A DNA stretch of 6,393 bases, from IMG/VR virus record IMGVR_UViG_2576861133_000006. One strand, written 5' to 3'. The notes beneath the pieces were generated by a model. That model ran no database searches. It saw only the letters and a list, made by a program, of their open reading frames with translations, and was not told the DNA's origin. This stretch comes from a virus (lineage: Duplodnaviria > Heunggongvirae > Uroviricota > Caudoviricetes). The position numbers and the translations under genes were made by a program. Below are positions 1-6,393 of this stretch, piece by piece (positions within the stretch are counted from its first letter, which is position 1; the number at the start of each line of letters is the position of its first letter).

Positions 1-268
1 CCACCCATGCCAGCGCCTTATCACGCTCAATGGCGTTAACCCGGTCGCATTTTTCCTTCGACAACTTCATGCCCGGAACGACAGGTTTGCCATCCACCAG
101 GATGGCACCGCGGCAGATGGTCCAGATACCCGCGCCATCACGGTATGCCGTGGTGTGGTTACCTTCCTTTTCATCCAGAAACTGGTCGAGAATGTCAGGC
201 GCAGGCGCACCAGCGGCAATCAGCGCCAGAACGGCAGCCGACAGGCCGTATCTGATTTTTGCGTTCAT
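1..268 (-). CDS. Phage endolysin, GH24 lysozyme family, with SAR-like N-terminus; 5' partial (first 89 codons, gene continues past window start)
   Basis: Minus-strand translation from ATG at 268..266: MNAKIRYGLSAAVLALIAAGAPAPDILDQFLDEKEGNHTTAYRDGAGIWTICRGAILVDGKPVVPGMKLSKEKCDRVNAIERDKALAWV. The weakly hydrophobic Ala/Gly/Leu-rich N-terminus followed by a lysozyme-like core is the pattern of signal-arrest-release endolysins. An in-frame stop lies 2 codons upstream (277..275), so 268 is the start. No obvious Shine-Dalgarno. Absent from the ORF track only because it runs off the window. Confidence 0.8.
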   Translation of the reverse strand, partial: MNAKIRYGLSAAVLALIAAGAPAPDILDQFLDEKEGNHTTAYRDGAGIWTICRGAILVDGKPVVPGMKLSKEKCDRVNAIERDKALAWV

Positions 269-373
269 GGATATTTATCAGGATTTATCGGTTTCTGAGC
301 CCTGGATATGTTTATCAGTTCCAGCCTGTTGCCTCAGGCTGCTAACAGGTCAATACAATCATGAGGATTATTT
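269..373. promoter_or_regulatory. Divergent intergenic region between endolysin and antisense ORF, with direct repeats and nested palindrome
   Basis: Direct repeats GGATAT(G)TTTATCAG at 269-281 and 304-318, with a third ATTTATCG copy at 283-290. Nested inverted repeats CAGCCTG(322-328)/CAGGCTG(335-341) and CCTGTT(325-330)/AACAGG(344-349). A GAGGA Shine-Dalgarno at 363-367 sits 6 nt before the ATG at 374. No confident -35/-10 could be placed. Confidence 0.3.
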
Positions 374-646
374 ATGGACAATAACACCATTTCTCTACAG
401 GAGTTGCTCGACAGCATTTCCAGGCTTCGGGAAGACGTGAATACCCTTACCGTCGCCTTCTCATATCTGGCATTCTCAATTCCAAGGGAACAGATGCAAT
501 CAACGCTGGCATCAATCCAGTTTGAATCATGCAATCCCAAATGGTCTCAGGAACAACAAGACTCTTTCAGGCGGCTTGCTGTATTACTGGATGAAAAATA
601 TGCTGGTAAAATTACCATTTCGGCGGACTCTTCAGAGAACCCGTAA
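374..646 (+). CDS. Hypothetical protein, 90 aa, antisense to the lysis cassette
   Basis: ORF with ATG start and strong SD (GAGGA, 6-nt spacer). Product MDNNTISLQELLDSISRLREDVNTLTVAFSYLAFSIPREQ... has no recognisable motif. The 3' end overlaps the convergent DUF1327 gene by 35 bp (612-646). Chosen over the minus-strand 68-aa ORF 334..540, which starts with TTG and lacks an SD. Confidence 0.4.
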   Translation: MDNNTISLQELLDSISRLREDVNTLTVAFSYLAFSIPREQMQSTLASIQFESCNPKWSQEQQDSFRRLAVLLDEKYAGKITISADSSENP

Positions 647-1208
647 TTATTCCCGGTAGTTTTCCTCTGTAGGTTATCAACACATCCTGCGCCTCTAAAA
701 TTACGGGGCGCTTTTCCGGCGACTGCTCATCCCCTTCACATAACCCGGCAGCAACATCCAGGAAGACCTGTCTGATGCTCCTTCTGGCTGCTGCCTCATA
801 AAACTCCAGCGCGGCACCTTCAACACGGTCCAGCGAGATGTCCAGGTCAAAAATTTCACCGTCAAAGCGTTTTTTGTCCCGTAACGCTAAAGTTACCGTA
901 ACTTTATTCTCAAAATTGCGGATCCCTTTCACAATCAACTGCGCCTCTAAAATTACGGGGCGCTTTTCCGGCGACTGCTCATCCCCTTCACATAACCCGG
1001 CAGCAACATCCAGGAAGACCTGTCTGATGCTCCTTCTGGCTGCTGCCTCATAAAACTCCAGCGCGGCACCTTCAACACGGTCCAGCGAGATGTCCAGGTC
1101 AAAAATTTCACCGTCAAAGCGTTTTTTGTCCCGTAACGCTAAAGTTACCGTAACTTTATTCTCAAAATTGCGGATCCCTTTCACAATCAGTTCATAGTTT
1201 TGAGTCAT
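612..1208 (-). CDS. DUF1327/YdfR-like lysis-cassette protein carrying an in-frame tandem duplication (198 aa; about 114 aa without the duplication)
   Basis: ATG at 1208..1206 preceded by GGAGA SD, 4 nt after the pinholin stop. The N-terminus MTQNYELIVKGIRNFENKVTVT... resembles, from memory, E. coli Qin prophage YdfR (DUF1327), which likewise lies between holin and lysozyme. Residues 7-90 are repeated as 91-174. Confidence 0.65.
   Translation of the reverse strand: MTQNYELIVKGIRNFENKVTVTLALRDKKRFDGEIFDLDISLDRVEGAALEFYEAAARRSIRQVFLDVAAGLCEGDEQSPEKRPVILEAQLIVKGIRNFENKVTVTLALRDKKRFDGEIFDLDISLDRVEGAALEFYEAAARRSIRQVFLDVAAGLCEGDEQSPEKRPVILEAQDVLITYRGKLPGIITGSLKSPPKW
687..1190. repeat. Near-perfect tandem direct duplication, 2 x 252 bp (687-938 and 939-1190), in frame within the DUF1327 gene
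   Basis: Direct comparison of the two copies: 251 of 252 positions identical. The only difference is 938 (a) versus 1190 (g), a synonymous TTG/CTG Leu change. 252 is a multiple of 3, so the frame is preserved. Confidence 0.95.
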
Positions 1209-1212
1209 TGAA

Positions 1213-1428
1213 TTACTCTCCCCGTGCAGCCTTACGACGGTCCTCTCTGATTTTGAAATACAGGTTAGTCAGATATGTCAGCAGCCCAAACAGCAGACTC
1301 CCCAGCACGCCTATTGCCGCCCACTGAGACGGGGAAACCCTGTCCAGCAACTGCAGGAACCAGTAGCCCGTTCCCACCGCTGACGTGGTGTATGACACAC
1401 CTGTTGTGATTTTTTCCATCTGGTACAT
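1213..1428 (-). CDS. Class II holin, S21-type pinholin, with dual-start motif (71-aa form from 1428, 68-aa form from 1419)
   Basis: Translation [71 protein letters not shown]: two predicted TM segments and a charged C-terminus, closely resembling phage 21 S21 as I recall it. Two in-frame ATGs 3 codons apart (1428 and 1419). GGGAGA SD 6 nt upstream of 1428. The ORF-track start at 1506 is rejected because the upstream extension covers the terminator hairpin. Confidence 0.8.
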
Positions 1429-1460
1429 ACCCCGTCTCCCGTTATCCGGAAGCTGACAAC

Positions 1461-1493
1461 AATAAAAAAAGCCACCAGTTAAGTACTGATGGC
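1461..1493 (-). terminator. Rho-independent terminator between the esterase gene and the pinholin gene
   Basis: Minus-strand RNA: 8-bp stem GCCAUCAG/CUGGUGGC (one G.U pair), 7-nt loop UACUUAA, then UUUUUUUAUU. Plus-strand coordinates: stem 1471-1478 and 1486-1493, A-tract 1461-1470. Confidence 0.55.
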
Positions 1494-1578
1494 TCTGATA
1501 ACTCATGCAGGCATCTCAGACGACCCACTGACACTACCGGTGAGTTTAACGATACCTTCCATTTGACTGGCTCACTTT

Positions 1579-3450
1579 TTATGATGATGCCGGTGCATTT
1601 ATCTCCAGCACCAGACTTTCTATCTCAACGCCATACGTTGCATTTTTGGTAATATCCGTCAGCGTCAGCGCATTCAGCCCCAGTGTCAGACTGTCTTTTA
1701 TGACCTGGAATGCCGGGCCAGCCACTCCATTCAGTTTCGGAGTAACCGTGGCACTGCCGGCGGTGAACACCAGCTCCAGCGTCTGCCAGTCGTTACTGTA
1801 ATTCCCGAACTCGCCCAACTTTGTGTTTCCTGCTTTCCTGTGATGCATCAGATTCAGTTTGCCGTCTGTGGTCTGGGTGAAGAACGACATCAGGAACGGG
1901 TTACCAGTCCCGGTCATCGCCACGACGTCAGGTAACGCTACATCGGTACACAGATAAATTCCCAGACCGAACTGGTTGTTGGTCAGTGCGCCTGACAGTC
2001 GAAACTTACAGCTCAGTCTGCCACCCCGTGTCAGCAGGGAGACTGCGTCATCCACCGGATGCATCAGGGACCAAGTTTTATTGCTCTGCTTGGTAACCTT
2101 AAACACACCATCTTCCAGCGCAACACTGCCGCCGGTGATGGTCCAGCCCTGCGCAGCAGCCTCTCCGGCTGTCGGCAGCAGGGAGACTGTACGAACGGAT
2201 GTGTCACCATCAGACGGCCCCGATGGAGTGTCGCCGCCGGGCGAGGGTTTGATTTCCGGTGCCTTACCACTAATGAAGGCTAAGGTGCGACCGGCTACGT
2301 TCAGAATAGCAGTTGCCATACGATCGGGAATAATGCCACGACGCGCCCATGAGCTGAAATGCGTCGGGCGATTTGATGATACCCAGTTTTTGTTCGTTCG
2401 GGATGCCGAACCGTAATAACCAGACCCGGCAATATCAGGATCTTCTGACGGGTTGTTTGTCGGTGTATTAACTCCGCTACCATCGGTCATAAAGGGAACA
2501 AAATAAATCTGCTGGGATTCTTTACCTTTATATGCACCATATACCACTTCATATTGCGTACCGTGTTCTTGTTTCCACGCGTATGTCGTGTCGCCACAAA
2601 TCCAGGGGACTGATGCCGGACTTCCACCGTGACACTGCGCCGCCAGCCCGGCAAGGTCAGCACGGAACTGCTGTACCATTGCAAGAAATGCTGCTGGCTG
2701 CTGGGCGTAACTGGCATTCGTCATATCGAATTCCCCCTGCATCCAGCATATCGCCAGCAAAACGTTTTTCGGGTTTTTCTGCAATGCTGCCTTCGTGCGG
2801 AAAAGCAGATCCTGATATAACGGCTTACCCACTCCCCAGCGAGCCGAATCCTGACTGGCCCCCGTGGACTCGCTGAATGTCCCCTCCGTGCCCTGGGTGA
2901 ATGCCGAACCACCACGACAGCATGGTACCAGCAGGATCCCCGCATTATTAGGGATATACGGAAGCAGTTTTTTGGCAATATGTAAGCCCTGTCCGACACA
3001 GCCGTACTGCCCTTTGCTCAGGTCAGCCCGGGGATGGTTAATCGTACTCATATCCTGAACATCATGCAGACAATGGTCAGCAGGAATGATGTCGTTAAAT
3101 ACGCATACTTCACCACCGGGAGTCACTGTGTTACGACGGGCCAGTTGCTTAATGCGCGGATGGGGCGCATCGTATGAATCCGGAAGCGGAAGCCCTTCAC
3201 CGTAAGCCATGGCATTGGATTGCCCGGCCAGTACGATGACGTAGTACCACTCCGGCTCAGTTGCACCACTGACGACCACATCACCTTCTGCTGCAATCGC
3301 CTGCATCAGGGTATAAGGGGTTATGGCCACCGGACTACCAAACGGCTGCCAGCCCTCTTTCAGTTTATGTGTCAGCTTTTCCGCAAGATCTGACGGCGAC
3401 GCCGCCCTGACAACATCATAGTGTTTAAATGCCATGGTTCTTTCCACCAT
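1579..3450 (-). CDS. nanS: Prophage-type sialate O-acetylesterase (NanS-p-like): N-terminal DUF1737-like region, SASA esterase core, C-terminal beta-rich domain
   Basis: 623-aa ORF. N-terminus MAFKHYDVVRAASPSDLAEKLTHKLKEGWQPFGSPVAITPYTLMQ is DUF1737-like. It is followed by VIVLAGQSNAMAYG, a GDSL/SGNH-type GQSN catalytic-serine block typical of sialic-acid-specific acetylesterases. The position upstream of the lysis genes matches NanS-p of EHEC prophages. The start may instead be the ATG at 3435 (MAFKHY...), which has a slightly better upstream purine-rich tract. Confidence 0.75.
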   Translation of the reverse strand: MVERTMAFKHYDVVRAASPSDLAEKLTHKLKEGWQPFGSPVAITPYTLMQAIAAEGDVVVSGATEPEWYYVIVLAGQSNAMAYGEGLPLPDSYDAPHPRIKQLARRNTVTPGGEVCVFNDIIPADHCLHDVQDMSTINHPRADLSKGQYGCVGQGLHIAKKLLPYIPNNAGILLVPCCRGGSAFTQGTEGTFSESTGASQDSARWGVGKPLYQDLLFRTKAALQKNPKNVLLAICWMQGEFDMTNASYAQQPAAFLAMVQQFRADLAGLAAQCHGGSPASVPWICGDTTYAWKQEHGTQYEVVYGAYKGKESQQIYFVPFMTDGSGVNTPTNNPSEDPDIAGSGYYGSASRTNKNWVSSNRPTHFSSWARRGIIPDRMATAILNVAGRTLAFISGKAPEIKPSPGGDTPSGPSDGDTSVRTVSLLPTAGEAAAQGWTITGGSVALEDGVFKVTKQSNKTWSLMHPVDDAVSLLTRGGRLSCKFRLSGALTNNQFGLGIYLCTDVALPDVVAMTGTGNPFLMSFFTQTTDGKLNLMHHRKAGNTKLGEFGNYSNDWQTLELVFTAGSATVTPKLNGVAGPAFQVIKDSLTLGLNALTLTDITKNATYGVEIESLVLEINAPASS

Positions 3451-3628
3451 CTGAAAAATGATTCTTTAAAATACCTGACATGTAATACAGAAAAAACACA
3501 AAACCATACCTTAAATAAAAACCTCATCATCAAGCAGATATGCATGGATAAACTACAAGACGAGATATAAACCACCCTGCATTTAAATAAACAATAAACA
3601 ACATCAGAAAAATAATTCTGCTCTATGG

Positions 3629-3655
3629 TTTACAATCAAAAATATCATTTATACT
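3629..3655 (+). promoter_or_regulatory. Candidate sigma70-type promoter for the 111-aa ORF
   Basis: TTTACA (3629-3634), 15-bp spacer, TATACT (3650-3655), in a very AT-rich tract about 40 nt upstream of the ATG at 3696, which has an AAGGA SD. The spacer is shorter than optimal, so this is weak. Confidence 0.25.
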
Positions 3656-3695
3656 TTTCAGAACATCACCAGCAAGGCATAAACAAGGAAACTAA

Positions 3696-4031
3696 ATGAA
3701 GTGGATTGTGATTGATACAGTTATCCAGCCATCATGCGGAATATCTTTTTCAGTCATATGGAGTAAAATAAAATTAATAATCTGGTATCAATCGGATGCT
3801 TTCTTACCTCCTGAAAGTATATTTACACTGACTCACACAGGCATCATGCTCAATAACAAAGTGCTACCTGTAACCATTTACAACGTAGTACCATTCAATA
3901 AAACATTCTGGAATTTAATCAAAAACAGCCAGGAATGCCCTACAAATACAGATAACGTATTGAATGAATGCTTTAATAACCGTTGCACTCTGCAAATATG
4001 TCCTTATGGACTAAAACAACAAAGTCCATAA
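3696..4031 (+). CDS. Hypothetical protein, 111 aa, AT-rich cargo gene opposite to late transcription
   Basis: ATG with AAGGA SD 6 nt upstream. Very AT-rich coding sequence with six ATA codons. Product [32 protein letters not shown]... has four Cys in the last 31 residues and no recognisable motif. Confidence 0.35.
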
Positions 4032-4049
4032 GGAGTTTACTCACATCTG

Positions 4050-4087
4050 ACAAAATCAATATAAACAGCCCCTCCGGAGAGGGGCTG
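4050..4087 (-). terminator. GC-rich hairpin followed by a U-rich tract on the minus strand (putative intrinsic terminator)
   Basis: 9-bp perfect stem CAGCCCCTC(4066-4074)/GAGGGGCTG(4079-4087) with loop CGGA. The minus-strand transcript continues UUUAUAUUGAUUUUGU; on the plus strand the hairpin is followed by GAGAGUGGCG, with no U-tract. It lies 35 nt past the stop of the 111-aa ORF. Confidence 0.4.
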
Positions 4088-4478
4088 GAGAGTGGCGCTA
4101 TGTGCCATTGCATGGTGCCGGGTGCCTCCCGGTGAATTCAGTACCAGCACCTGAATCCGCGATTATCCCATATACCTACTCGCTGATTGCCCCTCCGCAC
4201 AGGGGGATTCACCATGCCAGTTTCTTTTAACAAACTCCCCGCAAACCAGACAACAATCAACCGCCTGAATTGTGAAGTATTTAAAAATTTCTCCCGCTAA
4301 CTGATACCCGGCTAACAGTCTGGCGTTTTCTTTTTCAGCAACGGGAAAGCAACAACCACCACACCCGCCACCAGCACACCGTCAGCCAGCACTGACATTA
4401 TCCGGCTGCAGCAATGCCATTCACAAAAACAGTAAGCAATCACTTTTTACCGTAACCGGTGATAATCCAGATATGTAT

Positions 4479-4805
4479 CTACCCCAGATGAGTAATCCGA
4501 AGTTCATCCATACCACAGGTCCTGGCTATTCTGTTGTACTCCTGAACAAGAGTAAATAATTCTGAATTAGCCACCATGAACTCATCGCAAACCCTCTGTA
4601 TAGCATCACTATTCAGAATAATAACGTCTCTTCCCGAAAGACGATCAGGAGTACAGAACAAAACTGTCAAACGGCTGAAGGCCTTTGCTCGTGCTGCATT
4701 GACTATATCAATACGCTGCCTAAGGATGAAACACCCCGACGCCTCATCAATATTCACTCTACCCACACCATATGAATGATAAATATTTAATGCTGAAAAA
4801 ACCAT
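4479..4805 (-). CDS. Hypothetical protein, 108 aa from ATG at 4805 (118 aa if the GTG at 4835 is used)
   Basis: Minus-strand ORF in the cargo slot. Product MVFSALNIYHSYGVGRVNIDEASGCFILRQRIDIVNAARAKAFSRLTVLFCTPDRLSGRDVIILNSDAIQRVCDEFMVANSELFTLVQEYNRIARTCGMDELRITHLG. It contains 3 AGA, 3 AGG and 3 ATA codons. No convincing SD before either start and no recognised family. Confidence 0.4.
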   Translation of the reverse strand: MVFSALNIYHSYGVGRVNIDEASGCFILRQRIDIVNAARAKAFSRLTVLFCTPDRLSGRDVIILNSDAIQRVCDEFMVANSELFTLVQEYNRIARTCGMDELRITHLG

Positions 4806-4942
4806 TAGACCGTATAACAAACACTCAATCAACACTTAACAGAACTTTTATTTTTGACAAACATATAATATTTTCAACAATATCCTGAGCCAGGTATATT
4901 TCAGTATAAGGCTCTGCCGGAAGGAATCTGGAAGAATGAATA

Positions 4943-5019
4943 TGGCGCGCTGTACTGGATTCGAACCAGTGACCGATTGCTTAGAAGGCAATTGCTCTGT
5001 CCGGCTGAGCTAACAACGC
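4943..5019 (-). tRNA. tRNA-Arg, anticodon UCU, 77 nt (phage argO/argU-like)
   Basis: Minus-strand sequence GCGTTGTTAGCTCAGCCGGACAGAGCAATTGCCTTCTAAGCAATCGGTCACTGGTTCGAATCCAGTACAGCGCGCCA. Acceptor stem GCGTTGT/ACAGCGC (one G.U), D stem GCTC/GAGC, anticodon stem ATTGC/GCAAT with loop CTTCTAA, T arm ACTGG-TTCGAAT-CCAGT, encoded CCA. Confidence 0.9.
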
Positions 5020-5119
5020 TGAATACCGATAATGGACCGCCATCGGGGACCCGCCCCCGCACCAACAACCCTGTTATCGTGTCGTCTGCTCTTCCTGATA
5101 AGCTAATGGCGGTTTGTGA

Positions 5120-5195
5120 TGGTGGCCCTTGCTGGATTTGAACCAGCGACCTGGCGATTATGAGTCGCTCGCTCTCACCACTGAGCTAAAGGGCC
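5120..5195 (-). tRNA. tRNA with CAU anticodon, 76 nt; most likely tRNA-Ile2 (lysidine type, ileX/ileZ-like) rather than tRNA-Met
   Basis: Minus-strand sequence GGCCCTTTAGCTCAGTGGTGAGAGCGAGCGACTCATAATCGCCAGGTCGCTGGTTCAAATCCAGCAAGGGCCACCA. Perfect acceptor stem GGCCCTT/AAGGGCC, anticodon loop CTCATAA, T arm GCTGG-TTCAAAT-CCAGC, encoded CCA. Very close to E. coli ileX as I recall it. Confidence 0.9.
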
Positions 5196-5244
5196 GGGAG
5201 CAGAATAATAATGGTGCGTAATTAATTCTGCAATCTCATCCGTT

Positions 5245-6294
5245 TCAAACGATTAAACCCTGAACTTCCCTGACTGTCTGCTCAAAACGTCCGGTCTCCA
5301 GCTCAACGCCAATCGCACGACGCCCGAGCGCCAGTGCCGCTTTTACCGTTGAACCTGAGCCCATAAAAAAATCTGCAACCAGGTCACCCGGACGACTGCT
5401 TGCGCTGATTATCTGCTGCAGCATTTCTGCCGGTTTTTCGCACGGATGTTTCCCGGGATAGAACTGCACCGGTTTATGTGTCCACACATCCGTGTACGGC
5501 ACCTGCGCCGTCACACCAAAATACCGCCGCAGATGCTTATATTCACTCTGCAGCTCCACATACTGCCGGTTCAGTGACGTATACGTATCCACCAGCTGGT
5601 GGTGGGGCTTTTCCAGTTCACCGCGCTGATGTTTCTCTTCTGCCACCCGGGCAAACAGCGACTGTAATTTCAGATAATCGCTTTCGTTCGGTAGCTGCCA
5701 CTGACTGGCACTGAACCAGTGCGACACCATGTTTTTCTTTCCTGTGGCATCTGCAATCTGTTTTGCCGTTATCCCCAGGGCCGCGCGCGCATCACGAAAG
5801 TAAGAAATCAGCGGGGCCATCACATGCTGTTTCAGTGCACTGCCCTTCGCCGCATACCCGGCATCTTTCGGACGATACGGCCCCTGATAATGTTCCGCGA
5901 ACAGAATGCGCTCTGTGGCGGGGAAATACGCCCGCAGGCTTTCCTTGTTGCATCCGTTCCAGCGTCCGGACGGCTTCGCCCAGATAATATGGTTCAGCAC
6001 ACTGAAGCGTTCACGCATCATGATTTCGATATCAGATGCCAGGCGATGACCACAGAACAGGTAAAGACTTCCGGCAGGTTTCAGCACCCGCCAGAACTGC
6101 GCCAGACACTGGTCCAGCCACTTCAGGTAATCATCGTCGCCCTTCCACTGGTTATCCCAGCCCTCAGGCTTCACTTTAAAGTACGGCGGGTCCGTGACTA
6201 TCAGGTCAACAGAATTTTCGGGTAACGACCGGATAAATTCCAGGCAGTCGGCGTTGATTAACTCACAACTGGATATTTTTACAGTATTAGCCAT
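5245..6294 (-). CDS. DNA methyltransferase, beta-class amino-MTase (N6-adenine or N4-cytosine), 349 aa
   Basis: DPPY catalytic motif near the N-terminus (LIVTDPPYF) and FxGxG SAM-binding motif near the C-terminus (DFFMGSGST). The order motif IV then motif I defines the beta class. In-frame stops immediately upstream of the ATG at 6294 fix the start. No restriction endonuclease partner is present in the window. Confidence 0.85.
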   Translation of the reverse strand: MANTVKISSCELINADCLEFIRSLPENSVDLIVTDPPYFKVKPEGWDNQWKGDDDYLKWLDQCLAQFWRVLKPAGSLYLFCGHRLASDIEIMMRERFSVLNHIIWAKPSGRWNGCNKESLRAYFPATERILFAEHYQGPYRPKDAGYAAKGSALKQHVMAPLISYFRDARAALGITAKQIADATGKKNMVSHWFSASQWQLPNESDYLKLQSLFARVAEEKHQRGELEKPHHQLVDTYTSLNRQYVELQSEYKHLRRYFGVTAQVPYTDVWTHKPVQFYPGKHPCEKPAEMLQQIISASSRPGDLVADFFMGSGSTVKAALALGRRAIGVELETGRFEQTVREVQGLIV

Positions 6295-6393
6295 AGATCA
6301 ATAAGCACTTCTCTGATAGGCTCATACCGCTTTTGCGCAAAGCAGATGGGCCTGAGGTTTGCTTGTGACCCCAACGCATGAGCAGATGGCTGG

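Follow-up and report, generated by a model that had tools for sequence, protein, structure and literature searches.

Direct repeats and a hairpin between the divergent endolysin and cargo genes of an Escherichia coli prophage: probable expression signals at an insertion site in the lysis cassette

The 105-bp interval that separates the endolysin gene R from a divergently oriented small gene in an E. coli prophage contains short direct repeats and a palindrome. These are best understood as ordinary signals for expressing the genes on either side and not as a dedicated protein-binding array. To the more specific reading, in which the interval serves both directions as a compact control region, at a hot spot for morons within the lysis cassette, we give an even chance. 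On the minus-strand late transcript, positions 269-318 would form a conserved A/U-rich 5' leader of R that contains no Shine-Dalgarno sequence. Read rightward, the same A/T-rich DNA probably provides a weak promoter, TTTATC-17-TATGTT, with a start near position 319. The hairpin would then lie at or near the 5' end of the mRNA of the moron, where it most likely stabilizes or insulates the RNA, and positions 351-373 would give the 90-aa cargo ORF its Shine-Dalgarno sequence and spacer. The promoter with its start, the strand on which the hairpin acts and its stabilizing role are what we infer in this scheme; its anatomy, the insertion of the ORF, the pattern of conservation, the missing Shine-Dalgarno sequence of R, the retention of the hairpin and the lack of further motif copies are what the sequences show.

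Results

Locus and prophage context

The window, i.e. the whole stretch of 6,393 nucleotides that was analysed, represents the late region of an E. coli prophage of the lambdoid, Stx-phage-like type. Its first 1600 positions match Escherichia phage vB_EcoS-783R2 with 99.9% identity, and several E. coli chromosomes show 100% identity over positions 200-700. The main genes of the window are on the minus strand, including a DNA methyltransferase-like ORF, two tRNAs, a match to the STnc100 sRNA and a SASA-family esterase. The genes around the interval are the following:

1428-1213, minus strand: class II holin
612-1208, minus strand: YdfR-family (DUF1327) gene, Pfam PF07041 in two stretches
374-646, plus strand: 90-aa ORF of the PHROG family phrog_2411 (E = 1e-58 over the full length), WP_000369850.1
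1-268, minus strand: 5' part of the SAR-type endolysin (lysozyme) gene R, PF00959, truncated at the window edge

The YdfR-family product has a length of 198 aa due to an internal, perfect tandem duplication of 252 bp (TRF: 687-1189, period 252, 100% identity). The R protein has 177 aa in relatives, and in identical genomes PGAP annotates a 'lysozyme' with the same start, the codon at 268-266 on the minus strand (CAT at 266-268 on the plus strand). A preliminary description of this DNA, made from the sequence without database searches, had located the repeats and the palindrome between the endolysin start and the start of an antisense ORF. This location was correct: the divergent starts of R at 268 and of the 90-aa ORF at 374 enclose the 105 nt from 269 to 373. 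Comparison with relatives divides the interval into three parts, 269-318 with the repeats, 319-350 with the palindrome, and 351-373.

A UGA codon overlapping the AUG of R persists in the window only as a relic. We rejected a small minus-strand ORF ending at this UGA, the frame of which is open for 22 codons only and has no start codon.

An insertion site for cargo genes upstream of R

Among prophages that share the holin, ydfR and R genes of the window, the DNA upstream of R occurs in several forms. The form of the window, type 1, carries the 90-aa ORF as cargo and was found in 1040 of 5426 complete E. coli genomes. Type 3 (L003; e.g. the Stx phage of strain 86-24) lacks the ORF; its ydfR-R spacer measures 50 nt and matches window positions 269-312. 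Type 2 (L100) likewise has no ORF; its spacer of 63 nt shares 269-297 with the window and continues with GTTTATCTGTTCC, the equivalent of 310-322. The leaders of types 2 and 3 directly adjoin ydfR, and in the Qin prophage of strain K-12 the ydfR stop overlaps the R start. In type 7 the same leader is followed by a different hairpin, CGCCAGTG-GTGGG-CACTGGCG, and then by at least five downstream sequences, which part from one another precisely at the 3' base of this hairpin and contain other plus-strand ORFs of about 87-93 aa (phrog_2572, phrog_18136) or larger ORFs. Homology between the cargo proteins of different types was undetectable by BLASTP. In the alignment with L003, the L100 sequence and the leader catalogue, the DNA absent from no-cargo relatives covers approximately 313-617; its left junction is at 312/313 against type 3 or at about 322/323 against type 2, and its right junction is at about 618, within the last codons of ydfR.

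Presence and absence at a fixed point, with cargo and no-cargo forms sharing both flanks, is the pattern by which morons are recognized. Judged by this comparison of sequences, the 90-aa ORF is a moron-type insert and the site upstream of R is a cargo hot spot. A homologue of the 90-aa ORF with 60% identity is present in Citrobacter beside a different lysis gene, not R, and still has CAGGATT...CCCTGGATAT and the CGTCAGTG...CACTGGCG hairpin upstream. The cargo found at the slot includes proteins of about 90 aa from no fewer than three PHROG families (2411, 2572 and 18136) as well as larger ORFs, and each cargo gene convergently overlaps the 3' end of a YdfR-family gene. One could go further and imagine the leader plus hairpin as a fixed expression and recombination platform, a dedicated slot in which unrelated small genes are swapped upstream of the endolysin gene. 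In such a platform the hairpin would be a cassette boundary, loosely like an attC site of an integron, and the cargo might tune lysis or host defence. We consider this very improbable.

The direct repeats and the leader of R

The GGATAT-type direct repeats of the preliminary description are all present, and two of them lie within the initiation region of R:

269-281: repeat copy A, GGATATTTATCAG
281-291: partial repeat copy C, GGATTTATCGG
304-318: repeat copy B, GGATATGTTTATCAG
269-292, minus strand: translation-initiation region of R, CCGAUAAAUCCUGAUAAAUAUCC-AUG, A/U-rich, with copies A and C and no Shine-Dalgarno sequence

In dinucleotide-preserving shuffles of the 105 nt, the ungapped repeat of 11 nt with at most one mismatch had p = 0.024 and the best gapped self-alignment, which joins A and B, had p = 0.018. 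The 7-bp hairpin described below had p = 0.04 in the same kind of shuffles. Repeats and hairpin are each real yet marginally above chance (p about 0.02-0.05), that is, modestly unusual.

For R, no purine-rich complement to the anti-Shine-Dalgarno sequence was found 5-10 nt before the AUG. The best duplex had a dG of +0.3 kcal/mol, compared with -6.1 kcal/mol for the small ORF and -8.5 kcal/mol for ydfR. The R initiation region is also the least structured nearby, with an unpaired probability of 0.52 versus 0.34-0.42. Being A/U-rich, the leader of R may depend on ribosomal protein S1.

Conservation was assessed by comparing the window with eight lineages that had been selected because their ORF proteins are divergent (71-88% identity). 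In this set the repeat region 269-318 diverged by 9%, a value to which one 6-nt deletion contributes; substitutions in 269-292 amount to about 3%. R diverged by 27% at third codon positions and by 6.4% at positions 1 and 2. The preliminary description had left conservation of the repeats in homologous regions to be checked, and at 3-9% against 27% at synonymous sites they are indeed conserved. Among 69 distinct R-upstream sequences, the 13 nt adjoining the R start were invariant (entropy 0) and the next 11 nt had an entropy of 0.20, compared with 0.625 at third and 0.17 at first and second positions of R; this apparent invariance is inflated, because the set was anchored on an exact 20-mer about 10 nt from the leader. 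The protein-anchored set of eight lineages agrees with it in direction. The R leader is conserved in prophages without a divergent ORF as well. In L004-type prophages it differs after GGATAT, and thus the initiation site tolerates other A/U-rich sequences. In L090 a 6-nt deletion merges copies A and C, and UGAUAAAU before the AUG is kept.

The best-supported reading of copies A and C is that they are the A/U-rich ribosome-loading leader of R, the 24 nt before its AUG; we propose that they are conserved because they form the ribosome-loading site. Copy B, read on the minus strand, is CUGAUAAACAUAUCCAGG and thereby nearly duplicates the R initiation region CUGAUAAA-UAUCCAUG. It appears to be a diverged duplicate of the R initiation sequence, CUGAUAAACAUAUCC-AGG, in which AGG replaces AUG on the minus strand. 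In the comparison of leader types, complete copy B was found in the type 1 cargo form only. Its left half, up to 312, is common to the no-cargo type 3 and the cargo type 7 leaders, and its right half (GTTTATC.GTTCC) is common to the no-cargo type 2. The full copy B, GGATATGTTTATC, reads as a join of CCCTGGATATGTT from types 3/7 and GTTTATCTGTTCC from type 2.

Such a join raises the question whether the repeats and the palindrome are non-functional by-products of the recombination that shuffles cargo, for example a duplicated R start region or chimeric junctions, with their conservation reflecting recent common ancestry. The marginal statistics and the composite appearance of copy B fit this explanation. 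However, common ancestry would have to account for a leader that diverges by 3-9% where adjacent synonymous sites diverge by 27% in the same lineages, and we regard the by-product explanation as a whole as somewhat unlikely; the palindrome, which bears on it as well, is taken up below.

It is also conceivable that the direct repeats bind a regulatory protein that controls R, the small ORF or both, such as a response-regulator-type factor on GATAAA units spaced about 10 bp apart or a phage-encoded regulator. Two conserved blocks (269-289 and 304-316) are indeed set apart by about 15 variable nt, a period of 10 nt is seen in GATAAATCCTGATAAAT on the minus strand, and the repeats are modestly above chance. 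However, the most conserved block adjoins the start codon of R, where translation initiation explains its conservation, full copy B is specific to one cargo type, L090 has lost 6 nt, which fuses copies A and C, and inspection by eye matched no known motif. For the consensus sequences of LexA, PhoP, CpxR, Fur, DnaA and IHF, no convincing match was seen in this way. The search for further copies of the repeat motif that the preliminary description had suggested for defining a regulon returned a single locus only, both in the 6.4-kb window and in the complete 46.5-kb type 1 phage Chlobot; thus, there is no regulon in either. A regulatory protein on the direct repeats is in our view quite unlikely. 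As a protein-binding element the repeats did not hold up, since A and C are the invariant 24 nt at the endolysin AUG and are equally kept in prophages that have no divergent ORF.

Two further candidates for the interval were discarded. The sigma-E-like sequence GGAACTG-17-TCAGA on the minus strand has GGGAC or GGGGC in place of GGAAC in most relatives, and the GG/GC spacing of a sigma-54 promoter, inspected by eye, was not present.

The hairpin between leader and cargo gene

The palindrome has the following parts:

316-349: GC-rich stem-loop with inner stem 322-328/335-341, loop 329-334 and residual outer stem 318-320/344-346
322-328/335-341: inverted repeat CAGCCTG/CAGGCTG, 7 bp, perfect, with a 6-nt loop
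325-330/344-349: inverted repeat CCTGTT/AACAGG

Folded in isolation, 316-349 of the window has -12.9 kcal/mol with z = -2.25, and the minus strand folds almost equally well with -13.2 kcal/mol. Folding of the whole 105-nt interval is unremarkable, with z = -0.29 for the plus and +0.62 for the minus strand. A pairing of the two start-codon regions proposed by RNAalifold was rejected as an artefact, as it consists of invariant and G.U-rich pairs with a positive covariation term. In an Rfam E-value scan of the whole window no match fell within 269-373.

The palindrome had been described as nested. Both inverted repeats exist as described; the nesting is better read from the relatives, in which there is one bulged, interrupted hairpin of 12-13 bp, CTGTTCCAGCCTG-N6-CAGGCTGcGAACAG. 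This hairpin reaches -18.9 kcal/mol with z = -6.15 in L093. In the lineage of the window, changes at A317 and T343 weaken the outer stem and two outer pairs are lost.

In the eight lineages, 319-350 diverged by 22%, close to the synonymous rate of 27%. A stable hairpin was nevertheless present in all nine lineages when each sequence was folded separately (z from -1.7 to -5.5). Energies of -14 to -18 kcal/mol are retained by the most divergent alleles, compared with about -7 kcal/mol predicted by random substitution from the best hairpin. The four variants that diverge most have 10-12 substitutions in 38 nt and yet exceed the random-substitution expectation in stability with P = 0.003-0.02, in a simulation that started from the most stable allele and in which these four allele-II variants share ancestry and count as one or two independent events. 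Due to this shared ancestry the simulation is moderate and not strong evidence that the stability of the hairpin is maintained beyond neutral expectation. Column-wise covariation was absent among the aligned relatives, with 0 pairs changed on both sides and a score no better than that of shuffles, because the changes disrupt pairs or move them out of register. In allele II (TCCCGGCCTG...CAGGCGGGG), for instance, T59C and C81G give new C-G pairs one step out of register. A scan of metagenomes added few further variants of the hairpin.

Arms that change and shift register between lineages fit a nucleic-acid structure and not a sequence-specific protein site, and they argue against an operator of this kind at the palindrome. 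At the equivalent position, the type 7 cargo modules and the Citrobacter homologue have a hairpin of different sequence, the CGCCAGTG-GTGGG-CACTGGCG hairpin, the stem base of which varies between C-G, U.G and U-A. We conclude with moderate confidence that the palindrome of the window is a weakened copy of the 12-13-bp hairpin and that it has been selected as structure rather than sequence. For the explanation by recombination, the two outer pairs lost from the window, a divergence in the palindrome zone near the synonymous rate and the missing covariation of columns are all expected observations. It accounts less well for a stability that is kept despite the 10-12 substitutions, and for the fact that other cargo modules and Citrobacter have a hairpin of unrelated sequence in the same place.

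A separate question is on which strand the hairpin acts. The plus strand forms the more stable hairpin in seven of the nine lineages, and by our count about 6 wobble changes in the stem fit the plus strand only and 3 the minus strand only. The latter three (G to A in L089 and L008; A in L141 and L101) would suit an element that acts in processing or stability of the late transcript, i.e. on the minus strand, at a distance of about 50 nt before the AUG of R; it might shield a processed R-Rz mRNA at its 5' end or the upstream S-ydfR segment at its 3' end. A function in the late transcript would likewise agree with the position of the hairpin, which borders the conserved R leader in every cargo type, and with the nearly equal folding of the minus strand. 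However, prophages of the no-cargo type 3 have R without the hairpin, and in Citrobacter the hairpin module travels with the cargo beside a different lysis gene. Taken together with the higher stability of the plus strand in most lineages, this makes an action on the late transcript unlikely. The hairpin is not an intrinsic terminator either: the stem is GC-rich, but neither strand has a U-tract, and the terminator scan did not report it.

The small gene and its expression signals

The 90-aa ORF, which PGAP labels 'hypothetical protein', is convergent with ydfR and overlaps it tail-to-tail by 35 nt. Across the eight lineages its third codon positions diverged by 27% and its first and second positions by 8.8%. 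The match to phrog_2411, the strong Shine-Dalgarno sequence and this purifying selection identify it as a real gene under purifying selection. Its product is predicted to form three helices (AF2 pLDDT 72), and neither Pfam, NCBIfam, PADLOC and PDB sequences nor Foldseek against PDB and BFVD gave a match. The family is narrow, occurring in Escherichia, Shigella and Citrobacter, and outside it the protein has no significant relatives in sequence or fold. Literature searches on ybl58, on ydfR together with lysis genes and on DUF1327 found nothing, papers on the EcOnc prophage sRNAs do not mention the locus, and transcription-start or expression data for it were not found in the literature searches.

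Expression of the gene requires a transcript of the plus strand. Candidate expression signals on this strand are:

284-312, plus strand: candidate weak sigma-70 promoter P1, TTTATC (284-289), 17-nt spacer, TATGTT (307-312)
329-359, plus strand: candidate promoter P2, TTGCCT (329-334, in the hairpin loop), 19-nt spacer, TACAAT (354-359)
363-367, plus strand: Shine-Dalgarno sequence GAGGA of the 90-aa ORF, 6 nt before the ATG, anti-Shine-Dalgarno duplex of -6.1 kcal/mol
689-717, plus strand: terminator-like hairpin GCGCCUC-N9-GGGGCGC followed by UUUUCC, inside the ydfR coding sequence

The segment 351-373 diverged by 16% in the eight lineages, and the AGG of the Shine-Dalgarno sequence and its spacing to the ATG are invariant in alignment A2. 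In the same alignment both hexamers of P1, which has a predicted start near 319 and a score of 8.8 bits with the position weight matrix (PWM), are nearly invariant. P2 has the highest plus-strand score in the window, 9.2 bits. Both scores correspond to the 75th-90th percentile of the background, taken as the best score per 150 nt across the window, and a consensus promoter scan of 1-1600 reported no promoter near the element, neither P1 nor P2. Hexamers resembling a -10 box are found just upstream of the hairpin in L006, L101 and L094 too. The candidate of L006, from Citrobacter, is TTGCCG-17-TATTGT with 9.6 bits, and the hexamer of L094 sits in an unrelated left context. Ranked by score, the candidate directly before the hairpin is first or second on the plus strand in the window, in L101 and in L006. 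In favour of P1, the CAGGATT...CCCTGGATAT block accompanies the cargo in Citrobacter, although the gene to its left is not R there.

If P2 were the real promoter of the small ORF, the palindrome would overlap it, with TTGCCT in the loop, and could serve as an operator or as a modulating DNA structure. Apart from the score of P2, this would explain why A2, A5 and T6 of its -10 hexamer are invariant and T1/T2 of its -35 hexamer invariant or nearly so in alignment A2, and L006 offers an analogue, GGGACA-17-TATTAT, with the -35 hexamer in the hairpin loop. However, a spacer of 19 nt is at the edge of what sigma-70 tolerates, the score is within the background, a start near 366 would leave a leader of about 8 nt, and arms that vary in sequence and register between lineages would be intolerable for a sequence-specific protein. 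A promoter within the palindrome is therefore, in our judgement, an unlikely explanation. We favour P1 as the probable promoter of the small ORF because the gap between hairpin and ATG is only 24 nt, because the predicted start of P2 (about 366) falls inside the Shine-Dalgarno sequence and because type 7, Citrobacter and L094 also have a -10-like hexamer just before the hairpin.

At the other end of the gene, the terminator-like hairpin at 689-717 lies 43 nt past the stop of the small ORF and folds with -12.3 kcal/mol (z = -1.3), in a ydfR coding sequence that is conserved for other reasons. It was missed by the simple scan because its loop is longer than 8 nt. Possibly it marks the 3' end of the moron transcript.

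Discussion

The preliminary description had suggested that the repeats and the palindrome are a protein-binding or RNA-structure element. Constraint was found on both classes of element, and the hairpin is kept in spite of 22% sequence change; the suggestion is thus supported in part, though not as regards a dedicated protein-binding array of repeats. The interval is not a new regulator. The practical gain is one of annotation, namely of a common prophage endolysin leader and of the 5' region of a widespread small cargo gene that is present in about one in five complete E. coli genomes. Two points may be of interest to phage biologists: an endolysin family that is translated without a Shine-Dalgarno sequence from a leader invariant across many prophages, and a recurrent insertion point for small antisense genes, each behind a maintained hairpin. 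Neither overturns current understanding.

The hairpin shares with intrinsic terminators a GC-rich stem of 7-13 bp and a 6-nt loop. In contrast to them, no U-tract follows the stem, which continues with GUAAAUACAAU or GUCAAUACAAU on the plus strand and with AUAAACAUAUCC on the minus strand. A possible parallel is the hairpin in the 5' UTR of ompA, an example of a 5'-terminal stem-loop that stabilizes mRNA. Like stabilizers of this type, the hairpin is GC-rich, is situated a few nucleotides past the predicted start and before the Shine-Dalgarno sequence, and keeps its structure while its sequence drifts. Unlike in ompA, the start is here a predicted one, and the hairpin could equally act on the opposite transcript.

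Morons of lambdoid phages are extra genes such as bor and lom of lambda and the morons of HK97 and HK022. Classical morons have a recognizable promoter upstream and an intrinsic terminator downstream. Such genes were reportedly described by Juhala and by Hendrix and their co-workers in 2000. The 90-aa ORF resembles morons in being a small gene that is present or absent at one point between two conserved late genes, in its orientation against the late operon, in having its own ribosome-binding site and in being under purifying selection. It differs from the classical cases in that its promoter is a weak candidate and the hairpin upstream of it has no U-tract, and in that it overlaps the 3' end of ydfR tail-to-tail.

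A close known arrangement is ydfR-rrrQ of the Qin prophage in E. coli K-12, which has the same order of holin, YdfR, lysozyme and spanin and likewise has AUAAAUAUC(C/U)AUG at the lysozyme start without a Shine-Dalgarno sequence. In Qin, the stop of ydfR overlaps the start of the lysozyme gene (AUGA), which allows translational coupling, whereas in the window ydfR stops 343 nt upstream. Therefore, R must initiate independently here, from its A/U-rich leader.

Cargo hot spot upstream of the endolysin

The site upstream of the endolysin is a hot spot for cargo. The loci of relatives assigned to it are L101, L124, L126, L134, L141, L161, L170, L171 and L211, all just upstream of the lysozyme start, together with L006 from Citrobacter and L094. 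They share a conserved leader and the hairpin CGCCAGTG-GTGGG-CACTGGCG, which are followed by differing genes, and the sequences of these diverge precisely from the hairpin's 3' base onward. The cargo consists mostly of plus-strand ORFs of approximately 87-93 amino acids that belong to the unrelated PHROG families 2411, 2572 and 18136. Where the downstream gene is visible, namely in the window, L126, L161, L171 and the Citrobacter locus, the cargo ORF is convergent with a YdfR-family gene and overlaps its 3' end by ~14-70 nt.

Several variants of the small ORF locus were also found. In two loci from Logan assemblies (L090, SRR11015012; L091, SRR11015026), the phrog_2411 ORF lies between holin and lysozyme, the ydfR gene was not called, and the repeat copies A and C of the endolysin leader are fused through a 6-nt deletion. 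In L041, located at the end of an IMG/VR contig, homology with the window does not start until AACAGGTCAATACAAT, 30 nt ahead of the ORF and corresponding to window position 343/344, and the sequence to its left is unrelated to the window. This break could reflect recombination at another junction, an inserted sequence or an artefact of the contig end. The allele P0061 of locus L092 (E. coli GCA_900448885.1), named 'ybl58' in one source, is preceded by nucleotides identical to those of the window, while an internal frameshifted stretch lowers the identity of its protein to just 44%.

Duplication within ydfR and terminator-like hairpins

The YdfR/DUF1327 ORF of the window (612-1208, minus strand) encodes 198 amino acids compared with the usual 114, because it contains a perfect tandem duplication of 252 bp (687-1189; 2.0 copies, 100% identity). 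The contiguous duplication junction was absent from the closest phage and from the top E. coli genome matches. The duplication either arose very recently or is an artefact of assembly. Terminator-like hairpins lie at:

689-717, plus strand: hairpin GCGCCUC-N9-GGGGCGC and then UUUUCC, on the strand opposite to the ydfR coding sequence
1468-1496, minus strand: terminator-like hairpin of 12 pairs followed by UUUUUAUUGUU

The first hairpin lies 43 nt past the stop codon of the small ORF and may mark the end of the moron transcript; it is present twice due to the 252-bp duplication. The second is situated within the late operon, after the esterase gene and before the holin gene, whose start (1428) follows ~40 nt downstream.

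Rfam matches and the endolysin start

Rfam families gave these matches:

4057-4246, minus strand: STnc100 sRNA family, strong match (132 bits vs gathering score 47)
4946-5019, minus strand: tRNA gene in the late region (Rfam tRNA, 68 bits)
5123-5195, minus strand: tRNA gene in the late region (Rfam tRNA, 72.5 bits)

The STnc100 match lies between the tRNA genes, which are upstream of it, and the esterase gene, which is downstream. tRNA genes in the late region are typical of Stx-type phages, and the window likewise carries two.

No Shine-Dalgarno sequence precedes the endolysin. A minus-strand frame (269-334) that lacks a start codon runs uninterrupted for 22 codons and closes with a UGA overlapping the endolysin AUG (AUGA, 265-268). 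This frame looks like a relic of the arrangement in the E. coli K-12 prophage Qin, where the stop codon of ydfR overlaps the start codon of the lysozyme gene.

What the first reader, a model, noticed from the sequence alone, without database searches (positions are those of the whole stretch)
374..646. Antisense 90-aa ORF inside the lysis cassette
Lysis cassettes are usually tightly packed and co-directional, with holin and endolysin adjacent or separated only by small genes. Here 345 bp separate the DUF1327 stop from the endolysin start, and the gap holds a well-formed opposite-strand ORF with a strong SD that overlaps the DUF1327 3' end by 35 bp. Convergent transcription into the lysis genes could modulate lysis timing, or the product could be a lysogeny-expressed moron.
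Basis: partly seen in the sequence, partly recalled or inferred. Interest (0 to 1): 0.55.

Follow-up and report, generated by a model that had tools for sequence, protein, structure and literature searches.

The report
Reverse-oriented accessory gene in prophage lysis cassette
The opposite-strand 90-codon reading frame between the YdfR and endolysin genes is a real, conserved small protein gene, an add-on ("moron") cassette of unknown function found in about a fifth of complete E. coli genomes, and not an antisense regulator of lysis.

Summary
It is a genuine protein gene. Eleven homologues down to 57% identity keep the frame open with dN/dS 0.1-0.36, and every other frame has stops. PGAP annotates it as a hypothetical protein (UniRef name Ybl58), and it matches PHROG 2411 full-length. 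It has no Pfam, NCBIfam or PADLOC match and no fold relative. AlphaFold gives an acidic three-helix protein with a disordered tail.

It is accessory. Closely related cassettes (K-12 Qin, H-19B, Stx phages) join ydfR to the endolysin directly, and window 313-620 is replaced there by 15 bp. It looks like a moron:
- lower GC than its flanks;
- a conserved -10-like box;
- a conserved leader;
- a terminator-like hairpin inside ydfR.

Relatives lie on the opposite strand in tail operons of other prophages. Others sit next to iha, next to plasmid autotransporter genes, and as a core Serratia gene between dinI and bssS.

In every prophage examined it converges on a late-strand gene whose product ends in a shared "KITGSL..P" tail. 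Function is unknown. The moron reading is supported; the lysis-timing antisense reading is not.

The parts
374..646 (+). 90-aa ORF (PGAP hypothetical protein WP_000369850.1; UniRef name Ybl58; PHROG 2411). Predicted acidic cytoplasmic three-helix protein with a disordered C-terminal tail (residues 81-90).
   Evidence: for the ORF and its names; dN/dS 0.1-0.36, no stops in 11 of 11 homologues; pLDDT 81.9, helices 8-35, 38-51 and 59-76.
363..367 (+). Shine-Dalgarno sequence GAGGA, 6 nt upstream of the ATG
   Evidence: Sequence. Conserved as (A/G)AGGA in all aligned homologous loci.
284..312 (+). Candidate promoter: weak -35-like TTTATC (284-289), 17-nt spacer, -10-like TATGTT (307-312) preceded by CCCTGG (300-305)
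   Evidence: The CCCTGG(A/T)TATG(T/A)T box is conserved in E. coli, Citrobacter and Atlantibacter loci, although the proteins are only 38-60% identical. It falls below the threshold of the consensus scan. No transcript data.
318..350 (+). Leader element: box TTCCAGCC, a 7-bp hairpin CAGCCTG (322-328) / CAGGCTG (335-341), and motif GGCTGCTAAC (337-346). This is the E. coli version of the leader conserved in other prophages: TCAGCCC box, covarying hairpin, loop GGATGGCTGATTAAC.
   Evidence: (4 pairs with compensatory changes in hairpin 1). No Rfam family.
354..359 (+). Alternative -10-like box TACAAT (TATAAT in the iha-linked copy), with TTGCCT 19 nt upstream. It would give a nearly leaderless mRNA.
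   Evidence: Found only in the E. coli-type loci.
689..715 (+). Terminator-like hairpin GCGCCTC (689-695) / GGGGCGC (705-711) followed by TTTT, 43 nt after the ORF stop and inside ydfR codons. Repeated at 941-967 by the tandem duplication.
   Evidence: -12.3 kcal/mol, z -1.2 in the window. The homologous hairpin is stronger in the iha-linked copy, where ydfR is gone (L005, z -3.85). Analogous hairpins with T runs follow the ORF in L028 (z -4.08), L032, L010 and L027.
313..620 (.). Segment present here but replaced by 15 bp in ORF-less cassettes of the same type (Stx2a_WGPS2, H-19B and other Stx phages). It supplies the last two codons and the stop of ydfR.
612..719 (-). C-terminal tail module of YdfR (PEKRPVILEAQDVLITYRGKLPGIITGSLKSPPKW). 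It is the convergent partner of the ORF. Related tails end the ORF's convergent neighbour in every prophage locus with partner sequence examined; five loci match the ITGSL pattern exactly. K-12 Qin YdfR lacks it.
612..1208 (-). ydfR (DUF1327), here 198 aa because of a perfect 252-bp tandem duplication (687-1189). It is 114 aa in relatives.
1..268 (-). 5' part of the lysozyme (endolysin R / rrrQ-type) gene, start codon at 266-268
1213..1428 (-). Class II (S21-type) holin

Best explanation
The ORF is a real protein-coding accessory gene, a 'moron' cassette set in reverse orientation between ydfR and the endolysin gene of a lambdoid prophage.

Shown here:
- It encodes a conserved protein of about 90 aa under purifying selection.
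- The protein belongs to a small family restricted to Enterobacterales (PHROG 2411, 'Ybl58'), with no detectable relation to any characterised family or fold.
- It is predicted to be an acidic, soluble three-helix protein with a disordered tail.
- The gene is present or absent between otherwise near-identical lysis cassettes.
- Relatives occur on the opposite strand inside tail operons of other prophages, next to iha, next to plasmid autotransporter genes, and as a core gene between dinI and bssS in Serratia.

Inferred:
- It is transcribed from its own weak sigma-70-type promoter (-10 at 307-312) through a conserved structured leader.
- It is translated from a strong SD.
- Its transcript is terminated at a hairpin inside ydfR (689-715), so it does not reach the holin.
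- It can therefore be expressed in the lysogen, when the late operon is silent, and is probably shut off by head-on Q-antiterminated late transcription after induction.
- The product acts in trans by binding another protein, on behalf of the lysogen or the prophage, rather than as part of the lysis machinery.

The 35-nt overlap is a by-product of the arrangement. The ORF's dispensable, disordered tail and its 3' UTR and terminator share DNA with the last 35 or so codons of YdfR.
For: Coding:
- dN/dS is 0.1-0.36 and there are no stops in 11 of 11 homologues, while all other frames carry stops.
- The ORF is intact in 80 of 80 IMG/VR loci.
- PGAP annotates a CDS in every sampled genome.
- It matches PHROG 2411 at 1e-58 over 90 of 90 positions.

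Family:
- 126 clusters were found, all in Enterobacterales and 81-106 aa long.
- There is no Pfam, NCBIfam or PADLOC match.
- The AlphaFold2 model has pLDDT 81.9, three helices and a disordered tail.

Accessory status:
- The ORF is absent from K-12 Qin and from H-19B and the Stx phages.
- Window 313-620 is the indel.
- It is present in 1132 of 5426 complete E. coli genomes but in only 3 of 50,697 phage records.
- GC is 0.43-0.47 against 0.49-0.59 in the flanks.

Own signals:
- A -10-like box and leader are conserved across loci whose proteins are only 38-60% identical.
- Terminator-like hairpins follow the ORF in seven contexts, including the iha copy where ydfR has decayed.

Independence from lysis:
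- Tail-operon copies.
- Citrobacter copy upstream of a lambda-S-type holin.
- iha island and IncF plasmids.
- Serratia dinI-X-bssS.
- Copy retained where ydfR is reduced to a stub.
Against: - No transcript, TSS or protein evidence was available, and no paper mentions the gene.
- The promoter is only a conserved -10-like box with a poor -35, and it failed the consensus scan.
- In the window itself the leader hairpin and the terminator hairpin are no more stable than shuffled sequence (z about -1.2).
- The function is not established. Fold searches gave only generic helical matches.
- A minority of database entries are frameshifted, for example the 94-aa variants.
- The ORF is always paired with a tail-motif partner in prophages, which hints at a linkage that a simple 'independent moron' model does not explain.
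Confidence: 0.6

Rival explanations
1. The ORF and the late-strand gene it converges on form a functional two-gene module. The ORF protein is made in the lysogen, and the partner protein, which carries the KITGSL..P tail, is made from the late operon. They act on each other or on one process, for example an inhibitor/target pair or a lysogeny-ON / lysis-OFF switch. Mutual transcriptional interference and the 3' overlap would then be part of the design.
For: In every prophage context examined, the family member converges on and overlaps by 4-35 nt a late-strand gene. Five partner types from E. coli, Citrobacter, Atlantibacter and Yersinia match the ITGSL pattern outright:
- YdfR ...ITGSLKSPPKW
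- L010 ...KITGSLRAPIKL
- L027 ...KITGSLRVPMKL
- L023 ...QIFGDLKKPPSY
- L028 ...KITGSLFAPL...
A sixth, L032 ...KIYGELMKPVC, resembles it only loosely.

The N-terminal parts of these partners are unrelated, and the insertion sites differ (lysis cassette, upstream of a holin, TMP-M, M-L, after I). In L010 and L027 the motif lies downstream of the ORF stop, and in L023 and L032 it is kept at the peptide level with different codons. It is therefore selected in the partner's frame, not the ORF's.
Against: - Each gene occurs without the other. YdfR with the same tail exists in ORF-less Stx-phage cassettes.
- ORF relatives in Serratia, Sodalis, plasmids, the iha island and an IS110 context have no partner.
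- The ORF is retained where ydfR is a stub.
- The L034 and L035 partners have different tails.
- Common descent of one DNA segment (ORF plus 3' UTR), repeatedly fused to whatever late gene lies upstream, could produce the same pattern.
- No interaction was tested.
Confidence: 0.2
2. The element works as RNA. Convergent transcription or antisense RNA from the + strand lowers expression of ydfR, the holin or the endolysin and so sets lysis timing.
For: The orientation is convergent with the late operon and there is a 35-nt overlap with ydfR. Every prophage copy is opposite to the late genes. Head-on transcription must cause some interference.
Against: - Selection is on the protein: dN/dS is 0.1-0.36 in the ORF frame.
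- The family also lives where there are no lysis genes.
- The ORF lies downstream of the holin in the late transcript, and a terminator-like hairpin at 689-715 would end its RNA about 500 nt short of the holin.
- Many functional cassettes of the same type lack it.
Confidence: 0.1
3. It is a chance ORF, or a decaying pseudogene with no function.
For: Spurious antisense ORFs of similar or greater length occur elsewhere in the window. Some database copies are frameshifted or truncated. The protein has no recognisable domain.
Against: - Purifying selection and an open frame at up to saturating synonymous divergence.
- Homologues down to 24-30% identity of the same length across genera, including a core Serratia gene.
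- A confident AlphaFold model from a 45-sequence alignment.
- Intact clusters hold hundreds of members, against single digits for the frameshifted ones.
Confidence: 0.03

Closest known systems
Phage morons as defined for lambdoid phages (Juhala, Hendrix et al. 2000, cited from my own knowledge): an extra gene with its own promoter and terminator, inserted between two genes that are adjacent in related phages
   Same: - Present or absent at one junction between near-identical cassettes.
- Lower GC than its flanks.
- Own promoter-like and terminator-like signals.
- Sits in the late region.
- Found far more often in prophages than in isolated phages.
   Different: - Expression from the prophage has not been shown.
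- The terminator and 3' UTR are embedded in the coding sequence of the neighbouring late gene, so the cassette is fused to ydfR rather than cleanly intergenic.
Lambda bor (cited from my own knowledge): an opposite-strand gene at the end of the lambda lysis cassette, expressed in lysogens, encoding a serum-resistance lipoprotein
   Same: - A small gene on the strand opposite the late operon, in or next to the lysis cassette.
- The expected logic is 'on in the lysogen'.
   Different: - No sequence or fold relation.
- Bor is an exported lipoprotein, whereas this product has no signal peptide or transmembrane segment and is predicted to be a soluble helical bundle.
- Bor follows Rz, whereas this gene lies between ydfR and R.
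HK97 gp15 and phi80/N15 Cor (cited from my own knowledge): morons in tail-gene regions that give superinfection exclusion
   Same: Relatives of this ORF are inserted among tail genes: TMP-M, M-L and after I.
   Different: - Those are membrane proteins with a known exclusion function, and they run in the same direction as the tail genes.
- This family is soluble, reverse-oriented and untested.
- It has no PADLOC match.
PHROG 2411 / UniRef 'Ybl58' / PGAP hypothetical protein WP_000369850.1
   Same: Full-length match: 1e-58 over 90 of 90 profile positions. The exact sequence is already in public databases on at least 1000 contigs.
   Different: Nothing differs. The family is catalogued, but its function is unknown.
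Embedded antisense overlapping genes described in EHEC, for example nog1, asa and pop (cited from my own knowledge)
   Same: A protein-coding gene on the strand opposite to annotated genes.
   Different: Those lie wholly inside another gene's coding sequence. Here only the last 11 codons and the stop overlap ydfR, and 238 of 273 nt overlap nothing.

Membership tests
PHROG 2411 (phage protein family of unknown function; 'Ybl58') | Significant full-length match to the family profile | tested here: met
   E 1.1e-58, residues 1-90 on profile positions 1-90 of 90.
Moron (accessory transcription unit in a lambdoid late region) | Present between two genes that are adjacent in closely related phages | tested here: met
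   K-12 Qin, H-19B and the Stx1a/Stx2 phages join ydfR to R directly. Window 313-620 is the extra segment.
Moron (accessory transcription unit in a lambdoid late region) | Own promoter upstream | tested here: inconclusive
   A conserved -10-like TATGTT/TATGAT box lies at the same place in E. coli, Citrobacter and Atlantibacter loci. The -35 is poor, the consensus scan did not call it, and there are no TSS data.
Moron (accessory transcription unit in a lambdoid late region) | Own terminator downstream | tested here: inconclusive
   A hairpin with a T run lies 40-95 nt after the stop in seven contexts. It is significant in L005 and L028 (z -3.9 and -4.1) but not in the window (z -1.2). Loops are 9-12 nt, which is long for intrinsic terminators.
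Moron (accessory transcription unit in a lambdoid late region) | Base composition differs from its neighbours | tested here: met
   GC is 0.43-0.47 across 226-675, against 0.51-0.59 to the left and 0.49-0.55 to the right.
Moron (accessory transcription unit in a lambdoid late region) | Expressed from the repressed prophage | not testable with these tools
   No transcriptome or proteome data could be reached. Literature searches found nothing.
cis-antisense RNA regulator of lysis genes | Conservation is of the RNA or of the act of transcription, not of a reading frame | tested here: not met
   purifying selection specific to the ORF frame; the protein family is conserved down to 24-30% identity.
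cis-antisense RNA regulator of lysis genes | The transcript overlaps the regulated lysis gene (holin or endolysin) | tested here: inconclusive
   Only the ydfR 3' end is overlapped (612-646). A terminator-like hairpin at 689-715 precedes the holin at 1213-1428. The actual 3' end is not known.
Known anti-phage defence or toxin-antitoxin proteins | Match to a defence-system or toxin/antitoxin profile | tested here: not met
   (PADLOC, none at E up to 0.1). (Pfam, none for any of 45 members above noise).
Known structural folds (PDB, BFVD) | A specific fold match | tested here: not met

The most novel reading that the evidence does not exclude
The ORF may be half of a previously undescribed, mobile, convergent two-gene prophage module. 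The parts would be:
- a lysogen-expressed three-helix protein;
- its conserved, possibly pseudoknotted 5' leader (TCAGCC box, covarying hairpin, loop GGAUGGCUGAUUAA);
- a late-strand partner carrying the KITGSL..P tail, with the two genes overlapping at their 3' ends.

Such a module would act as a lysogeny-ON / lytic-OFF switch. For example, the ORF protein could neutralise or sense the partner-type protein of the resident phage or of incoming phages. The leader would provide RNA-level control.
Probability: 0.2. Interest if true: 0.6.

Novelty: new member of a known kind. Interest (0 to 1): 0.35.

Why it matters
The gene is carried by about one in five complete E. coli genomes, including clinical lineages and E. 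coli B. Relatives sit beside virulence genes (iha, plasmid autotransporters) and in the Serratia core genome, yet nothing is known about it.

Showing that it is a real, selected protein gene, and not a lysis-timing antisense RNA, removes a tempting misreading. It also defines a clean experimental target. The recurring convergent partner and the conserved leader are new observations. If they prove functional, they would add a new small regulatory or defence-type module to the repertoire of prophage accessory genes. As it stands, this is an ordinary kind of element (a moron) with an unknown cargo.

Tried and rejected
- Domain searches (Pfam, NCBIfam, PADLOC) found nothing for the ORF or for 45 family members.
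- A PDB sequence-profile search gave YibL at E 0.38, judged to be chance.
- An Rfam scan of the window and seven related loci found no family for the leader.
- Literature searches for ybl58, the WP accessions, DUF1327 and ydfR/essQ/rrrQ returned nothing relevant.
- I looked by eye for a LexA box upstream of the ORF, prompted by the dinI neighbour in Serratia. None fits CTGT-N8-ACAG in the window or upstream of the Serratia homologue.
- CsrA-site and sigma-54 readings of the leader motif were considered and dropped, because GGA is not universal and the spacing does not fit.
- An exact-motif scan of IMG/VR with GATGGCTGATTAAC was mostly chance hits. Only 3 of 120 were followed by a family member.
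- A genome-contig scan added only three loci, and a scan for the divergent type added one.
- The 63- and 71-aa partner proteins were tested for DUF1327 or PHROG membership and did not match.
- The idea that the iha-linked copy was an independent insertion was revised. Its homology extends into the first 23 nt or so of the lysozyme gene, so it is a prophage fragment.
- The idea that L013 lacks ydfR was revised. It keeps a 3' stub.

Full report
**What is in the window.**
The window is the late region of a lambdoid prophage, read on its minus strand. These features follow in order:
- a DNA methyltransferase (5245-6294);
- two tRNAs;
- an IraM-like gene on the + strand (3696-4031);
- a SASA/NanS-p-type esterase (1579-3450);
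- a class II S21-type holin (1213-1428);
- YdfR/DUF1327 (612-1208);
- the start of a lysozyme gene (start codon 266-268).

The reported ORF is on the + strand at 374-646. It is 90 aa long, with GAGGA 6 nt before the ATG. It overlaps the ydfR 3' end by 35 nt. The ydfR-lysozyme gap is 343 bp.

**Is it a gene?**
Length alone proves nothing, because the window holds longer spurious antisense ORFs. The evidence is comparative.
- I collected 11 homologous loci spanning 57-87% protein identity, from very different contexts.
- I computed Nei-Gojobori dN/dS over the 78 codons that overlap no other gene. The values are 0.08-0.36, with synonymous sites near saturation for the distant pairs.
- The frame is open in all 11, and every other frame carries stops.
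- PGAP annotates it as a hypothetical protein, WP_000369850.1, and UniRef calls it Ybl58.
- It matches PHROG 2411 end to end at 1e-58.
- All 80 IMG/VR loci retrieved have an intact 90-aa frame, although those were selected as the best matches.
- Frameshifted 94-aa variants exist, but their clusters hold a few members, against hundreds for the intact forms.

**The protein.**
The family is small and confined to Enterobacterales.
- It has 19 representatives among 1.84 billion 50%-identity clusters.
- A profile search returned 126 90%-identity clusters, 81-106 aa long.
- The conserved core is LL..I..L...(V/I)N.L..AF.YL.F ... ES.N ... F..LA.
- No member has a Pfam, NCBIfam or PADLOC match.

With a 45-sequence alignment, AlphaFold2 gives pLDDT 81.9. 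The model has three helices (8-35, 38-51, 59-76) and a disordered tail at 81-90. There is no signal peptide or membrane-length hydrophobic stretch, and the protein is acidic (read from the sequence). Fold and sequence searches against PDB and BFVD found only generic helical matches. Homology therefore gives no function.

**It is accessory, with moron anatomy.**
In K-12 Qin, ydfR overlaps rrrQ directly. In H-19B, the Stx1a phages and Stx2a_WGPS2, ydfR and R are 50 bp apart. Alignment places the difference at window 313-620. These 308 bp are replaced by 15 bp in the ORF-less cassettes, and they supply the last two codons and the stop of ydfR.

The ORF region has lower GC than its flanks, 0.43-0.47 against 0.49-0.59. 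The segment is present at 80% or more coverage in 1132 of 5426 complete E. coli genomes, but in only 3 of 50,697 phage records.

Upstream of the ATG, loci whose proteins are only 38-60% identical share these elements:
- a CCCTGG(A/T)TATG(T/A)T box, which is -10-like (window 307-312);
- a TCAGCC box;
- a hairpin with compensatory changes;
- a conserved GGATGGCTGATTAAC motif, set in a loop whose flanking stems differ between loci but stay complementary;
- the SD.

The E. coli version is shortened: its TCAGCC-type box pairs directly with GGCTG at 322-341.

Downstream, a hairpin followed by a T run lies 40-95 nt after the stop in seven contexts. The homologous hairpin is at its best in the iha-linked copy, where the ydfR frame has decayed. 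In the window it lies at 689-715, inside ydfR codons. None of these signals has experimental support. In the window itself the hairpins are no more stable than shuffled controls, and the consensus promoter scan did not call the promoter.

**Where relatives live.**

| Context | Loci |
|---|---|
| E. coli lysis cassettes of several prophages (Stx2k phage, DLP12-like, Rac of E. coli B, APEC O1) | L006-L009, L238 |
| P22-like prophage with ydfR reduced to a 3' stub but the ORF intact | L013-L015 |
| Citrobacter, between a 238-aa late gene and a lambda-S-type holin / CHAP endolysin / Rz | L027 |
| Atlantibacter, Yersinia and metagenomic prophages, on the opposite strand inside tail operons (TMP-M, M-L, after I) | L023, L024, L028, L032-L034 |
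| Next to iha in a chromosomal island; homology reaches into the first 23 nt or so of the lysozyme gene, so this is a prophage fragment | L005 |
| Downstream of an autotransporter gene on about 72 IncF plasmids | L004, L025 |
| Next to IS110 | L011 |
| Core chromosomal gene between dinI and bssS in Serratia species; chromosomal in Sodalis and others | L016-L022, L029-L031 |

The protein is therefore not tied to lysis.

**An unexpected regularity.**
In every prophage context examined, the family member converges on and overlaps by 4-35 nt a small late-strand gene. Most of these partners end in a related peptide:
- ...ITGSLKSPPKW (YdfR, window)
- ...KITGSLRAPIKL (L010)
- ...KITGSLRVPMKL (L027)
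- ...QIFGDLKKPPSY (L023)
- ...KITGSLFAPL... (L028)
- ...KIYGELMKPVC (L032)

The N-terminal parts are unrelated or are short LEERVxxLEK coiled coils. Only the first five fit the ITGSL pattern strictly. The L032 tail is a looser resemblance, and the L034 and L035 partners end differently.

K-12 YdfR lacks this tail. In some loci the motif lies beyond the ORF stop, and in others it is kept with different codons, so it is selected in the partner's frame. Non-phage copies have no partner.

Two explanations remain open. One is a functional pair. The other is common descent of one segment (ORF plus 3' UTR/terminator) that has repeatedly been fused to whatever late gene lies upstream.

The ORF-less Stx-phage junction keeps the -10 box, the TCAGCC-like box and a CAGCGGTGG string that matches the leader hairpin of the Atlantibacter locus. 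This suggests, by inference only, that those cassettes lost the ORF through a microhomology deletion.

**Mechanism.**
Best supported: this is a self-contained accessory gene whose product, a small acidic helical protein, acts in trans.
- Its orientation and signals predict expression while the late operon is silent.
- They predict termination inside ydfR.
- They predict suppression by head-on, Q-antiterminated late transcription after induction.

The 35-nt overlap involves only the protein's disordered, poorly conserved tail.

The antisense lysis-timing idea is not needed to explain any observation. It is disfavoured by the protein-level selection, by the non-lysis contexts and by the terminator-like element well short of the holin. 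A local effect on the ydfR 3' end cannot be excluded. The biochemical function remains unknown. The neighbourhoods are only hints: IraM in this window, dinI and bssS in Serratia, and virulence genes on plasmids and islands.

**Verdict.**
Two observations here are new and untested, the conserved convergent partner and the conserved leader, and they justify moderate interest.

Noticed in passing
window 687-1189 (- strand gene ydfR, 612-1208): A perfect 252-bp tandem duplication (2.0 copies, 100% identical) makes YdfR 198 aa, with two DUF1327 cores instead of one (114 aa). None of 76 IMG/VR loci with a readable ydfR has it, and neither do the best-matching complete E. coli genomes. It is either a very recent in-frame duplication or an assembly artefact.
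   Followed up: partly
window 4057-4246 (-): A full-length match to the Rfam sRNA family STnc100 (RF02076): 132 bits, against a gathering score of 47.
   Followed up: no
window 3696-4031 (+): A second opposite-strand gene in the late region. PGAP annotates the identical sequence as the anti-adapter protein IraM; Pfam found no match. It is another moron-like insertion, between the esterase gene and the tRNAs.
   Followed up: no
window 1468-1496 (-), and the holin at 1213-1506: A strong terminator-like hairpin with a T run lies just upstream of the annotated holin start (1428). It falls inside the longer 97-aa ORF, so the 71-aa holin annotation is the likely one. The hairpin may be a late-operon terminator that is read through under Q antitermination.
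   Followed up: no
window 4943-5019 and 5120-5195 (-): tRNA-Arg (TCT) and a tRNA with a CAT anticodon. PGAP calls the latter tRNA-Ile, which implies the lysidine-modified type. This is the usual rare-codon tRNA set upstream of the late genes in Stx-like prophages.
   Followed up: no
L023 5925-6003, L028 2914-2991, L032 905-975, L034 388-458, L035, L153, L011; window 318-350: A conserved leader lies upstream of family members in prophages. It has a TCAGCC box, a covarying hairpin, and a second hairpin whose 12-14-nt loop GGATGGCTGATTAA is nearly invariant and complementary to the TCAGCC box, so a pseudoknot is possible. There is no Rfam family. The same motif precedes a member that is only distantly related (hmmsearch E about 1e-9; L153, L150, L119).
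   Followed up: partly
L005 4033-4305 (next to iha); L004 4012-4281 and L025 4989-5267 (IncF plasmids): Homologues at 57-64% identity sit immediately downstream of the adhesin/siderophore receptor gene iha, and downstream of a large autotransporter gene on about 72 conjugative IncF plasmids. The iha copy still carries a scrap of the lysozyme 5' end and the ORF's terminator hairpin.
   Followed up: partly
L016-L021 6001-6285 (Serratia spp.): A 92-94-aa family member is a conserved chromosomal gene between dinI and bssS (pyrC-dinI-X-bssS-solA) in several Serratia species. dinI keeps its LexA box and terminator. The homologue has its own upstream region, without the phage-type leader.
   Followed up: partly
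L238 2531-2803 (E. coli B strain B-DolR, Rac remnant next to trkG): E. coli B carries an 86%-identical copy (essD-ydfR-ORF-lysozyme-Rz beside trkG). Existing REL606 and BL21 transcriptome and ribosome-profiling data could therefore test expression directly.
   Followed up: no
L003 1502-1561 (Stx2a_WGPS2 ydfR-R junction): The ORF-less junction keeps the -10-like box, a TCAGCC-like box and CAGCGGTGG, which matches the 5' arm of leader hairpin 1 in the Atlantibacter locus. In WGPS2 this string encodes the last codons of YdfR (PPLA*). The pattern looks like loss of the ORF by deletion between short repeats, not a primitive ORF-free state.
   Followed up: partly

Follow-up and report, generated by a model that had tools for sequence, protein, structure and literature searches.

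The ydfR-family gene of the window (the whole 6,393-nt stretch of tailed-phage DNA analysed here, IMG/VR record IMGVR_UViG_2576861133_000006) contains one segment twice. The question raised by this locus is whether the doubling belongs to the prophage itself or to the reconstruction of its sequence.

Anatomy of the repeat and of the doubled protein

Tandem Repeats Finder detected a single tandem array in the window (687-1189, period 252, 2.0 copies, 100% matches), in line with the in-frame tandem duplication of 252-nt period proposed in the sequence-only reading. The exact repeat, in which 687-937 equals 939-1189, measured 251 nt at 100% identity by a repeat search and by direct comparison, and a repeat of this length in 6.4 kb cannot have arisen by chance. 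When the copies were compared as 252-nt units (687-938 and 939-1190), they differed only by an A at 938 and a G at 1190, which on the coding (minus) strand gives TTG and CTG, both codons for leucine. The description of copies identical except for one synonymous change was therefore accurate. The A at 938 matched neither of the native neighbours (C at 686, G at 1190), and the anatomy is consequently that of a 251-nt segment X, one base and X again, rather than that of a 252-nt unit with a later random substitution. No further perfect duplication of the same kind was present in the 6.4-kb window, and no Ns either.

On the coding strand, the native 5' end of the segment reads TAT GAA CTG ATT GTG, the native 3' end GAG GCG CAG GAT GTG TTG ATA, and the junction GAG GCG CAG TTG ATT GTG. 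The run of identity at the repeat offset (251 nt) was shorter than the period (252 nt), where microhomology would give a run at least as long as the period. In the simplest description, the end points of the 687-1189 repeat thus show no microhomology, and one untemplated base is found instead. The junction can also be described in two steps, as the TTGAT of the coding-strand junction recurs 6 nt downstream of the native 3' breakpoint; in this description a 258-nt duplication via the 4-nt microhomology TGAT is combined with the loss of the 6 nt GATGTG. The chance of the TTGAT coincidence near the native 3' breakpoint was estimated at 0.02-0.04.

Each copy also harbours a 19-nt near-palindrome, TAAAGTTACCGTAACTTTA (888-906 and 1140-1158), identified by an inverted-repeat search. 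As part of the coding sequence, it specifies the conserved KVTVTL strand. This palindrome was considered as a driver of the breakpoints and rejected, the nearest duplication end point being 32 nt away.

The 198-aa product of the ORF consists largely of two 84-residue units, residues 7-90 being repeated as residues 91-174, as the sequence-only reading had described. The protein matched the Pfam family DUF1327 (PF07041; E 1e-80, 266.5 bits against a cut-off of 25) and phrog_406 (E 7e-116), in two stretches in each case, and the PHROG families matched are of unknown function. The normal ydfR allele encodes 114 aa (WP_000193278.1), with one DUF1327 module of three antiparallel strands and a helix, followed by a disordered tail. 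AlphaFold2 predicted this beta-beta-beta-alpha module twice in the 198-aa protein, with a pLDDT of about 75-85 in the modules, a low-confidence linker between them (residues 74-88) and a pTM of 0.61, compared with 0.54 for the single-copy protein. All family-invariant residues are present in the first module. The claim that the domain itself is doubled holds for the two 84-residue units but only in part for their content, as in the alignment the second module has lost the invariant Tyr5 (replaced by Ala) and the nearly invariant Glu6 (replaced by Gln) at the start of its first strand.

Table 1. Coordinates of the lysis-region features and repeat elements of the window, and of the perfect duplications in the draft loci (numbered within each locus)
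Feature	Positions	Strand	Evidence or remarks
Lysozyme, N-terminal 89 codons, cut by window end	2..268	-	Pfam PF00959; translation MNAKIRYGLSAAVLALIAAGAPAP...
Convergent ORF, 90 aa, unknown function	374..646	+	phrog_2411 E 1e-58; WP_000369850.1
ydfR-family (DUF1327) ORF, 198 aa	612..1208	-	ORF list, Pfam PF07041, phrog_406
Repeat copy X, gene-end side	687..937	-	With base 938, residues 91-174, second module
Junction base	938	-	A on plus strand, T on coding strand; codon TTG, Leu91
Repeat copy X, gene-start side	939..1189	-	With base 1190, residues 7-90, first beta-beta-beta-alpha module and linker
Class II (phage 21 S-type) holin, 71 aa	1213..1428	-	Pfam PF04971 E 2e-32, phrog_9876, RefSeq
Draft duplications, locus L002	3574-4130, 6844-7337		
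Draft duplications, locus L003	691-1290, 1514-1902, 2350-2950, 5037-5594		
Draft duplications, locus L004	1365-1835, 2351-2950, 5031-5482		
Draft duplication, locus L005	1371-1701		

The locus represents the late/lysis region of a lambdoid E. coli prophage of the ST131 type. The order on the minus strand is DNA methylase, two tRNAs, NanS-p esterase, class II holin, ydfR and lysozyme (Table 1). Within the lysis cassette, ydfR lies directly after the holin, with 4 nt between the holin stop codon and the ydfR ATG, and before the lysozyme; the same order was found in loci L002-L006. The assignment to the DUF1327 family (PF07041), at a site between holin (PF04971) and endolysin (PF00959), was accordingly upheld. 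The N-terminus of the lysozyme is hydrophobic and SAR-like, and the full lysozyme has 177 aa in the NZ_LS992192 locus. The convergent 90-aa ORF is antisense within the cassette, between ydfR and the lysozyme, and had no Pfam match. Its 3' end overlaps the 3' end of ydfR by 35 nt, and the duplication leaves it untouched. Other ydfR alleles run on the ydfR strand through the space of this ORF, resulting in products of 176-296 aa.

The region further upstream comprises the NanS-p type SASA esterase, an IraM-like gene, two tRNAs and the DNA methylase. A strong terminator-like hairpin followed by a T-run is present between nanS-p and the holin (1468-1496, minus strand), and the late transcript presumably passes it under Q antitermination. 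One tRNA (4943-5019, minus strand) is a tRNA-Arg (TCT). The other (5120-5195, minus strand) was called Met (CAT) by ARAGORN, while its RefSeq equivalent is a tRNA-Ile, like the ileZ tRNA of Stx phages. The IraM-like anti-adapter gene (3696-4031, plus strand) is located between the tRNAs and nanS-p, and it is between these same elements that the stx genes of Stx phages are found. An ORF of 118 aa (4479-4835, minus strand) matched phrog_2873 over the whole profile (E 1e-69). The RefSeq annotation of NZ_LS992192 has no CDS at the corresponding site (about 7189-7687 of locus L001), and the ORF is probably a real phage gene missed by annotation.

The best complete-genome match to the window was E. 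coli TO217 (NZ_LS992192), together with many O25b:H4-ST131 genomes. With the repeat collapsed, the window differed from TO217 by 34 substitutions and a 3-nt indel, all within nanS-p (1579-3450, minus strand). These 37 differing positions were confined to a patch of 390 nt (1838-2227), and the rest of the window was identical. The whole nanS-p esterase gene was 99.7% identical to that of genomes bearing a different ydfR allele. The patch may be either a recombination mosaic or, less likely, an assembly mix of paralogues.

Searches for the junction and for two-module relatives

Deletion of 687-938 from the window restored a 114-aa gene exactly, identical to the single-copy gene of NZ_LS992192. 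This gene of TO217 has the same neighbours as the gene in the window (holin WP_000284510, the convergent 90-aa ORF and the lysozyme) but encodes a single module, whereas the window protein has 84 extra residues and the TTG junction codon. The 741-nt region around the repeat was 100% identical in many complete genomes, in which it spans 489 nt and is therefore single-copy. The region as such is multi-copy within genomes, with 9,897 places in 4,368 complete E. coli genomes and as many as 13 in a single one.

A 50-mer with the junction at its midpoint was used as query in order to assess the presence of the junction elsewhere; its 25-nt halves are too short for megablast seeds, so that only true junctions can match. 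No match was obtained among 5,426 complete E. coli genomes, while the control 50-mer from the native 5' boundary matched 2,017 of the same genomes. The junction 50-mer was likewise without a match among the INPHARED phages. A junction 30-mer had no match in IMG/VR, and none in the GTDB representative genomes or the JGI metagenomes, also when any base was allowed at the odd position. The exact 198-aa protein was absent from about 15 billion proteins and 153 billion gene positions. A ydfR paralogue with TTG at Leu7 was considered as the source of the filler A, and this was rejected for alleles in this context; a version of the native 50-mer carrying A instead of G1190 had no match in complete E. 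coli genomes.

The DUF1327 family is small and essentially restricted to Escherichia and Shigella prophages. Its members share a conserved module, about 75 residues long, and have mosaic C-terminal tails, in products of 104 to 296 aa, and the residues invariant in the module alignment are Tyr5, Val21, Gly47, Leu50, Tyr53, Glu54, Ala57 and Leu72. The 198-aa protein departs from this one-module architecture, with two modules, the second of which is without Tyr5. YdfR of K-12 (Qin prophage, UniProt P76160, 103 aa) is likewise a member of this Pfam family and shares the N-terminal module of about 75 residues; P0131, a close relative of K-12 YdfR, aligned over residues 1-75. K-12 YdfR differs from the window protein in having one module and a C-terminal tail unlike that of the window allele, in keeping with the mosaic 3' ends of the family.

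Of 265 relatives obtained by homology search, the 120 best-scoring were compared, and among these only three proteins (P0001, P0004 and P0109) spanned both units. When 1.84 billion cluster representatives were searched exhaustively with phmmer, 62 clusters and no genuine two-module protein were obtained; the draft-assembly cases aside, two modules were seen in no other family member examined. A repetitive protein of 3,128 aa (P0163) gave six weak matches (33% identity, E 1.6e-8) to query residues 92-142. Its score was probably inflated by its own internal repeats and does not reflect homology.

The three doubled proteins are 207 aa (P0001), 196 aa (P0004) and 169 aa (P0109) in length, contain three different internal duplications, and come from four DDBJ drafts (GCA_005381005.1, GCA_005381265.1, GCA_005380525.1 and GCA_003113695.1). 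They share with the window a perfect internal two-copy duplication of ydfR in the same holin-ydfR-lysozyme context, but differ from it in the allele (MKKKYELVVKGINNYPDK...), in the end points and in the periods (279, 246 and 165 nt). The draft contigs, unlike the window, carry extra duplications in neighbouring genes. The 4-9 kb draft loci contained perfect two-copy duplications, ten in all and 165-300 nt in period (Table 1), which were located in ydfR, nanS-p, TerB-like genes and the HNH/terminase region, with Ns scattered in two of the loci. Three of the ten (loci L002-L004) consisted of X, one mismatching base and X (278+C, 194+T and 235+G nt), each filler being unlike both native neighbours; locus L002 presents the same anatomy as the window.

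One 279-nt ydfR duplication was common to two assemblies, the junction base being C in one and T in the other. The sharing of duplications among the draft assemblies was patchy, which is at odds with vertical inheritance. Five draft junctions, searched together, had no match in complete E. coli genomes; the native allele of the draft ydfR is present in 948 of these genomes. No paper was found in the literature on the draft accessions BDIF, BDKM, BDJO and BDKZ. The Platanus_B paper covers gap closing and misassemblies in repeat-rich E. coli and has nothing specific on tandem duplications. We conclude that the doubled YdfR proteins of the drafts are reconstruction errors in a repeat-rich prophage region. 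As the errors affect ydfR, the same gene in the same context is a demonstrated site for such an error. The draft duplications also seed spurious proteins in databases, namely YdfR proteins of 169-207 aa and a 717-aa NanS-p.

Origin of the doubled segment

The sequence-only reading had offered either a very recent duplication or an assembly artefact. Both still stand, and the evidence leans to the artefact, owing to the unique junction, the exact collapse and the look-alikes in drafts. We consider it most likely, at somewhat better than even odds, that the doubled ydfR segment arose during reconstruction of the sequence. From the features of the junction, we infer that two pieces sharing the 251-nt stretch may have been placed one after the other rather than overlapped, and that a one-base gap at 938 may have been filled with an arbitrary base. 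Such an error would be expected in prophage segments occurring several times per genome, and in complete genomes this sequence is indeed present in several places per genome. The real gene would then be an ordinary single-copy ydfR and the 198-aa protein would not exist. This origin is consistent with the exact return of a common allele on collapse, with the zero divergence between the copies and with a junction that is unique to the window in every collection searched. It is also consistent with an X-base-X anatomy common to the window and error-ridden draft contigs. There are exactly two copies with 0 differences in 251 nt, and the unit would fit within one short read, MiSeq reads commonly being 251 nt long. 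When tandem duplications form in E. coli independently of RecA, the join is normally at short direct repeats, and the lack of microhomology at the end points together with one untemplated base therefore also argues for an artefact. In addition, a mutation following a true duplication would have needed to strike the junction position, for which there is about 1 chance in 252. Some observations fit a reconstruction error less well. A de Bruijn graph alone cannot invent a junction, so that a scaffolding or gap-filling step must be assumed, and the single duplication in 6.4 kb without Ns contrasts with the worst of the draft loci. The period is in frame, for which an artefact has a 1 in 3 chance, and the odd base is explained by no paralogous allele in complete genomes. 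Both modules were predicted by AlphaFold2 to be folded, which would make the product not implausible. The junction base can moreover be read as templated via TTGAT, 6 nt beyond the native 3' breakpoint, although this coincidence fits a complex template switch and a similarity-guided computational join equally well.

A real, private and very recent in-frame tandem duplication in the prophage of one isolate is the less favoured explanation, to which we would still give roughly one chance in three. It would have arisen by illegitimate recombination or by template switching during replication, a possible route being the 258-nt duplication via TGAT followed by, or combined with, the loss of GATGTG. 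Such copies would be too young to have diverged, and nothing points to selection. The novel junction string requires some physical or computational joining event, and it equals native sequence 6 nt away. The in-frame period, the predicted folding of both modules, and the single repeat in an otherwise clean window also speak for a true duplication. Its absence from draft-based collections carries little weight, as short-read assemblies tend to collapse tandem repeats. The junction was, however, also missing from the 5,426 complete genomes, with about 9,900 copies of the region, and from all other collections searched; natural two-module DUF1327 proteins were found neither among the best 120 of 265 homologues nor in the 62 clusters, and the only look-alikes are in error-ridden drafts. 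The simplest description leaves one untemplated base and no microhomology, while the two-step description needs two coincident events, and the second module is without the invariant Tyr5. The third explanation, that the doubled gene is an established two-domain DUF1327 variant under selection or that ydfR is a hotspot of recurrent and favoured in-frame internal duplication, appears extremely improbable and is close to refuted already. It draws on four different internal ydfR duplications (in the window, P0001, P0004 and P0109), all of which are in frame, but this frame is an ascertainment effect because the proteins came from a protein search. The copies were 100% identical in DNA in every case, so none of the duplications is old, and no diverged two-module member was found among the 1.84 billion representatives. 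Unrelated neighbouring genes in the drafts carry the same kind of duplication, the window junction and the five draft junctions were absent from complete genomes, and the patchy pattern among the drafts misfits vertical inheritance. Either way, the finding comes down to no real feature or to a private duplication with zero divergence.

If the duplication is an artefact, its value is practical, since perfect two-copy repeats of read length in multi-copy prophage segments would form a recognisable class of error. The signature for a quick filter would be X, an odd base and X, occurring in one assembly only and collapsing exactly to a common allele.

YdfR and the host RNA decay machinery

The description of ydfR as a gene of unknown function is slightly dated, as an interaction of K-12 YdfR with the catalytic half of RNase E (residues 1-597) has been reported from two-hybrid and pull-down experiments (2026; PMC13232886). 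In the same study, YdfR residues 1-72 were sufficient for the interaction, RNA co-purified with K-12 YdfR, and few transcripts were altered by YdfR overproduction (PMC13232886). By analogy with K-12 YdfR, the best available hypothesis for the family, and by extension for the window allele, is that of a prophage late protein which contacts the host RNA decay machinery. Other phages encode modulators of RNase E, such as T7 gp0.7, T4 Srd and phiKZ Dip, with which the comparison is one of function only. RNase E is a homotetramer and, as residues 1-72 suffice for binding, a doubled protein could bind two protomers at once. That the duplication is real, and its product the first natural YdfR to carry two modules for RNase E binding on a single chain, is a long shot. 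If true, the doubled YdfR could modulate host RNA decay more strongly, or in an altered way, late in prophage development. A real duplication would be confined to one strain and to a non-essential prophage gene, with zero divergence between the copies, and would be of interest only as a natural two-module protein with which the recently reported contact between YdfR and RNase E could be probed.

Follow-up and report, generated by a model that had tools for sequence, protein, structure and literature searches.

A NanS-p-type esterase gene in the late region of a lambdoid Escherichia coli prophage and the association of its DUF1737 domain with the head-gene module

Introduction

The DNA analysed here, a stretch of 6,393 nucleotides (the window), carries a gene for a NanS-p-type sialate esterase just upstream of the lysis genes of a prophage, and the question it raises is why such a gene is kept there: as a moron that marks a slot for variable cargo, or as a part of the late programme of the phage itself. 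The literature already covers the gene family and the esterase activity of its products, as well as the occurrence of the family in non-Stx prophages and the allele of E. coli ST131. Seven to ten prophage copies of nanS-p are known from EDL933 and five from O104:H4, and all proteins tested from these strains were active esterases (PMC8065619); copies in non-Stx prophages are likewise on record (PMC10462455), and the ST131 allele EC958_1546 has been studied (PMC5425062). What is new in this report is an association between the loop type of the N-terminal DUF1737 domain and the head-gene module of the prophage.

Results

Gene, domains and catalytic motifs

On the minus strand, the longest open reading frame extends without interruption over 623 aa, from 3450 to 1579. 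The true start is probably the second ATG, at 3435, because all homologues begin with MAFKHYDV, and so does the 617-aa product listed in RefSeq for the near-identical EC958/TO217 allele. The features of the gene are:

1579..3435, minus strand: nanS-p coding sequence, 618 aa plus stop, from the conserved ATG at 3435
3271..3435, minus strand: N-terminal DUF1737 domain, aa 1-55, with loop type A 'GSPVAITPYTLMQ'
2296..3261, minus strand: NanS-like SASA/SGNH esterase domain, aa 59-380
1582..2175, minus strand: C-terminal DUF6645 domain, aa 421-618, matching the lectin-like jelly-roll fold of 6YP6

The preliminary description of this DNA had read a DUF1737 plus SASA (GQSN) architecture from the letters, and the domain search bears this out. 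In the 623-aa frame Pfam places DUF1737 (PF08410) at aa 8-55 (E=4.6e-16) and SASA (PF03629) at aa 71-267 (E=1.5e-12), with GQSN at aa 76-79, and adds a domain absent from that description, DUF6645 (PF20350), at aa 473-583 (E=3.8e-19); each of the three exceeds its curated cut-off. No NCBIfam model was found for the esterase. The structure of NanS/YjhS (3PT5) matches the catalytic part, aa 64-384, with E=4.9e-122, and that of the NanS-p C-terminal domain (6YP6) matches the C-terminus of the frame with E=2.3e-31. The frame thus has the three-domain architecture of NanS-p, i.e. DUF1737, SASA esterase and C-terminal lectin-like domain, and the assignment to this type is further supported by 84-87% identity to the NanS-p proteins of Stx1a phages (H-19B group) and of Stx2 phage 86. 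By its sequence, the frame encodes an intact NanS-p-type protein of a lambdoid E. coli prophage and is an allele of EC958_1546.

All four NanS-type blocks (GQSNA, RGGSAF, MQGEFD and RPTHFS) are present; counted from the ATG at 3435, GQSN stands at aa 71, RGGSAF at 174, QGEFD at 233 and RPTHF at 356. Ser73 in GQSN is encoded at 3217-3219 and His359 in RPTHF at 2359-2361. The corresponding motifs of 3PT5 are GQSNA, RGGSAF, MQGEFD and R-S-SHFS, and NanS and NanS-p proteins have R-x-x-H where D-x-x-H is otherwise found, the acid being a main-chain oxygen. The block-IV variant RPTH was previously described for the Stx2 phage 86 protein (PMC10462455). A catalytic Ser-His-Asp triad, which had been proposed as a check, was discarded as a criterion since the NanS prototype itself has R-x-x-H and works with Ser and His without Asp; of the residues sought, Ser and His are in place, and the Asp is missing from a family to which the triad does not apply.

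Position in the late region and expression

The remaining features of the window are:

1..268, minus strand: 5' part of the endolysin (lysozyme) gene, the rest being cut off by the window edge
612..1208, minus strand: YdfR/DUF1327 gene
1213..1428, minus strand: holin S, class II (P21-type), 71 aa (PF04971, E=2.3e-32)
1468..1496, minus strand: strong hairpin with U-tract in the conserved 150-nt spacer between nanS-p and holin (1429-1578)
3696..4031, plus strand: IraM-family anti-adaptor paralogue (NCBIfam, 162 bits, cut-off 121)
4057..4246, minus strand: STnc100/PasD-type prophage small RNA (132 bits), terminator hairpin at 4066-4087
4312..4443, minus strand: DUF3927 small membrane peptide (TciB-like phrog)
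4479..4835, minus strand: 118-aa ORF (phrog_2873), unannotated in RefSeq
4943..5019, minus strand: tRNA-Arg, anticodon TCT
5120..5195, minus strand: tRNA with CAT anticodon, tRNA-Ile in RefSeq
5245..6294, minus strand: N6/N4 DNA methyltransferase, with the Q antiterminator upstream, beyond the window

The order of the late region is Q antiterminator, methylase, tRNAs, small accessory genes, nanS-p, holin and endolysin, and it is the same in EC958 Phi4, TO217 and E2348/69. The suggested site upstream of the lysis genes is therefore confirmed as the Q-to-S late region, with the P21-type holin 150 nt downstream; the holin was listed as a 97-aa frame ending at 1506, the 5' end of which is over-extended. 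The YdfR/DUF1327 gene contains an exact in-frame tandem duplication of 252 bp (687-937 and 939-1189). For the hairpin at 1468..1496 there are two readings, a terminator and the 3' end of a small RNA. A PasA/PasC small RNA was considered for the nanS-p/holin spacer without confirmation, and in E2348/69 the position is taken up by IS elements.

The neighbours of the esterase, at first taken for unknown cargo, could in part be named: they include the IraM paralogue, the STnc100/PasD-type small RNA, the DUF3927 peptide and the two tRNAs. A defence role was searched for with PADLOC, which gave no match for the esterase, iraM, the 118-aa ORF, DUF3927 or ydfR and matched the methylase alone. The case cautions against taking all genes between Q and S for toxin-like cargo.

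The GC content of nanS-p (0.48-0.59) is like that of the adjoining phage genes, while iraM, on the opposite strand, forms an AT-rich island (0.31-0.35). A consensus scan, which is weak evidence, gave no sigma-70-like promoter on the minus strand between iraM and the nanS-p start (3436-3700), and the total of promoter-like sites that it gave, 6 against 6.2 expected, is at chance level. The hallmarks of a moron, an own promoter and terminator and a deviant base composition, are thus not those of nanS-p, despite the downstream hairpin. In Stx2a phages nanS-p is induced together with stx (PMC10462455), and from the gene order and the lack of a promoter-like site we infer that nanS-p is co-expressed with the late genes in the present prophage as well.

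Neighbouring toxins, spread and deletion alleles

Matches to nanS-p occur in 2,234 of 5,426 complete E. coli genomes, at 7,603 places in all and at up to 14 per genome, and in 150 of 161 related loci the next gene downstream is that of the holin. The finding as first stated, a NanS-p retained without a toxin, is of little significance: a search of the 4.5 kb upstream gave stx in just 21 of 110 sampled related loci, so that a slot with no adjacent toxin is the commonest configuration, and non-Stx copies had been published. The proposal that the upstream payload varies did hold in the synteny comparison. In phage Stx2_EH2246 (Stx2a), stx2AB fills the interval from the tRNAs to iraM, which in the window contains the 118-aa ORF, DUF3927 and the small RNA, and another phage has TerB-like and regulator genes between methylase and nanS-p. 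The esterase as the conserved anchor of this slot, on the other hand, is contradicted by a deletion allele that retains a DUF1737 stub only and is present in 850 of the 5,426 genomes (16%), the slot itself persisting. Deletion and IS-disrupted alleles are common, and the isolated phage 640R1 misses the esterase altogether.

DUF1737 and the head genes

In a 2026 cryo-EM preprint on phage phi24B, the homologue gp84 is described as a virion protein whose DUF1737 decorates the capsid, forming hexamers on the capsid hexons, and the authors suggest a role in mucus targeting. Cleavage removes the catalytic and lectin domains, so that DUF1737 alone stays visible on the capsid, and an SSP-containing (SISSP) linker is the proposed self-cleavage site (same preprint).

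Among 74 prophage loci, the DUF1737 loop type goes with the type of head-gene module found 4-6 kb downstream, whereas the DNA between them does not. The AMI between loop type and head module is 0.60, or 0.74 with head modules H1 and H2 merged (permutation p < 5e-4, for loci that are phylogenetically non-independent); the corresponding values are 0.16 for the esterase, 0.19 for the C-terminal domain, about 0 for the holin, 0.08 for the lysozyme and at most 0.28 for the upstream blocks. The head-tracking part of nanS-p is an island of about 150 nt, codons 16-66. Counted as unique haplotypes, type B goes with the podovirus head in 8/9, type C with H3 in 8/8 and type A with H1 or H2 in 47/49; loci L174 (type B with H2), L081 and L150 are the exceptions. 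Type A was not once seen with the podovirus head (0/56). A strict one-to-one pairing was rejected in view of L174 and of type A, which is seen with H1, H2, rarely H3, and an HK97-type head. Type A, the type of the window, is thus combined with three or more head modules that are unrelated to one another (H1, H2 and the HK97-type head, with the last as a deletion stub), which fits poorly with a tightly co-adapted anchor.

In the nearest full-length relatives, TO217 and EC958 Phi4, TerL has 553 aa, protease and capsid protein are fused and the tail genes are of siphovirus type, a module unlike the T=9 podovirus head of phi24B/933W. The 100% identity of window positions 1-937 to TO217 suggests that the head of the window's prophage, whose genes lie beyond the window, is of type H2. 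Compared with residues 1-56 of the phi24B protein, the DUF1737 of the window is 59% identical by BLAST, or 47% counting alignment gaps. Tyr42, the anchor "tooth" of phi24B, aligns to a gap and is out of register in the window because the loop is 3 residues shorter; a Tyr is found at position 41, in ITPYTL. The linker after DUF1737 ('EGDVVVSGATEPE') is without SSP and 11 residues shorter than that of phi24B ('EGSISSPEEPGNRPTTSAPSVAPE').

Discussion

The best explanation of these data, which we hold with good confidence, is that the gene encodes an intact NanS-p-type sialate 9-O-acetylesterase which would be expressed late and would probably dock on the capsid, with activity, timing and virion association judged from the homologues. 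According to this explanation, nanS-p would be transcribed with the late genes once the prophage is induced, and the SGNH-type domain would remove the 9-O-acetyl group from Neu5,9Ac2 of mucin glycans by ester hydrolysis, Ser73 acting as nucleophile and His359 as base, with no need for Asp, as in NanS. The C-terminal jelly-roll domain would target carbohydrate, and DUF1737 is most probably the capsid-docking module that would place the enzyme on the virion or in its vicinity. The gene would then persist as part of the late and structural programme and not as the anchor of a moron site. A late, virion-associated gene is the likelier reason for the conservation of nanS-p, given that phi24B gp84 sits on the capsid via its DUF1737.

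The view of nanS-p as a lysogenic-conversion moron, allowing the host to grow on O-acetylated sialic acid and anchoring, as the conserved element, a slot with variable cargo, we consider unlikely. Lysogens do grow on Neu5,9Ac2 through NanS-p alleles (PMC8065619), the payload upstream does vary (stx, iraM, TerB-like genes, small RNAs), and a hairpin with U-tract does follow the gene. The base composition of nanS-p is nevertheless that of its phage neighbours and unlike that of the iraM island, the stretch from iraM to the nanS-p start showed no sigma-70-like promoter on the minus strand, the slot outlives the esterase body in the genomes with the stub, and the phi24B protein is present in the virion. 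Since the loop type tracks the head while the intervening DNA does not, a capsid-linked late gene fits better than a moron anchor. Deletion of EC958_1546 also had no effect, a phenotype being obtained only with a promoter inserted upstream (PMC5425062). That phenotype, the hyper-motility on overexpression, is the only one on record for this allele; it was seen in three uropathogenic strains, with raised flhD and fliC transcription, while three paralogues were without effect (PMC5425062). It could be taken to mean that NanS-p is a host motility regulator rather than a physiologically important esterase, which appears improbable to us, as artificial overexpression was required, every catalytic motif is conserved and no DNA- or RNA-binding domain was found in the protein with Pfam. 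Still further from the data is a decaying remnant of a cryptic prophage without present function. Such a remnant would be in keeping with the many deletion and IS-disrupted alleles, but it is very hard to reconcile with a full-length frame with all motifs intact, an esterase domain 100% identical to alleles in many genomes, and intact adjoining lysis genes.

If the protein is displayed on the capsid, it may mainly serve the phage, either through sticking or movement in mucus or through de-O-acetylation of surface glycans for adsorption, with any benefit to the host as a by-product. This is a possibility that we regard as rather doubtful, and it draws on the phi24B capsid and the mucus targeting suggested by its authors, on the receptor-access role proposed earlier (PMC8065619), on the co-variation of DUF1737 type with head type and on the place of nanS-p in the late operon. 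Against it, the phi24B enzyme and lectin domains are cleaved off so that DUF1737 alone is seen, phage 640R1 has no esterase, and capsid display is known from a podovirus while the head beside the present allele is siphovirus-type.

It is tempting to go one step further and to regard DUF1737, i.e. the first ~60 residues, as a head-matched capsid anchor, and nanS-p as a modular enzyme-on-capsid gene and not a moron. We put this forward tentatively, judging it somewhat less than an even chance. If it is true, type A would dock on siphovirus HK97-fold capsids, and esterase, lectin domain, holin, endolysin and upstream cargo would recombine freely between anchor and head; such an anchor would also account for the persistence of a DUF1737-only stub, after loss of the esterase, in 16% of complete E. 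coli genomes. NanS-p could then serve as a model for the attachment of exchangeable enzymes to the capsids of temperate phages, and the benefit in the gut may fall to the virion, through targeting of mucus, no less than to the lysogen.

Comparison with known systems

The closest studied relative is EC958_1546 (WP_016230612.1), the NanS-p homologue of the ST131 prophage Phi4, where the flanking genes and their order are as in the window. The two proteins are identical through DUF1737 and esterase, about the first 395 aa, and the TO217 copy of the Phi4-like prophage has 99.3-100% DNA identity across the whole window; the duplicated ydfR gene distinguishes the window from the EC958_1546 prophage. 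The C-terminal domain is only 93% identical to that of EC958_1546 but 99% identical to the versions of other prophages, one of them in E. albertii, and the window therefore carries a recombinant allele.

Chromosomal NanS (YjhS, 3PT5, of the nanCMS operon) shares the catalytic fold and GQSNA, RGGSAF, QGEFD and R-x-x-H with the window protein. It has 326 aa in one domain, is without DUF1737 or a lectin-like domain and lies outside prophages, and the window protein, with 618 aa, two extra domains and a place in a prophage, does not belong with it.

The proteins of 933W (L0105/z1466) and phi24B agree with that of the window in the three domains, the NanS-type blocks and the location between stx/tRNA and holin; the window differs in having no adjacent toxin, and the T=9 podovirus head of these phages differs from the siphovirus type associated with the window allele. 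The phi24B protein vb_24B_21 (gp84), whose C-terminal domain was crystallised, is 53% identical overall, i.e. 47% in DUF1737, 70% in the esterase and 34% in the C-terminal domain, which is the most divergent part of the window protein in comparison with both phi24B and EC958_1546. The proposed phi24B sugar site has four aromatics, and the window protein keeps three of them or replaces them conservatively (Y510F, Y515Y, Y540F) but not the fourth (F611L). Stx2 phage 86 is 92-95% identical to the window in the esterase and C-terminal domains, with RPTH as block IV in both, but it carries a phi24B-type DUF1737, which fits its podovirus head, where the window has type A.

Organisation of the region

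The window covers the stretch of a lambdoid E. coli prophage that runs from late regulation to lysis. Its features are listed below in transcription order along the minus strand.

5245-6294, minus: DNA methyltransferase (first)
5120-5195, minus: tRNA with CAT anticodon (tRNA-Ile in RefSeq)
4943-5019, minus: tRNA-Arg (TCT)
4479-4835, minus: 118-aa ORF (phrog_2873 match, E=1e-69)
4312-4443, minus: DUF3927 peptide
4057-4246, minus: STnc100-type small RNA (Rfam, 132 bits against a gathering score of 47)
3696-4031, plus, opposite to the late genes: IraM paralogue (NCBIfam, 162 bits against a cut-off of 121)
1579-3450, minus: nanS-p ORF
1213-1428, minus: P21-type holin
612-1208, minus: YdfR/DUF1327 gene
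1-268, minus: endolysin gene, start only (last)

Over its whole length the window shares 99.3-100% identity with a prophage in E. coli TO217 and with Phi4 of the ST131 strain EC958; in both, a Q antiterminator immediately precedes the region and genes for a siphovirus head and tail follow it. Of 5,426 complete E. coli genomes, 582 contain at least 80% of the window.

The esterase and its alleles

The nanS-p ORF is intact, and DUF1737, SASA and DUF6645 all score above the curated Pfam cut-offs, which bears out the DUF1737 plus SASA architecture first proposed and adds DUF6645 as a third domain. Among solved structures, the NanS/YjhS esterase (3PT5, E=4.9e-122) corresponds to residues 64-384 and the NanS-p C-terminal domain (6YP6, E=2.3e-31) to residues 427-619. 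Conservation places the start at the second ATG (3435), which is preceded by GGTGGAAAG and gives the N-terminus MAFKHYDV common to all homologues. The catalytic motifs are complete: GQSNA (Ser73), RGGSAF, QGEFD and RPTHF (His359). Of the catalytic Ser-His-Asp that had been expected, Ser and His are in place, while Asp is not a feature of the NanS family; NanS has an R-S-S-H motif in which a main-chain oxygen replaces the acid residue, and NanS-p proteins carry RSSH, RASH or RPTH at the corresponding motif (PMC10462455). The observation is confirmed but needs amending in three respects: the start codon, the additional domain, and a mechanism that relies on Ser and His with no Asp. Homology identifies the product as a predicted esterase of the SGNH/SASA type that combines the active site of NanS with a jelly-roll domain resembling lectins.

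Judged by sequence, the ORF is NanS-p, as proposed, its product showing 84-87% identity to NanS-p from Stx1a phages and from Stx2 phage 86, and 53% to the phi24B protein. Across DUF1737 and the esterase domain it does not differ from EC958_1546 (WP_016230612.1), a 617-aa ST131 phage protein whose overexpression causes hyper-motility via flhD and whose deletion is without effect (PMC5425062). Identity is complete to about residue 395 and 90-93% beyond. The C-terminal domain is 93% identical to that of EC958_1546 and 99% to those of other prophages, which indicates that the gene itself is mosaic. The linker and C-terminal domain (1582-2295) are 99% identical to other-prophage alleles, including one from Escherichia albertii (L087).

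Variants of 679-680 aa occur in IMG/VR contigs L165, L168, L169 and L193-L197, which do not reach the head genes; in place of DUF1737 they have an unrelated N-terminal domain of about 110 aa, beginning MTSKWVQLSSMPGNF. Among GTDB genomes (L089, L090, L095 and L098), Proteus faecis, Edwardsiella hoshinae and a Bacillota MAG have single-domain NanS homologues without DUF1737, and Leptothrix has a SASA domain inside a 1,714-aa protein.

The GC content of nanS-p (0.48-0.59) is like that of its phage neighbours, that of the iraM island being 0.31-0.35; a promoter scan, which is weak evidence, found no promoter-like site upstream of the gene on its strand; and the EC958 phenotype needed an inserted promoter (PMC5425062). 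Taken together, this speaks for a late gene rather than a cassette with expression of its own.

Toxin, payload and anchor

The preliminary description saw an esterase retained without an adjacent toxin, beside unknown cargo, and suggested that it may be the conserved anchor of a slot with variable upstream payload. Absence of toxin is the norm. Among 110 related IMG/VR loci with enough upstream sequence, which were picked by NanS-p similarity so that counts describe carriers rather than an unbiased sample, stx lies within 4.5 kb upstream in 21, iraM in 39, a methylase in 63 and the 118-aa ORF in 22. Matches to nanS-p occur in 2,234 of the 5,426 complete genomes, at up to 14 places per genome. 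Seven to ten active NanS-p copies are described in EDL933 and five in O104:H4 (PMC8065619), copies in non-Stx prophages are already recorded (PMC10462455), and fewer than 3% of chromosomal 'esterase-PasA-holin' units adjoin stx (2026 preprint).

The payload does vary. Stx2a phage EH2246 has methylase, tRNAs, iraM and nanS-p as in the window, but carries stx2AB between tRNAs and iraM, an interval occupied in the window by the 118-aa ORF, DUF3927 and the small RNA; another phage has TerB-like, regulator and plasmid-stabilisation genes between methylase and nanS-p, with tRNAs and iraM not annotated. The window's own neighbours are largely identifiable. The 118-aa ORF, left unannotated in the RefSeq records of EC958 and TO217, matches a phage family (phrog_2873). 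The IraM paralogue, in its AT-rich island, is identical to WP_000871291.1 of EC958, TO217 and EPEC E2348/69. This classic moron could stabilise RpoS.

Nor is the esterase strictly an anchor, since it is often lost. In the isolated phage vB_EcoS-640R1 (L003 5052-5413) an internal deletion of about 1.5 kb, equivalent to window positions ~1721-3216, leaves a C-terminal fragment and an intact 67-aa ORF encoding DUF1737 of the window's type (type A below). The identical junction is found in 850 of the 5,426 genomes, and strain M217 (L201 11001-11362) carries this allele inside a prophage with a classic HK97-type head. The holin directly follows nanS-p in 150 of 161 loci likewise picked by NanS-p similarity, and the most reliable persisters of the slot are the DUF1737 coding stub and the lysis cassette.

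Small RNAs and ydfR

The STnc100-type RNA has a terminator hairpin at 4066-4087, and its region shares 99.5% identity with DNA that precedes the esterase gene in EPEC E2348/69, where the counterpart is named a PasD2-type small RNA (2026 preprint). A RefSeq pseudo-CDS on the opposite strand in EC958 and TO217 (equivalent to 4102-4227) is probably spurious. The 150-nt spacer between nanS-p and holin (1429-1578) contains a 12-bp hairpin with a U-tract (1496-1468, minus) and is conserved at 96.7-100% in 75 fetched loci; its position matches that of PasA and PasC, small RNAs described between esterase and holin genes.

The ydfR gene contains an exact 252-bp in-frame tandem duplication (687-937 and 939-1189), giving 198 aa instead of the usual 114. 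The junction occurs in none of 199 fetched loci, and no single-piece match appears among the best matches listed from the 5,426 genomes; the duplication is either a rare recent event or an assembly artefact.

DUF1737 type and head module

About 190 loci were fetched and typed for DUF1737 and for head module, the latter by large ORFs 4-10 kb downstream of nanS-p. Heads were lambda-like (H1), Phi4 type (H2), with a ClpP-capsid fusion protein (H3) or phi24B podovirus type (H4). In a fourth group another N-terminus takes the place of DUF1737.

Table. Pairing of DUF1737 and head types (74 informative loci, 67 unique haplotypes)
Type A, loop GSPVAITPYTLMQ, the window's type: H1 39, H2 15, H3 2, H4 0
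Type B, loop GSALISTAGYGAEF, phi24B's type, contains Tyr42: H1 0, H2 1, H3 0, H4 9
Type C, loop GGPFSSYTDDGAAL: H1 0, H2 0, H3 9, H4 0

Table. Adjusted mutual information with head type
DUF1737 type: 0.60 (0.74 with H1 and H2 merged)
Esterase domain: 0.16
C-terminal domain: 0.19
Holin: about 0
Lysozyme: 0.08
Rz: 0.24-0.27
Upstream genes (presence/absence): at most 0.12
Upstream 300-bp sequence blocks: 0.17-0.28

For the association, permutation gives p <5e-4 and Fisher tests 1e-9 to 9e-13, the loci in this test being non-independent, and three loci (L174, L081, L150) are exceptions. In a sliding 90-nt window the head-type signal is maximal at nanS-p nucleotides 46-180, drops to 0.15-0.25 over about 300 nt, and is near zero through most of holin and lysozyme. 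Alleles of the esterase and C-terminal domains that share at least 95% identity recur across DUF1737 types A, B and C and across heads H1 to H4. Since DUF1737 is the part of nanS-p most distant from the head genes and the intervening DNA is shuffled, simple linkage does not account for the pattern, which functional coupling explains.

Comparison with known systems

By analogy with characterised homologues, nanS-p would be expressed late and Q-dependently alongside the lysis genes, and its product would remove O-acetyl groups from Neu5,9Ac2 and mucin glycans. The observation is real, yet it concerns an ordinary and already described feature; NanS-p and a varying payload stand, and special toxin loss, unknown neighbours, an esterase anchor and Asp do not.

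In phi24B, NanS-p (gp84) is a virion protein, its DUF1737 forming a hexamer on the central hexon of each T=9 capsid face via the Tyr42 loop, with the catalytic and lectin domains apparently cleaved off (2026 cryo-EM preprint). In the window's protein the loop has no Tyr42 in register, SISSP is missing from the linker, and type A occurs with at least two unrelated heads, plus the HK97-type head in the stub allele; we give capsid docking by the window's allele somewhat less than an even chance. The coupling of DUF1737 and head type is worth a proper phylogeny-aware test, and may be the sole new element here, extending the structural result for phi24B.

Follow-up and report, generated by a model that had tools for sequence, protein, structure and literature searches.

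Identification of iraL, an STnc100-family sRNA and the conserved small gene orf92 in the cargo slot of a lambdoid prophage

A related system already described is the moron slot of the Stx phages, where the moron coding sequences lie downstream of pR' and are followed by the convergent sRNAs EcOnc27 and EcOnc02/AsxR, and then by a conserved phage ORF (Tree et al. 2014, PMC4104026). Phage 933W carries, in succession, Q, pR', ileZ-argN-argO, stxA2-stxB2, a gap of 486 bp and the SASA esterase; within this gap an STnc100 copy is found 75 nt past stxB2 (207.7 bits, Rfam), with AsxR directly next to it on the opposite strand. Shigella phage 75/02 shows the order stx1AB, STnc100, AgvB (opposite strand) and esterase. 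In published work, the STnc100 downstream of stx2B is the Hfq-bound EcOnc27/sRNA103, which is related to the PasD sRNAs; its nature as an Hfq-bound RNA in EHEC was reported by Tree et al. (2014, PMC4104026). Overexpression of EcOnc27 in EDL933 raises the fimZ and espA transcripts, and a pairing between EcOnc27 and stxB has been proposed in the literature as a hypothesis. A second related system is the iraL locus in the potB prophage island of E. coli CFT073. CFT073 IraL binds RssB and stabilises RpoS (Hryckowian et al. [quoted passage not shown] Isolates from the urinary tract and from prostatitis, as well as Shigella, were found to have iraL more often than commensals do, and the ST131 strain JJ1886 has a second copy with a point mutation in the -35, the effect of which is not established (PMC4045071). 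The K-12 protein IraM, encoded next to prophage e14, belongs to the same NF007393 family and has the same target RssB (PMC4045071). In addition, lambdoid phages such as JLK-2012 have a tciA-tciB cassette, in which an intact TciB of 50-54 aa with two hydrophobic helices is encoded after the TerB-like tciA; our search found no relevant literature on TciB or DUF3927.

Here we present an analysis of positions 3451..4942 in a window of 6,393 nucleotides, that is, the whole stretch of DNA analysed (IMG/VR record IMGVR_UViG_2576861133_000006). The window is the late region of a lambdoid prophage, given against the direction of late transcription, and the order on its minus strand is methyltransferase, the CAT tRNA, tRNA-Arg(TCT), the interval 4942..3451, esterase, a P21-type holin and a duplicated DUF1327. 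The interval is limited exactly by the end of tRNA-Arg(TCT) at 4943 and the start of the esterase at 3450 (-). Table 1 lists the features with their coordinates.

Table 1. Features of the cargo slot and its flanks, ordered by position in the window
Feature	Position	Strand	Evidence or remark
nanS-p-type esterase, 623 aa, DUF1737 + SASA + DUF6645; downstream slot boundary	1579..3450	-	aligns to 933W esterase
iraL promoter and 5' UTR	3629..3695	+	-35-like TTTACA 3629..3634; -10 TATACT 3650..3655; start A3663
iraL, RssB anti-adaptor of the IraM/IraL/RssC family, 111 aa	3696..4031	+	NCBIfam NF007393; CFT073 identity
Perfect 12-bp hairpin across the iraL stop codon	4001..4034	+	putative 3'-end structure of iraL mRNA
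STnc100-family sRNA (RF02076), equivalent to EcOnc27/sRNA103 of EHEC, related to PasD	4057..4246	-	cmscan
Intrinsic terminator hairpin of STnc100	4066..4087	-	9 pairs, 7 G-C, then TTTATATTGATTTTG
tciB', 5'-truncated ORF for a DUF3927/TciB-like small membrane protein, 43 codons, GTG start	4312..4443	-	Pfam; phrog_1470
orf92, 92 aa, acidic (pI 5.7), predicted helical hairpin, phrog_2873	4757..4479	-	GTG start 4757
tRNA-Arg (anticodon TCT), argO counterpart in 933W; upstream slot boundary	4943..5019	-	ARAGORN; Rfam tRNA 68 bits
argN-equivalent middle tRNA, corrupted remnant	5020..5119	-	CFT073 has tRNA-Arg at the equivalent site
tRNA, CAT anticodon, ileZ-type	5120..5195	-	PGAP name tRNA-Ile
N6/N4 DNA methyltransferase, upstream of the tRNAs	6294..5245	-	

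The alignment with phage 933W gives identities of 86% in the tRNA block, 70% in part of the 486-bp gap, 85% at the esterase start and 93% in the holin. As in the Stx-phage slot, phage tRNAs and Q lie upstream, the latter about 1.7 kb from the tRNAs in a genome with an identical slot, and the nanS-p esterase and lysis genes lie downstream. The original prediction had placed here a moron slot equivalent to that of stx, between the phage tRNAs and nanS-p, and the alignment of the tRNA block, the STnc100 core and the esterase start confirms that the interval occupies the stxAB position of 933W. Its further claim of a compositionally foreign interval also holds, with the G+C content falling from 0.52-0.56 in the flanks to 0.39-0.50 between 4050 and 4950 and to 0.31-0.35 between 3451 and 4050. 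The two convergent ORFs it named, at 3696..4031 (+) and 4479..4805 (-), are present; of the view that both are of unknown function only the half concerning the minus-strand ORF stands, which is uncharacterised, whereas the plus-strand ORF is IraL. Between them it had seen an ORF-poor core of 447 bp with hairpins and micro-ORFs, and this we correct, for the core is not anonymous but holds the DUF3927 ORF of 43 codons (4443..4312) and a full-length STnc100 (4246..4057). Compared with the slot of Stx phages 933W and Sp5 (PMC4104026), the locus has the same succession of phage tRNAs, cargo coding sequences, STnc100/EcOnc27, a convergent element and the nanS-p esterase, but the cargo is orf92 and tciB' instead of stxAB, and the convergent partner is the protein gene iraL instead of the anti-sRNAs AsxR and AgvB of 51-60 nt. 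Covariance models of AsxR (RF02703) and AgvB (RF02702) give no hit at E<=1 anywhere in the window, while both are found in Stx phages.

The slot DNA is 97.5% identical to CFT073 over 1.9 kb, and 100% identical to ST131 genomes. The flanking order of tRNAs, orf92 DNA, DUF3927, STnc100 and iraL is the same at the CFT073 iraL locus (PMC4045071). The two differ in that in CFT073 the tRNAs number three and the esterase is truncated, while the window has a full-length esterase and a corrupted middle tRNA, in which about 40 central bases differ from CFT073 and no tRNA is detected by ARAGORN or Rfam. The plus-strand ORF matches the NCBIfam model NF007393 "anti-adapter protein IraM" with 162 bits (cutoff 121) over residues 1-110, and all 111 of its 111 residues are identical to those of CFT073 IraL; indeed WP_000871291.1 is the accession both of CFT073 IraL and of the protein from a genome that matches the window slot at 100% identity. 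By this identity the ORF is IraL. Its identity to K-12 IraM is 62% over 107 residues; outside the coding sequence there is no DNA similarity to the K-12 gene, which has another promoter and context, with no STnc100 nearby.

The mRNA 5' end of iraL has the same sequence as in CFT073, with the published 5'RACE sequence matching window positions 3663..3694 at 31 of 32 bases. The promoter hexamers were placed by reading the sequence, TATACT being 7 bases upstream of the start and TTTACA 15 bases further up. The promoter/5' UTR region is 98% identical to that of CFT073, from which it differs by three substitutions, T->A at 3635, G->A at 3662 and C->T at 3693, the first of them adjoining the -35-like hexamer. 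Because of this T->A change, and of the -35 mutation noted for JJ1886 in PMC4045071, we consider the expression of the window copy likely only. [quoted passage not shown] Between the ends of the convergent iraL and STnc100 transcripts there is a distance of 25 nt. For K-12 iraM, induction goes through PhoPQ. Upstream of iraL in the window, a PhoP-box-like repeat at 3584..3600 (one match, with one mismatch) was equalled in 21 of 200 shuffled sequences and hence is not taken as evidence.

On the minus strand, STnc100 is detected by cmscan with 132.4 bits (gathering score 47, E 7e-30) over model positions 1-206 of 206. This full-length match, the conserved stems and the location upstream of a sialate esterase gene agree with what is described for STnc100 (RF02076) and the PasD sRNAs (Zhu, Shabalina and Storz 2026 preprint), and as in Stx phages the RNA faces a convergent partner and is situated between the moron coding sequences and the nanS-p esterase. 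Identity to the 933W copy is about 70%. When eight copies taken from different prophages are aligned, the outer stem of 8 pairs (GCATGGTG/CACCATGC) has 7 invariant pairs, the two main internal hairpins are kept, the central segment varies, and compensatory changes occur at 7 pairs, the majority of them within the terminator and the variable hairpin. The lineages differ in the central variable region and in the 3' part after 4109. It is at this position, the 3' end of the outer stem, that the homology blocks with mEp460_ev081, phage 75/02 and 933W stop, as well as a 28-nt perfect match in a sister lineage (L007). Because homology blocks repeatedly end at 4109, the few loci compared suggest that the conserved STnc100 core is a recombination junction for the downstream module. 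Two prophages have two STnc100 copies, each closing its own cargo block. A 42-codon ORF at 4102..4230 (+), annotated by PGAP as a partial pseudogene, is antisense within STnc100 and was judged spurious.

The ORF upstream of STnc100, tciB', matches Pfam DUF3927 (PF13064) with 93.2 bits (E 9.6e-27) and the PHROG "TciB-like". Together with the following STnc100, the 3' two-thirds of tciB are 92.6% identical to the cassette of JLK-2012; in tciB, the DNA match to this phage begins no earlier than 4409. When aligned with intact TciB, the first membrane helix of the product is found to be replaced by MIAYCFCEWHCC, which are unrelated residues. Moreover, tciA is absent from the window, where a full-length, two-helix TciB following tciA is not found, and in the sister lineage L007 the equivalent of the tciB remnant has indels disrupting the frame. 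We read tciB' as a truncated relic, the product of which may or may not still be made.

For the minus-strand cargo gene orf92, the original prediction had taken ATG 4805 as the start. The start is most likely GTG 4757, giving 92 aa, and this reading of the gene as 4757..4479 is best because all homologues begin at this position, with a GTG start in all three lineages compared, because the equivalent start in one lineage (L022) has an AGGAG Shine-Dalgarno sequence, and because the indels upstream are not multiples of three. An N-terminal extension from ATG 4805 or GTG 4835 was rejected as coding on the strength of these upstream indels and of the distant homologues, which are without it. Across three lineage pairs with a protein identity of 57-62%, dN/dS is 0.21-0.32 in frame versus 0.87-1.42 in the other two frames, the lineages being only 67% identical at the DNA level. 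The substitution pattern indicates that orf92 is a real gene under purifying selection. RefSeq/PGAP has no gene at orf92 in any fully matching place listed (29 of the 30 sampled), nor at the identical locus. A sigma-70-like pair, TTGATT-17 nt-TCTAAT (4832..4804), lies upstream and is partly conserved in another lineage (L021); its -10 is non-canonical and we do not claim it as a promoter.

For orf92, the profile searches gave only phrog_2873, a family of functionally uncharacterised phage proteins (E 1.2e-69, profile positions 1-108 of 108), and structure prediction led to no informative match. This very small family comprises 23 clusters in a search of 5.8 billion proteins and 20 representatives in a search of 1.8 billion representatives. 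There is no match in Pfam, NCBIfam, PADLOC or the PDB sequence profiles, among which GapR/UPF0335 is the best PDB hit at a non-significant E of 0.054. The AF2 model is a helical hairpin with a pLDDT of 88.6; Foldseek finds no match to it in BFVD and PDB at E<=0.001, and the top PDB matches, EmrA hairpins and prefoldin beta, share common topology only. Gene context is the only functional clue to orf92. Fuller prophages carry, one after the other, Q, methyltransferase, a YdeO/GadX-like AraC regulator, orf92, TerB-like TciA, DUF3927 TciB and holin, and a relative with 40% identity lies about 1 kb downstream of Q. A distant and doubtful relative in a Mu-like baseplate region (P0033, 21% identity) was left out of the synteny argument. 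Our best guess, which is speculative, is that orf92 encodes a small protein-binding modulator working with the neighbouring regulator or with the TerB/TciB genes.

Based on these results, we hold it to be highly probable that the interval is the moron region in a CFT073 potB/ST131-type lambdoid prophage, with two compartments around a backbone sRNA and with lysogenic conversion by IraL. The region is located downstream of Q, the DNA methyltransferase and the phage tRNAs, and its description as two compartments draws on a handful of loci and not on a census. Compartment A, at the stxAB site of Stx phages, consists of orf92 and the 5'-truncated tciB, the remainder of a wider cassette of a YdeO-like regulator, orf92, tciA (TerB-like) and tciB (DUF3927). 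In the direction of late transcription it is followed by STnc100 with its intrinsic terminator; this RNA most likely works as an sRNA dependent on Hfq and also terminates the cargo transcript. Compartment B, on the opposite strand and at the AsxR/AgvB site of Stx phages, holds iraL, which has a putative sigma-70 promoter of its own. What is established as the function of this region is the lysogenic conversion of the host stress response via IraL, in which the delivery of sigma-S to ClpXP is blocked and RpoS goes up in log phase; this has been shown for the identical CFT073 protein and is expected for the window copy.

Two other explanations have been weighed against it. According to the original prediction, the two ORFs and the structured core could build an undescribed system for virulence, defence or anti-defence. 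The classic moron position, the foreign composition and an orf92 with neither known function nor informative structural match speak in its favour, but one of the ORFs is IraL and the core is STnc100, both known, and the convergent layout had been reported before by Tree et al. (2014, PMC4104026). None of the four ORFs matches a protein of any defence system (PADLOC, E<=0.1). The parts also occur independently: of the 5426 complete genomes of E. coli, 1446 have the iraL segment, 1186 the orf92 DNA and 863 the full slot (at least 80% coverage), the 100% slot matches listed including strains labelled O25b:H4 and ST131. Phage mEp460_ev081 has orf92, tciB' and STnc100 but not iraL, while vB_EcoS-640R1 has iraL and two STnc100 copies but not orf92. 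From these counts and from the phages lacking one or the other part, we therefore conclude that the parts are separable cargo units, not one system, and we regard a new system as very improbable. It is somewhat less improbable, though still unlikely, that the interval is mainly decayed DNA in which only iraL matters, orf92 and tciB' being relics and STnc100 just a terminator. Signs of degradation are indeed seen in the missing tciA, in a tciB without its first membrane helix and with frame-disrupting indels in the sister lineage, in the corrupted argN, and in the lack of a PGAP gene at orf92. Decay does not extend to orf92, which is intact with 90-92 of 92 residues in CFT073, mEp460 and ST131 (90/92 each in the first two), keeps a dN/dS of 0.21-0.32 across the diverged lineages, and belongs to a family reaching members of 32-40% identity in the same phage position; nor does it extend to STnc100, which keeps all conserved stems and has an Hfq-bound counterpart in EHEC. 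Of the two convergent ORFs, then, iraL matches a well-characterised protein and orf92 does not, and the picture of a degraded remnant fits tciA, tciB and argN and fails for orf92.

With a probability that is low but higher than for either of these, orf92 would be the first gene of an unstudied but conserved lambdoid cargo cassette (YdeO-like regulator, orf92, TerB-like TciA and DUF3927 TciB) with a function of its own, and the strand-opposed compartment after STnc100 would be a dedicated "anti-regulator" site. One possibility under such a cassette is that the helical hairpin of orf92 modulates a host or phage regulator. The pairs at the anti-regulator site would be AsxR against FnrS, AgvB against GcvB and IraL against RssB.

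Returning to the moron region of the CFT073 potB/ST131 type, the interval is a cargo region already known from E. coli CFT073, and the sRNA and the overall architecture have been described before. For this ExPEC/ST131 prophage, which is very common, the content of the cargo slot is in this way explained with no toxin substitute or new system. STnc100 appears to mark the point at which downstream cargo is exchanged between prophages, as the homology blocks end at 4109. The remaining novelty is orf92, one small unstudied conserved gene family, which is missing from the RefSeq annotation at the matching places checked. The one proven function of the interval is that of IraL, by which RpoS is raised during growth and the general stress response undergoes lysogenic conversion, and the ST131-type iraL promoter differs from that of CFT073 beside the -35-like hexamer, which bears on the expression of this copy.

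The homology to mEp460_ev081, to the Shigella phage 75/02, to 933W and to the locus L007, which are unrelated prophages, stops precisely at base 4109, where the conserved outer stem of the sRNA STnc100 has its 3' end. As several unrelated prophages lose homology at that very base, the alignments suggest a recurrent recombination junction. In addition, some prophages have two cargo blocks stacked in the slot, as at L007 1810..5839 and at L001 (another prophage locus) 4163..4820, with one copy of STnc100 closing each block; the contents of the L007 blocks are listed in the table together with the features of the window. In identical genomes PGAP places a partial "hypothetical protein" pseudogene at 4102..4230 of the plus strand, antisense within STnc100; this annotation is probably spurious.

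Features of the window and of the L007 cargo blocks
Feature	Coordinates	Strand	Remark
DUF1327/YdfR-family ORF	612..1208	-	198 aa
Tandem repeat	687..1189		exact, 252 bp, 2.0 copies, 100% match
Likely holin start	1428		Met; product 71 aa
Esterase-holin gap	1429..1578		150 bp, esterase stop codon to likely holin start
PhoP-box-like direct repeat TGTTTAttgttTATTTA	3584..3600	-	one-mismatch match
Promoter substitution	3635		T->A relative to CFT073
Inverted repeat	4001..4034		perfect, 12 bp, across iraL stop codon
PGAP pseudogene	4102..4230	+	partial
End of shared homology	4109		3' end of STnc100 outer stem
orf92	4479..4757	-	
argN equivalent (middle phage tRNA)	5020..5119		corrupted
L007 cargo block 1			TolA-like gene, STnc100
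L007 cargo block 2			YdeO-like regulator, IS3-family insertion, orf92, STnc100

Upstream of iraL, one of the differences from CFT073 is a promoter substitution directly adjoining the -35-like hexamer; it may be the same as the -35 mutation that iraL2 is reported to carry in JJ1886, an ST131 strain. The PhoP-box-like repeat is located 63-79 bp upstream of the transcription start, and it is a weak match, since it carries one mismatch and 21 of 200 shuffled sequences have at least one such match as well. At the other end of the gene, the 3' ends of iraL and STnc100 are convergent with only 25 nt between them, so that the two transcripts could interfere with each other.

Outside the slot, the 198-aa ORF is a DUF1327/YdfR-family gene doubled by the tandem duplication. 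The window is not in one collinear piece in any of the 12 complete E. coli genomes listed as its best matches, and therefore the duplication is either rare or else an assembly artefact; the top-matching genome holds the window in two pieces, with a span about 255 bp shorter. The argN equivalent is intact in CFT073 and 933W, whereas here about 40 central bases are unlike CFT073, and neither ARAGORN nor Rfam finds a tRNA in this interval. As for the gap before the likely holin gene, PasA and PasC, for which Rfam has no model, are described as adjoining holin-lysozyme genes (Pas-sRNA preprint, Zhu, Shabalina and Storz 2026).

The 92-aa ORF orf92 is under purifying selection and its DNA is carried by 1186 genomes, while PGAP annotates it at none of the fully matching RefSeq places listed (29 of 30 sampled); its absence from the annotation is a systematic gap. 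In four other prophage loci, L020, L021, L022 and L023, the same slot has YdeO/GadX-like AraC regulators directly upstream of orf92 relatives. With these regulators and IraL all occupying the slot, its cargo, as the gene content suggests, is often aimed at the acid and general stress network of the host.

Follow-up and report, generated by a model that had tools for sequence, protein, structure and literature searches.

The window, by which we mean the whole 6,393-nt stretch of DNA analysed here, is the late region of a prophage that is lambdoid and resembles Stx phages, with the late genes read on the minus strand. Followed in the order of late transcription, these are an N6/N4 DNA methylase gene (6294..5245), two tRNA genes (5195..5120 and 5019..4943), a 118-aa ORF (4835..4479), a 43-aa DUF3927/TciB-like ORF (4443..4312; DUF3927, E 1e-26), the gene for a NanS-p type sialate esterase with DUF1737, SASA and DUF6645 (nanS-p, 3450..1579), a P21-type holin gene (1506..1213), a DUF1327/YdfR gene (1208..612) and the start only of a lysozyme gene. 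An STnc100-family sRNA is also encoded on the minus strand, between the DUF3927 ORF and nanS-p, and is described below.

The 118-aa ORF gives a full-length match to the phrog_2873 profile (E 1e-69, from residue 11) and has no Pfam or NCBIfam family; PGAP leaves it unannotated in strain 1162C, though the DNA is 499/499 identical over 4444-4942. The 43-aa ORF matches the PHROG 'TciB-like inhibition of cell division or resistance to colicin', and is a further small moron-type gene adjoining the STnc100 sRNA. Inside the DUF1327/YdfR gene there is an exact 251-nt direct repeat (687-937 and 939-1189, period 252 nt), which results in a 198-aa two-domain ORF, while the best matches listed in complete E. 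coli genomes cover only 339 bp, the equivalent of a single copy (114 aa in the locus of strain 1162C). It reflects an in-frame duplication that is rare, or else an artefact of assembly.

Between the sRNA and nanS-p, the plus strand carries an ORF of 111 codons plus stop (3696..4031, ATG to TAA), preceded by a Shine-Dalgarno motif, AAGGA, at 3685-3689, 6 nt before the ATG. A previous sequence-only reading had described this ORF, with its own Shine-Dalgarno motif, as running against all the late genes, and our analysis agrees on coordinates, start and stop codons, length and orientation: the methylase, nanS-p, holin, DUF1327 and lysozyme genes are all on the minus strand. There is another plus-strand ORF in the window, at 374..646 within the lysis cassette, which codes for 90 aa (phrog_2411), shares 35 nt with the 3' end of the DUF1327 gene and is annotated as hypothetical in other genomes.

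The ORF is AT-rich, with a GC content of 0.345, compared with 0.294 for the 245 nt upstream, 0.492 for the whole window and about 0.53 for the flanking nanS-p and methylase genes. The six ATA codons reported in the sequence-only reading were all counted, among 13 Ile codons, and the N-terminal half is aromatic- and Ile-rich as described (7 aromatic residues and 10 Ile within residues 1-60). The four cysteines near the C-terminus are at positions 81, 92, 97 and 102; a fifth, Cys14, had been omitted. One of the two tRNA genes has a CAT anticodon and is called tRNA-Met by ARAGORN and tRNA-Ile by PGAP in the matching locus of strain 1162C, and the other is tRNA-Arg(TCT). A tRNA-Ile with a CAT anticodon would presumably be a lysidine-modified, ileZ-like reader of AUA. 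Since ATA is used at 6 of the 13 Ile codons of the ORF, the prophage may provide a decoder for its own AT-rich gene; AGA and AGG codons are absent from it (zero occurrences).

Identity and conservation of the plus-strand gene

The product scores 162 bits with the NCBIfam model NF007393, 'anti-adapter protein IraM' (cut-off 121, E 4.7e-48), and its residues 1-110 align to positions 1-113 of the 114-position profile. Residues 1-78 also match the IraM chain of PDB 8TWD (8twd_A, E 9e-32), and the product aligns without gaps to K-12 IraM, with 62% amino acid identity and about 70% nucleotide identity. The search for remote homologues proposed in the sequence-only reading, which had recognised no family, thus places the ORF in the IraM/IraL family over its full length. 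The only match in PHROGs is phrog_4407, of unknown function. A Pfam-A hmmscan up to E 10 gave no match for either IraL or K-12 IraM, despite PF11183 being precomputed for all family representatives in the protein database; we treated this mismatch as a difference between libraries, and not as evidence against membership. We take PF11183 to be the PmrD family, to which IraL showed no detectable sequence match in the Pfam scan.

The identity of the gene can be defined further by comparison with uropathogenic E. coli CFT073. The ORF is identical to a gene of the CFT073 potB prophage (WP_000871291.1), in 111/111 amino acids and 336/336 coding bases. This gene, located on the potB island, was named iraL by Hryckowian et al. 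(mBio, 2014), who assigned as iraL any gene whose coding region agrees with that of CFT073 iraL at 95% or more of its nucleotides (PMC4045071), a class into which the window ORF falls at 336/336. The product for which the sequence-only reading recognised no family is therefore 100% identical to an experimentally characterised anti-adaptor. The window and CFT073 also share the −35 and −10 hexamers, the 5' UTR apart from one base at 3692, and the prophage surroundings, with tRNAs, DUF3927, iraL, DUF1737/esterase and holin. They differ in that nanS-p is full length in the window whereas only a DUF1737 fragment is present in CFT073, and in that the window has two tRNA genes and the methylase where CFT073 has three tRNAs and IS200. 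We conclude, with a probability of about 0.95, that the ORF is iraL, a prophage-borne moron encoding an RssB anti-adaptor, with its own sigma-70 promoter and antisense to the late operon; nothing that we found contradicts this identity. The gene is real but not new, its family and mechanism having already been characterised.

The AT-rich DNA, the rare codons, the empty Pfam-A scan and the existence of one frameshifted relative could all be expected of a chance ORF, or of a pseudogene decaying in an AT-rich spacer. This explanation is refuted by the full-length NF007393 match, by the identity to a gene with a demonstrated phenotype in CFT073, and by the pattern of conservation, which together leave it a negligible probability. 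The 16 family representatives compared, with identities as low as 53%, retain the same length and frame, and comparison of iraL with K-12 iraM gives dN 0.25, dS 1.6 and dN/dS 0.16, indicating that the protein sequence, beyond mere transcription, is under selection. The conservation of length and frame with mostly synonymous substitutions, which the sequence-only reading had suggested as a check, is thus observed.

The gene is widespread in E. coli. Of 5426 complete E. coli genomes, 1440, about a quarter, contain at least 80% of the region 3560-4100. Among matches taken at even intervals along the ranking of this set, 25 of 26 full-length ones have an intact anti-adapter gene annotated, the remaining copy being frameshifted. 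A relative is also encoded on 253 prophage contigs of IMG/VR, the best 80 of which are 100% identical in protein and have 8 synonymous polymorphic sites; as these loci were picked by protein identity, their all-synonymous variation is biased, and the iraL/iraM comparison was used instead. At 90% identity, the protein database contains only about 20 clusters, none of them from outside Escherichia, and most are of 106-111 aa. Some iraL copies are decaying or disrupted: an iraL-like copy in E. coli JNEC-KY202, 92% identical, lacks 1 nt at coding position 51 and carries a frameshift annotation, and in the ST131 strain 4224 the 541-nt iraL region is interrupted by an IS1 element, which leaves it in two parts.

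Promoter region and relation to iraM

The sequence-only reading had proposed a TTTACA/TATACT promoter for the ORF and the mapping of 5' ends as a way to verify it. Both hexamers are present, with the −35-like TTTACA at 3629..3634 and the −10 TATACT at 3650..3655, and the mapping is already published for the identical gene of CFT073, in which the 5'-RACE end is ACATCACCAGCAAGGCATAAACAAGGAAACCA, beginning ACATCACCAGCAAGG... (PMC4045071). This string starts at position 3663 of the window, with a single C-to-T difference at 3692, and by homology transcription would start at 3663, 7 nt past the TATACT hexamer. The resulting 5' UTR of 33 nt agrees with the published complementing fragment, which spans '-100 to +33' (PMC4045071). 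The spacer between the two hexamers is short (15 nt), and because the consensus scan requires 16-18 nt this promoter was left unlisted.

Over 3629-3695 the window differs from CFT073 by three substitutions, which leave the hexamers unchanged: A for T at 3635, just 3' of TTTACA, A for G at 3662 (position −1), and T for C at 3692. This promoter haplotype is the commonest, occurring in 48 of the 84 compared loci in which the gene start was located, and the promoter/upstream region was reported to be at least 96% identical to that of CFT073 among all iraL strains (PMC4045071). We infer that the window copy is expressed with this haplotype. The same paper also describes a point variant in the −35 element of the second iraL copy (iraL2) of JJ1886 (PMC4045071).

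Further upstream we identified a candidate PhoP-box-like direct repeat, TGTTTA-TTGTT-TATTTA (3584..3600, minus strand), which has one mismatch and lies 63-79 nt upstream of the transcription start. It is the sole site in the window with one PhoP-box mismatch or fewer, and is conserved in near-identical loci. A comparable site arises in 4-6% of composition-preserving shuffles of 3451-3695, and the region upstream of K-12 iraM, intended as a positive control, has only sites with 2-3 mismatches and no clear PhoP box. Our literature search found no mapped PhoP box for iraM, and Mg2+ and PhoP are not addressed in the IraL paper (PMC4045071). From its sequence, the repeat suggests that iraL may also respond to PhoP, which we regard as a weaker lead than the cysteine tail discussed below.

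This repeat bears on the question of whether the gene is instead an iraM orthologue proper, of the K-12 type, activated by PhoP and induced by Mg2+ starvation, and not of the log-phase IraL type. PGAP and phage records indeed give it the name 'anti-adapter protein IraM', and the product passes the IraM subfamily model NF007393. K-12 IraM (YcgW/ElbA) is a full-length homologue, has the same four C-terminal cysteines and is likewise an RssB anti-adaptor; it is induced by Mg2+ starvation, whereas IraL is active in unstressed log phase and has four additional C-terminal residues (QQSP). However, the identity to K-12 iraM is far from the 100% observed with CFT073 iraL, and the 80 nt that precede the ATG show no relation to the iraM upstream region. 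The genomic contexts also differ, as K-12 iraM adjoins the e14 prophage, next to ycgX, whereas the window gene lies in a lambdoid late region, and the BLAST matches of iraL and iraM were reported not to overlap (PMC4045071). Given also the chance expectation of the PhoP-like site and the result of the K-12 control, we consider an iraM orthologue proper very unlikely, and retain the assignment as iraL. A third protein, RssC of Salmonella, was described as IraL/IraM-like and about 47-49% identical (PMC4045071), and is restricted to Salmonella; our word-seeded protein search retrieved Escherichia sequences only, and not RssC.

The iraL cassette and the convergent STnc100 sRNA

The gene is part of an AT-rich cassette (3451..~4066, GC about 0.33) that extends from the nanS-p start codon to the terminator hairpin of STnc100. 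In Stx phages an unrelated spacer of 260-300 bp occupies the same slot, and homology picks up at the hairpin and at the nanS-p start codon. The same gene order is present in an E. coli chromosome that is identical over 3560-4100, with the Q antiterminator directly past the methylase, and the order Q, methylase, tRNAs, DUF3927, STnc100, iraL (on the opposite strand), nanS-p and holin recurs across other strains. A cassette of this kind, antisense to the late operon, is a typical moron. We also considered whether iraL occupies the slot of the stx genes, and rejected it: in the Shigella phage 75/02 Stx, the STnc100 segment has stx1AB on its Q side, which means that iraL fills the next slot, from STnc100 to the esterase gene.

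The distal limit of the cassette is a GC-rich hairpin with a 9-bp stem (4066..4087), which begins 35 nt past the iraL stop codon. The sequence-only reading had noted this hairpin as lying behind the ORF, and its position is correct, but it is not a terminator dedicated to iraL. It is the terminal stem of an STnc100-family prophage sRNA encoded on the minus strand (4057..4246), which matches Rfam RF02076 with 132.4 bits (gathering score 47), over model positions 1-206 of 206. The terminator scan called the hairpin on the minus strand only, where CAGCCCCTCTCCGGAGGGGCTG is followed by the T-run tail TTTATATTGA. On the plus strand GAGAGTGG comes after the stem, which leaves iraL with no canonical intrinsic terminator. 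The hairpin is the intrinsic terminator of the convergent sRNA, and it is possible that it also acts as a barrier to plus-strand read-through from iraL. The ends of iraL and of the sRNA are about 25 nt apart. According to a 2026 preprint, STnc100 is related to the PasD sRNAs, which are associated with esterase genes. In the locus of strain 1162C, PGAP annotates a partial plus-strand 'hypothetical protein' at a position equivalent to 4102-4227 of the window, over the STnc100 region.

RssB binding and the C-terminal cysteine tail

The function of IraL has been established in CFT073, where the gene emerged from a screen for factors that control the level of sigma-S. Deletion of iraL shortens the sigma-S half-life twofold in log phase (5 min vs 2.5 min), and iraL under its native promoter increases sigma-S in K-12; the protein co-purifies with RssB and, in two-hybrid assays, binds to the RssB N-terminal domain only (PMC4045071). 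For IraM, a crystal structure shows contacts with both RssB domains (PDB 8TWD, Brugger et al. 2023), and its N-terminal domain is a PmrD-like beta-barrel that superposes on PmrD (PDB 4HN7) (PMC10844676).

We compared the 15 IraM residues listed at the RssB interface (clusters I-III and Pro66, PMC10844676) with those of IraL. In total, 11 of the 15 are identical, and the other four are conservative (T13S, L75I, H63N and I64V), so the geometry of the IraL-RssB contact presumably resembles that of IraM. As the two-hybrid result for IraL involves only the RssB N-terminal domain, the cluster I contacts, conserved in 5/5 positions, are probably the core of its action. By the same observation, IraL is unlike IraM, and the interface in the IraM crystal may not transfer fully. 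An AlphaFold model built from a 16-sequence alignment has low confidence (pLDDT 54.8, with the tail 76-111 below 50); it contains seven strands and, after them, a helix at 69-77, which agrees with what has been published for IraM.

From these data the following sequence of events can be proposed. In a lysogen, iraL would be transcribed from its sigma-70 promoter (TTTACA, 15-nt spacer, TATACT, start at 3663), independently of the Q-dependent late operon. The N-terminal ~78 residues of the product are predicted to form a PmrD-like beta-barrel, which would bind the response-regulator-like adaptor RssB. RssB bound to IraL would be unable to deliver sigma-S (RpoS) to ClpXP, and RpoS would consequently be stabilised, chiefly during exponential growth.

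The likeness to PmrD has limits. Like IraM, PmrD binds the receiver domain of a response regulator, but its target is PmrA and not RssB, and it protects the phosphorylated regulator, whereas IraL and IraM block the delivery of a substrate. The resemblance of the IraM fold to a protein that binds a different response regulator would nevertheless be compatible with a PmrD-like connector that serves the phage, either by acting on a regulator other than RssB, or as an antisense unit that damps late read-through into nanS-p and the lysis genes; the position of the gene, antisense within the late unit and converging on the sRNA terminator, would fit the latter. Against such a role, RssB co-purifies with the identical protein, which also changes the stability of sigma-S, the dN/dS of 0.16 denotes selection on the protein sequence, and we found no report of effects on phage late expression. 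We therefore judge it extremely improbable, and favour the RssB anti-adaptor IraL.

The C-terminal tail has the motif C81-P-x9-C92-x4-C97-x4-C102-P, with its cysteines within codons 81-102 (3936-4001 of the window). Its four cysteines are invariant in 16 of the 16 family representatives, as are P82, I101, P103 and G105, whereas Cys14, an RssB contact, varies. This tail was removed to obtain the IraM crystal structure, and was described as less conserved and flexible (PMC10844676). In the papers on IraL and IraM that were examined, we found no discussion of a role for the tail, its cysteines or zinc. Judging from the pattern of invariant residues, the tail could conceivably act as a module that binds metal or senses redox state and in this way determines how stable or how active IraL and IraM are, a tentative idea to which we give rather low odds. 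If it is true, RpoS control would receive a second input through the four-Cys tail.

For the annotation of these prophages, the gain is that the apparent terminator of iraL belongs to a convergent STnc100-family sRNA, and that the gene labelled 'IraM' here by the pipelines is of the IraL type. The cassette that carries it is held in a defined slot between the STnc100 sRNA and nanS-p, which in Stx phages contains unrelated spacer DNA. IraL itself is a switch gained by horizontal transfer, through which RpoS is raised in growing cells, and it shows enrichment in uropathogenic E. coli and in Shigella.

Follow-up and report, generated by a model that had tools for sequence, protein, structure and literature searches.

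The interval at positions 4032-4478 of the window, the window being the entire 6,393-nt stretch of viral DNA that was analysed, very probably consists of a complete sRNA gene of the STnc100 family and, upstream of it, a shortened DUF3927 (TciB-like) ORF, both on the late-gene strand of a lambdoid prophage. The original prediction described this interval as 447 bp of ORF-poor, non-coding DNA, with a higher GC content than its flanks, located between convergent genes, and proposed that it acts as an sRNA, a structured RNA or a regulatory region. This proposal is supported by a full-length STnc100 match, which places an sRNA gene in the interval. The ORF poverty also stands, as neither strand has an ORF of 60 aa or more that overlaps 4032-4478 (the largest reach 50, 46, 43 and 42 aa), but the interval is not wholly non-coding, since 132 of its 447 bases belong to an annotated DUF3927 coding sequence. 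The GC fraction is 0.485-0.51 at 4000-4499, compared with 0.30-0.395 at 3400-3999 and 0.335-0.43 at 4500-4899, and the flanking genes, iraM and the phrog_2873 ORF, are convergent as described. The gap between them is no longer unexplained DNA: nearly all of the interval is accounted for, and about one third of it is a small protein-coding gene, probably decayed. The features are listed below.

4246-4057, minus strand: match to the Rfam family STnc100 (RF02076), comprising the sRNA gene and about 29 nt of promoter region.
4224-4253, minus strand: putative sigma-70 promoter, with the -35 element TTGTCT (4253-4248), an 18-nt spacer and the extended -10 element TGtTAAAAG (4232-4224).
4110-4217, minus strand: conserved structured core, 108 nt, five helices (MFE folds and covariation).
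4217-4210 with 4117-4110, minus strand: helix P0 (MFE fold).
4206-4189, minus strand: hairpin P1 (MFE fold).
G4190-C4159 and C4189-G4160, minus strand: base of P2 (MFE fold).
4158-4151 with 4141-4134, minus strand: helix P3 (MFE fold).
4132-4118, minus strand: hairpin P4 (MFE fold).
4187-4181 (AUCAGCG) with 4149-4143 (UGCUGGU), minus strand: pseudoknot, in the P3 loop (permutation test).
4088-4109, minus strand: 22-nt linker AAUGGCACAUAGCGCCACUCUC, mostly single-stranded, between core and terminator.
4057-4087, minus strand: intrinsic terminator, stem-loop CAGCCCCUCUCCGGAGGGGCUG (4087-4066) followed by UUUAUAUUG (4065-4057).
4254-4311, minus strand: spacer from the DUF3927 stop codon to the sRNA promoter, conserved in JLK-2012 and PhiR12_2.
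4312-4443, minus strand: DUF3927 (TciB-like) ORF, 43 codons, GTG start, one predicted transmembrane helix.
4102-4230, plus strand: 42-aa ORF antisense to the sRNA, annotated by PGAP as a partial pseudogene, 'hypothetical protein' (L001 4652-4777).
4835/4805-4479, minus strand: phrog_2873 ORF (PHROG match), flanking the interval.
3696-4031, plus strand: iraM, flanking the interval on the other side.

The assignment to STnc100 is based on the score, the fold and the location of the RNA. The RF02076 covariance model reaches 132.4 bits against a gathering score of 47 (E = 7e-30) and is matched over model positions 1-206 of 206, while besides STnc100 no Rfam family, riboswitches included, matches the interval at E <=1. 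The helices of the family consensus, namely the closing helix, P1 (CCCCCU..GGnGGGG), P3 and P4 (CCGGGAGGCACCCGG), are all present in the MFE fold. The gene lies in the lambdoid late region, on the late-gene strand and between Q and the lysis genes, and it ends in a 3′ Rho-independent terminator with an interrupted U-tract. Because of this membership, the interval holds an sRNA gene whose relatives are expressed and bound by Hfq. Expression and Hfq binding of EcOnc27 were demonstrated by northern blots and Hfq-CRAC (reviewed in PMC7873438), the STnc100-type copy of EDL933 was seen by RNA-seq and northern blotting (PMC5331693), and for PasD northern blots, Hfq-dependent stability and RIL-seq targets were reported (PMC8550237). 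Published STnc_100 qPCR primers, with which the RNA was detected (PMC12370729), match the window exactly at 4195-4214 (reverse complement) and 4124-4143. The family is phage-borne and binds Hfq; expression and Hfq dependence were shown for relatives of the window copy, which would itself bind Hfq. The effects of sRNA103 on fimZ and espA are overexpression phenotypes, for which a direct mechanism was not demonstrated. For the canonical STnc100 type, we know of no target.

The window represents the late region of a lambdoid prophage, in which the sRNA lies about 3 kb downstream of Q and shares the late-gene (minus) strand with the DUF3927 ORF. The order Q, (tRNAs), cargo, STnc100, esterase, holin recurs in VT2-Sakai, an Stx1 phage, PhiR12_2, JLK-2012, E2348/69 PP2 and mEp460, and in other genera Q antiterminators are the nearest upstream neighbours and holins the nearest downstream ones. 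Poor conservation or absence from syntenic prophages would have spoken against a functional element; instead, it is kept despite quite different neighbouring cargo. Of 5426 complete E. coli genomes, 3408 contain the sRNA, and 2141 E. coli records have a copy with an identity of at least 99% to that of the window. A further 662 plasmid places correspond to a 52-nt 5′ fragment only, and the one that was inspected, located between iroB and a decayed integrase gene, has no STnc100 match. An association with tRNA clusters was considered and set aside: only 17 of 132 sites have a tRNA gene within 1.5 kb, which in every case is on the same strand, and this proximity results from phage late operons and is not a defining link. 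The observation behind the original prediction is real but ordinary: it comprises a curated sRNA family and the remnant of a small ORF, each of them frequent in E. coli prophages.

The stable hairpins noted earlier belong to a well-defined minus-strand fold. The RNA from 4217 to 4057 folds to -69.5 kcal/mol (z = -2.96), and none of 200 shuffles was as stable; for the whole interval, z was -2.7 on the minus strand and -2.4 on the plus strand. The MFE fold agrees with the family consensus. Covariation analysis, which had been suggested as a check, revealed strong helix covariation across 51 diverse Enterobacterales copies. Compensatory changes were detected by RNAalifold in 12 of 26 pairs, and the overall pairing reached 90.5%, compared with 77.8% in shuffles and 42-46% in slid controls. 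P0, P1, the base of P2 and P3 are each 94-100% paired, with many double changes, and in P3 both sides have changed in up to 28 of the 51 sequences. The relatives were gathered by a pattern spanning P4 and the 3′ half of P0; these parts are therefore outside the covariation test.

The second level of this structure is the pseudoknot. In fixed alignment columns it is only 52% paired, because its register shifts by 1-2 nt between sequences, and for this reason an alignment-free permutation test was applied. Cognate helices averaged 6.5 bp and -9.3 kcal/mol, versus 5.1 bp and -6.5 kcal/mol for non-cognate ones, and the cognate value was reached in 0 of 2000 permutations. The STnc100 core thus folds more elaborately than the database entry suggests, with a covarying pseudoknot that is missing from the Rfam model.

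The extreme conservation sits in this structured core and not in the putative seed, a pattern opposite to that of typical base-pairing sRNAs and a hint of an additional function. One proposal, rather unlikely in our view, is that the 108-nt core (P0-P4 and the pseudoknot) works as an independent RNA domain with a specific protein or small molecule as its binding partner. If it were true, Enterobacterales would use the core in several ways: as a prophage sRNA when combined with a terminator and an exchangeable seed, as the 5′ leader of kdgM-type porin operons and of small ORFs when no terminator follows, and in tandem arrays on Pantoea megaplasmids; the STnc100, EcOnc27 and PasD sRNAs would then be one use of an unrecognised structured RNA class.

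Another reading, which we consider improbable, is that the core is a riboswitch-like sensor or protein-binding leader acting in cis on the terminator and the esterase and lysis genes, with sRNA activity secondary or absent. Such a role would fit a core that is the conserved part of the RNA (one 21-nt string recurs unchanged in at least 120 stretches, drawn from many genera) and that combines invariant junction nucleotides with a pseudoknot and five helices. The order of elements, with a promoter, the structured core, a short linker and a terminator ahead of same-strand genes, is also that of a riboswitch or attenuator leader. Moreover, at 16 KdgM-type loci the core lies about 200 nt upstream of a KdgM-family porin gene, in an RNA subtype mostly without terminator, and in another subfamily a ribosome-binding site and an ATG directly follow the RNA. 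However, the core has no known ligand or protein partner, the Rfam search returned no riboswitch, and the downstream genes (holins, esterase, porin, small ORFs) are mutually unrelated and share no metabolic logic. In the window itself, iraM on the opposite strand parts the RNA from the esterase gene by about 600 nt. A link through sialic acid, connecting the esterase with a KdgM/NanC-family porin, was also tried and collapsed: the porin of locus L009 is not followed by nanM or nanS, and the porin locus resembles a kdgM and pectate-lyase operon. The gene after the L009 porin codes for a 569-aa secreted protein that, judged from its sequence alone, appears pectate-lyase-like. Finally, and also against a cis-acting leader, relatives accumulate as discrete Hfq-bound RNAs with trans targets.

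A recurring motif had been noted at 4068-4076 and 4189-4197, and GCCCCTCCG indeed occurs exactly twice in the window, at these positions, where shuffles give an expectation of 0.05 and 0 of 200 reach two copies. Both copies lie in 17-nt near-repeats that are themselves hairpins: they form arms of P1 and of the intrinsic terminator, and are merely two similar G+C-rich stems. The repeat prompted the idea of a switch in which P1 and the terminator pair alternatively; this was rejected, as the terminator stems of most relatives are unrelated and the similarity is local.

The terminator stem, which holds the first GCCCCTCCG copy, has nine pairs, of which seven are G-C. Homology with other copies, whose tails read UUUUUUAU or UUUCUUAU, stops directly after it. 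The U-tract (UUUAUAUUG) is broken because the iraM cassette joins right after the terminator stem, and this interruption could weaken both termination and Hfq binding. Across the family, an intrinsic terminator starts 20-45 nt past the core at 42 of 132 sites; for random stretches the figure is 8 of 238.

Such sharp boundaries raise the question of whether conservation acts at the level of DNA, the core being a patch of homology at a module boundary that serves the exchange of lambdoid cargo, with the RNA incidental. Homology between copies breaks exactly at core or terminator edges: VT2-Sakai and mEp460 match the window only to 4109, at the 3′ end of P0, while for the Stx1 phage and PhiR12_2 the match extends as far as the terminator stem. 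JLK-2012 has an STnc100-type core joined to a PasD-type 3′ module, and differing cargo (stx1, stx2, tciAB, iraM) is found on either side of the core. Yet a pure DNA patch would not give the helix-preserving compensatory changes that are abundant here, and it predicts neither a covarying pseudoknot nor a promoter and terminator at set positions. A role as DNA and one as RNA are compatible; this explanation competes with the RNA only as the sole one, and in that form it is very improbable.

The promoter proposed for the sRNA gene is the best -35/-10 match within 70 nt upstream, although a weak one (8/12). A generic promoter scan missed the site because the last -10 base is G, not T. Its -35 TTG and -10 TGnTA are conserved in eight diverged E. 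coli-group copies, and the best promoter match falls at the equivalent position in 30.5% of 118 family members, compared with 10.7% of shuffles. Transcription is predicted to start near G4217, in agreement with PasD2, whose 5′ end was mapped to the initial base of the equivalent GCAUGGUG.

The linker at 4109-4088 probably serves as the seed region, by analogy with PasD, in which both the seed UGUGAG and the RIL-seq chimeras fall in the corresponding 3′ linker and the final ~50 nt. The linker segment is exchanged as a module between copies. Among six tests for linker targets inside the window, none was significant, the best being the methylase start (z = -1.9).

Taken together, these elements suggest how the sRNA would work. 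Host sigma-70 RNA polymerase would, in the lysogen, start at about G4217 from the weak extended -10 promoter (4253-4224), and the transcript would adopt a compact core of five helices, with P0 closing it and the pseudoknot locking it. The intrinsic terminator at 4087-4066 would end transcription, giving an RNA of about 155-160 nt, with Hfq expected to bind at the terminator and the U-rich end. The 22-nt linker (4109-4088) may then pair, as the presumed seed, with host or prophage mRNAs. After induction, Q-modified polymerase coming from the late promoter would probably pass the terminator into the esterase and lysis genes.

The remainder of the interval is mostly the DUF3927 ORF, which is recognised by the PF13064 profile (93.2 bits, cut-off 25, E = 9.6e-27) and by PHROG 1470 ('TciB-like', E = 1.1e-12), and annotated by PGAP as WP_023142244.1. 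A full-length DUF3927 protein has ~52-54 aa and two hydrophobic segments, whereas the window ORF has 43 aa. It is homologous to E2348/69 and JLK-2012 TciB from residue 13 onward only, the first ~23 residues of the homologues (the N-terminal hydrophobic helix) being replaced by 12 unrelated ones, and DNA homology with JLK-2012 stops at 4409. An internal ATG lies at 4398-4396. The CA-rich tract that had been noted at 4350-4380 is present, but it is not regulatory low-complexity sequence: it is the reverse complement of GUGCUGGUGGCGGGUGUGGUGGUUGUUGC, which codes for VLVAGVVVVA in the 43-aa ORF, and hence the antisense of its transmembrane helix. A literature search for DUF3927/TciB returned nothing relevant and no experimental work. 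In the spacer at 4254-4311, no separate feature was identifiable.

In the window, E2348/69 PP2, JLK-2012 and two GTDB loci, the gene directly upstream of the sRNA codes for a small membrane peptide, and this could be taken as a sign of a type I toxin-antitoxin-like pair, with the DUF3927 hydrophobic peptide and the adjacent sRNA as its partners. The two genes are, however, on the same strand, non-overlapping and not antisense; complementarity between the linker and the DUF3927 start region is not significant (z = -0.74); and the ORF is truncated in the window. Of 120 GTDB loci that carry the RNA, just 2 have a DUF3927 homologue nearby, and the Stx phage copies have none. The toxin-antitoxin reading is close to refuted, and we give it almost no credence.

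The chance that the conserved sequence instead codes for a small plus-strand protein, the 42-aa ORF at 4102-4230, is equally negligible, and this ORF was judged spurious. PGAP and several phage records do annotate ORFs antisense to the RNA, but these annotations are pseudogenes, or are frameshifted and vary in length between records. The 42-aa ORF has no match in Pfam, NCBIfam or PHROG, and the substitutions are pairwise compensatory, of the RNA type and not codon-like.

The interest of the locus lies partly in its medical setting, as STnc100-type RNAs adjoin stx genes, and SNPs in them have been reported as predictors of haemolytic uraemic syndrome (PMC12711010). As the ST131 copy shows, the family also occurs beyond EHEC and EPEC. 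The anatomy now worked out includes a start at the closing helix, a covarying pseudoknot, an invariant core, 3′ modules for seed and terminator that can be swapped, and copies outside phages that resemble leaders; it offers concrete mutational targets and a reason to seek the partner of the core. The value to the field is modest but real.

Several known RNAs come from the same part of lambdoid genomes. Lambda 6S RNA and StxS are short pR′ leader RNAs of the Q-to-S region, the terminators of which are overridden by Q-modified polymerase. STnc100 resembles them in lying directly between Q and the next late gene in some phages (in PhiR12_2, the esterase), and at GTDB loci Q-type ORFs are upstream of it and holins downstream. 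In Sakai, StxS/tR′ is far upstream of STnc100, which has its own promoter-like site, and homology with lambda 6S and the pR′ leaders was rejected, as positions 43800-45600 of lambda contain no STnc100 match. IpeX of DLP12, an sRNA of the same Q-to-lysis region, was likewise dismissed: the nmpC-proximal RNA region in MG1655 572000-582000 matches neither the motif nor STnc100. With regard to the neighbouring ORF, JLK-2012 TciB is near-identical to its C-terminal 31 residues (SRIMSVLADGVLVAGVVVVAFPLLKKK...). Unlike TciB, the window ORF begins with 12 unrelated codons and a GTG start without a clear ribosome-binding site, and the partner gene tciA is absent from the locus; the name TciB is an annotation only.

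A further parallel is provided by the AsxR/AgvB anti-sRNA dyads of EHEC prophages. In the account of Tree et al. 2014 given in a review (PMC7873438), these Hfq-binding sRNAs are encoded in the stretch from the late promoter to the lysis genes, and each dyad includes an STnc100-type RNA as one of its two members; the locus is the same as that of the window. The Sakai-type convergent partner AsxR is missing in the window, where the opposite-strand slot past the terminator is occupied instead by a protein gene, iraM. Neither AsxR (RF02703) nor AgvB (RF02702) matches the window at E <=1, while the control search gave 88 bits for AsxR in VT2-Sakai, and a scan found no plus-strand promoter or terminator inside the interval.

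PasD1/PasD2 of EPEC E2348/69 (EcOnc13 homologue) have the same local order of DUF3927, sRNA and SASA esterase. They share with the window copy the 5′ end GCAUGGUGAAUCC, P1 and the retained P0, and for PasD the Hfq dependence and the 3′-linker seed were shown experimentally. PasD lacks the P4 hairpin, reading GGGAGGC-GCCAUGC where the window copy has GGGAGGCACCCGGCACCAUGC, and it differs in the P2/P3 region and in its 3′ module, in which the seed UGUGAG precedes the terminator GGCUGCGCA..UGCGCAGCC. The window RNA was considered as a PasD variant, but its P4 is kept and its linker and terminator differ, which makes it a PasD-related RNA of the canonical STnc100 type.

The nearest known system is STnc100, named EcOnc27 in E. 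coli O157 Sakai and sRNA103 in EDL933. EcOnc27/sRNA103 lies downstream of stx2B in EHEC, whereas the window copy has no stx and is preceded by the DUF3927 remnant and the phrog_2873 ORF. The window copy is about 70% identical to the Stx2-phage copy, from which it differs in the variable P2 arm and the entire 3′ linker and terminator module. EcOnc27/sRNA103 has the same helices, strand and late-operon position as the window copy, and both end in a 3′ intrinsic terminator just upstream of a NanS-p type esterase.

The interval 4032-4478 belongs to a lambdoid prophage, to its late region, where the late genes occupy the minus strand. The original prediction described it as ORF-poor and higher in GC than its flanks, with several stable hairpins, a recurring motif and a CA-rich tract, and as functional, for example as an sRNA, a structured RNA or a regulatory region. 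No ORF of at least 60 aa overlaps the interval, its GC content is about 0.49-0.51 (0.30-0.43 in the flanks), the folding energy of both strands is lower than that of shuffles, and GCCCCTCCG is present twice against 0.05 expected. The finding is real and its interpretation correct: one strong Rfam match, STnc100 (RF02076), covers 4246-4057 on the minus strand over the full model (132.4 bits, E = 7e-30; gathering score 47 bits). This RNA has two hairpins, P1 (4206-4189) and the terminator (4087-4066), whose 3′ arms, when read on the plus strand, account for both GCCCCTCCG copies. The CA-rich tract exists but is not regulatory low complexity; it is the antisense of codons for VLVAGVVVVA in an ORF of the DUF3927 family and therefore coding. 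The sRNA family of the element is curated, already known and very common, and what else the interval contains is the remnant of a small ORF; very probably, it is a functional-looking STnc100-family sRNA gene next to a DUF3927 remnant.

Features of the window, in the direction of late transcription
6294-5245, minus strand: DNA methyltransferase, the first gene
5195-5120, minus strand: tRNA-Ile2 (anticodon CAT; Met by ARAGORN, tRNA-Ile by PGAP)
5019-4943, minus strand: tRNA-Arg (anticodon TCT)
4835/4805-4479, minus strand: phrog_2873 ORF, 118 aa (PHROG, 232 bits)
4443-4312, minus strand: DUF3927 ORF, 43 codons (PF13064, PHROG 1470)
Between the DUF3927 ORF and iraM: region of interest, STnc100 on the minus strand
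4253-4224, minus strand: predicted promoter (-35 TTGTCT 4253-4248, 18-nt spacer, extended -10 TGtTAAAAG 4232-4224)
4087-4066, minus strand: intrinsic terminator
3696-4031, plus strand, opposite to the late genes: iraM (NCBIfam, 162 bits)
3450-1579, minus strand: SASA/NanS-p type esterase, after iraM
Beyond the esterase, minus strand: class II holin, YdfR-family and lysozyme genes

In Stx2 phages an STnc100 copy follows stx2B at a distance of 75 nt, and the qPCR primers published for it (PMC12370729) match the window exactly. This copy is the Hfq-binding sRNA EcOnc27 (Sakai) or sRNA103 (EDL933), which is backed by northern blots and Hfq-CRAC and whose overexpression raises fimZ and espA transcripts (PMC7873438, PMC12711010). 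EDL933 carries 11 transcribed copies, one with a northern blot (PMC5331693). A 2026 preprint ties the family to EPEC PasD1 and PasD2, abundant Hfq-dependent sRNAs with targets mapped by RIL-seq (PMC8550237). Of 5426 complete E. coli genomes, 3408 contain the window's sRNA sequence, each at up to 12 places (median 2). A 52-nt fragment resembling window 4246-4195 (~85%) is found at ~660 E. coli plasmid places; the single one inspected (p94EC-1, L130 1501-1552 in the numbering of the retrieved stretch) has iroB on one side and a decayed integrase gene on the other, no full STnc100 was detected there, and the fragment is a remnant. 'Hypothetical protein' ORFs or pseudogenes are repeatedly annotated antisense to STnc100 (window 4102-4230, plus strand; L128 3198-3439; L124 2517-2840) and look like artefacts of a conserved G+C-rich RNA gene.

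The fold was tested independently of Rfam by searching the 21-nt string CACCGGGAGGCACCCGGCACC (window 4134-4114) in one genome per GTDB species. It was found in at least 120 stretches from Escherichia, Salmonella, Enterobacter, Klebsiella, Kosakonia, Citrobacter, Pantoea, Erwinia, Rahnella and others, and most re-scanned copies score at or above the gathering value of STnc100. Identity between the copies is only ~45-50% once the conserved motifs are set aside, which makes them an ideal set for covariation. From 51 copies, RNAalifold returns P0, P1, a 3-bp P2 base, P3 and P4, with compensatory changes in 12 of 26 pairs. Standard pairs make up 90.5% in these copies, vs 77.8% in column shuffles and 42-46% with slid partners. 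The paired cells amount to 100% for P1, 95.4% for the P2 base, 94.1% for P3 and 99.3% for the closing helix P0, the 3′ strand of which, like P4, carries no covariation information either way because the copies were collected by a string covering it.

Across the copies, the strand directly after P1 is by eye complementary to the P3 loop, with more than 20 different helix sequences (e.g., AGGCUAC/GUAGCCU, GAGCCACAA/UUGUGGCUU and GUGAUACC/GGUAUCAC); in the window, AUCAGCG (4187-4181) pairs with UGCUGGU (4149-4143). Because the register drifts, this pseudoknot is only 52% paired at a single fixed alignment register, and its support therefore comes from an alignment-free permutation test on 95 distinct copies. 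Cognate strands form on average 6.5 bp at -9.3 kcal/mol, vs 5.1 bp and -6.5 kcal/mol for non-cognate ones, and the cognate value was reached in 0 of 2000 permutations. The Rfam consensus is without the pseudoknot, and no description of one in the STnc100 family was found in the literature searched. The interest of the interval lies mainly in this helix and in the deep conservation of the core.

The ~60 nt upstream of P0 are common to eight diverged E. coli-group copies irrespective of the upstream gene, and contain an invariant TTG (-35) and TGnTA (extended -10). From the placement of these elements in the window, transcription would begin with G4217, the base that opens P0. A start at P0 is supported by the best -35/-10 match falling at this position in 30.5% of 118 family members vs 10.7% of shuffles, and by the PasD2 5′ end, the G of the equivalent GCAUGGUG, as set by RNA-seq coverage and the size on the northern blot (Table S6, PMC8550237). 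Many of the 118 members have textbook TTGAC(N17)TAnnnT promoters; the putative promoter of the window copy is weak (8/12 consensus, G at the last -10 position). Strict intrinsic terminators follow the core by 20-45 nt at 42 of 132 sites among the matches listed, vs 8 of 238 random stretches.

In PasD, the seed (UGUGAG) and the RIL-seq chimeras are located in the linker between core and terminator (PMC8550237), and linker and terminator are swapped as a block between copies; on both grounds 4109-4088 (AAUGGCACAUAGCGCCACUCUC) is the probable seed of the window copy. None of the translation start regions within the window is significantly complementary to it. In the proposed mechanism, the sRNA would be started by its own promoter at 4253-4224, which is on balance the favoured source of the transcript, and Hfq-dependent pairing with targets through the linker is likely by analogy. 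Given what is established for lambdoid phages, Q-modified polymerase would read through the sRNA terminator.

It is the folded core that is conserved and not the seed, which does not fit the standard sRNA picture. Among the matches listed, at least 16 loci carry the core ~200 nt upstream of KdgM-family porin genes. These copies (L009, L020, L025, L027, L029, L037, L041, L048, L061 and others; Kosakonia, Klebsiella, Enterobacter, Raoultella, Citrobacter) form a distinct subtype on the porin strand, which looks like a 5′ leader because most of its loci lack an intrinsic terminator after the core. The porin gene of L009 is followed by that of a 569-aa secreted protein, pectate-lyase-like by eye. 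Another subfamily (L011, L012, L017, L047, L065, L071, L072 and relatives) has P1 as GCGGCU..GCnCGC instead of CCCCCU..GGnGGGG and, within 30-40 nt downstream, the ribosome-binding site and ATG of small ORFs rather than a terminator. Tandem arrays also occur (L036 894-2010, L026 3539-4072, L073 3717-5512, L030 3418-3847). Plasmid pAPP145_2 of Pantoea sp. App145 has four RNAs in ~1.1 kb, Citrobacter braakii has three with tRNA genes interleaved, and in Enterobacter two stand back to back. The conservation of the core rather than the seed, and its terminator-less, pre-ORF and tandem copies, leave room for the core to be an independent domain that binds a protein or a ligand, although this is unlikely.

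The predicted product of the DUF3927 ORF scores 93 bits on PF13064 and matches the 'TciB-like' PHROG 1470. Its alignment with JLK-2012 TciB and the protein of E2348/69 shows homology from residue 13 on only, the family's first hydrophobic helix being replaced by 12 unrelated codons; the DNA homology ends at 4409, and the GTG start has no clear Shine-Dalgarno sequence. Since phage mEp460_ev081 has the same 43-codon version, the ORF did not arise simply by decay in the window's lysogen. A homologue lies near the RNA in only 2 of 120 GTDB loci among the matches listed, and DUF3927 is not an obligate partner of STnc100. This low linkage, together with the same-strand arrangement, all but rules out a type I toxin-antitoxin pair.

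Many ST131 chromosomes match 3451-4942 at 100% identity, 863 complete E. coli genomes have 80% or more of this stretch, and in one of the carriers the Q antiterminator lies ~3 kb upstream. The phrog_2873 match begins at residue 11, so this ORF probably begins in truth with the ATG at 4805; in NZ_CP023844 it has no PGAP annotation. The PGAP call for the CAT tRNA would need the lysidine-modified Ile2 type; this is the usual ileZ-like tRNA of Stx-type phages. The prophage-borne iraM, whose product is an anti-adaptor stabilising RpoS, sits in an AT-rich cassette (3480-4037, GC 0.30-0.35) and has a perfect inverted repeat of 12 bp (4001-4012 and 4023-4034) across its stop codon. The esterase-holin spacer (1432-1578) has, at about 1500-1464, a minus-strand terminator hairpin, GCCAUCAGUACUUAACUGGUGGC, with U7 behind it and, by alignment, lacks the ~280-nt insert that bears PasA in E2348/69. 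A perfect 252-bp tandem duplication (687-1189; 2.0 copies, 100% match) gives the YdfR-family gene a 198-aa ORF with an internal repeat (1208-612, minus strand); it is single-copy (114 aa) in the otherwise identical ST131 chromosome NZ_CP023844.

Conservation in syntenic prophages, on which the original prediction also depended, is borne out: the STnc100 element holds its position while the neighbouring cargo varies.

Gene order around STnc100 in related phages
VT2-Sakai: Q, pR'/tR', three tRNAs, stx2AB, STnc100, esterase
Stx1 phage: stx1AB, STnc100, esterase
PhiR12_2: Q, STnc100, esterase
JLK-2012: Q, tRNAs, tciA, tciB (DUF3927), STnc100, esterase, holin
E2348/69 PP2: Q, ORF, DUF3927, PasD2, esterase, (PasA), holin

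In Sakai, the convergent anti-sRNA AsxR begins 2 nt past the STnc100 match, and the two form the 'dyad' of Tree et al., as summarised in PMC7873438. The Rfam search gave no match to AsxR or AgvB in the window, and the slot that they hold in EHEC phages is taken by iraM here. The 3′ module of linker and terminator is shared with the Stx1-phage and PhiR12_2 copies, where homology stops right after the terminator stem (4065/4066), so that the usual U-run is replaced by UUUAUAUUG in the window. In JLK-2012 the core is joined to a PasD-like 3′ module, and in VT2-Sakai and the viable mEp460_ev081 the match reaches only 4109, at the 3′ end of P0, with the breakpoint (4109/4110) at the 3′ edge of the core. 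The conserved core may also serve to anchor the recombination by which cargo is exchanged.

Follow-up and report, generated by a model that had tools for sequence, protein, structure and literature searches.

The minus-strand open reading frame (ORF) that lies 107 nt past tRNA-Arg(UCU), which itself follows tRNA-Ile2(CAU), is a genuine if unremarkable accessory gene of a prophage, and it probably encodes a helical-hairpin protein of 92 residues (ORF92). The original prediction placed the ORF correctly, directly downstream of the tRNA pair, and we shorten its gene model here to 92 aa, starting at GTG 4757. Overall, we consider it likely that the ORF is genuine accessory cargo of a lambdoid prophage, that is, a 92-aa hairpin gene in the slot between the antiterminator gene Q and the lysis genes whose codon content is driven by composition. 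DNA matching the ORF at >95% identity occurs at 1,348 places in 1,186 of 5,426 complete E. coli genomes. In general, PGAP fails to annotate this conserved prophage gene, which ~22% of complete E. coli genomes carry.

We examined the ORF within the whole 6,393-nt stretch of DNA presented here (the window), the features of which are collected in Table 1.

Table 1. Features of the window around the ORF and the evidence for each.
Feature	Position	Strand	Evidence or remark
DNA methyltransferase	6294-5245	-	First in the minus-strand gene order
tRNA, CAU anticodon, Ile2-type	5120..5195	-	ARAGORN; Rfam, 72.5 bits; tRNA-Ile in PGAP
tRNA-Arg, anticodon UCU (AGA; AGG by wobble)	4943..5019	-	ARAGORN; Rfam tRNA, 68 bits; PGAP tRNA-Arg in the identical locus
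ORF as first drawn, 118 codons from GTG 4835, in-frame TAA before it	4835..4479	-	
In-frame upstream extension, 26 codons (gives the 108- and 118-aa readings)	4758..4835	-	
Weak Shine-Dalgarno-like stretch, GGTGTGGGT, 4 nt 5' of GTG 4757	4762..4770	-	Sequence inference only
Likely coding sequence: GTG 4757, 92 codons and a stop	4479..4757	-	Family alignments; dN/dS
DUF3927 small membrane protein (P1 TciB-like)	4312..4443	-	Pfam PF13064, E = 9.6e-27; phrog_1470 'TciB-like'
STnc100 sRNA, full-length	4057..4246	-	Rfam RF02076, 132 bits, E = 7e-30
STnc100 intrinsic terminator stem, 9 bp, GC-rich, strong	4087-4066	-	Terminator scan
IraM-like anti-adaptor ORF, 111 aa	3696-4031	+	NCBIfam NF007393, E = 4.7e-48; PGAP 'anti-adapter protein IraM'
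NanS-p-type sialate esterase	3450-1579	-	
Holin	1506-1213	-	Listed as 97 aa
Duplicated DUF1327 protein	1208-612	-	

The gene for the DUF3927 protein starts 35 nt past the ORF stop, and ORF92, DUF3927 and STnc100 form a short block that is ended by the STnc100 terminator, save for Q-modified RNA polymerase. The same esterase/holin/STnc100 neighbourhood appears in a 2026 preprint on Pas sRNAs, in which STnc100 is related to the PasD sRNAs of prophages (10.64898/2026.05.13.724894). Several other features of the window were recorded along the way. The IraM-like ORF sits in an island of 31-35% GC between STnc100 and the esterase gene, and 6 of its 13 Ile codons are ATA. The true start of the holin is probably an internal Met, because the Pfam holin match begins at residue 31 and the PGAP homologue in locus L002 is 71 aa long. 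A perfect 251-nt direct repeat (687-937 and 939-1189; 252-nt spacing, 100% identity) doubles the DUF1327 gene in frame and yields a 198-aa two-domain protein, related prophages having a single domain of ~104 aa. The repeat may have arisen by recent duplication or may reflect an artefact of assembly.

Two starts had been proposed for the ORF, ATG 4805 and GTG 4835. Both codons are present, but the family alignment disfavours both and points instead to GTG 4757. Conservation sets in abruptly at this codon (residues VNIDE), and all ORF92 relatives begin at the position aligned with it (alignments A3 and A4 and the start-codon survey). In L019, for example, the gene starts with a GTG preceded by a strong AGGAG and lacks any in-frame ATG, GTG or TTG further upstream. 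The Citrobacter gene (L009) and the plasmid copy (L012) both start with ATG, with stop codons three and one codons upstream, respectively, and the Morganella and Serratia genes (L015 and L017) start with ATG after AAGGA. The stretch upstream of the aligned start carries a 5-nt indel between the window and L019. At the position of ATG 4805, L004 (a 60%-identical homologue) has AAT, and the position of GTG 4835 is GTA in 7 of 7 close alleles from E. coli and phage. Finally, in L005-L008 an IS3-family element replaces everything 5' of the GTG and the 92-codon core is kept whole. Because the family starts align, the upstream stretch contains an indel, the upstream start codons are lost in relatives and the IS3-family element replaces the upstream DNA, we place the product at 4757-4479. 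On these comparisons the product is most likely 92 aa long, beginning at GTG 4757 and retaining 8 of the 9 AGA/AGG/ATA codons of the ORF, and positions 4758..4835 most likely form a noncoding 5' untranslated leader. The hydrophobic extension encoded there, LIECLLYGLMVFSAL, was considered as an N-terminal signal or membrane anchor and rejected: it is not conserved, is out of frame in L019 and is probably untranslated. Upstream of the gene, a sigma-70-like site at 4877-4850 on the minus strand scores 9/12. We claim no promoter here, because promoter-like sites in the region (6) are no commoner than in shuffled sequences (4.6 +/- 2.3).

The homology search that the original prediction proposed as a check found the ORF to be conserved. 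HMMER, run exhaustively against 1.84 billion representative proteins, returned 21 representatives with E-values down to 1e-61, and a profile search of a 5.8-billion-protein set returned 40 clusters from six genera, all named "hypothetical." The hosts are Escherichia/Shigella, Citrobacter, Salmonella, Morganella, Serratia and Xenorhabdus. The family is thus small and confined to prophages of the Enterobacterales, with sequence conservation reaching down to ~20% identity. The ORF also matches PHROG 2873 over its full length (E = 1.2e-69, 232 bits; ORF residues 11-118 against profile positions 1-108 of 108) and, distantly, phrog_4827 (E = 3.6e-5), which is the Serratia/Morganella branch of the ORF92 family. 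Both are prophage families labelled 'hypothetical,' with no assigned function. The PHROG 2873 consensus was built on the 108-aa model that starts at ATG 4805, whereas the ORF92 family alignment favours 92 aa. Family members are 91-99 aa long, with a few gene calls of 106-110 aa (alignments A3 and A4). The window ORF has the family features, including the start (M/V)-N/S-I-D/N-x-E, R23, N64, N75 and the (T/P)PD loop, and the family HMM built from alignment A4 matches the window with E = 3.5e-34. Two outcomes named beforehand as fatal to the prediction, namely that the ORF would lack conservation in related prophages or would prove to be a 3' fragment of a longer gene, did not materialize: the family is conserved, and against its 91-99 aa the ORF is full-length and, as first drawn, over-long. 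A tblastn search of the ORF against 50,697 phage genomes gave no match except in mEp460_ev081, where the ORF is unannotated; mEp460 also carries the tRNAs, likewise unannotated (found with ARAGORN).

Structure prediction, the second check that had been suggested, gave a two-helix hairpin. The AlphaFold2 model of ORF92, made with a 20-sequence alignment, has a pLDDT of 87.9 and a pTM of 0.74, and comprises a helix at residues 3-33, a conserved 16-residue loop at 34-49 (TPDRLSGRDVIILNSD) with a small β-bridge, and a second helix at 50-81. ORF92 is thus predicted with high confidence to be a soluble antiparallel two-helix hairpin. The most conserved parts of the family are the loop, (T/P)PD(R/K)..G.V.I(L/F)N.D, and helix 2, AN.EL..LV.EYN.IA. 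Domain searches gave little to build on. Pfam returned for the window ORF a single hit below the cut-off (RHIM, E = 0.096) and, for 20 family members, no consistent match and none to prefoldin. NCBIfam and PADLOC scans gave no match, and the best hit of the family profile among PDB sequences had E = 0.12, which is noise. Prefoldin beta-type and ROP-like antiparallel hairpins are the nearest known shapes, but the fold match is not specific: Foldseek aligned the model with prefoldin beta at E = 0.2-0.9 and TM ~0.7, no better than with designed hairpins. ORF92 has neither a signal peptide nor a membrane segment, and it lacks metal and catalytic motifs. A protein of this kind would act by protein-protein binding, lacking as it does catalytic motifs, a signal peptide and a membrane segment; it may either self-associate into a helical bundle or use the conserved loop and helix 2 to bind a partner from host or phage.

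A bolder reading holds that the hairpin founds a six-genus late-operon family with a specific activity of its own, missed by annotation in more than 1,000 E. coli genomes. ORF92 could then be, by way of example, a small coiled-coil inhibitor or adaptor that modulates lysis timing, envelope stress or superinfection by binding a protein of host or phage. We regard this reading as possible though doubtful.

We then considered the genomic setting, which argues for late-operon cargo of a lambdoid prophage. E. coli 4/1-1 has a 100% identical copy of window positions 4400-5195; on the strand of that copy, antiterminator Q is located ~1.5 kb further upstream and lysozyme lies downstream. Since Q lies upstream and lysozyme downstream on one strand, the ORF belongs to the late operon of a lambdoid prophage. 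This agrees with the orientation given in the original prediction, that of late transcription, the ORF sharing its strand with Q upstream and with holin and lysozyme downstream. Upon induction, transcription from the Q-dependent late promoter would run through the tRNA genes into ORF92. The gene is likewise on the late strand, flanked by Q and the lysis genes, in the window and in L002, L009, L015, L017, L019 and L030, covering E. coli, Citrobacter, Morganella, Serratia and Salmonella. Outside this slot, ORF92 occurs next to a fimbrial operon on a plasmid of E. coli (L012-14) and in a Mu-like tail region of Xenorhabdus (L031). The common feature of the family is thus position, in most contexts the cargo slot between Q and the lysis genes. 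We also noted an AraC-family (HTH_18) regulator of 241 aa, encoded 22-130 nt upstream of the gene in homologues of 55-62% identity (L004 164-889, L019 5142-5870 and L005 2933-3658) and absent from the window lineage.

The DUF3927 neighbour raises the alternative that ORF92 partners a downstream membrane-associated pair, TciA (TerB-like) and TciB (DUF3927), as a single module, which might serve, for example, envelope-stress protection or superinfection exclusion late in infection. Citrobacter (L009) and E. coli (L019) share the gene order ORF92 - TerB-like - DUF3927, and the window has ORF92 - DUF3927; the window protein matches the 'TciB-like' phrog_1470, and the P1 tciABC genes likewise lie among phage tRNA genes. 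On the other hand, family members in Morganella, Serratia and Salmonella and on the plasmid have neither partner. DUF3927 itself neighbours the gene in L009 and L019 and is absent in L012, L015, L017 and L030; it is a frequent but not an obligatory companion. P1, conversely, has tciABC and no ORF92 homologue: we searched for one hidden in its tci/tRNA region with the family HMM against a six-frame translation of P1 45-94.8 kb, and there was no match. The lack of any PADLOC match also counts against a dedicated module. Overall, we judge it unlikely that ORF92 works as part of a Tci module.

The original prediction also drew on codon usage: the ORF was described as rich in rare codons that match the adjacent tRNAs, which was taken to suggest co-acquisition. 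Its count of 9 AGA/AGG/ATA codons is exact (3 AGA, 3 AGG and 3 ATA), with AGR making up 6 of 11 Arg codons and ATA 3 of 11 Ile codons. E. coli core genes use AGA, AGG and AUA roughly ten times less often, and Ile2-type tRNA(CAU) decodes AUA after lysidine modification. Such numbers would favour an ORF acquired together with tRNA-Arg(UCU) and tRNA-Ile2 and matched to, or dependent on, them. However, with the amino-acid sequence fixed and synonymous codons drawn according to the base composition of the ORF itself (41.5% GC), 8.58 +/- 2.27 such codons are expected (z = 0.19), and so the description as rare-codon-rich does not hold beyond chance. The IraM-like, holin and DUF3927 ORFs are likewise at compositional expectation for these codons; the methylase and the esterase avoid them (z = -2.9 and -2.1). 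Neither enrichment nor avoidance is thus seen in the ORF, and we take the lack of avoidance as typical of AT-rich acquired genes.

Conservation and linkage tell against co-acquisition as well. Of the nine codons, AGA-102 alone is kept in L004, and AGA+AGG+ATA counts across the family range from 1 to 8 and are unrelated to tRNA presence. For instance, L015 and L019 have 7 and 5 such codons and no tRNA in the locus. Elsewhere the tRNAs are different ones: tRNA-Thr(UGU) nearby in L009 and L012, tRNA-Asn in L016, tRNA-Met(CAU), an odd tRNA and tRNA-Gly(UCC) in L017, and Ile2 plus Arg(UCG) 3.5 kb upstream in L005. The odd tRNA, in the Serratia prophage (L017/L018 5571-5645), is an ARAGORN call with an undetermined two-base 'tt' anticodon, located between tRNA-Met(CAT) and tRNA-Gly(TCC) just upstream of the family member. 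A co-occurrence check, also put forward with the original prediction, therefore gives a divided answer. In E. coli, the ORF is contiguous with the tRNA pair in 1,147 of 1,186 ORF-bearing genomes, a point in favour of co-acquisition, and in other lineages the association fails. Because the E. coli block is >95% identical, we read its linkage as inheritance of one block and not as repeated association. The tRNA pair itself is far commoner than the ORF, occurring at 7,599 places in 3,061 E. coli genomes, mostly without it.

Even among E. coli, the tRNA directly upstream of the near-identical ORF varies: an ETEC strain has a single 71-nt 'tRNA-Met' there (L028 3044-3114), and the tRNA-Arg is 74 nt or 77 nt long in other genomes (L023/L024). 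The 58 nt of tRNA-Arg in the alignment contain 17 variable sites. These sites and the varying upstream tRNAs point to a recombination breakpoint between the tRNA and the ORF. Since codon counts are unrelated to tRNA presence and one of nine codons is kept in L004, codon-tRNA co-adaptation is unsupported, as are the proposed match of codons to tRNAs and the co-acquisition drawn from it. We consider co-acquisition improbable. Base composition alone accounts for the count, which removes an attractive story. A search for rare-codon papers on ileZ/argN/argO found none in the literature collection that was covered. In the cargo reading that we prefer, the AGA/AGG/ATA codons would be a by-product of the 41-44% GC composition, the two tRNAs would aid ORF92 translation incidentally, and ORF and tRNAs would adjoin through sharing one cargo slot and not through co-adaptation.

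Finally, the ORF might not, or no longer, be functional; it would then be a remnant undergoing decay, or an untranslated DUF3927/STnc100 leader that merely stays open. PGAP made no call of the intact ORF in any sampled RefSeq genome (L002, L022-L029), the GTG start has a Shine-Dalgarno sequence degraded relative to the AGGAG of L019, and insertion sequences lie in or at the gene in some genomes. Such insertions recur: IS1 (L003 2288-2985) lies within the coding region in strain SCU-176, and the IS3-family element (L005-L008) directly borders the GTG start in 24 contigs or more. In addition, eight close E. coli alleles differ in the ORF core by 6 nonsynonymous and 2 synonymous changes, a roughly neutral ratio whose power, with only 8 variable sites, is very low. 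Because this 6:2 ratio is near neutral, present-day constraint in the window lineage is not demonstrated, and this allele may be poorly expressed or may have come under relaxed selection of late. Against decay, dN/dS in the ORF frame is 0.28, 0.21 and 0.31 for the three pairs of window, L004 and L019 (~69% nucleotide identity), and in shifted frames the same pairs give 0.8-1.4 with 4-11 stops. Between lineages, the sequences thus point to strong purifying selection on the family. The frame is also intact in 8 of 8 close alleles and in clusters of 146-370 member sequences, and the ORF core is the least variable part of a 700-nt block (2.9 variable sites per 100 nt vs 4.5-5.7 in the flanks). Moreover, PGAP calls the copy split by IS1 a 'hypothetical protein, incomplete' pseudogene, using the ATG-4805 model, and reference proteins therefore exist. 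We thus attach little probability to a non-functional ORF.

Among known systems, one close parallel to the neighbourhood is the tci cluster of phage P1. P1 tciB is of the DUF3927 type, like the window neighbour, and the P1 cluster too is embedded among tRNA genes (Asn, Thr and Ile2); unlike it, the window lacks the TerB-like tciA. In P1 (L021 24349-26009), tciA (TerB-like), tciB and tciC are arranged in this order, with tRNA-Ile2(CAT) at one flank and both tRNA-Asn and tRNA-Thr at the opposite flank, and this association of tRNAs with Tci genes is that of lambdoid late regions. A literature search on TciABC returned only the P1 annotation 'by homology.'

The cargo ('moron') genes that lambdoid and Stx phages carry between Q and lysis offer the broader comparison, and ORF92 shares with them slot, strand, low GC, patchy distribution and mosaic neighbours. 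Known cargo at this position includes stx (in related phages), the nanS-p esterase, methylases, AraC-like regulators, TciA/TciB-like genes, the ileZ/argN/argO tRNAs and sRNAs such as STnc100. Unlike stx or NanS-p, ORF92 carries neither a secretion signal nor an enzymatic domain. Should ORF92 turn out to have a defined partner, the Q-to-lysis cargo slot would gain a further small effector.

Follow-up and report, generated by a model that had tools for sequence, protein, structure and literature searches.

Does a methyltransferase gene that stands in a prophage with no restriction endonuclease beside it read a DNA sequence of its own, and what does it do for the phage and for the cell that has to live with it? 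This question is raised by a stretch of 6,393 nucleotides of Caudoviricetes DNA (IMG/VR record IMGVR_UViG_2576861133_000006), which is called the window below. A preliminary description, made from the letters alone, had presented the gene at 5245..6294 as an orphan, phage-borne methyltransferase of the beta class, with room for a recognition domain of unknown specificity. We have found that the gene is an intact open reading frame of 349 aa on the minus strand, with its ATG at 6294 and its stop codon at 5245-5247.

The protein matches the Pfam family N6_N4_Mtase (PF01555) with an E-value of 2.4e-44 and 152.4 bits (cut-off 26.7) over aa 29-340, and this match covers the profile positions 1-219 of 221. 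Two motifs were located by regular expressions on the translation. Motif IV, DPPY (aa 35-38; 6181..6192, minus strand), belongs to the catalytic pocket for the flipped adenine and is invariant in 43 homologues, while motif I, FMGSG (aa 310-314; 5353..5367, minus strand), is the SAM-binding motif and was also placed by the homologue alignment. Just N-terminal of the latter lies the family-invariant HPCEKP (aa 283-288; 5431..5448, minus strand), identified by alignment to M.BceJIV, which corresponds to the HP(T/C)(Q/E)KP motif of the solved beta-class enzymes. That is, motif IV precedes motif I, as is the order in the beta class, and together with the PF01555 match this upholds the class given before. 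In the Dam-type alpha class (PF02086, GATC) the order of the motifs is the reverse, and PF01555 is the only match of the protein. On the more specific NCBIfam models, the protein falls far below the cut-offs both of YhdJ (113 vs 292 bits) and of CcrM (72 vs 830 bits). As all the residues that are invariant across the 43 homologues are kept in the alignment, the methyltransferase shows, as far as its sequence can tell, no sign of inactivation.

The phage-borne origin is confirmed by the surroundings of the gene. In its entirety, the window is matched at 99.4% by a lambdoid prophage of E. coli ST131; Stx-converting phages match it at 85-94% with their Q-to-lysis region. In strains 81009 and EC958, the genes are arranged as Q, a 65-aa ORF, the methyltransferase, tRNA-Ile, tRNA-Arg, DUF3927, IraM and a SASA esterase, followed by the holin, YdfR, lysozyme, terminase and structural genes. 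This arrangement recurs in the Stx2a phages, where stx2AB occupies the cargo slot. In Klebsiella, Q is followed by the small ORF, the methyltransferase and the lysis genes; in Salmonella, the small ORF, the methyltransferase and the lysis genes come in the same succession, and the gene upstream of them has no Q-family match.

It might be argued that the gene is inert baggage in this prophage, intact by sequence and never expressed. The prophage of the window may be defective, and in its close ST131 relatives IS elements have inserted into the lysis region and tail-fibre genes have become pseudogenes; in addition, the host element of M.EcoGII, a close relative of the enzyme that is treated below, has been described as a cryptic prophage (Murray et al., PMC5778455). 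Nevertheless, this reading appears unlikely in view of the invariant residues, every one of which is kept, and of EC958, which still has Q, the pR' promoter, holin, lysozyme, terminase, and head and tail genes. The exact protein is also found on at least 1000 contigs, within a 90%-identity cluster of 5932 members. Actually, the DNA of the gene is present in 1978 of 5426 complete E. coli genomes, i.e., about a third, with up to six copies per genome, and 2929 clusters across the Enterobacterales match the protein at E<=1e-10.

Relation to M.EcoGI and M.EcoGII

The protein of the window is 100% identical to WP_000024331.1, which is encoded in E. coli ST131 EC958 and in strain 81009. According to Forde et al. 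(PMC4659465), EC958 has a single M.EcoGI-like enzyme, M.EcoMV, which is carried on its prophage Phi4. From the description in that paper, we infer that its old locus tag EC958_1545 denotes the RefSeq gene of WP_000024331.1, so that M.EcoMV and the window protein do not differ at the protein level. The two loci also have the same order from Q through the 65-aa ORF, the methyltransferase, tRNA-Ile, tRNA-Arg, IraM and the sialate esterase to the holin; elsewhere, 35 substitutions and a tandem duplication of 252 bp in ydfR set the window prophage apart from EC958.

M.EcoMV and the M.EcoGI enzyme of E. coli O104:H4 C227-11 share 99% identity (PMC4659465), and it is this published figure that we use for the closeness of the window protein to M.EcoGI. 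To M.EcoGII, the window protein is identical over the full length at 329 of 350 positions (~94%), where the comparison sequence was machine-read from the supplement of PMC11551740. The machine-read text contains probable errors (NHHIWA vs NHIIWA, a gap of one residue and one additional R), and the true identity is therefore likely to be slightly higher. M.EcoGI and M.EcoGII themselves share 333 of 349 residues (Murray et al. 2018, PMC5778455). Both enzymes methylate adenine in any context (PMC4659465, PMC5778455), and M.EcoGII does so in any DNA context and also on RNA and DNA:RNA hybrids in vitro (PMC5778455). M.EcoGII shares with the window protein the length of 349 aa, the beta class, the split Rossmann fold, the inserted helix-turn-helix (HTH) bundle, the charged linker and the location on a prophage. 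The ~17-21 substitutions between them, some of which may be reading errors, lie mostly in the inserted domain and the linker (A148E, S152R, S164A, S191P, and a cluster at aa 236-263).

The fold has been modelled by AlphaFold2 from the 43 homologues, with a mean pLDDT of 71 and with most blocks of the Rossmann core at 85-95. A Foldseek search with this model places CcrM, M.BceJIV, MboIIA and RsrI at the top (E 1e-14 to 1e-11), and with PvuII included the range is 2e-14 to 1e-9, i.e., the solved beta-class fold is matched. By sequence, the nearest solved relatives are M.BceJIV, M.RsrI, CcrM, a rotifer N4-cytosine enzyme, MboIIA and M1.HpyAVI, all of which are of the beta class, and the alignment with them is limited to aa 8-141 at most and aa 270-343 at most. 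Between these two parts, the model predicts an inserted helical domain (aa 146-223; 5626..5859, minus strand; block pLDDT ~53-84) with an HTH at about aa 177-194. The helices, predicted with moderate confidence, span aa 146-173, 177-184, 190-194 and 204-223, and the domain is followed by a long linker helix at aa 231-255. When the middle segment is searched alone, it gives an HTH_3 match at about aa 166-194 with E=0.008, which is below the cut-off.

The helical insertion agrees with the published model of M.EcoGII, in which a split Rossmann fold (aa 1-134 and 260-349) encloses a four-helix HTH bundle (160-237) and a charged linker (PMC11551740); in solution, M.EcoGII is dimeric by size-exclusion chromatography (PMC11551740). 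On the other hand, M.BceJIV, M.RsrI, CcrM, M.MboIIA and E. coli YhdJ, which have the same catalytic fold and motif order and are ~20% identical to the window protein, are sequence-specific and do not have the helical insertion of ~125 residues. The segment between DPPY and FxGxG had been estimated at roughly 250 residues and considered long enough for a target-recognition domain. Its length is in fact 271 residues; it does contain a helical domain of ~80 aa and a helical linker, but the remainder, with motifs V-VIII and X, is catalytic.

Could the inserted domain then read a motif of its own, as the preliminary description supposed for a sequence-specific orphan enzyme? The predicted HTH would suit such a function, many members of the family have been named 'site-specific DNA-methyltransferase' by NCBI, and at least one site-specific enzyme, M.PflMI, whose predicted architecture is similar, is known from the wider family (PMC11551740). 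However, the automatic product name is generic and does not constitute evidence, and the enzymes at 99% (M.EcoGI, to M.EcoMV) and ~94% (M.EcoGII) identity methylate all adenines. Since the protein is the published M.EcoMV with these relatives, the idea of a domain with a specificity still to be found has to be given up, and a sequence-specific enzyme is very unlikely here. We conclude that the window enzyme is most likely a non-specific adenine methyltransferase, its activity being judged from the enzymes that are 94-99% identical to it. Within such an enzyme, the HTH bundle between the Rossmann halves would probably hold the nucleic acid without reading its bases. The enzyme is thus already known: it has been named (M.EcoMV, M.EcoGI, M.EcoGII), and its family is biochemically characterised.

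Probable late transcription and proposed role

As to the expression of the gene, the stretch TCTGTGGTAAATTTGCTCTAACGATGGG directly after Q aligns almost base for base with ATTGGGTAAATTTGACTCAACGATGGG of phage lambda at pR'. In lambda, the -10 element and the AACGAT pause signal both lie within this stretch ATTGGGTAAATTTGACTCAACGATGGG. Next after pR' comes a GC-rich hairpin with a T-run, and a second hairpin of this kind overlaps the stop codon of the 65-aa ORF. On the other side of the gene, a scan of the window has revealed nothing that resembles a promoter or a terminator before the tRNAs. Since the gene is downstream of Q, pR' and two terminator-like hairpins, it should be a late gene on a Q-dependent late transcript, and this would explain the silence of the methyltransferase in lysogens.

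The published data on the group are in line with this placement. M.EcoGII is silent in its prophage and its constitutive expression harms the cell (PMC5778455), and Murray et al. have suggested that it is switched on at the launch of prophage lytic growth (PMC5778455). For M.EcoMV in EC958, transcription was significantly below that of dam in RT-PCR, and no SMRT methylation pattern could be assigned (PMC4659465). Location on a prophage, a trait of this non-specific group, is observed directly for the window gene, which stands behind pR' and the terminators, while the silence in lysogens comes from the EC958 literature data. We have found no publication that mentions EcoGII together with antitermination.

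No match to nuclease families was obtained by profile search among the window ORFs scanned, which besides the methyltransferase encode a holin, YdfR/DUF1327, a SASA sialate O-acetylesterase, IraM and one protein of unknown function. In the EC958 and 81009 loci with the identical gene, the annotation shows no restriction endonuclease over ~9 kb upstream or downstream. A restriction gene was also looked for immediately past the upstream end of the window and is absent; the 65-aa ORF and the Q antiterminator stand there instead. An adjacent cognate endonuclease, which characterises a Type II restriction-modification system, is therefore lacking, and the gene can be called an orphan within the scanned window ORFs and the ~9-kb flanks of the identical loci. 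As for the HNH gene next to the terminase genes, an association with packaging is probable.

Taking these observations together, we consider it highly probable that the gene encodes a late-operon, non-specific N6-adenine methyltransferase of a 'Phi4'-type lambdoid prophage, which would give the progeny blanket m6A protection. In this mechanism, after induction, RNA polymerase modified by Q would read through the terminators, and the enzyme would be produced together with the lysis and morphogenesis genes. The replicating phage DNA would be blanketed with m6A before it is packaged, and the progeny DNA would therefore enter the next host already protected against m6A-blocked Type I, II and III systems, whatever their recognition site. 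The same blanket would also leave the DNA open to attack by Type IV nucleases that depend on m6A. The anti-restriction role as such is inferred, and our literature search has retrieved no report of hypermethylated packaged DNA, or of poorer plating on restricting hosts after loss of the gene.

Both protection from host restriction and an epigenetic role had been put forward for the gene, and of these two the former is the likeliest. According to the latter, the enzyme would act as a regulator in the lysogen in the manner of Dam or CcrM, altering expression by methylation of the host DNA. CcrM and the regulator M.BceJIV are among the closest solved relatives, and the phage-borne M.EcoGIII does affect host expression in O104:H4 (PMC6602927). 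A regulator of this kind would have to act in the lysogen, whereas the identical gene of EC958 is transcribed far less than dam with no assignable methylation pattern (PMC4659465), constitutive M.EcoGII is harmful to the cell (PMC5778455), and the gene is placed behind pR' and the terminators. An epigenetic function is highly improbable in light of these facts.

Structured leader and small upstream ORF

If the enzyme is a late-expressed, non-specific adenine methyltransferase, there remains the question of how the cell survives with such a toxic gene, which so far has been explained just by its late-gene status. In this respect, the region in front of the gene deserves attention. The gene is preceded by a leader of ~135 nt, of which the window contains the 3' 99 nt (6295..6393, minus strand), comprising the 3' strand of helix P1, P2, the 3' strand of P0, P3 and the invariant UGAUCUAUG start region. 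The 5' part, including the 5' strand of P1, extends ~35 nt past the window end, and the full leader corresponds to 10051-10185 (minus strand) of record L003. At the nucleotide level, the leader is conserved across 49 loci that represent many genera of the Enterobacterales and range from Escherichia to Yersinia and Ewingella, while the encoded proteins are merely 62-81% identical. Its core pattern is present in 120 IMG/VR contigs, and in all 116 of those whose sequence extends far enough downstream, a constant 52-53 nt separate the pattern from the start of the methyltransferase.

The alignment of the 49 loci supports a model with four helices and a weak fifth one, in which 94% of the cells of the helices are paired. 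Double-sided changes are observed in 14 pairs of the leader, compared with 4.1 +/- 1.3 in column shuffles (none of 500 attains the value of the real alignment) and 3-8 in slid controls. In the hairpin P1, 9 of the 12 pairs show compensatory changes, and one pair in P2 varies between C-G (27 sequences), A-U (10) and U-A (7). Between the helices, the unpaired stretches AAUGGGCGGC, UCACAAGC, GGCCCA, UGAGCCUA and UGAUCUAUG are near-invariant. In addition, the invariant AUGGGC has two pairing partners: with the downstream GCCCA it closes a three-way junction, and with GCUCAU just after P1 it forms a helix that is 99.7% paired and excludes P2. As these two pairings are mutually exclusive, they suggest alternative conformations, i.e., a switch. 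A candidate helix, P4, which would sequester the start region, is paired at 85% and has no covariation support, and was rejected.

Several other identities of the leader have been considered. A comparison with Rfam, including its SAM riboswitches and ribozymes, gave nothing credible. The prophage sRNAs AsxR, AgvB, Pas and STnc100 map downstream of the cargo and not to the leader. A small upstream coding ORF does not account for it either, since frame and length vary, stops after 7 codons are common, and the peptide changes where the stem covaries. By consensus scan, we have found no second sigma-70 promoter at the leader start; the string TGTGGTAAAT is shared with pR'.

The 65-aa ORF (WP_000917751.1, phrog_331) is located between Q and the methyltransferase, outside the window at ~6446-6643 on the minus strand, which corresponds to 10202-10399 of record L003. 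It has sub-threshold matches to winged-helix proteins, and phrog_331 carries no function annotation. The E. coli, Klebsiella and Salmonella versions of the ORF share 86% identity. Where upstream sequence is available, 55 of 78 genome loci have the ORF ahead of the methyltransferase, and among the viral loci 101 of 109 do; some loci keep the leader without the ORF. An identity with lambda orf-64 was rejected, as the two do not align at E<=100.

A comparable arrangement exists in phage Mu. There, com-mom is a toxic, late, broad-spectrum adenine-modifying anti-restriction function, which has a small ORF and a structured leader in front of it and remains off until the late lytic stage. Mu Mom makes an adenine adduct and not m6A. 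The logic of the two loci is thus comparable, but the proteins are unrelated and the chemistry differs, and the leader of the present locus also occurs without the 65-aa ORF. Here, the structured 5' leader would probably add post-transcriptional control over a dangerous enzyme, to which the small winged-helix-like protein encoded upstream may contribute. We tentatively propose, as a possibility that falls somewhat short of an even chance, that the leader and the 65-aa ORF constitute an undescribed post-transcriptional safety catch on the toxic methyltransferase, which could be com-mom-like or could sense a ligand or a protein. For both elements, the searches returned no Rfam match, no functional annotation in Pfam or PHROGs and no mention in the publications consulted, and they may be new. 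They offer a concrete handle on how the toxic gene is tolerated.

Downstream tRNAs and other features of the window

The stop codon of the methyltransferase is 49 nt from the first tRNA gene, which has the anticodon CAT (5120-5195, minus strand). It was called as Met by ARAGORN and was also detected by Rfam, while the identical gene is tRNA-Ile in RefSeq. The second, tRNA-Arg (TCT), is at 4943-5019 (minus strand) according to both ARAGORN and Rfam. Between the two, the sequence at ~5030-5115 (minus strand) looks like a decayed third tRNA, which is not called by ARAGORN: the 100-nt gap aligns at both ends with the middle tRNA-Arg of an Stx2a phage, and the region of the anticodon arm has been replaced.

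The gene had been described as lying directly upstream of a tRNA array and cargo. This placement is correct, and the array consists of two callable tRNAs, but the emphasis on the adjacency is not justified. We have surveyed 60 homologue-bearing loci, 58 of which are species-level genome loci, and tRNAs directly downstream of the gene are found in only one of these 58, that of E. albertii; in Klebsiella, it is the holin that follows the methyltransferase, in the place of the tRNAs. A functional coupling between the methyltransferase and the tRNAs is therefore rejected, and the adjacency is a cargo insertion site of the Escherichia Stx-type phages rather than a functional pairing. The proposal that the enzyme really acts on RNA (late transcripts or the neighbouring phage tRNAs) would account for the position 49 nt before a tRNA, and M.EcoGII does methylate RNA and DNA:RNA hybrids in vitro (PMC5778455). 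This proposal is the least probable of the readings considered, given the rarity of this arrangement in the survey and an initial rate of M.EcoGII on RNA of ~1% of that on DNA (0.12 vs 11.12; PMC11551740 Table S3).

In several other Stx2a phages (e.g., Escherichia phage PA16 and P8983; records H105-H112), just the last 33 residues of the methyltransferase are matched, at 82% identity, and the match sits under a gene annotated as DNA methyltransferase. A mosaic junction beside the tRNAs, where the methyltransferase gene has its 3' end, is suggested by this pattern.

Further along the window, downstream of the tRNAs, an ORF of 118 aa at 4479-4835 (minus strand) is unannotated in RefSeq, matches phrog_2873 (function unannotated) with E=1.2e-69 and is probably a genuine cargo gene. 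The Rfam sRNA STnc100 is matched over its full length (132 bits, E=7e-30) at 4057-4246 (minus strand), between the cargo ORFs and IraM, with a strong terminator-like hairpin at 4066-4087; this is the position reported for prophage sRNAs of the Pas, AsxR and AgvB types. The IraM anti-adaptor homologue itself (3696-4031, plus strand; NCBIfam PRK09919, E=4.7e-48) lies in a patch of 33-40% GC and runs against the direction of the late operon. Finally, ydfR/DUF1327 contains a perfect tandem duplication of 252 bp at 687-1189 (2.0 copies, 100% match), which results in an ORF of 198 aa at 612-1208 (minus strand) with two copies of DUF1327 where EC958 has a single copy. This duplication may be a real recent event or an assembly artefact.
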